This document shows positions 1 to 34,209 of a stretch of DNA of 34,209 bases, in pieces. The stretch is from an uncultured Gammaproteobacteria bacterium (GTDB taxonomy: Bacteria > Patescibacteriota > Patescibacteriia > Patescibacteriales > UBA12465). The notes under the pieces were generated by a model. The model did no database searches. It was not told where the DNA came from and saw nothing but the letters and a program-made list of their open reading frames with translations. The position numbers and the translations under genes were made by a program. The stretch spans positions 1-34,209 of the forward strand of contig CAYPWC010000001.1 in NCBI GenBank assembly GCA_964414335.1. Reading direction: 5' to 3'. Within the stretch, counting starts at the first letter, position 1, and each line of letters starts with the position of its first letter.

Positions 1-1
1 T

Positions 2-538
2 CCTTTTGGCTTTAAAGAGCTTGAAGGTGTTCATGCTCGTGGTAATTATGATTTGACCGTTCATGGTAAGGCGTCAGGGCAGGATTTAAACTACCTTGAC
101 CCAGCGACTAACCAAAAGTTTATTCCCCATGTCGTCGAGACATCAGCCGGGGTGGGCAGAATATTTTTAGCCGCGCTCACCGAATTTTATCGTGAAGAAG
201 CTTTGGCGGGGGACACGCGGATAGTTTTAGCCTTGCCCCCTCGATTAGCGCCAATTAAAATTGCCGTTTTTCCTTTGTTAAAGAATAAGCCGGAATTAGT
301 AAGTAAAGCACGAGAGATTTTTGATCAGCTAAAACTTAATTGGCGTTGTGAGTTTGATGATAATGGTAACATTGGTAAGCGCTATCGCCGTCAGGATGAA
401 ATCGGTACTCCGTATTGTCTAACCATTGATTTTGATACGCTAGAAAACGGAGAGGTTACCGTTCGTGATCGCGATACCATGGAACAAGTCAGAATTAAAA
501 TTAGTGAACTAGAAAATTTTTTCCGAACTAAGTTATAA
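2..538 (+). CDS. glyQS: glycine--tRNA ligase (class II GlyQS type), C-terminal anticodon-binding part; the 5' end lies outside the window
   Basis: The frame is open from nt 2 (PFGFKELEGVHARGNYDLTVH...), so the track's M at 53 is really an internal TTG Leu. The strings LAPIKIAVFPL, GKRYRRQDEIGTPYCLTIDFDT and VTVRDRDTMEQ are typical of the GlyRS anticodon-binding domain. TAA stop at 536-538. Confidence 0.85.
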   Translation, partial: PFGFKELEGVHARGNYDLTVHGKASGQDLNYLDPATNQKFIPHVVETSAGVGRIFLAALTEFYREEALAGDTRIVLALPPRLAPIKIAVFPLLKNKPELVSKAREIFDQLKLNWRCEFDDNGNIGKRYRRQDEIGTPYCLTIDFDTLENGEVTVRDRDTMEQVRIKISELENFFRTKL

Positions 539-563
539 GAAGCGATTAAAAATGTTTAATAAA

Positions 564-601
564 ATTCCTTCCCGACTGGAATCAAGGGAAGGAATTTTTT
601 A
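564..601 (+). terminator. Rho-independent terminator after glyQS
   Basis: Perfect 10-bp stem attccttccc (564-573) / gggaaggaat (586-595), followed by a T-run at 596-600. Confidence 0.6.
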
Positions 602-636
602 ATTTAGAGTTTTTGGCAAAAAAAGGGGAAAAAGTA

Positions 637-665
637 TTGCAGCTTATATTTAATAGTTGTATAAT
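637..665 (+). promoter_or_regulatory. sigma70-like promoter for the small Lys-rich gene
   Basis: TTGCAG (637-642), a 17-nt spacer, then TATAAT (660-665). It lies about 85 nt upstream of the ATG at 749. Confidence 0.5.
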
Positions 666-748
666 ATAAATAGGAGATAAAAAAATTTTAAAAAAATTTT
701 TCTAAATTAAAAAAAGAATTTAATTTACTCAAGGAAGGGGGTGAGATT

Positions 749-886
749 ATGAAAAAGAAAGCTAAAAAAGTTGTAAAAAAAGCTACTAAGAAGCCGGTAA
801 AGAAGGCTGTTAAAAAAGTTGCTAAAAAAGCGGTGAAGAAAGTTGTTAAGAAAGCCGTTAAGAAAGTAGCTAAGAAGAAGAAATAA
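749..886 (+). CDS. 45-aa lysine-rich basic protein, histone H1-like / (KKxx)n tail-like; putative nucleoid or nucleic-acid binding protein
   Basis: Not in the ORF track because it is too short. ATG at 749 is preceded by the strong SD GGAAGGGGGTGAG (733-745). Translation: MKKKAKKVVKKATKKPVKKAVKKVAKKAVKKVVKKAVKKVAKKKK. TAA at 884-886. It has its own promoter and a downstream hairpin. Confidence 0.6.
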   Translation: MKKKAKKVVKKATKKPVKKAVKKVAKKAVKKVVKKAVKKVAKKKK

Positions 887-948
887 ATTATCTAAAGTTT
901 ATTAATTAAATAATTAGTAAATTTTGTTAATTTAAAAATTATACAAAG

Positions 949-977
949 AACGTTCTGCCTTGGTAGGGCGTTTTTTG
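949..977 (+). terminator. putative Rho-independent terminator after the Lys-rich ORF
   Basis: aacgttctgcc / ggtagggcgtt pair with G-U wobbles and are followed by TTTTTT (971-976). Confidence 0.4.
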
Positions 978-1004
978 TATAAAAGCGCTTAAAATAAGGT
1001 TAAT

Positions 1005-1036
1005 AAAAAAGAGTTATCGGGAGATAACTCTTATTT
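1005..1036 (-). terminator. bidirectional-looking terminator downstream of the minus-strand 197-aa gene
   Basis: 9-bp stem agagttatc (1010-1018) / gataactct (1023-1031). It is flanked by an A-run upstream and a T-run downstream, so it reads as hairpin plus U-tract on both strands. Confidence 0.55.
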
Positions 1037-1056
1037 TTAAGGTTACGAGAAGAAAA

Positions 1057-1650
1057 TTATTTTTTAATTATTTCTTCAAGTCGTACACAGAGATCTTTCT
1101 TTCCGGGAATCAACACCTCTTGAGGGAATCCCTTTAGCGGCGCTCCCAGCTTAAGACTGAGAAGAGCCTCTTTGAGGTCCTGGGTTTTCTTTTCGGGGAA
1201 GATGTCAATGATTATCATTTCTTCCCTGGTGGCGATATCAACTTTTTTATTAATGTTGACGACCGCTACCATTTCTTTTCCCAAAAAACTTTTTTCGATG
1301 TAGAAGTTTCTTACTACTGTTGGTCTAAGAGAACCATCAGCTCTTCTTTCGGGATGATCACCGTGGCGGTAGTGGGCGGGAATTTCCAGGTTAACCAGTT
1401 TTTGAAGCTGATCGTCGGCGAAGACAAATATTTCATTTTTGCCGACGTACTTGAGGTAGGGGGCGCTTTCGTCAGGGACCCTCAGTTTAACGAGGCCGGC
1501 CTTTGTTTGGCTCTCGTAATAGGAGTTGACGAGGACGACTTCATCTCGGCCCTCTTTTTCTCTTTTCTCATTTTCGTTTTTTACGGCTTTCTGAGCCAGC
1601 TCGATCCGTTCTTCGGCGATAATCTGGCTTTTCTTTTTCAACGTTTTCAT
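1057..1650 (-). CDS. hypothetical protein (197 aa), no family recognised
   Basis: Only long ORF here with protein-like composition: a charged, coiled-looking N-terminus (KKKSQIIAEERIELAQKAVKNENEKREKEGRDE) followed by a mixed alpha/beta-like region. It has its own consensus-like promoter and terminator. The overlapping + ORF 1354-1701 looks like an antisense shadow. Confidence 0.6.
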   Translation of the reverse strand: MKTLKKKSQIIAEERIELAQKAVKNENEKREKEGRDEVVLVNSYYESQTKAGLVKLRVPDESAPYLKYVGKNEIFVFADDQLQKLVNLEIPAHYRHGDHPERRADGSLRPTVVRNFYIEKSFLGKEMVAVVNINKKVDIATREEMIIIDIFPEKKTQDLKEALLSLKLGAPLKGFPQEVLIPGKKDLCVRLEEIIKK

Positions 1651-1700
1651 CAGTTTCAGTTTTTATTTTTATTATTAAGTTTTCAAATAACTAACTTTTG

Positions 1701-1729
1701 ATAATAGCACATTTATATATAAATGTCAA
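1701..1729 (-). promoter_or_regulatory. near-consensus sigma70 promoter (minus strand) for the 197-aa orphan gene
   Basis: Read on the minus strand: TTGACA (complement of 1724-1729), a 17-nt spacer, then TATTAT (complement of 1701-1706) preceded by TGc (extended -10). It lies about 45 nt upstream of the start codon at 1650. Confidence 0.5.
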
Positions 1730-1816
1730 TTATTTAGATAATTTTAATGTCCCCTATTATATAATGTATAGTCAGGGAGCAATTACTAATTATATTTAGC
1801 TAATATTAAGTAATAT

Positions 1817-2650
1817 ATGAAGATATTAAAAAAACGCCTAGGATTGGTTGTTTTAGTTGTGACTCTTTTCTTATTATTGGCCCTTATTTTTAAATTATCT
1901 GGTAGAAGCGGGAAGATTGAAGTGATTTTTCTAGACGTGGGCCAAGGGGACGCGTCTTTAATAAAATTACCTAATAATAAGAAAATATTAATAGATGGTG
2001 GTCCAGACAATCTTATTCTTAGGCGTCTAGGCAGTAATTTGTCATTTTTTGACCGCCGGATAGACTTAATGGTTTTAAGCCACGCTCATGATGACCATTT
2101 ACTAGGCTTAATTGAGGTTGTAAACCGCTATCAGATTGGAACCATTATATATATGAGGGGAATAGACGAGTCTGATCTTTTTAAAATTTGGTTAGCTGCT
2201 GCTAAAAAATCGGGCACAGAGGTAATTTCCCTAGAGAGCGAGGGGAGATTAGAATATTTTCCTGGTTGTTCTTTAACGTTTTTTAATCCCCTTGCTTGGG
2301 GAGCGAAGACTGATGGCAATAATTCTCTCATAACTAAACTAAATTGTCTTTCGGCCTCAGCCTTGTTTACGGGTGATAATAGTGCTCGAGTTGAAGATTT
2401 AATGATAAAAAAAGGAGTGGCGCTGACGGCTAAAATTCTTAAGGCTGGTCACCATGGCTCTAAGACTGCTAATAGTCAGAAATTTTTAGAGGCGGTTAAT
2501 CCGGAGCGGCTTATCATTTCGGTCGGCGCTAATAATCGCTTCGGCCATCCAAGTCCGGAAATCATAAAAATCCTAGAAAAAATGGGGATAAAATTTAATC
2601 GAACTGATTATGAAGGAACGATAAAAATTGAATTTTTATCGATTTTTTAA
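1817..2650 (+). CDS. ComEC/Rec2-type metallo-beta-lactamase domain protein with an N-terminal membrane anchor (stand-alone MBL module)
   Basis: Hydrophobic N-terminus LGLVVLVVTLFLLLALIF. Motifs VIFLDVGQGDASLI...ILIDGG, SHAHDDHLLG, LKAGHHGSKTANS and NRFGHPSPE match the C-terminal lactamase_B domain of ComEC. Confidence 0.8.
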   Translation: MKILKKRLGLVVLVVTLFLLLALIFKLSGRSGKIEVIFLDVGQGDASLIKLPNNKKILIDGGPDNLILRRLGSNLSFFDRRIDLMVLSHAHDDHLLGLIEVVNRYQIGTIIYMRGIDESDLFKIWLAAAKKSGTEVISLESEGRLEYFPGCSLTFFNPLAWGAKTDGNNSLITKLNCLSASALFTGDNSARVEDLMIKKGVALTAKILKAGHHGSKTANSQKFLEAVNPERLIISVGANNRFGHPSPEIIKILEKMGIKFNRTDYEGTIKIEFLSIF

Positions 2651-2662
2651 GCTTATTTTTGT

Positions 2663-2691
2663 TTGACCGCGTGGCCACCTTTTGTTATACT
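2663..2691 (+). promoter_or_regulatory. sigma70-like promoter with extended -10
   Basis: TTGACC (2663-2668), a 17-nt spacer, then TATACT (2686-2691) preceded by TGt. Confidence 0.55.
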
Positions 2692-2732
2692 GAAAATAAG
2701 GTTAAACAACCTATTTTTATTGTAAAAGATAT

Positions 2733-3377
2733 ATGATTATTACTTGGCAAGGGCATTCGTGCTTTAAAATTCAAGATAAAATTGGTCCCGAAGGGGTGGC
2801 GGTAGTGACCGATCCGTTTAATAAAGAAACGGGATTAAAGGTTCCTAATTTTGAAGCTGATATTATTACTGTTTCTCATGATCATAAAGATCATAATAAT
2901 GTTGGGGCTTTGCGCGGCAACCCTTTTGTGATTTCGTGCGCCGGTGAGTATGATTTTAAAGGAGTTTTAATTGAGGGAATTGATTCATATCATGATGAGA
3001 AAAAAGGTGAGGCTCGCGGAGGGAATATTGTTTATCGCATTGAAATCGATGATATTTCGGTCGCTCATTTGGGTGATTTGGGGGAGGTATTAGATAATAG
3101 TCAGATAGAAAAATTAGCAGGGACTGATGTTTTACTAATTCCCGTGGGAGGTAAATATACTTTGGATGCTAAAAAAGCAGTTGAAGTTATTTCTCAGATT
3201 GAGCCGCGGATTATTATTCCGATGCACTATCAAACCGATGGCTTAAAAATAGATTTAGATTCGGTTGATAAATTTATCAAAGAAATTGGTTTGACGCCGA
3301 CCTATGAAGAAAAATTAAAAATTTCCAAGAAAGATCTTCCTCAGGAAGATATGGAGTTAGTGATTTTAAGTATTTAA
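2733..3377 (+). CDS. MBL-fold metal-dependent hydrolase, UPF0173-like
   Basis: The N-terminus MIITWQGHSCFKIQ, then VSHDHKDHNN, AHLGDLG and a PMHY-containing C-terminus, are typical of the UPF0173 beta-lactamase-fold family. Confidence 0.8.
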   Translation: MIITWQGHSCFKIQDKIGPEGVAVVTDPFNKETGLKVPNFEADIITVSHDHKDHNNVGALRGNPFVISCAGEYDFKGVLIEGIDSYHDEKKGEARGGNIVYRIEIDDISVAHLGDLGEVLDNSQIEKLAGTDVLLIPVGGKYTLDAKKAVEVISQIEPRIIIPMHYQTDGLKIDLDSVDKFIKEIGLTPTYEEKLKISKKDLPQEDMELVILSI

Positions 3378-3409
3378 TTATCGTCTCTTTAAGGAGACTA
3401 AATAAGTTT

Positions 3410-4012
3410 ATGAATAATCCGAAAAAAGAAAGAACTTTAGTAATTCTTAAGCCCGACGCTGTTCAGCGGGGTTTAGTTGGTGAAATTATCAAGCGAATCG
3501 AAAACACCGGTTTAAAATTAATCGCTCTTAAAATTGTTAATGCGACCGAAGATCAGTTGTGGGCACATTATAGTAAGGATGACGAGTGGTTCTTGAAAAA
3601 GGGAACGAGAACGGTTGAAGAGCGCCAAGCAATGGGCTTACCAATTGAAAAGGAGGCGATTGAATACGGAAAAGATATTATTCGTGCTCTAGTTAAGTTT
3701 ATGAGTTGCGGTCCAGTAGTGCCGATGGTTTGGGAGGGTAATCGAGCAGCCGGAATTGTTAAAAAAATTGTTGGCGCAACTGAACCCTTGTCTTCTGATG
3801 GCGGAACCATTCGTGGCGACTATACCCTTGATTCCTATGAACTAGCTAGCCTTGATGGTCGAGCAGTGAGAAATTTAATTCATTGTTCAGACCCAGTAGA
3901 AGACGCTATCCGAGAAATTCCTATTTGGTTTACCGATAAAGAGGTTTTGGAATATCGTTTGATTGCCGAACAGATCCTCTACGATATTAATTTGGATGGC
4001 ATTAAGGAATAA
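3410..4012 (+). CDS. ndk: nucleoside-diphosphate kinase, long form with an internal insertion and a C-terminal extension
   Basis: SD AAGGAG at 3391-3396. Motifs ERTLVILKPDAVQRGLVGEII, GPVVPMVWEG, GTIRGDY and NLIHCSD (catalytic His). Confidence 0.85.
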   Translation: MNNPKKERTLVILKPDAVQRGLVGEIIKRIENTGLKLIALKIVNATEDQLWAHYSKDDEWFLKKGTRTVEERQAMGLPIEKEAIEYGKDIIRALVKFMSCGPVVPMVWEGNRAAGIVKKIVGATEPLSSDGGTIRGDYTLDSYELASLDGRAVRNLIHCSDPVEDAIREIPIWFTDKEVLEYRLIAEQILYDINLDGIKE

Positions 4013-4014
4013 AT

Positions 4015-4482
4015 ATGGAAGAGCGGGCCAAAAAAATTTTTTTAATGAAAGTGGGGATTATTGCTCTCATGGCTTTGATTTTTATTTTTTGGCTGTTGAA
4101 TATAAAAAATGTTTTTAAGGTTAATCAAGTTAATCAGGTCGAGAACGATTTAAAATGGGGAGAGGTTCGAGATGAACTGGGAGAAACGCTTGATCAGTTA
4201 GGAGATAATTTTCAGAAAATTAATGAAACGAATGAAAATTTAAAAGCAGCGAGCAGTTCGCTTGTTAACGAGATTATTAAAGAAGCCGATAAAATTGCTT
4301 CCTCCTCAACTGCTAGTAGTTCAATTCCGGTTAAGAGCGAGACTGTTTCTGAGGAAGGGGTGCCTGAAAAACCAAACAGTGCTAATTGCCCAGAATATAT
4401 TAACTGCATGCCAACGATTGGTGAAATGCGACCATGTATAATTCCAGTTGGCTGTGAAGGAATAACACAAATTGCGTATTAA
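4015..4482 (+). CDS. hypothetical membrane-anchored protein with a Ser-rich linker and a C-terminal 4-Cys motif
   Basis: The ATG lies 2 nt after the ndk stop. Features are a single TM segment (IIALMALIFIFWLL), an acidic coiled-looking region, ASSSTASSS, and a C-terminal CPEYINCMPTIGEMRPCIIPVGC. Confidence 0.6.
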   Translation: MEERAKKIFLMKVGIIALMALIFIFWLLNIKNVFKVNQVNQVENDLKWGEVRDELGETLDQLGDNFQKINETNENLKAASSSLVNEIIKEADKIASSSTASSSIPVKSETVSEEGVPEKPNSANCPEYINCMPTIGEMRPCIIPVGCEGITQIAY

Positions 4483-4491
4483 TTTTTATTT

Positions 4492-7017
4492 ATGCCTAAT
4501 ACCGACAAAGATCAAAAAAAGAATAGCGAAACCGAAGAGCCGAAGATTATTGCCAATTCTCGTCGTCAGACAGAGTTTGGAATAATTCAGGATCAGCCGC
4601 TTGTGGAGGAAATGAGTAAATCATATTTGGAATATGCCATGAGCGTTATTGTTTCCCGGGCGTTACCAGATGTGCGCGATGGCATGAAACCAGTTCATCG
4701 TCGAATTTTATATGCCATGTGGAATATCGGCTTGAAGGCTAATGTGAAATTTAGAAAATCAGCGACAGTTGTCGGTGAAGTTTTGGGTAAATATCATCCT
4801 CACGGTGATTCGGCTGTTTATGAATCAATGGTGAGAATGGCTCAAGAATTTTCCATGCGCTATCCGCTTGTTCGTGGTCAAGGAAACTTTGGCTCTATGG
4901 ACGGAGATAATGCTGCGGCGATGCGTTATACAGAAGCAAAGCTTTCGGCTATCTCTGAAGAAATGTTATTTGATATTGATAAAGATACGGTTGATTTTAT
5001 TCCTAACTATGATGGCAGCCATAAGGAACCACGAGTTTTGCCAGCCAAGCTTCCTAATTTGCTATTAAATGGCACTATGGGAATCGCTGTTGGTATGGCA
5101 ACTAACATTCCTCCCCATAACTTAAGAGAGTTGGCTGATGCGATTGATTATTTAATTGAAAATCCGGAAGCCAGTATTGAAGATTTAATGCAGTTTGTAA
5201 AAGGCCCAGACTTTCCGACTGGGGGCATTATCTATGATAAGAAAGAAATTTTAGCAGCCTATTCTACCGGTAAAGGCGGCGTTGTTTTACGTGGTAAAGC
5301 GGAAATTGAGGAACAAAAAGGAGGAAACTTTCAAATCATTGTTTCTGAAATTCCCTACCAAGTTAATAAGGCCGATCTAGTGGAGAAGATTGCCGATTTG
5401 GTAAAAGATAAAAAACTTGAAGGCATTAAGGCGCTACGAGACGAATCCGATAAGGATGGTGTCCGTATTGTTATGGAGCTTAAGAAGGACTCCTATCCGA
5501 AGAAAATTTTAAATAGTTTGTATAAACACACTTCTTTGCAAACCACTTTTCACTTGAACATGTTGGCGCTAGTTGATGGCATCCAGCCAAAAGTATTGAC
5601 GCTTAAGATGATTTTAGAGGAATATATTAAGCATCGCGAAGAAGTGATTCGTCGCCGAACTCAGTTTGATTTGAACAAAGCCAAGGATCGAGCCCATATT
5701 TTAGAGGGCCTCATGATTGCTTTAAAGCATATTGATGAAGTAATTAAAACTATTAAGGCTTCTAAGGACAAGGAAATTGCTAAGGCCAATTTAATTAAGA
5801 AGTTTAAACTTTCCGAACGACAGGCGGTGGCGATTTTAGAGATGCGTCTTCAGAGTCTGGCTAACCTTGAGCAGCTTAGAATTGAGCAAGAACTTAAAGA
5901 AAAACAGGCCCTAATTAAAGAACTTGAGGCAATTTTGAAATCAGTTGCTAAGATCAGAAAGATTGTTAAGGATGAGCTTAAAGTTTTGGCTGATAAATAT
6001 GGTGATGATCGTAAAACAGCAGTGGTCGCTCATGGTGTCAAAGAGTTTAGTATGGAAGATTTAGTTCCCAATGAAGAGACAGTGGTAATGATGACAAGGG
6101 ATGGTTATATTAAACGCTTAGAACCAGATACGTTTAAAGTCCAGGCAAGAGGCGGAAAAGGTGTCATGGGTCTTACCACTAAAGAAGAAGATACGGTGGA
6201 ATTCATGTTTACCTCTCTAACTCATAATGACGTCCTTTTCTTTACCACTAAGGGTCGGGCTTTTCAACTTAAAGTTTATGAAATTCCTCAAGCCTCCCGA
6301 GTAGCCAAAGGTACGCCCGTGGTTAATTTTTTACAACTTATTGGGGGCGAACAAATTTCTTCAATTTTACCATTAGATAAAGCGGTGTTTAGCAAATACC
6401 TTTTCTTTGCCACGGAAAAAGGTTTAGTAAAGAAGGTGGAGTTAAGCGCCTTTAATAATGTTCGTCGGAGTGGTTTAATCGCTATTAAAATTAAAGATGA
6501 CGATAAATTAATTTGGGTTAAGCCTACTTCCGGAAGCGATCATATTCAGCTCGTAACCGCTAAGGGACAAGCAATTAGATTTAAAGAAACAGATGTTAGA
6601 GATATGGGTCGAGGGGCGGCCGGCGTTCATGGTATTAGATTACGAAAAGATGATTTGGTTATTGGTATGGGTGTAGCTAAAACGGACAAAGAGAGAAAGA
6701 GAAATTATCAGATTTTAACAATCATGGCCCATGGTTTCGGAAAAAGAACAGATCTTGGTTCTTATAAGCTTCAGGGTCGTGGTGGGAGCGGTATTAAAAC
6801 CGCGAAAACAACCACTAAGACGGGTGATATTACTAATGCTTTCTTGGTCAATGCGGACACAATGGCTGAACGGGATTTAATAATTATTTCTGAAAAAGGC
6901 CAAGTGATTAGAACGCCGTTTAAATCAGTGAGCGTTTTGGGTCGCGATACTCAAGGGGTTAGAATTATGCGGTTTAAAGAAGAAAATGATCGGGTTGCAG
7001 GAGTTACTTGGGTTTAG
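4492..7017 (+). CDS. gyrA: DNA gyrase subunit A
   Basis: Motifs [37 protein letters not shown] and [10 protein letters not shown] (catalytic Tyr), plus C-terminal beta-pinwheel repeats. Length is 841 aa. Confidence 0.95.
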
Positions 7018-7022
7018 TAGTC

Positions 7023-7050
7023 AGGCCGGCCTTAGGCCGGCCTTTATATT
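7023..7050 (+). terminator. Rho-independent terminator after gyrA
   Basis: GC-rich perfect 9-bp stem aggccggcc (7023-7031) / ggccggcct (7035-7043) with loop tta, followed by a T-rich tail. Confidence 0.7.
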
Positions 7051-7083
7051 AACTTGTTTTAATTATTAAATAATACCAATTAT

Positions 7084-7515
7084 ATGAAGAAGTATTTTCG
7101 TGAATTTAAAGAGTTCGCGGTTAAGGGTAATGTTATTGATTTAGCGGTTGCCGTTATTATTGGCGGCGCTTTTGGAAAAATCGTTTCCTCTTTAGTCGCT
7201 GATGTGGTTATGCCCCTTTTAGGAGTGGTTTTAGGGGGAGTGGATTTTACCAGTTGGAAACTACTTTTAAAGCCAGCGGTTTTAGATCAAGTTGGAGTCG
7301 CTGTTAAGCCGGCGGTTACCATGAATTTGGGAGTTTTTATTCAGAATATTTTTGATTTTATTATTATTGCCTTGGCAATTTTTATGATGGTTAAGGTTCT
7401 AGGAAGATTAAAGCGCCGTTTAATTAAGGATGAGATTCAGGCAGAGGCGGCGCCAGCCCCCTTAACTAAAGATCAAGAGCTATTGGTTGAAATCAGAGAT
7501 TTGCTTAAAAAATAA
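7084..7515 (+). CDS. mscL: large-conductance mechanosensitive channel
   Basis: [41 protein letters not shown] is the canonical MscL N-terminus/TM1, and a second TM follows. Confidence 0.9.
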
Positions 7516-7552
7516 TTCAATAAACAATTAGTTTGTTCGGTAGATTAATTTT

Positions 7553-8680
7553 ATGAATGAATATTTTATCCTCTTTCTTTTAGTGGTTTTAATTATTGGT
7601 CTAGCAATGGTGATTTTTTTGTTGTTAAGAAAAAAGACTGATAATGGTGGAGTGAAGATGGATGCTTTGGCCGAGAGACTAATTCAACAATCAGAAAAAT
7701 TATCACAACTTTCTTTGCAAAATAGCGAATTACGCCAAGAGCTTGATAAGAAATTATCAGAGACTCATCGCAGTAATCAGGAACAGTTTGGACAAACAAC
7801 TAGAATTGTTCAAGATATTAGCGCTCAATCGGCCAAACTTATTTCCGAAGTCACGGAGAAACTAACAAAACTAGATGAGACCAATAAGCAGGTGGTTAAT
7901 TTTTCTGCTCAACTACAAAATCTTCAAGACATTCTTAAAAATCCAAAGCAACGAGGAGTTTTGGGCGAGTATTTTTTAGAGGAGACGTTAAAAAACGTTC
8001 TTCCGCCCAAATCATATGCGATGCAATATAAGCTTGGTAAGGAGGAGAAAACGGGCAAGGATTTAATTGTTGATGCGGTCGTGTTTGTTAAAGACAAAGT
8101 GATTCCTATTGATGCCAAGTTTTCTTTAGAAAATTATGAACGGATTTTAAATGCGACTGACAGTGAGGCCCGGGCGAAGCTTGAAGTAGTATTTAAGCAG
8201 GATTTAAAAAATAGAATTGACGAAACCGCCAAGTACGTTTTACCGGAGAAGAAAACGATGGATTTTGCTTTTATGTTTATTCCTTCCGAGGCAATTTACT
8301 ATGATTTATTGGTTAATAAGGTGGGGGCGGTCAAGGTTAATACTCGGGACTTGATTGAATATGCTTTTCGCGACAAGAAGGTAATTATTGTTTCGCCAAC
8401 TTCTTTTCTTGCCTACCTGCAAACAGTCCTGCAGGGTTTAAAGGCCATGCAAATTGAAGAGCGGGCTAAAGAAATTCGGGTTAATATTGAAAAATTAGGG
8501 AAGCATATGAATAGCTATGACGAGTTTATGAAGAAGCTAGGATTGAGCATGGGGACAGCAGTTAATCATTATAATAATGCTTATTTAGAGTTTAAGAAGA
8601 TCGATAAAGATGTTATGAGAATTACCGATAAAGAAAGCAAAATTGAAACTTTAAAAATAGATCGTCCTAAGAATGCTTAA
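7553..8680 (+). CDS. rmuC: DNA recombination protein RmuC
   Basis: An N-terminal TM is followed by a long coiled coil. KQRGVLGEYFLEETL, IDAKFSLENY and FMFIPSEAIYYDL are typical of the RmuC family. Confidence 0.85.
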   Translation: MNEYFILFLLVVLIIGLAMVIFLLLRKKTDNGGVKMDALAERLIQQSEKLSQLSLQNSELRQELDKKLSETHRSNQEQFGQTTRIVQDISAQSAKLISEVTEKLTKLDETNKQVVNFSAQLQNLQDILKNPKQRGVLGEYFLEETLKNVLPPKSYAMQYKLGKEEKTGKDLIVDAVVFVKDKVIPIDAKFSLENYERILNATDSEARAKLEVVFKQDLKNRIDETAKYVLPEKKTMDFAFMFIPSEAIYYDLLVNKVGAVKVNTRDLIEYAFRDKKVIIVSPTSFLAYLQTVLQGLKAMQIEERAKEIRVNIEKLGKHMNSYDEFMKKLGLSMGTAVNHYNNAYLEFKKIDKDVMRITDKESKIETLKIDRPKNA

Positions 8681-9566
8681 TTTTCAAAGTTCGAAAATTG
8701 AACCCGAGGAGCAAGATATTATTGGCGTAATTGTCTTTTTTGATTTATTTGACCACCCCTTAACCGCCTGGGAATTAAAAAAATATTTGGCGACTAATAT
8801 TCTTTTTTCAGAGTGGCTGAAGATTTTAGATAAGTTGGTGGCAGCTGGTCAGCGGTTAGTTGAATGCGAAGGTTTTTATTGTTTAGCTGGTCGAGAGGAG
8901 ATTGTTAGAATCCGTCAAAAAAGACATAATTATTCGGAGAGAAAAATGAAAATTGCCCGACGATTCACGCGGATTTTTAAGATGTTTCCGGCTGTTCAAA
9001 TGGTCGCTTTGGCCAATTCTCTCGGGCAGAATAATTTACGAGATGGAAGTGATATTGATTTTTTTATTATCAGCAGCCCTAAGCGGATTTGGTTAACGAG
9101 ACTTTTTTGTGCTAGTTTGGCGAAGATGGCAAACAGTCGGCCAACGCAGAATAATAAGCGCGATAAAATTTGTTTAAGTTTTTATTTGGCAACCGATCAG
9201 CTTAATTTAAAGGAATTAGCTTTGTCAGGAGGGGATCCCTATTTTTTTTACTGGCAACGAACTTTAGTTTTGTTGTATAATAAAAACAAAACAGCTGAGA
9301 AGTTTTTTGCCGCTAATGGTTTTGGGTTAAAGGATGATGGTAGTGGTGAAAAATCAGCCACCTCGGTTTTTTCGGGACTCGTTAATGTCCTAGAGGTCTT
9401 AGCTAAAAAATTACAACTTATAATTATGTCGCCCGCGCTAAAACGGGCGGCTAACAATTCCGTCGGCGTTGTTATTAGGGAGGGAATACTCAAGCTCTAC
9501 CTTAAGGACAATCGTCAGGAATATGCTGAAAACTATGGAAACAGGCTTCGCGAAATTCTTTCGTAA
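8673..9566 (+). CDS. hypothetical protein, possible nucleotidyltransferase-fold domain
   Basis: The ATG overlaps the rmuC stop (ATGCTTAA), which implies translational coupling. ANSLGQNNLRDGSDIDFFII resembles the G[GS]...DxD signature of Pol-beta-type NTases. The functional call is weak. Confidence 0.55.
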   Translation: MLNFQSSKIEPEEQDIIGVIVFFDLFDHPLTAWELKKYLATNILFSEWLKILDKLVAAGQRLVECEGFYCLAGREEIVRIRQKRHNYSERKMKIARRFTRIFKMFPAVQMVALANSLGQNNLRDGSDIDFFIISSPKRIWLTRLFCASLAKMANSRPTQNNKRDKICLSFYLATDQLNLKELALSGGDPYFFYWQRTLVLLYNKNKTAEKFFAANGFGLKDDGSGEKSATSVFSGLVNVLEVLAKKLQLIIMSPALKRAANNSVGVVIREGILKLYLKDNRQEYAENYGNRLREILS

Positions 9567-10836
9567 AATAACAGAATATCTAAGTTATTTGTTTGTTTTT
9601 AGTTTGCCCTGGCAGGCGAAATTTATTATTCGCGCTAGTGAAACCAATTACTCAGAGATTAGCCTATATGCTAGTTATGGGCTGTTGGTGCTTATTTTAG
9701 GAATTTTCCTTTTTTGGCGCTTTAAAGAAGGGGGCAGCGACGATGAGTTTCGTCCATTGATTTATTCTTTAGCTTCTTTGGGTCTATTTATTTTTATTTC
9801 AATTTTCTTTGCTCCTGATAAGTTGTTAGCCTTTTATCGTTATTTTATTTTTTTAGCCGGCCTTAGTTTATTTTTTGTGGTAAGATTGGGCGCTCGGAGC
9901 AGAAGTTATTGTGAGCCCTGGTTTGATAAGATAAAGTTAATTTATAGTTTTTTAATTAGTATCTTTTTTCAGGCCTTATTAGGAATTTATCAATTTTTAA
10001 CTCAAAGCAGTCTGGAGTTTAAATATCTTGGGCTAGCTAATCATAACCCGTCGATTTTAGGAACATCGGTTATCGAAACAGAGGCTGGTCGTTGGTTGCG
10101 AGCCTATGGTGGCCTTGACCACCCCAATATTTTAGGAGGAGTTTTGGCTCTCGCTTTAATTTTAGCCGCCTATTTATTGGCCAAAAAGAAAAATCTCAAT
10201 ACGCGTCGTCAGCTATGGTCGTCAATTTTTCTATTTGTTTTTTATTTTGTTTCCCTGTATGCCCTTTTCTTTACATTTTCTCGCAGCGCTTGGCTAGCAT
10301 TTATTGTTGGTTTAGTGGCTTTATTGGTAGTTTTTATTATTAAAAAAGATAAGTGGATTATTAGTCGTTTTATAGCAATTATTTTTTTCTCCGCCGTTTT
10401 AATTGGTGTCGCCGCCGTTCCTTATCAAGATTTATTATTGGTCCGTCTTGACGGCGAAAGTCGTTTAGAACAAAAATCAATTACGGAACGCACTTTATAT
10501 ACTTGGCAGGCGAAAGATTTAATTGAAAAAAACTTTTTATCAGGAGTGGGGGTGGGAAATTATACTACGGCTCTAGCCGTCCAGGATGGTTATAGTCAAC
10601 CAACTTGGAATTACCAACCAGTCCACAATGCTTGGTTGCTTCTCTGGGCGGAAAGCGGCGTCTTTTCCTTATTGTCACTTTTAATTTTCTTCTTTTCCTT
10701 AATTAGAAGCGGCCGCCGGGAGGCTTATGCTTTTGCAATTTTGGCGCCCATAATTGTTTTAATGATTTTTGATCATTGGCTTATCAGTTTGCCCTTTGGT
10801 GTGATTTTTTTCTTTTTATTCCTGGCTTTGATTTAG
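9523..10836 (+). CDS. O-antigen ligase / polymerase (Wzy_C)-like polytopic membrane protein
   Basis: Many TM segments are present. The central FSRSAWLAFIVGLVALL, a large loop and then HNAWLLLWAESG are typical of the O-antigen ligase family. The track start at 9469 is a TTG deep inside the previous gene. The ATGs at 9523 or 9535 are more plausible, so the start is uncertain. Confidence 0.7.
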   Translation: MLKTMETGFAKFFRKITEYLSYLFVFSLPWQAKFIIRASETNYSEISLYASYGLLVLILGIFLFWRFKEGGSDDEFRPLIYSLASLGLFIFISIFFAPDKLLAFYRYFIFLAGLSLFFVVRLGARSRSYCEPWFDKIKLIYSFLISIFFQALLGIYQFLTQSSLEFKYLGLANHNPSILGTSVIETEAGRWLRAYGGLDHPNILGGVLALALILAAYLLAKKKNLNTRRQLWSSIFLFVFYFVSLYALFFTFSRSAWLAFIVGLVALLVVFIIKKDKWIISRFIAIIFFSAVLIGVAAVPYQDLLLVRLDGESRLEQKSITERTLYTWQAKDLIEKNFLSGVGVGNYTTALAVQDGYSQPTWNYQPVHNAWLLLWAESGVFSLLSLLIFFFSLIRSGRREAYAFAILAPIIVLMIFDHWLISLPFGVIFFFLFLALI

Positions 10837-10881
10837 AAAAGTTAACAGTTTACTTCGATTACCAGCTTACTAAAATTTTTT

Positions 10882-10914
10882 AGACGCGCGCCTGAGAAAC
10901 GGCGGGCGTCTTTA
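10882..10914 (+). terminator. Rho-independent terminator
   Basis: GC-rich stem agacgcgcgcc / ggcgggcgtct with one mismatch and loop tgagaaac, followed by TTT. Confidence 0.6.
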
Positions 10915-10916
10915 AA

Positions 10917-10945
10917 TTGCCGGTAAAATATGTTAAGTTTAGATT
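10917..10945 (+). promoter_or_regulatory. possible sigma70-like promoter for the M16 peptidase to queA gene string
   Basis: TTGCCG (10917-10922), a 17-nt spacer, then TAGATT (10940-10945). The -10 element is only moderate. Confidence 0.3.
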
Positions 10946-10971
10946 AGCGGTTTAAATATCAGAAATTTTTT

Positions 10972-12237
10972 ATGAACAACTATAAAAAAACATCATTGTC
11001 AAATAAAGTGCCTTTAATCACGGTTCCGATTAAAGGAGCGAAAACAACCACGGCCTTAGTCATGTTTAAGACTGGATCAAGAAATGAGAGCCGTGAAAAC
11101 AATGGAATTTCTCACTTTTTAGAGCACCTGTTTTTTAAAGGCACAAAGAAGCGCCCCAACACATTAACTCTATCTAGCGACATGGATTCCCTTGGTGGCG
11201 AATACAATGCCTTTACGGCCAAGGAGTATACGGGCTATTGGTTCAAAGTAGCAAACAACAAGGTTCATAGAGCGCTCAATATTATGGGTGATATGTTGTT
11301 TAATTCTTTATTTGACCCTGAAGAGATTGAGCGTGAAAAGGGGGTTATTATTGAAGAGCTCAATATGTATGAAGATACGCCCCGAATTCATATTGAAGAT
11401 ATTTTTGAGACTTGTCTTTATGGTGATACCCCGGCGGGCTGGGAAACTGTGGGTACTAAAGAAAACATCCGTCGTTTTAAGCGGGCTGATTTTATTAAAT
11501 ATCTTGAAACACAGTATGGATCTAAGAGTGCCTATATTATTATTGCTGGAGCAGTAAAGACAAGCGATAAAAAACTGGTGGCTAAGATTTTTGGTCGATT
11601 TGGAAATAATAAATTTCAAAAAAAGCCAAAAGTGGTTGAAAACCAAAAATCTCCTCAGTTAAAAATCGTTCACAAAAAGACCGATCAACTAGTTTTGTCT
11701 TTAGGTGTGCGAACAATTCCCTTTGGTCACCCGGATGAATTTAAGCTTAAGCTTTTAGCCATTATCTTGGGCGGTTCAATGAGTTCGCGTTTATTTATTA
11801 ATCTTCGTGAACGCCGAGGTCTAGCTTATTATGTTAGAACTAACACGGAGTTTTATTCGGACTCTGGTTATTTGACAACGCAAGCCGGGGTGCCAGCCGA
11901 TAAAATCAAAGAGGCAATTGAAATCATTCTTCACGAGTATAAAAAGATTAGTCGGGAGCTGATTCCGGCTCGAGAATTAAAAAGGGCTAAGGATTTATTG
12001 CAGGGGCGCGTACTTCTACAGATGGAGGCATCGGATAATTTAGCTAATTGGTATGCTCAGCAAGCTATTTATCGTCGCCAGATTTTAACCCCAGGCGAAC
12101 TAATTAAAAATATTAAAAAGATTACTCCCGCTGAATTACGGTCGGTTTCTCGGCGCCTATTTGTTAATCGAAATTTAAACTTAGCCCTAATTGGCCAAGC
12201 CCAAGCAGAAAAGATTAAACCGCTTTTAAAATTATAA
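10972..12237 (+). CDS. M16 (pitrilysin/insulinase) family zinc peptidase
   Basis: The inverted zinc motif HxxEH is present in GISHFLEHLFFKGT. The two-domain length (421 aa) and the downstream E of EYNAFT fit M16B. Confidence 0.85.
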   Translation: MNNYKKTSLSNKVPLITVPIKGAKTTTALVMFKTGSRNESRENNGISHFLEHLFFKGTKKRPNTLTLSSDMDSLGGEYNAFTAKEYTGYWFKVANNKVHRALNIMGDMLFNSLFDPEEIEREKGVIIEELNMYEDTPRIHIEDIFETCLYGDTPAGWETVGTKENIRRFKRADFIKYLETQYGSKSAYIIIAGAVKTSDKKLVAKIFGRFGNNKFQKKPKVVENQKSPQLKIVHKKTDQLVLSLGVRTIPFGHPDEFKLKLLAIILGGSMSSRLFINLRERRGLAYYVRTNTEFYSDSGYLTTQAGVPADKIKEAIEIILHEYKKISRELIPARELKRAKDLLQGRVLLQMEASDNLANWYAQQAIYRRQILTPGELIKNIKKITPAELRSVSRRLFVNRNLNLALIGQAQAEKIKPLLKL

Positions 12238-12238
12238 T

Positions 12239-13357
12239 ATGCCTTCACGCTGGTTAGAGAGAATAATGAATTTAATAATCCTGTTGCTAGTTTTGGCGGC
12301 GGGATTGTTTTTATTTCCTCAAAAAGAATCAGGGCTAAGTTTATACAAAGAGGCTCTGCGCCCCAATTTATTTAAAGCCTGGGAAAATTTAACTCGAATA
12401 GATGAAGAGGTGCGGCTTTTTCCGGAGGCCCCGATTATTCCCGAGATTAATTTATTGTTTTTTGGTGATTTAATGCTTGATCGCAATGTGGCCGCCAGAT
12501 TAGAAAATAGAGATTTAAACTGGTTATTAGAGGGCTTAAATGTGGATGTTAATTTTTCGCAGTTCGATTTAGTGGGAGCTAATTTAGAGGGGGCAGTTAC
12601 TAAGGACGGTGAGCACTATGCGCCACACAATCTTTATGATTTTGCTTTTTTGCCCGCCCGGGTAGCAGAATTGAAAGAATATAATTTTTCCTATTTTTCT
12701 TTAGCAAACAACCACTTCAGTGACCAGGGACCTGTCGGCGTTCAGTCTACTCGTGACAATTTAGGGGCCAGCGGTTTTTATTTTAGTGGCGATATTGATG
12801 CTCGAGTTTCAGAACATTCTTGGCAATTGGTTACAATTAAAGATAAAAAATTTGCCCTAGTGTCTTTATCAATGGTTTATAATAATTTTGATGAAGAGGC
12901 TGTCAAAAGTCTTTTAGCTAAAATCAGACCCCAAGCTGATTATTTGCTGATTAATATTCATTGGGGCGTGGAGTATGAACATAAACATCGCCCTTTTCAG
13001 GAGCGCTTAGGTCGGCTTTTAGTTGATGAAGGGGCGGATGTTGTAATTGGTCACCATCCTCATGTTGTTCAGGGAATGGAAATCTATCGCGGGCGACCAA
13101 TTTTTTATTCGTTAGGCAACTTTATTTTTGATCAATATTTTTCGGTCGATACCCAGGAGGGCCTAGCTTTAAGGATGAAAATTAAGGGGGATCAGCTGGA
13201 AATTGAACTTTGGCCGCTAGAATCAGCTCGAAGCGTGCCGCGTTTAATGGTGACCGATAAAAAACAGGCTTTTTTAGAAAAATTTGCTTCTTGGTCTAAG
13301 CTTGAGCCCGGTCTTAAAGAGCAAATAGAGGGGCAAAAAATCCTTATTGCCAAGTAA
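12239..13357 (+). CDS. CapA/PGA_cap family metallophosphatase-like protein with an N-terminal membrane anchor
   Basis: The start lies 1 nt after the previous stop. Motifs: FGDLMLDR, ANLEGAVT, SLANNHFSDQG, NIHWGVEYEH, IGHHPHVVQG and YSLGNFIFDQ. Confidence 0.8.
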   Translation: MPSRWLERIMNLIILLLVLAAGLFLFPQKESGLSLYKEALRPNLFKAWENLTRIDEEVRLFPEAPIIPEINLLFFGDLMLDRNVAARLENRDLNWLLEGLNVDVNFSQFDLVGANLEGAVTKDGEHYAPHNLYDFAFLPARVAELKEYNFSYFSLANNHFSDQGPVGVQSTRDNLGASGFYFSGDIDARVSEHSWQLVTIKDKKFALVSLSMVYNNFDEEAVKSLLAKIRPQADYLLINIHWGVEYEHKHRPFQERLGRLLVDEGADVVIGHHPHVVQGMEIYRGRPIFYSLGNFIFDQYFSVDTQEGLALRMKIKGDQLEIELWPLESARSVPRLMVTDKKQAFLEKFASWSKLEPGLKEQIEGQKILIAK

Positions 13358-13382
13358 GGCCAAAAGCTTTAAAATTATCATC

Positions 13383-16300
13383 ATGACTAGCGAATTGCTA
13401 AAAAAATTAAATTCCGCTCAAAATCAAGCCGTGACCCATGATCAGGGACCGCTTTTGATTGTCGCGGGAGCCGGTACTGGCAAGACGACAGTTTTAATTA
13501 ACCGGCTCGCTTATTTAATTTTAGAAAAAAAAGTTTCCAGTGAAGAAATTTTGCTTTTAACTTTTACCGAGAAGGCGGCCGGTGAAATGGAGGAGAGAGC
13601 TGATCGAATTTTACCTTACGGCTATACTGATCTCTGGATTAACACTTTTCATGGTTTTGGCGAACGCTTGCTTCGCGCCCATGCTCTAGATATTGGTTTA
13701 AATGCTAACTTTAAATTGTTAACCGAAACGGATCAATGGATTTTAATTAAAAGAAATTTAGCACGCTTCAATCTTGATTATTATCGTCCGCTGGGAAATC
13801 CTACTAAGTTTATTTCCGAATTAATCCGTCATTTTTCTCGTCTTAAGGATGAAAACATTTCTCCGGCGGAATATTTAAATTATTCTGAGGAGCTACTTGC
13901 TAACGAGGATAATAAATTAAGTGGTTTAAAGCCAGTTCGGGGAGCGAAACGAACAAAGAGTAAGAGGGGAGTCTTGCCGGAGTTTGAAGAGGAGCTAGAA
14001 ATTACTCGAATTAAAGAATTGGCTGAAGCCTACCATACATATAATCAGTTGTTATTAGAGAATGGCTATTTAGACTTTGGTGATTTAATTGTTTATCTTC
14101 TCAAGCTGTTTAAAGAACGGCCAAATATTTTAAATTATTACCGGAGACAGTTTAAGTATTTAATGGTAGATGAATTTCAGGATACTAATTGGGCCCAGTA
14201 TGAACTAGTGAAACTTTTAGCTGCCCCCCAAAATAATTTAGTGGTAGTGGGTGATGATGATCAGGCGATTTATAAGTTTCGGGGAGCCTCCATTTCTAAC
14301 ATTATGCAGTTTAAGGATGATTATCGGGGAGCGGCGGAGTTAGTATTAACCGAAAACTACCGTTCTCGCCAAGAAATTCTCGATTATGCCTACCAATTCA
14401 TTCAAAATAATAATCCGGAACGTCTTGAGGCGCGTCTAAAAATTGATAAGCGCTTGACCGCCAAAGGGGCTGTAACTAAAAAACCACGAACCGAACCGGC
14501 GGTTAAATTTTATAACTTTGAAACAGCGGCTGATGAGACGTCCTTTGTTGCTCAGCAAATTGCCACCCTATATGAAGCGGAAAATAATTCGGGCAGCGGT
14601 ATTAGCTGGAATGATTTTGCGATTTTAGTGAGAGCTAATGATACGGCCGAGGGTTATGTCAAAGAATTAAGTCGATATAATATTCCTCACCAGTTTATGT
14701 CCTGGCGAGGATTATATTATAAGCCATTAATTTTGGATATTCTGGCCTATTTGCGCCTCCTTGATAATTATCATGAATCGTCGGCTCTTTTCAGGGTTCT
14801 AAACATGGATATTTTTAAGGTTTCTCATAGTGATCTAGTAACAATTAATAAGGTGGCAGCTAAAAAAGTTTGGTCGCTGTATGAAGCCTTGAAAAACGTC
14901 GCCGTTATTAATGATATTAGTGCAGAAAGCTTTAAAAGTATTAATAAGTTACTCAACCTTTTAGAACAGCATTCGCTGTTAGTTGCTAGTGAAAAACCGA
15001 CCAAAATATTTTTACATTTTGCTTATGATTCTGGTCTGTTAACTGACTTAGATCATGATCGTGATTTAGAAAAATTCTCTTATCTTAATCAGCTTTATCA
15101 AAAAATGAAGCGCCTTGAAGAGAATGAGCCGGATTTACGTTTAAAAGATTTTTTGGAGGCAATTAATCTGGAATTAGAGGCGGGTGAAACGGGTGCTTTA
15201 AAACTTGATTTTGCTGATCATGAAACGGTAAAGATAATGACAATTCATGGCGCCAAGGGTTTGGAATTTAAATATGTTTTTGTGGTTAATTTGGTTGATA
15301 AAAAATTTCCCACAATTAGTCGTGGAGAAAAAATTTCTATTCCCGACGCGCTAGTTAGGGAGAAGGTGGTCAGCTCCGGAGATGTTCACTTAGAAGAAGA
15401 GCGGCGGTTGTTTTATGTCGCTATTACGCGCGCGAAAGAGGAGCTGTATTTAAGTGGGGCTAAAGATTATGGTGGCGTCAGAGAAAAAAAACCCTCACGG
15501 TTTATGGCGGAAATGGGTATTAGTAGTTCATTTTTACCAGAAATTACCCTTAGTCAAAAAAATGAATTTTTACGAGATCTCCATTATTTAAATATTCGCG
15601 AAACGGAAATCAGTTCAAAAAAATTGCCAGTCGAAAAATATCCGCTTCCGGAAAAATTTTCTTTTTCACAGTTAGCGGCCTTTTCAACTTGCCCACTACA
15701 ATATAAATTTGCTTTTGTCTTAAAAATTCCCGCTTCGAGCGACAAGGCGAGTCTGATTTTTGGTCGAGTACTGCATAACACTTTATATAATTTTTTGTTA
15801 CCGTTTCTGGAGGCGGGGAAAAATTTGCAGGGTGATTTATTTGCTGCTTCTGAAAAAGAGGCGCGGGAAAAACAACGAGTAAAACTTCTGACGCTTGATC
15901 GACTTTTAGAGATCTATGAAGAGTTTTGGCAGACCGATGGGTACCGTAATAAGAAAGAGCGGGAAGACTATAAGAAAAAAGGCGAGGGGGCACTGAAAAA
16001 ATTCTATGACGACTATCGTGCTGGCTCGCTTCAAAAAATATTATTTTTAGAGAAGAGGTTTTCTTTCAAAATCGCTGGTGAGATTATTAAGGGAGCGATT
16101 GACCGCATTGATCAGCTTGCCGATGGATCACTAGAAATTATTGATTATAAGACGGGTAAAGGGAAGACAAAGTTGGAATATGCCGATAAGAGGCAGCTTA
16201 TTCTTTATCAGCTTTTTATTGAAGAATTTTTGGGTGCCAAGGTTAGCGCTTTAAGCTATTATTATTTAGAAACTGGCGAGAAGATTACTTTCTCGGCAGC

Positions 16301-16439
16301 GCCTAAAGAAATTGATAAGTTGCGTTTAGAAATTGGGACGGAAATAGCGGCGATTAAAAAGCGAGATTTTAGTCCAAAACCGTCACCGATGTGTCAATTT
16401 TGTGATTTTAATTCCATTTGCGAATTTCGTCAGCTTTAG
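13383..16439 (+). CDS. UvrD/PcrA/AddA-type SF1 helicase fused to a C-terminal PD-(D/E)xK (Cas4/AddB-type, 4-Cys) nuclease domain
   Basis: Walker A is GAGTGKTT, followed by FTEKAAGEM, VDEFQDTN, VGDDDQAIYKFRGA, TENYRS, TIHGAKGLEF and FYVAITRAKE. The C-terminus carries FSTCPLQYKF, GAIDRID, EIIDYKTGK, QLILYQ and CQFCDFNSIC. I take the ATG at 13383 as the start, because the track start at 13347 overlaps capA. Confidence 0.85.
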   Translation: MTSELLKKLNSAQNQAVTHDQGPLLIVAGAGTGKTTVLINRLAYLILEKKVSSEEILLLTFTEKAAGEMEERADRILPYGYTDLWINTFHGFGERLLRAHALDIGLNANFKLLTETDQWILIKRNLARFNLDYYRPLGNPTKFISELIRHFSRLKDENISPAEYLNYSEELLANEDNKLSGLKPVRGAKRTKSKRGVLPEFEEELEITRIKELAEAYHTYNQLLLENGYLDFGDLIVYLLKLFKERPNILNYYRRQFKYLMVDEFQDTNWAQYELVKLLAAPQNNLVVVGDDDQAIYKFRGASISNIMQFKDDYRGAAELVLTENYRSRQEILDYAYQFIQNNNPERLEARLKIDKRLTAKGAVTKKPRTEPAVKFYNFETAADETSFVAQQIATLYEAENNSGSGISWNDFAILVRANDTAEGYVKELSRYNIPHQFMSWRGLYYKPLILDILAYLRLLDNYHESSALFRVLNMDIFKVSHSDLVTINKVAAKKVWSLYEALKNVAVINDISAESFKSINKLLNLLEQHSLLVASEKPTKIFLHFAYDSGLLTDLDHDRDLEKFSYLNQLYQKMKRLEENEPDLRLKDFLEAINLELEAGETGALKLDFADHETVKIMTIHGAKGLEFKYVFVVNLVDKKFPTISRGEKISIPDALVREKVVSSGDVHLEEERRLFYVAITRAKEELYLSGAKDYGGVREKKPSRFMAEMGISSSFLPEITLSQKNEFLRDLHYLNIRETEISSKKLPVEKYPLPEKFSFSQLAAFSTCPLQYKFAFVLKIPASSDKASLIFGRVLHNTLYNFLLPFLEAGKNLQGDLFAASEKEAREKQRVKLLTLDRLLEIYEEFWQTDGYRNKKEREDYKKKGEGALKKFYDDYRAGSLQKILFLEKRFSFKIAGEIIKGAIDRIDQLADGSLEIIDYKTGKGKTKLEYADKRQLILYQLFIEEFLGAKVSALSYYYLETGEKITFSAAPKEIDKLRLEIGTEIAAIKKRDFSPKPSPMCQFCDFNSICEFRQL

Positions 16440-16454
16440 TTAGACTTTAAATAT

Positions 16455-17465
16455 ATGGATACTAATGATCGTTTAATTAGCCCGATGGAAAGAAAAGGTG
16501 ATGAGGCCTTGGATTTGTCTTTGCGTCCTAAAACCCTAAAAGAATACATCGGCCAGGAGAAGATTAAAGAAAACTTAAGCATCACAATTGCGGCTGCTAA
16601 AAAAAGGGGCGAGGCAATTGAGCATGTTTTGCTTTATGGCGCCCCGGGACTAGGAAAAACCACTTTAGCTCATGTGATTGCTAATGAGGTTGGCGCAAAT
16701 ATTCGCGTTACCTCCGGCCCGGCCATTGAAAAAAGTGGCGACTTGGCGGCGATTCTAACAAACCTTGAAGCGGGAGATATTCTATTTATTGATGAAATCC
16801 ATCGTCTTCATAAGACAATTGAGGAAATTTTATATCCCGCCATGGAAGATTATGCTTTGGATATTGTTATGGGCAAAGGCCCAAGCGCTCGAACCTTGCG
16901 TTTAGACTTACCGAAATTTACTATTATTGGCGCGACCACGCTGGCTAGCCTGCTATCCGCGCCGCTTCGCGATCGCTTTGGGATTACTCATCATTTAAAT
17001 TTTTATGAAGCTAGCGATATTGAAAAGATTATTCAACGCAGTGCGAAGATTTTGGGGGTAGCGATTGATGATGATGCCAGGCAAGCGATTGCTACTCGTA
17101 GTCGGCGAACGCCCCGGATTGCTAATCGGCTTTTAAAGAGAGTTCGTGATTACTGCGAAGTAAAAGGGGACGGTAAAATTTCCCTTACTGATTGTTTGGC
17201 CGCTTTTAGTATGCTTGAAGTTGATGAGCTTGGTTTGGATTTAATTGATCGTCGGATTTTAGAAACGATTGCCGTTAAATTTAAAGGTGGTCCAGTCGGA
17301 CTCAATACCTTGGCCGCAGCTACCGGCGAAGAAATGGATACAATTGAAAATATGTATGAACCCTATCTGATGCAGTTAGGCTTTTTAGATCGTTCTCCTC
17401 GGGGCCGCGTTATTACCGCTCTTGGTTATGAGCACTTAGGGATAACGGGAGGAACTATTAAATAA
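16455..17465 (+). CDS. ruvB: Holliday junction branch-migration helicase RuvB
   Basis: Motifs [60 protein letters not shown] and the C-terminal winged helix. Confidence 0.95.
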
Positions 17466-17481
17466 TTTAAGTTTGTTTTTC

Positions 17482-18534
17482 ATGTCATCTTTAGTTAAGG
17501 AGTTTGATTATTATTTACCACCGGAGCTAATCGCCCAAGAACCTTGTCGGCCGCGAGATCATTCGCGGCTGTTATTGTTAAATAAAAAGACGGGAGAGAT
17601 TAAACATCAACACTTTTTTGAATTACTTGATTTTTTGCAACCAGGAGACTTATTAGTATTAAATAATTCAAAAGTTTTTCCGGCTCGATTAATTGGTCAT
17701 AAGCAGGAAACAGGTGGTGAAGTTGAAGTTTTTTTGCACCAGCCTAAAAGTCAGAACATCTGGGAGTGCCTGCTTAAGGGTCGAGTAAAAGAGGGTTTAG
17801 AAATTAGATTTTCTCATTCACTTACCGCTTTGGTTCGGGAAAATAATCAAGACGGCACTTGGCTGGTAAAGTTTAATTTAAGCGGCCAAAAGTTTTGGCA
17901 AGCAATTAATAAGATTGGCGAAGTACCGCTCCCTCCCTATATTAAAAGACAAGATCAAAAAAGAAGTGACCGTCAAAATTATCAAACCGTTTTTGCGGCC
18001 GACAATAAAATTGGCTCCGCTGCGGCGCCGACCGCTGGTCTGCATTTGACTAGAGCGCTTTTAGAGAAAATTAAAGCTCGGGGTGTAAAGATTGCCTATG
18101 TTACTTTACATGTTGGTCTGGGAACTTTTGCCCCGGTTAAGACGGAAAGAATTCAGGATCATAAAATGCATCGAGAGTTGGTGGAAGTTAGTGCCTCTAC
18201 GCTAAAAGATTTACAGAAAGCACGTCAGGCGGGAAGGAGAATCATCGCCGTTGGCACGACTAGTTGTCGGGCGCTTGAATCCTTGCCAGAAGCTGAATTG
18301 AGATCAGGTGTGCCGCTTACCAAGAAAACTTTTTGGACTGAGATTTTTATTTATCCGCCCTATCGATTTAAGCTTGTAAATGCCCTAATTACCAATTTTC
18401 ACCTTCCAAAATCGAGCCTAGTAATGCTAGTTAGCGCTTTGGCTGGTCAAAAGAACATAAAACAGGCCTATCAAGAGGCGATTAAAGAGAAATATCGCTT
18501 TTTCAGTTATGGTGATGCGATGTTTATTTATTAA
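17482..18534 (+). CDS. queA: S-adenosylmethionine:tRNA ribosyltransferase-isomerase
   Basis: Motifs FDYYLPPELIAQEP..PRDHSRLL, PLPPYIKR, TAGLHLT, HVGLGTF, VGTTSCRALES and FFSYGDAM. The track start at 17473 is a TTG, and the ATG at 17482 gives MSSLVKEFDY. Confidence 0.9.
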   Translation: MSSLVKEFDYYLPPELIAQEPCRPRDHSRLLLLNKKTGEIKHQHFFELLDFLQPGDLLVLNNSKVFPARLIGHKQETGGEVEVFLHQPKSQNIWECLLKGRVKEGLEIRFSHSLTALVRENNQDGTWLVKFNLSGQKFWQAINKIGEVPLPPYIKRQDQKRSDRQNYQTVFAADNKIGSAAAPTAGLHLTRALLEKIKARGVKIAYVTLHVGLGTFAPVKTERIQDHKMHRELVEVSASTLKDLQKARQAGRRIIAVGTTSCRALESLPEAELRSGVPLTKKTFWTEIFIYPPYRFKLVNALITNFHLPKSSLVMLVSALAGQKNIKQAYQEAIKEKYRFFSYGDAMFIY

Positions 18535-18554
18535 CATTAGCTAAAAAATACGAT

Positions 18555-18583
18555 TTGATTTTTTTTCGTTTTTCTGATATACT
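18555..18583 (+). promoter_or_regulatory. sigma70-like promoter with extended -10 upstream of lepB
   Basis: TTGATT (18555-18560), a 17-nt spacer, then TATACT (18578-18583) preceded by TGa. Confidence 0.5.
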
Positions 18584-18640
18584 GGCTACTATTATTAGCT
18601 CTTTTTTTCTTATTTTTGAGAAAAAAGAGGGTGGAAATAT

Positions 18641-19210
18641 ATGAAAAAGTTTTTTATTTTTGTTTGGGAAATTATTAAAGTGGCGGTTATTTCCGCGGCG
18701 ATTATTATCCCTATTCGTTATTTCTTAATCCAACCGTTTTTTGTCAAAGGCGCCTCTATGGAGCCTAATTTTCACGATCATGAATATCTGATTATTGATG
18801 AACTGAGTTACCGGTTTAAGGAGCCGACTAGAGGCCAAGTAATTGTTTTTCGCTATCCGCGTAATCCCCAGGAATATTTTATTAAACGCATTATTGGTTT
18901 GCCTGGGGAAAGAGTGCAGGTTAAAGATGGTCAGGTAAAAGTTTTTAATGGCGATTATCCAGAAGGTTTGGTTTTAACAGAAGCATATTTACCAACCGAT
19001 CAAATTACTTACAGTCAAGACGAAGTAATTGTTACCCTTAAGGACGATGAGTATTATGTTTTAGGGGATAATCGAGGTGCCTCCAAAGATTCACGTTATT
19101 TTGGAGCCGTCAATAAAAGTTTTATTACCGGAAAAGTTTTATTTAGGGGTTGGCCGCTCGACAGAATAACCATTTTTGATCAGGGTTATTGGCCAGAATA
19201 TAATAATTAA
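18641..19210 (+). CDS. lepB: signal peptidase I
   Basis: SD GAGGGTGG at 18627-18634. An N-terminal TM is followed by GASMEPNF (catalytic Ser), IKRIIGLPGERV (Lys box) and GDNRGASKDSRYFG. Confidence 0.9.
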   Translation: MKKFFIFVWEIIKVAVISAAIIIPIRYFLIQPFFVKGASMEPNFHDHEYLIIDELSYRFKEPTRGQVIVFRYPRNPQEYFIKRIIGLPGERVQVKDGQVKVFNGDYPEGLVLTEAYLPTDQITYSQDEVIVTLKDDEYYVLGDNRGASKDSRYFGAVNKSFITGKVLFRGWPLDRITIFDQGYWPEYNN

Positions 19211-19214
19211 TTTT

Positions 19215-20600
19215 ATGCCGAGAAGAAAAAAAAATCAGCCGGAAGCGGCCGCTAAAAAAGTTGAAAGGAGGGGTGATAAAACACCCGGCCGTCTTTTAGG
19301 AATGAAAGATTTAGTTGGCTCAGAACAAACTTGTTATGACTTTGTTGCTAATAAAGCTTTGAATTTGGCAAAATTATATAGTTTTTCAGCGGTGAAAACG
19401 CCGATTATGGAAAGCTTTGACCTCTATAAAAAGTCGAGTCGCAAAAATAATGATAAGGAATTCTATTTTGTTGAGGGTGAGAAAAGTGAGAAAATGGTTT
19501 TACGGCCAGAGCTTACTCAAGGAACGATTCGGGCTTACTTAGAGAATAACTTAGCTGAAAGCGGTTTGCCAGCAAGACTTTTTTCTTTGGGATCTGTTTT
19601 TCGTCGTGAGAAATTACAGTCTGGTCGCTACCGAGAATCAACTCAGCTTAACTTAGAAATAATTGGTGAGAAAAAGCCAATGGCTGAAGCTTTGTTAATT
19701 ACCATTGCCCATAATTTTTTTGAAGAACTGCAAATTAATATGCAGGTTCAAATTAATAGTTTAGGGACGGCAGAATGTCGAAAAGAATATTGTAATAAGT
19801 TACTCGCTTTCTATAAAGAGCGTGGTCGTCGTTCGAAGCTCTGTAATGTTTGTAAAAATAATTTAGGTAAAAATTGTCTGAGCTTACTTGATTGTAAAGA
19901 GGATGAATGTGTTAAGGCGCGCGAAGAAGCTCCGCAAATTGCCGACTATTTATCAGACGAAAGTCGAGAGCATTTTACTAAGACTTTGGAATTTTTAGAT
20001 GAATTAAATATTAACTATAACTATAATCCTTATTTGGTTAGAGGTTTAAATTATTATAACGATACGGTCTTTGAATTTTGGCCGGTTAATGATGAGGGGG
20101 TCGCTTTAGGAAAAGTGGCGCTTGGTGGCGGTGGTCGTTATGACTCTTTGGTGGAAAATTTGGGAGGAGCTTCGACTCCGGCCGTGGGATTGGCCTTAGG
20201 GCTTGAAAGAGCGGTCGGTCGCCTAAAAGATAAACACCTCTTGGCAAATCCGGCTGAAGAGGATATAGTGTTTATTGCCCAGTTAGGAGATCAGGCAAAG
20301 TTGAGAGCTTTACAGCTTTTTCAGGACCTGAGACGGGCAGGCTTTAATGTTAGACAGTCGTTTGCTTCAGACAGCTTAAAGGTTCAGCTCGAGGAAGCGG
20401 TGGCAATGAGAGCAAAAACAAGTTTAATATTAGGTAAAAAAGAAATAATGGATGGAACTATTTTAATGAGAGATATGGACTCAGGCGCTCAAGAGGTGGT
20501 AGTTTACAAGAAAATCAAAGAGCGCTTAGCTAAAAAAGATAAATTAATCGAAAAAAGATTAAATAATAGAAAGGAAGGTGGATTATATGGCGGACTTTAA
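19215..20600 (+). CDS. hisS: histidine--tRNA ligase
   Basis: Motifs LRPELTQGTIRAY, FRREKLQSGRYRESTQLNLE, LVRGLNYYNDTVFEF and GGGGRYD, plus an anticodon-binding C-terminus. I take the ATG at 19215, because the track start at 19176 overlaps lepB. Confidence 0.9.
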   Translation: MPRRKKNQPEAAAKKVERRGDKTPGRLLGMKDLVGSEQTCYDFVANKALNLAKLYSFSAVKTPIMESFDLYKKSSRKNNDKEFYFVEGEKSEKMVLRPELTQGTIRAYLENNLAESGLPARLFSLGSVFRREKLQSGRYRESTQLNLEIIGEKKPMAEALLITIAHNFFEELQINMQVQINSLGTAECRKEYCNKLLAFYKERGRRSKLCNVCKNNLGKNCLSLLDCKEDECVKAREEAPQIADYLSDESREHFTKTLEFLDELNINYNYNPYLVRGLNYYNDTVFEFWPVNDEGVALGKVALGGGGRYDSLVENLGGASTPAVGLALGLERAVGRLKDKHLLANPAEEDIVFIAQLGDQAKLRALQLFQDLRRAGFNVRQSFASDSLKVQLEEAVAMRAKTSLILGKKEIMDGTILMRDMDSGAQEVVVYKKIKERLAKKDKLIEKRLNNRKEGGLYGGL

Positions 20601-20820
20601 GAGAAAACCAGGAGAGAGTTTTGAAAGCTTTCTTCGTAAATTTAAGAAGGGCTTGAAAAACAGCAAAAGATTAGAAAAAGCCCGGTCAAAACAGCATCTT
20701 GAGCCCAAAAATACAAAACGGCTCCAAAAGAAATATGCTTTGACCAGTTTAGCGTTGAGCAAAAAAAATGAACATTTGCGACGTATCGGCAAATTGCCGG
20801 AGAGCACAATGAGACCATAA
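20587..20820 (+). CDS. rpsU: 30S ribosomal protein S21
   Basis: GESFESFLRKFKKGLKNSKRLEKARSKQHLEPKNTKRL matches the S21 pattern (ESFE..LRRFKR...G.L.E.R.R..YEKPS..R). SD GGAAGGTGGA lies just upstream of the ATG at 20587. The gene overlaps the hisS 3' end by 14 nt. Confidence 0.75.
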   Translation: MADFKRKPGESFESFLRKFKKGLKNSKRLEKARSKQHLEPKNTKRLQKKYALTSLALSKKNEHLRRIGKLPESTMRP

Positions 20821-20838
20821 CTGTTTAATGATGTAGAT

Positions 20839-20867
20839 AAAAATCCTCCCTGGTGGGAGGATTTTTG
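20839..20867. terminator. bidirectional Rho-independent terminator between the convergent rpsU and rel genes
   Basis: Stem atcctccc (20843-20850) / gggaggat (20855-20862) with loop tggt. An A-run lies upstream and a T-run downstream. Confidence 0.7.
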
Positions 20868-20873
20868 TTACTA

Positions 20874-22343
20874 CTATCGGGATTTTATTCCGGGGATTAA
20901 ACGTTTAATGTTTTCAAATCGAGAGCGCTTGGCAAATTGCTTTATTTGATCACGAGCGCGGCGGGTTTTAACAAATTTTAACCAGTCCTTATTGGGATGT
21001 TCACGGTTTTTCTCAATGATAATTTCTACTAGATCACCATTTCTTAGCTCTTGATCAAGTCGACCCAGCTTGTCATTAACAATTACTCCTGCAGCTTTAT
21101 TTCCGATATTGCTATGAACAGCATAAGCGAAATCAATCGGTGTTGATTTTTCCGGTAGTTCAAAAACATCTCCTCGCGGAGAGAAAACAAAGATTCGATC
21201 ACGGAAGATGTCGATTTTTATTTTCTTTACCAGCTCCGTGGTATTAGTGATTTCTTTTTGAATATCGATAATTTCTTTGACCCAAGAAGGAGTTTGATAT
21301 CCGGGACCGCCTTTTTTGGCCTTATAGTACCAGTGAGCCGAAAGACCATAAATAGATTCTTCGTGCATTTCACGGGTTCTAATTTGGAATTCGGCGAGCT
21401 TCCCCTCGGGCCCGAAAATGGTGGTATGCAAAGAGCGATAGCCATTCGGTTTGGGAACAGCAATGTAGTCTTTAAAGCGGTTAGGCTTAGGGCGCCAAAG
21501 CGTGTGAATAATTCCGAGAACTTTATAACAGTCATCAATTGTAGGAACAATTATTCTTAGGCCAAAAACATCATAGATTTCATCGAACTGTTTATCTTTC
21601 TCCTGCATTTTCCGATAAATACTATAGAGATGTTTAAATCTAGCTTCAATTTCATAATCAACGGAACTTTCTTTGAGTCGGGGAATCAGAATGTCTTTAA
21701 TTTTTTTAAAAAAGCGATTTCTTTCAATTTTCCTTTCGACTTCATATTTATATTCCAAATCATGAAATTGTTCGGGGTAGAGAAATTTGAAGCAAATATC
21801 TTCCATTTGCCATTTTAAGCGGCCAATTCCTAGGAGGCCAGCAATTGGGGCATAAATTTCCAGTGTTTCTTGAGCAATCCGCTTTCTTTTATCAGGCGGC
21901 AGGTTATCTAAAGTCCTTAAATTGTGAAGCCGATCGCAGAATTTAATAAAAATTACCCGTAAATCATTAGTCATGGCCAGGAACATTTTTTTGAGGTTTT
22001 CCCGATAGCGTTCAATACCGCGATATTTAATCTTTCCTAACTTGGTTACGCCTTTAACAAGGTTATAAACTTCATGGCCAAAAATGCGCTTAACCTCTTC
22101 TAAGTCGTGATTAGTATCCTCAGGAACATCATGCAAAAGGCCGGCGGTAACCGTCGCTAAATCAGCCTTAATTTCAGCGAGAATGTAGGCGGTGTGTAAG
22201 GGGTGTTGGATATAGGGTTCGCCGTTTTTTCGCATTTGCCCTTCATGGGCATTTTCTGCGAATTTAAAAGCTGTTTCTAAAATCGCCGCGTCTTCACCGG
22301 GGTGGTTATCTTGAAATTTTTTTACAATCCTTTCAATCGTCAT
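20874..22343 (-). CDS. rel: bifunctional (p)ppGpp synthetase/hydrolase of the RelA/SpoT family; short form that ends soon after the TGS domain
   Basis: HD hydrolase (HPLHTAYILAEI...LLHDVPEDT), synthetase (FGLRIIVP, YRSLHTTI, FQIRTREMH) and TGS (IFVFSPRGDVFELPEKSTPIDFAYAVHSNIG...LRNGDLVEII) domains are present. Only 489 aa. Confidence 0.9.
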   Translation of the reverse strand: MTIERIVKKFQDNHPGEDAAILETAFKFAENAHEGQMRKNGEPYIQHPLHTAYILAEIKADLATVTAGLLHDVPEDTNHDLEEVKRIFGHEVYNLVKGVTKLGKIKYRGIERYRENLKKMFLAMTNDLRVIFIKFCDRLHNLRTLDNLPPDKRKRIAQETLEIYAPIAGLLGIGRLKWQMEDICFKFLYPEQFHDLEYKYEVERKIERNRFFKKIKDILIPRLKESSVDYEIEARFKHLYSIYRKMQEKDKQFDEIYDVFGLRIIVPTIDDCYKVLGIIHTLWRPKPNRFKDYIAVPKPNGYRSLHTTIFGPEGKLAEFQIRTREMHEESIYGLSAHWYYKAKKGGPGYQTPSWVKEIIDIQKEITNTTELVKKIKIDIFRDRIFVFSPRGDVFELPEKSTPIDFAYAVHSNIGNKAAGVIVNDKLGRLDQELRNGDLVEIIIEKNREHPNKDWLKFVKTRRARDQIKQFAKRSRFENIKRLIPGIKSR

Positions 22344-22369
22344 AAACTGTTTTTCTTTTCCCAGCTTTA

Positions 22370-22378
22370 TGTTATAAT
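22370..22378 (+). promoter_or_regulatory. candidate extended -10 element (TGtTATAAT) for the giant-protein operon
   Basis: TGTTATAAT at 22370-22378 has no good -35. It lies about 60 nt upstream of the ATG at 22437. Confidence 0.3.
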
Positions 22379-22390
22379 AAAGACAGATAA

Positions 22391-22399
22391 ATTATATCA
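22391..22399 (-). promoter_or_regulatory. candidate extended -10 element (TGaTATAAT on the minus strand) for rel
   Basis: The reverse complement of 22391-22399 reads TGATATAAT. TTAAAT/TTTAAA lies 15-16 nt upstream on that strand. Confidence 0.3.
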
Positions 22400-22436
22400 G
22401 GAGAATAAACAATTTAAAAGTTTTTAATTTTTTAGA

Positions 22437-25151
22437 ATGACTAAAAAAATTAAAGTAATCATTTTTATTTTTAGCTTTTTAGCCCTAGGGTTGGGAGCTA
22501 ATTTTGTGTTAGCCCAAGGCGCTGATTTCGGTTTGGAGCCAGTAACGGAAACAATTGATTTGGCTCAATCCGATCCGCGAGTAATTATTGGTCGAATTAT
22601 TCAAGTCGCCCTAAGTTTTCTAGGGGCGATTGCCTTGTTTTTAATCATGTATGCCGGTTTTCAGTGGATGACCTCCGGTGGCGATCAGGAAAAATTAGGA
22701 AACGCCAAAAAGATGCTTCGAAATGCTGTAATTGGATTAATCATTGTCTTGTCTTCTTGGGCAATTACTACTTTTATCTTGACTAAGCTTTTTGATACTA
22801 TTGGTGGCACTGGTGGGAGTATTAATAGTAGTGGTGGAAGGAATTTTGTTGACTCCGGTGTTGGGGCTATTGGTGCTTGTACGATTGATGCCTTTTATCC
22901 GGAAAATGGTCAACCGGATGTCCCGCGTAACACCTCGATTATGGTGAGCTTCAAAGAGCGGATTAGTTTAGCGAGTTTATGTGTTAATAATAGTCAAGAA
23001 GCCTGTAATTGCGATAGTAGTAGCTGCAATAAACTTAACCCGGAGGTAGTTAGAATTTATAAGAGTGATTTGGGCGATGCTTGTTCAAGTGGGTCGTGCC
23101 CGAAGACTAATGCCAATATCACCGACGTCACGGTTAGCGTTTCTAGCGACAATAAAACAATGGTTCTAATGCCGGCTACTTATTTGGGCGATCCGGCTCA
23201 AAATATTTGGTATGCCGTAAAGATTACTGGTGATTTAAGAAAAGAGGACGGCACCTCAATGTTTAAAAACTGTGACAGTAATTACTTTAATTGGAAATTT
23301 CAAGTCGGAACAAGACTAGATTTAACGCCGCCTCAAGTGGCTTTTGGTAATATTTTTCCTCTACCCGACAACGAAAACGATGTTGAAAATCAGGTTGCCT
23401 TAGCGGTTCCAGCTCAGGGCGCGATTACGGTAAATGCTTGCCCTAATACCTATAAGCCGGCTATGGTTTTAAGTGTTAGTCCTATCGGTAATACACCAGA
23501 AGGAATCGTGACACCACTGAATTATCGAGGAACCATCACTAAATTTAAAGTTGTTATTTCTTCTGATTCCCGCGACCGAGCTCAGTTATTTGATGGTAAC
23601 AGTAGTACTAACTTATTAGGTTCTGGTGATTTCGATGCTCAAGGGAATGTTAAATTCGCCTCCTATTTTATTCTTAAGGCCACCGATCGCAACCCAGGAA
23701 ATTCTTGGGAGGTCAGTCTATCGCCAGAACAGCTTGCCGATACTATTAAAATTGGGGAAGCGGTTTATACTTTTTCAAATGCCGCACCAGGTAATAATAA
23801 TATTATTGTTCCTAACAATTGTGAACCAAAAACTCAGGCTAGTCAGATTTATTCGGTATTAAGCGGTGATCCGTTGGTTAACGTCGGCTATCGAGGCGGA
23901 AGCACGGTTACGTTAACTTCTAAAGTAGCTGGAACGGCTGGTGATAAAATTTCTCTTAGCACGACTAACCAAGCCGCTCTTCAAGTGGAGCCGCTTAAAG
24001 GTGGTCGTGATCGTCAAGACTTAGCCGAAACTAAAGACAAGAAGGATGTGCCGATGAATACAGTTATTCAAGTAAATTTTAGTGAGGCTGTTAATCCTCT
24101 GCGCGTTGCTGGCCTTGCCTCAGAAGTCGCAAATTATATTCGTGTGGTTAATTATGATACTGGCAGCAAGACGGCTGGTTCAGCGTGTACGAAAGACGCC
24201 GATTGTCGGTCATATAAATGCGAGGGCTCTGCGGGCAGTCAAACTTGCTTAGGAAATTATGTCGCCGGAAAATTTTTAGTCAGTAATGCTTATCGGACAG
24301 TGGAATTTGTTTCCGACAACGAATGCGGTGTTAATGGTTGCGGAGAAAAGATCTATTGCCTTCCAGCTAATAGTCATTTGGCCGTGGAAATGGTTTCTTC
24401 TGACCTTAAAACTTGCGCCACAGATACTGATTGTGCGGGCTTTGCCCCTTTTAAAACCTGTGCCGCCACTTCTTTGGGATATAAGACTTGCCAGAATTTT
24501 GAAAATAAAAACTATCCGACCGCTACCAGCACTTTAAATGGTATTGTTGATGCGGCGATTAATTCTTTTGATGGTGATCGTGATATTTTTGCTGATGGTC
24601 CAATTGCTTTCTATAATGATAATTTTAAACCAACTGAAAATTTAAATAAAAAAGATAATTATCGTTGGTCTTTCTATGTCAACGATAAAGTCATGTTAAC
24701 CCCTCCTCAGATAGAAAGTGTTACCCCCGCTCAAGGTTTAATGGGTGTAAATTTAGCTGACCCAATTAGAATCTCTTGGAACACTTTAATGATGAATAGT
24801 ACCTTAACCACAGGTAGTCGTATAATTCAGAGTGGAGACAATGTTTTTGAACATAAGCTGATTAATTTAAGAAGCTCTAGTCCCAGCGCCGTTGGTTATT
24901 GGATTTTAAACGATAATATTGATACGGAGCCATTAGACGGTGAACCCGATAAGACTGTTTCTTGGATTAATCATTCGCCGCTTGCGGAGGCAATGTCATA
25001 TCGGGCTCAAGTTGGTTCAGGAGTGAGAGATATTTATCAGAATTGTTTTAAACCGAGCGCAGGGGTTAATTGTCCGGTTACCGCGACTAATCCATCTTGT
25101 TGTTTTGGGGCGGCCACCAGTACTTTAGGGCCAGATGGTAATTGTCAATAA
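22437..25151 (+). CDS. giant surface protein 1 (904 aa): signal peptide + VirB2/TrbC-like two-helix pilin module + Cys-containing ectodomain with several SbsA/Big_5-like Ig domains
   Basis: The signal peptide MTKKIKVIIFIFSFLALGLGANFVLA is followed by QGADFG. The hairpin runs IIGRIIQVALSFLGAIALFLIMYAGFQWMTSGGDQEKLGNAKKMLRNAVIGLIIVLSSWAITTFILTKLF. Ig-like starts are YPENGQPDVPRNTSIMVSF, KDVPMNTVIQVNFSEAV and VTPAQGLMGVNLADPIRISW. The gene ends in tandem TAATAA stops. Confidence 0.85.
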   Translation: MTKKIKVIIFIFSFLALGLGANFVLAQGADFGLEPVTETIDLAQSDPRVIIGRIIQVALSFLGAIALFLIMYAGFQWMTSGGDQEKLGNAKKMLRNAVIGLIIVLSSWAITTFILTKLFDTIGGTGGSINSSGGRNFVDSGVGAIGACTIDAFYPENGQPDVPRNTSIMVSFKERISLASLCVNNSQEACNCDSSSCNKLNPEVVRIYKSDLGDACSSGSCPKTNANITDVTVSVSSDNKTMVLMPATYLGDPAQNIWYAVKITGDLRKEDGTSMFKNCDSNYFNWKFQVGTRLDLTPPQVAFGNIFPLPDNENDVENQVALAVPAQGAITVNACPNTYKPAMVLSVSPIGNTPEGIVTPLNYRGTITKFKVVISSDSRDRAQLFDGNSSTNLLGSGDFDAQGNVKFASYFILKATDRNPGNSWEVSLSPEQLADTIKIGEAVYTFSNAAPGNNNIIVPNNCEPKTQASQIYSVLSGDPLVNVGYRGGSTVTLTSKVAGTAGDKISLSTTNQAALQVEPLKGGRDRQDLAETKDKKDVPMNTVIQVNFSEAVNPLRVAGLASEVANYIRVVNYDTGSKTAGSACTKDADCRSYKCEGSAGSQTCLGNYVAGKFLVSNAYRTVEFVSDNECGVNGCGEKIYCLPANSHLAVEMVSSDLKTCATDTDCAGFAPFKTCAATSLGYKTCQNFENKNYPTATSTLNGIVDAAINSFDGDRDIFADGPIAFYNDNFKPTENLNKKDNYRWSFYVNDKVMLTPPQIESVTPAQGLMGVNLADPIRISWNTLMMNSTLTTGSRIIQSGDNVFEHKLINLRSSSPSAVGYWILNDNIDTEPLDGEPDKTVSWINHSPLAEAMSYRAQVGSGVRDIYQNCFKPSAGVNCPVTATNPSCCFGAATSTLGPDGNCQ
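22572..22793 (+). other. VirB2/TrbC-type (T4SS-pilin-like) hairpin module of protein 1
   Basis: Two hydrophobic helices are joined by a short charged loop (TSGGDQEKLGNAKKMLR). By hand alignment, 46 of 74 residues are identical to the protein-2 module, with no gaps. Confidence 0.55.
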
Positions 25152-25172
25152 TAATATATTTATAATAAATCT

Positions 25173-28100
25173 GTGAAACTGCTGCAAAAAAAAGTTATTA
25201 AAAACCTTTTCGTCGGTATTTTTGTCCTAGCCGGCCTGGTTTTCGTGCGCCTAGTGTTGGCGGCAGATTTTGGTGAGGAGGCTGTTAATAGTGGTCTCGA
25301 CGGTTCTTTGGCAACCGGCGATCCGAGAACTTTAGCTGGTCGAATAATTAATATCGCTTTAGGGTTTTTAGGAACAGTGGCCGTGGGTATAATAATGTGG
25401 GGCGGATTTACCTGGATGACCGCTAGTGGTGATGAAGATAAAATTTTACAGGCTAAGAAGATTCTTAGAAACGGTGTAATCGGTCTAGTTATTATCCTTT
25501 CTTCCTGGGCAATTGCTACCTTTATCTTAACCCGCCTGGGAGGAGCGATTAGTGGTGATAATAGTGGCTGCTTTGATGGTCAAATCCAGGCTTGCGGTTG
25601 TGGCGGTCAAATGGTTTGCAGTGACGGTTCTTGGGGTGCTTGTGTTGGTTCTAATATTCAAGATTGTTTAAATGCTCCGACGAGTTGTGATGGCGGACTG
25701 GCCGCTGGTTGTCAGGCCACCGACCAGATTTGTGCTGCCGGATATTTTTGTGATGATAGTTGTTTCTGCCGAACTCAAGGAGATTCGGGTGATTCTTGCG
25801 ATGGTAATTTGAATAATCAAAAATGCGATGCGGACAATAATCGCTGTTCAGAATATTTGACTTGTAATCCAGACACTTGTCTTTGTGCCGGCCCGCCAGT
25901 TATTACTGGGCTTAGTCCGGTGGGGGGATTTTGTAATGCTAATCCCGATAAGCCGTGCAGACAAAACAGTGAATGTGGCGCGGGTGACACTTGTAATCAG
26001 TTAGCGGCCAATGGTGCTTCTAACAACTTTTTAACTATTTTTGGAAAGAACTTTGGCGAATATGTGGAAGGAGCTAGCCAGGTAGTATTTTTGGGGAACA
26101 ACAATCCTCAAGCGGGAGTATTACCGTCGGTGATTAATCCAGCTTGCGTTAGCTTTTGGACTGATAAGCAGATTGTAATCGCTATCCCCACGGGAGTTAC
26201 CACTGGCGCCATTCAGGTTATAAATAGCGAAAGCCTAACTGATAGTAGTGGTGATAACTATGGTCCACGCTTAGCGGATTTTGTTGCTAATAAGATTAAT
26301 CGTCCCGGGTTATGCTCTCTTGATCCTAGCGTAGGGGTTTTGAGTTCCGAGGTTAACTATCAAGGAGTAAATCTTTTCTCTGGTCAGGCCTATTTTGGCA
26401 ATTATCAAAGCAATGTGAGCGGCCTTTATTCTTCCTTTGATAATCCTACGGGTTTTTCTGGTGTTTCTTTAACACCTAACATTAAAGAAGGAGAATCGGG
26501 CAGCTTTGTGGAGCGGGTGGTAGCGGGTTATCCGCAGAAAAGTAACTATTTGAAATTTATAAAAGACGCCGAAGAGGGCGATGGACCATATATTTCCTCT
26601 TTCACGCCATTAGTGGGAACCGCTGGCCAATATATTACCATTAAAGGCTCTGGTTTTGGTGGCGCGAGAGGCAATAATCAGGTTTATTTTGTTAGTGGAA
26701 GCAATAAAATTGAAGCTTCATATTTATTCCCGGCAATTTGTGCTAATTCGGTTTGGAGTGATAAGCAAATTATTATTAAGGTTCCTGAGGGGTTGGTTAA
26801 TGATTATTATCAACTGGAAATTTCTTTAGGAGCTAAAACTATTTCCAGTCAGAATTTGAATCCTAATACTTTTGAATATAATCAAAATACCGCTCTTAAA
26901 ACCAGTTTATGTAAAATCGATCCGGAGCAGGGTTCAATTGATACCCCGGTTACTTTATGGGGGGAATATTTTGGTCAGGTGGGGGGGAATGGTTTAGTGC
27001 GCTTTAGTACTAATCGTGACGCTAGCGGAGTAATTGCTAAGGAGGAAACGGCGGATGTTATTAAAACGACAGTTCCTAAAGAAGCGGTTACGGGTGTAGT
27101 TAAGGTTATCAAAAATAATGATTGGGGTAATGAGTTGAACTTTGCAGTCGGAGAATGTACTCAAGATAGTGAATGCAATAATCAAGTTTGTTGTCCTAAA
27201 AATACCTATCGTGAAGGGCGTTGCATGTCTTCACTTGCAGAATGTTTTGTTAATGTTCCGACTTCAGTTTTTGAATGGAGTTTTAGCACTAGTTTCGATG
27301 CGACCAATAAGCCAGTCTTCGATAGTTGTTTAGGTTTATCTAAATACTTGGGAAGTTGCTATCAAGGAGCGTCTTGTCCAAATTCTCCGGGCGCCTGCTC
27401 TTCACCGTCAACCGATTATCAAGAGGTGGTGGGAAGCTGTGATTTTAGTTGCCAGAACGTTCCTGGCTGTACAGCCGCTACTTGTATTTATAATCCTGAT
27501 CTTAATCGTTGCGTTTTAAATGTTAGTAGCGGTGTTTGTGATTTAGCAAAAGAAACTACTTTTAATATTTTTGGTCGGGAGTTAACCACTAAACAAACGT
27601 GTAACTCTGAGGGTAAATGGGAAATTACTACCGCCGGTTCTTGTCCTGATGGCTGGGTTAGACAAACAAATAATCGTTGTGTTTTTGAAAGTGCTAGTTG
27701 TAGTCTTTGTGGTTCTGACTTAACTTGTGAATCGGTAAGTGGCAGCGGTCGTTGTGTTTCGGAAAAAATTTGTGCCGGTGAAGCTAAATGCATTGACAAT
27801 CCGATAGTTGGTGAGGCGGATAAATGCGTAATCGCGGTTGAACCTAGTTGTGAGTGCTGCTGTCGGATTGGAAAAGATGCCGAAGATTGTTGCGCGGGTC
27901 TAACTTGTGCTGGAGAATGCGGCTCGGACTTAGTAAATGATAGCGATACCTATGGATCTTGTTCAGGCTGTGCTTTGCAGGGATCAACTCAAGCCGAATG
28001 GGATGCAGCTTGTAATTGTTCTGGGCATGGAGCTCAGTTTTGTGCCGTTACTTCAACCCATCCCGAAGGAATTTGTTCAGATTGTAGTAAAATAGGCGAC

Positions 28101-34209: not shown

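What the first reader, a model, noticed from the sequence alone, without database searches (positions are those of the whole stretch)
22437..25541. VirB2/TrbC-like pilin hairpin used as the N-terminal module of two giant ectodomain proteins, with no T4SS genes nearby
Proteins 1 and 2 share the same N-terminal layout.
- Each has a signal peptide and a mature N-terminus (A)DFG(L/E)E.
- About 15 residues later comes a helix / charged loop / helix unit (...FLGAIALFLIMYAGFQWMTSGGDQEKLGNAKKML.RNAVIGLIIVLSSWAITTFIL...).
- The two units are 46/74 identical by my hand alignment.

This pattern is two long hydrophobic helices with a short basic loop containing G-D-x-x-K...AKK. It matches what I know of TrbC/VirB2 conjugative pilins and of the small T4SS-pilin-like proteins common in CPR genomes.

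Canonical VirB2 pilins are roughly 70-130 aa and have both termini outside the membrane. Here the second helix continues into about 780 or 1790 further residues, which that topology would place outside the cell.

Two roles are possible. The pilin fold may serve as a membrane anchor for a giant adhesin. Alternatively, these may be minor or tip subunits that decorate a VirB2-type filament. No VirB4, VirB6 or VirD4 gene is visible in 22 kb upstream.
Basis: partly seen in the sequence, partly recalled or inferred. Interest (0 to 1): 0.75.

Follow-up and report, generated by a model that had tools for sequence, protein, structure and literature searches.

The report
Giant surface proteins on pilin-like anchors
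Two neighbouring genes of an uncultured ultra-small (CPR, Falkowbacteria-like) bacterium encode very large cell-surface proteins whose first ~120 residues are a genuine copy of the small VirB2-like "type IV secretion pilin" hairpin; this fused design is conserved in hundreds of relatives, yet I found no description of it in the papers I could search.

Summary
P1 (22437-25151, 904 aa) and P2 (25173-30920, 1915 aa) each begin with a signal peptide and a helix / charged loop / helix unit, 46/74 identical. Both units score above Pfam's threshold for T4SS_pilin (PF18895), the CPR VirB2-like family.

The link to canonical VirB2/TrbC is remote. PF04956 is below threshold. A profile-profile match is in register and about 9 SD above composition-matched controls. 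Fold search was uninformative.

The C-terminal parts are cysteine-rich chains of Ig-like domains (Big_5, TIG, fn3). S-layer protein SbsC is the best fold match, and the topology places them outside the cell.

This is not a one-off. At least 279 P1-type and 304 P2-type proteins share the architecture. P1-P2-P3 sits next to relA in most of 80 related species. Other CPR proteins of 336-3716 aa carry the same N-terminal hairpin.

No T4SS gene lies within 10 kb in the window or in 85 related loci. Two carrier genomes are published as VirB4-positive.

My best reading is a "modular VirB2-type pilin": the hairpin tethers a giant surface domain. Whether it stays in the membrane or enters a T4SS filament is unresolved. 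I rate it a new variant of a known kind.

The parts
22370..22378 (+). TGTTATAAT, an extended -10-like motif in the 93-bp relA/P1 intergenic region; candidate promoter of the P1-P2-P3 operon
   Evidence: Read directly from the sequence. The consensus scan of the region is not above chance, so this is weak evidence.
22437..25151 (+). P1, 904 aa: signal peptide + T4SS_pilin hairpin + Gly-rich linker + Ig-like/Cys-rich ectodomain
   Evidence: PF18895 at residues 50-114, 40.6 bits; Big_5 x2. At least 279 homologues of about 900 aa share the architecture. AF2 model of the full protein.
22437..22514 (+). P1 signal peptide (residues 1-26, KK + hydrophobic core + V-L-A | Q)
   Evidence: Sequence inspection and hydropathy. 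A26 is invariant in alignments A1 and A2. Not run through SignalP.
22572..22796 (+). P1 pilin-like hairpin (residues 46-120: helix 1, loop TSGGDQEKLGNAKKMLRN, helix 2)
   Evidence: Pfam PF18895. AF2 helices 47-79 and 84-123, pLDDT about 90. Most conserved part of the protein among 52 orthologues: pairwise identity 0.64-0.73 against 0.57 for the ectodomain. hhalign to VirB2/TrbC.
22797..22856 (+). P1 Gly-rich flexible linker (residues 121-140)
   Evidence: pLDDT below 50 at residues 123-139. Pairwise identity is only 0.27 and no column is conserved.
22857..25148 (+). P1 ectodomain (residues 141-904): all-beta, Ig-like domains, 26 Cys
   Evidence: Big_5 hits. AF2 secondary structure. Foldseek best hits are S-layer SbsC 4uj6 (E 2e-8), LdtMt2 Ig domains and Sap S-layer domains. 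24 of 26 Cys are at least 90 % conserved.
25173..30920 (+). P2, 1915 aa (GTG start): signal peptide + T4SS_pilin hairpin + Cys-rich / TIG / Big_5 / fn3 ectodomain
   Evidence: PF18895 at residues 52-118, 40.2 bits; TIG, Big_5, fn3. At least 304 homologues of 1650-2320 aa share the architecture. The GTG start is conserved in orthologues.
25320..25544 (+). P2 pilin-like hairpin (residues 50-124)
   Evidence: 46/74 identical to the P1 hairpin.
30942..34209 (+). P3 (partial, more than 1089 aa, runs off the window): secreted Cys-rich protein, third gene of the conserved operon; no pilin hairpin
   Evidence: Frame translation. No Pfam or NCBIfam hit. Orthologues are 1020-1663 aa with a signal peptide only. 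Adjacent to P2 in related loci.
33908..34209 (+). 111-nt tandem repeat (2.7 copies, 98 % identical) inside P3, encoding a Cys-rich unit
   Evidence: translation.

Best explanation
P1 and P2 are modular VirB2-type pilins. Each joins a copy of the small CPR T4SS_pilin hairpin, through a Gly-rich linker, to a very large disulfide-rich chain of Ig-like domains.

Proposed mechanism:
1. The Sec system inserts the protein into the membrane.
2. Signal peptidase I removes the leader, leaving the new N-terminus outside.
3. Helix 1 spans the membrane from outside to inside.
4. The conserved loop (W-M-T-S-x-G-D-x-E-K...A-K-K) faces the cytoplasm.
5. Helix 2 spans from inside to outside and restarts export of the 780- or 1790-residue C-terminal part.

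The hairpin thus sits in the membrane in the same topology as the pre-assembly pool of VirB2 pilins, and it tethers an S-layer-like or adhesin-like ectodomain on the surface of this wall-bearing, single-membrane cell. Together with the secreted Cys-rich P3, the two proteins probably form one conserved surface structure, encoded by a three-gene operon fixed next to relA in Falkowbacteria-type (class ABY1) genomes.

What is shown: family membership of the hairpin, the domain content, conservation and synteny, and the absence of neighbouring T4SS genes.

What is inferred: the cleavage site, the topology, the operon, complex formation with P3, and above all that the hairpin normally remains in the membrane as an anchor or oligomerisation unit rather than being pulled into a filament.
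For: - Hairpin is a family member. PF18895 is above threshold in both proteins. Residues invariant across stand-alone pilins are retained: G74, A90, I99-G100-L101, T79, G82, N96.
- Not a generic anchor. hhalign to real VirB2/TrbC scores 35.4, against controls of 8.5-21.7. The hairpin is more conserved than the ectodomain, and far more than the signal peptide or linker.
- Outside topology. There is a leader plus two TM segments and no other hydrophobic segment. The N-segment has net charge -1.7 against +0.5 for the loop, which holds about 3.75 K/R. Big_5, TIG and fn3 domains are present. The cysteines are conserved. The ectodomain is all-beta, with S-layer proteins SbsC and Sap as best fold matches.
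- Real, conserved architecture. At least 279 and 304 homologues share it. 94 species-level genomes encode a relative. P1 follows relA in the loci that include the upstream flank. P2, with its own hairpin, follows P1 in about 56 of 80 loci. The gaps P1-P2 and P2-P3 are 21 nt each.
- Anchor reading.
  - No T4SS gene lies within 10 kb in the window or in 85 relatives.
  - The same hairpin heads many other long proteins of 336-3716 aa.
  - The hairpin also occurs as 2-11 tandem copies in single polytopic proteins. This suggests it is used generally as a membrane-embedded building block.
  - A 100-200 kDa cargo on every subunit is hard to fit into a VirB2-type helical filament. This is inference from published pilus structures, not tested here.
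Against: - High conservation of the hairpin, including its cytoplasmic loop, is more than a passive anchor needs. It would also fit recognition by a T4SS or co-assembly with stand-alone pilins.
- One carrier genome also encodes a stand-alone 151-aa paralogue that is 51 % and 43 % identical to its P1 and P2 hairpins. That is the pattern expected for a major pilin plus modular minor pilins.
- Carrier genomes ADurb.Bin115 and HGW-Falkowbacteria-1 are listed as VirB4-positive (PMC12102498, Table S1).
- Topology and cleavage were not checked with dedicated predictors. The charge bias across the hairpin is modest.
- No experimental localisation exists for any member of the family.
Confidence: 0.5

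Rival explanations
1. P1 and P2 are modular minor or tip pilins of a T4SS filament. The T4SS extracts the hairpin from the membrane and incorporates it sparsely, or as the first (tip) subunit, into a pilus built from small stand-alone VirB2-like pilins. The giant Ig-like part would then act as the host-binding adhesin and replace the VirB5 or PrgB adhesins that CPR systems lack.
For: - The hairpin keeps all family-invariant residues and is the best conserved part of the protein.
- A stand-alone paralogue exists in the same genome as a P1+P2 pair.
- Carrier genomes are VirB4-positive in PMC12102498 Table S1.
- That paper found no PrgB-like adhesins in Patescibacteria. CPR pilin arrays are essential in Southlakia (PMC10633639).
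- In VirB2-type pili both termini lie on the outside (established structures; my knowledge), so a C-terminal graft is topologically allowed.
- Modular type IV pilins such as PilB set a precedent (PMC8179133).
Against: - No T4SS gene lies within 10 kb in any of 85 loci.
- CPR T4SS pili have not been demonstrated structurally.
- The cargo is extremely large: 784 and 1791 residues here, and up to about 3600 in relatives.
- Tandem poly-hairpin proteins argue that the module can work as a resident membrane unit.
- Fold search gave no specific match to solved conjugative pilins.
Confidence: 0.25
2. The ectodomains are the structural surface coat (S-layer-like lattice) of these cells rather than host adhesins. 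P1, P2 and P3 would form a regular envelope layer that the pilin-derived hairpins tether to the membrane. This differs from the best explanation only in the role assigned to the ectodomain.
For: - The best Foldseek hits of the P1 model are S-layer proteins: SbsC (E 2e-8 and 2.5e-7) and Sap domains 1-2 (1.5e-3).
- The genes are single-copy, syntenic and vertically inherited. Their divergence is similar to that of housekeeping neighbours: P1 31-68 % and HisRS 38-86 % across the same loci. That is unlike fast-evolving adhesins.
- Cryo-EM of groundwater CPR cells has reported S-layer-like envelopes (my recollection of Luef et al. 2015; not checked here).
Against: - TM-scores are low (about 0.1), so the matches only reflect strings of Ig-like sandwiches, which adhesins also have.
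- No SLH or other wall-binding domain was found.
- There is no expression or abundance data.
- About 17 distant lineages keep P1 without P2.
Confidence: 0.2
3. The hairpin is just a generic two-helix membrane anchor, or the long ORFs are assembly or gene-calling artefacts that fuse a small pilin gene to a downstream gene.
For: - Foldseek with the hairpin model returns only generic helical hairpins: ATP synthase c, CHMP4B, ING4.
- The TrbC Pfam model is below threshold.
Against: - PF18895 is above its curated threshold.
- The hhalign score to VirB2/TrbC is about 9 SD above shuffles that preserve the helix layout. ATP synthase c and MscL do not match.
- The helices and loop are strongly conserved in sequence.
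- Identical architecture recurs in hundreds of independent assemblies down to 32 % identity.
- There is no stop codon or frame change between hairpin and ectodomain.
Confidence: 0.03

Closest known systems
Stand-alone VirB2-like pilins of Patescibacteria (Pfam PF18895 T4SS_pilin; Quinonero-Coronel et al. 2025, PMC12102498; essential pilin array of Southlakia epibionticum, Wang et al. 2023, PMC10633639)
   Same: - Same sequence family, with the HMM above threshold.
- Same signal peptide plus helix / charged loop / helix layout and the same invariant residues.
- Same phylum.
- Like many of them, not adjacent to virB4.
   Different: - Those are about 100-170 aa and end shortly after helix 2. Here helix 2 runs on into 784 or 1791 extracytoplasmic residues.
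- P1 and P2 are a fixed two-gene pair next to relA, not part of a variable array.
- The P1 and P2 hairpins are 62 % identical, against about 25 % on average within published arrays.
Canonical conjugative pilins VirB2 (Agrobacterium) / TrbC (RP4), Pfam PF04956
   Same: - Leader plus two hydrophobic helices and a short polar loop.
- The profile-profile alignment is in register, from the 'DP' at the start of helix 1 to the 'WM' at its end.
- The inferred membrane topology is the same.
   Different: - Below the Pfam threshold.
- The loop is 7 residues longer.
- Head-to-tail cyclisation is not possible with a C-terminal extension (inference).
- Not encoded beside virB3 or virB4.
- The organism is a monoderm.
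- The size is 8-16 times larger.
Modular type IV pilins, e.g. PilB of Streptococcus sanguinis (Raynaud et al. 2021, PMC8179133)
   Same: The design principle matches: a small N-terminal pilin module serves as carrier or anchor, and a bulky functional module is grafted on through a short linker. That study found such pilins to be widespread, including in CPR genomes.
   Different: The filament superfamily is unrelated. Type IV pilins have a class III leader cut by a prepilin peptidase and a single N-terminal helix. P1 and P2 have a class I leader and a two-helix VirB2-type hairpin.
S-layer proteins SbsC (Geobacillus) and Sap/EA1 (Bacillus anthracis)
   Same: They are the best structural matches of the P1 ectodomain: elongated strings of Ig-like beta-sandwich domains on the surface of a monoderm.
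   Different: - No sequence similarity.
- No SLH or SCWP-binding domain.
- Anchoring here is through a membrane hairpin.
- Lattice formation is untested.
Surface adhesins of Gram-positive T4SSs (PrgB-type, LPXTG-anchored) and the VirB5 tip adhesin
   Same: The possible role is the same: contact with a target cell in a T4SS-bearing organism.
   Different: - There is no LPXTG motif and no C-terminal hydrophobic segment.
- There is no VirB5 or PrgB homology.
- PrgB-like adhesins were reported absent from Patescibacteria.
Pam pili of CPR bacteria (Troman et al. 2026 preprint, 10.64898/2026.03.03.709456)
   Same: CPR-specific surface structures built from Ig-like domains and exported by Sec.
   Different: - Pam pilins assemble by donor-strand exchange with membrane-anchored chaperones and have no VirB2-like hairpin.
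- They are found mainly in Saccharimonadia and Microgenomatia.

Membership tests
Pfam PF18895 T4SS_pilin (CPR VirB2-like pilins) | Score above the curated gathering threshold of the family HMM | tested here: met
   P1 40.6 bits and P2 40.2 bits against a cut-off of 26.6. The N-terminal fragments alone score 43.9 and 49.0 bits.
Pfam PF18895 T4SS_pilin (CPR VirB2-like pilins) | Signal peptide followed by two long hydrophobic helices joined by a short charged loop, with the family's conserved residues | tested here: met
   Hydropathy. AF2 helices 47-79 and 84-123. G74, A90 and I99-G100-L101 are invariant, and T79, G82 and N96 nearly invariant, in an alignment with stand-alone members.
Pfam PF18895 T4SS_pilin (CPR VirB2-like pilins) | Small stand-alone protein (about 100-170 aa) ending soon after helix 2 | tested here: not met
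   904 and 1915 aa. The same holds in at least 279 and 304 homologues.
Pfam PF18895 T4SS_pilin (CPR VirB2-like pilins) | Encoded in or near a T4SS cluster (virB4, prgI/virB3, virB6-like), often in arrays | tested here: not met
   The window holds only housekeeping genes. Four annotated relatives show the same. tblastn with a CPR T4SS gene set against 1.67 Mb of related loci gave no hit. This feature is not strict: only 1,135 of 1,948 assemblies have a pilin near virB4, and Falkowbacteria pilins are flagged as not near it.
Canonical VirB2/TrbC conjugative pilins (Pfam PF04956) | Score above the gathering threshold of PF04956 | tested here: not met
   21.4 bits (P1 N-terminus) and 15.3 bits (P2 N-terminus) against 27.9. 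A few orthologues carry weak precomputed PF04956 hits.
Canonical VirB2/TrbC conjugative pilins (Pfam PF04956) | Detectable homology to experimentally defined VirB2/TrbC proteins | tested here: inconclusive
   hhalign of the module profile (A1) against 8 annotated VirB2/TrbC proteins from conjugative MPF_T plasmids (A3) gives 72.9 % probability, E 3e-5 and 58 columns in register. Controls: reversed 14.1, layout-preserving shuffles 12.4 +/- 2.5 (maximum 21.7), against the real score of 35.4. AtpE, MscL and F TraA do not match the hairpin. This suggests remote homology but does not prove it.
Canonical VirB2/TrbC conjugative pilins (Pfam PF04956) | Fold match to solved conjugative pilins | tested here: inconclusive
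   Foldseek against the PDB gave no hit at E <= 1e-3 and only generic helical hairpins; no pilin appears in the top 50. The sequence profile against the PDB found nothing. A two-helix hairpin is too simple for this test to discriminate.
Canonical VirB2/TrbC conjugative pilins (Pfam PF04956) | Polymerises with phospholipid into an extracellular pilus assembled by a T4SS | not testable with these tools
   This needs multimer modelling, cryo-EM or fractionation. No multimer predictor was available.
Modular type IV pilins (PilB type) | Class III leader (short, ending in Gly, cut by a prepilin peptidase) and a single N-terminal alpha-1 helix (IPR012902) | tested here: not met
   The leaders are class I (KK + hydrophobic core + VLA|Q or VLA|A) and are followed by a two-helix hairpin. 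No type IV pilin domain appears in Pfam or NCBIfam. This family is an analogue only.
S-layer proteins (SbsC/Sap type) | Cell-wall anchoring module (SLH or SCWP-binding) and self-assembly into a lattice | tested here: not met
   No SLH or similar domain was found. Only a fold-level resemblance of Ig-like domain strings exists. Lattice formation cannot be tested here.
Sortase-anchored (LPXTG) adhesins such as PrgB | C-terminal LPXTG motif + hydrophobic segment + basic tail | tested here: not met
   The C-termini read ...LGPDGNCQ (P1) and ...AEVMVDLR (P2). No hydrophobic segment occurs beyond residue 124.

The most novel reading that the evidence does not exclude
P1 and P2 would be the first modular pilins of the type IV secretion (VirB2) class. 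In this reading, CPR T4SS filaments are capped or decorated by giant hairpin-fused Ig-like proteins. These supply the host-recognition function that VirB5 or PrgB provide elsewhere. The tens of thousands of CPR T4SS_pilin family members (small, tandem and giant) would then form one combinatorial surface-filament system.
Probability: 0.2. Interest if true: 0.8.

Novelty: new variant of a known kind. Interest (0 to 1): 0.55.

Why it matters
- CPR/Patescibacteria depend on contact with host cells, and their T4SS and VirB2-like pilins are essential in the one genetically tractable species. How these monoderm cells make contact through that system is unknown, and no T4SS adhesin has been found in them.
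- A widely conserved class of giant surface proteins built on the pilin hairpin gives a concrete candidate. It may be the missing adhesin, or it may be the long-unidentified surface coat of these cells.
- It also shows that the VirB2 fold can serve as a carrier or anchor for very large cargo, as is already known for type IV pilins.
- In practice, annotation pipelines currently call these proteins "pilin", "Ig-like domain-containing protein" or "IPT/TIG domain-containing protein". Surveys that count VirB2 homologues by HMM will silently mix them with true small pilins.

Tried and rejected
- Foldseek of the hairpin model against the PDB returned only generic helical hairpins. It says nothing for or against VirB2.
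- hmmsearch or phmmer against PDB sequences found nothing, using the hairpin profile, the P1 family profile and P2.
- The promoter and terminator scan of 20.5-34.2 kb gave counts close to shuffled expectation. The operon is therefore inferred only from the 21-nt gaps and conserved synteny.
- The search for stand-alone hairpin paralogues in the window found none.
- The search for T4SS genes near P1 in 85 related loci found none.
- I tried to locate the T4SS on the same contigs as P1 orthologues. This was not possible with the look-up tools, so I relied on published tables S1 and S3 of PMC12102498. Those tables cover two carrier genomes and several Falkowbacteria in which I did not verify that P1 is present.
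- Literature searches combined T4SS_pilin/PF18895, VirB2, Patescibacteria, adhesin, giant, modular pilin, S-layer and Falkowbacteria. No paper in the held library describes hairpin-to-giant-ectodomain fusions. The library excludes most subscription journals, so this absence is not proof.
- The Pam pilus preprint was checked and rejected as the same thing.
- The artefact explanation (fused gene calls) was rejected because of the hundreds of concordant orthologues.

Full report
**Anatomy.**
The finding's span holds P1 (22437-25151, 904 aa) and the start of P2 (25173-30920, 1915 aa, GTG start). P2 is followed after 21 nt by P3 (30942 to beyond 34209), which has a signal peptide but no hairpin. 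P1 and P2 share one layout:
- a basic-hydrophobic leader ending V-L-A;
- a mature N-terminus (QG)ADFG(L/E)E;
- about 16 residues later, a D-P-R motif that opens a long hydrophobic helix ending in W-M-T;
- a charged loop (SGGDQEKLGNAKKMLRN in P1, ASGDEDKILQAKKILRN in P2);
- a second hydrophobic helix;
- a Gly-rich stretch.

Hydropathy finds only these three hydrophobic segments in each protein. AlphaFold2 models P1 residues 47-79 and 84-123 as a helical hairpin with pLDDT about 90. In the full-length model a disordered linker (123-139) follows, and then all-beta domains run to the C-terminus.

**What the hairpin is.**
- Both proteins pass the curated threshold of Pfam PF18895 T4SS_pilin (40.6 and 40.2 bits against 26.6).
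- The canonical TrbC/VirB2 model PF04956 aligns over its full length but stays below threshold (21.4 and 15.3 bits against 27.9).
- NCBIfam's Mbov_0395 pilin-like conjugal transfer model scores 36.6-36.7 bits against a cut-off of 40.
- To test the link to real VirB2, I retrieved eight annotated VirB2/TrbC genes, each lying next to virB3, from conjugative MPF_T plasmids. I compared their profile with a profile of the module plus its closest relatives (alignment A1).
- hhalign gives 72.9 % probability, E 3e-5 and 58 columns in register, from the "DP" at the start of helix 1 to the "WM" at its end.
- The score of 35.4 compares with 14.1 for the reversed target, 10.9 +/- 1.9 for column shuffles and 12.4 +/- 2.5 (maximum 21.7) for shuffles that keep the leader / helix / loop / helix layout.
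- ATP synthase subunit c and the window's own MscL score 8.5 and 10.8. F-pilin matches only in the leader.

The module is therefore not a generic two-helix anchor. It is a bona fide member of the CPR VirB2-like family and a plausible remote homologue of VirB2/TrbC. The structural tests could not add to this. Foldseek returned only generic helical hairpins, and no solved pilin is reachable by sequence profile.

**The C-terminal parts.**
- P1 carries Big_5 Ig-like domains. P2 carries TIG, Big_5 and fn3 domains and 120 cysteines.
- In 52 P1 orthologues, 24 of 26 cysteines are at least 90 % conserved, and all lie after residue 148.
- The best Foldseek matches of the P1 model are the S-layer protein SbsC (E 2e-8), the Ig-like domains of LdtMt2 and the Sap S-layer domains. 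TM-scores are low, as expected for flexible strings of beta-sandwiches.
- A cleavable leader plus two TM helices, the charge distribution (N-segment -1.7, loop +0.5 with about 3.75 K/R) and this domain content all place the large part outside the cell. This topology is inferred, not computed with a dedicated predictor.

**Distribution.**
- P1 has at least 279 database homologues. The top 120 are 822-933 aa and 50-100 % identical, and all but one N-terminally truncated entry (P0028) are annotated PF18895 + Big_5. Sources name them "pilin" or "Ig-like domain-containing protein" from Patescibacteria or Candidatus Falkowbacteria.
- P2 has at least 304 homologues of 1650-2320 aa; nearly all of the 120 listed carry PF18895, with TIG in most and Big_5 or fn3 in many, and three of the shorter entries lack the pilin hit.
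- A scan of one genome per species found 94 species with a P1 relative.
- In the 80 loci kept, the P1 orthologue follows a divergently oriented relA/spoT in those that include the upstream flank. A P2 orthologue with its own hairpin follows in about 56. About 17 more distant lineages have P1 alone.
- Four annotated contigs of up to 911 kb show the same order as the window: M16 peptidase, addA-like, ruvB, queA, lepB, hisS, a 77-aa ORF, relA(-), then P1, P2, P3.
- This is a vertically inherited core locus.
- A profile of the module matches 88,908 cluster representatives (E <= 1e-3) in 1.84 billion proteins.
- Among the 146 best-scoring representatives, 32 have a single N-terminal hairpin in a protein of 336-3716 aa. 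Six of these that I scanned all carry Big_5, Big_7 or TIG domains. Six are small stand-alone pilins. The remaining 108 contain 2-11 tandem hairpins in one polypeptide. This ranking favours multi-copy and P1/P2-like sequences, so these are not unbiased proportions.

**Relation to the T4SS.**
- The window contains only housekeeping genes besides P1-P3.
- A CPR T4SS gene set came from a locus where small pilins sit beside VirB4-like, TraC-like, PrgI and TrbL_3 genes. It finds nothing in 1.67 Mb of P1-bearing loci.
- The genomes are nevertheless not T4SS-free. Two carriers, ADurb.Bin115 (L024) and HGW-Falkowbacteria-1 (L059), are class ABY1 and VirB4-positive in Table S1 of Quinonero-Coronel et al. 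2025.
- In that paper's Table S3, Falkowbacteria genomes show VirB4 + TrsD, plus VirB2-like genes that are all flagged as not near virB4. Separation from the T4SS is therefore the rule in this class and says little.
- One carrier assembly (GCA_964509735.1) also encodes a stand-alone 151-aa pilin between a polysaccharide synthase gene and nusA. It is 51 % and 43 % identical to that genome's P1 and P2 hairpins.

**Interpretation.**
- The hairpin is the most conserved part of P1. Pairwise identity is 0.73 (helix 1), 0.64 (loop) and 0.68 (helix 2), against 0.57 for the ectodomain, 0.46 for the leader and 0.27 for the linker. That is more constraint than a passive anchor needs.
- I conclude that P1 and P2 are modular VirB2-type pilins, in which a pilin hairpin carries a giant surface domain.
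- I favour (0.5) the reading that the hairpin stays in the membrane as an anchor or oligomerisation unit of a P1-P2-P3 surface structure. The reasons are the cargo size, the general use of the module in polytopic and giant proteins, and the lack of any T4SS linkage.
- I cannot exclude (0.25) sparse or tip incorporation into a T4SS filament. That would fill the reported absence of PrgB-like adhesins in Patescibacteria and would parallel modular type IV pilins such as PilB.
- Whether the ectodomain is an adhesin or an S-layer-like coat is also open.

**Novelty.**
- CPR VirB2-like pilins, their arrays and their essentiality are published.
- In the searchable library I found no description of hairpin fusions to giant ectodomains.
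- The recently described Pam pili are a different system.
- The sequences themselves are already in public databases with automatic names. I therefore rate the finding as a new variant of a known kind, of moderate to good interest.

Noticed in passing
window 30942-34209 (+), runs off the end: P3 is the third gene of the conserved operon. It is a secreted, very Cys-rich protein of more than 1089 aa with no Pfam or NCBIfam hit. Orthologues are 1020-1663 aa with a signal peptide only, and one carries a Beta_helix domain. Its end holds a 111-nt tandem repeat (2.7 copies, 98 % identical) at 33908-34209.
   Followed up: partly
proteins P0143-P0288, e.g. P0143, P0148: Many CPR proteins consist of 2-11 tandem T4SS_pilin hairpins in one polypeptide. 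P0143 has one signal peptide followed by six hairpins with no internal leaders. They look like genuine polytopic 'poly-pilins' rather than merged gene calls, and I did not find them described.
   Followed up: partly
proteins P0227, P0232, P0235, P0241, P0245 etc.: About 20 cluster representatives of 2900-3716 aa carry the same single N-terminal hairpin. P0227, the one of this size that I scanned, continues with Big_5, Big_7 and TIG domains; P0261 (2573 aa) also has LVIVD repeats. The hairpin-plus-giant-ectodomain design therefore extends well beyond the P1 and P2 families.
   Followed up: partly
L094 10001-10456 (GCA_964509735.1, contig CAZDYJ010000011.1): A stand-alone 151-aa T4SS_pilin paralogue lies in the same assembly as the P1+P2 orthologues of L014. 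It sits between a Polysacc_synt gene and nusA with no T4SS gene nearby, and is 51 % and 43 % identical to that genome's P1 and P2 hairpins.
   Followed up: partly
window 20578-20820 (+): An 80-aa ORF between hisS and relA has no Pfam hit. A 75-77-aa gene occupies the same position in all four annotated related contigs (L001, L003, L004, L005). It looks like a conserved small protein of unknown function.
   Followed up: no
L009, L010, L013-L015 and many others: Many TPA metagenome-assembled genomes carrying this typical CPR locus are titled 'uncultured Gammaproteobacteria bacterium'. The record titles are evidently mislabelled.
   Followed up: no
window 22370-22378 (+): TGTTATAAT, an extended -10-like motif, lies in the 93-bp intergenic region between relA (minus strand) and P1. 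None of P1, P2 and P3 has a Shine-Dalgarno motif at a canonical distance from its start.
   Followed up: no
window 8673-9566 and 9469-10836 (+): A 297-aa ORF without any family hit overlaps by about 100 nt the TTG-started Wzy_C (O-antigen ligase-like) ORF. The upstream start of the latter is probably over-extended.
   Followed up: no
L095 1-13941: This is an example of a compact CPR T4SS cluster. VirB4-like (DUF87/P-loop_TraG), TraC-like, PrgI and TrbL_3 genes lie divergent from an array of six or seven small T4SS_pilin genes that are 24-70 % identical to each other. I used it as the reference set for the T4SS search.
   Followed up: yes
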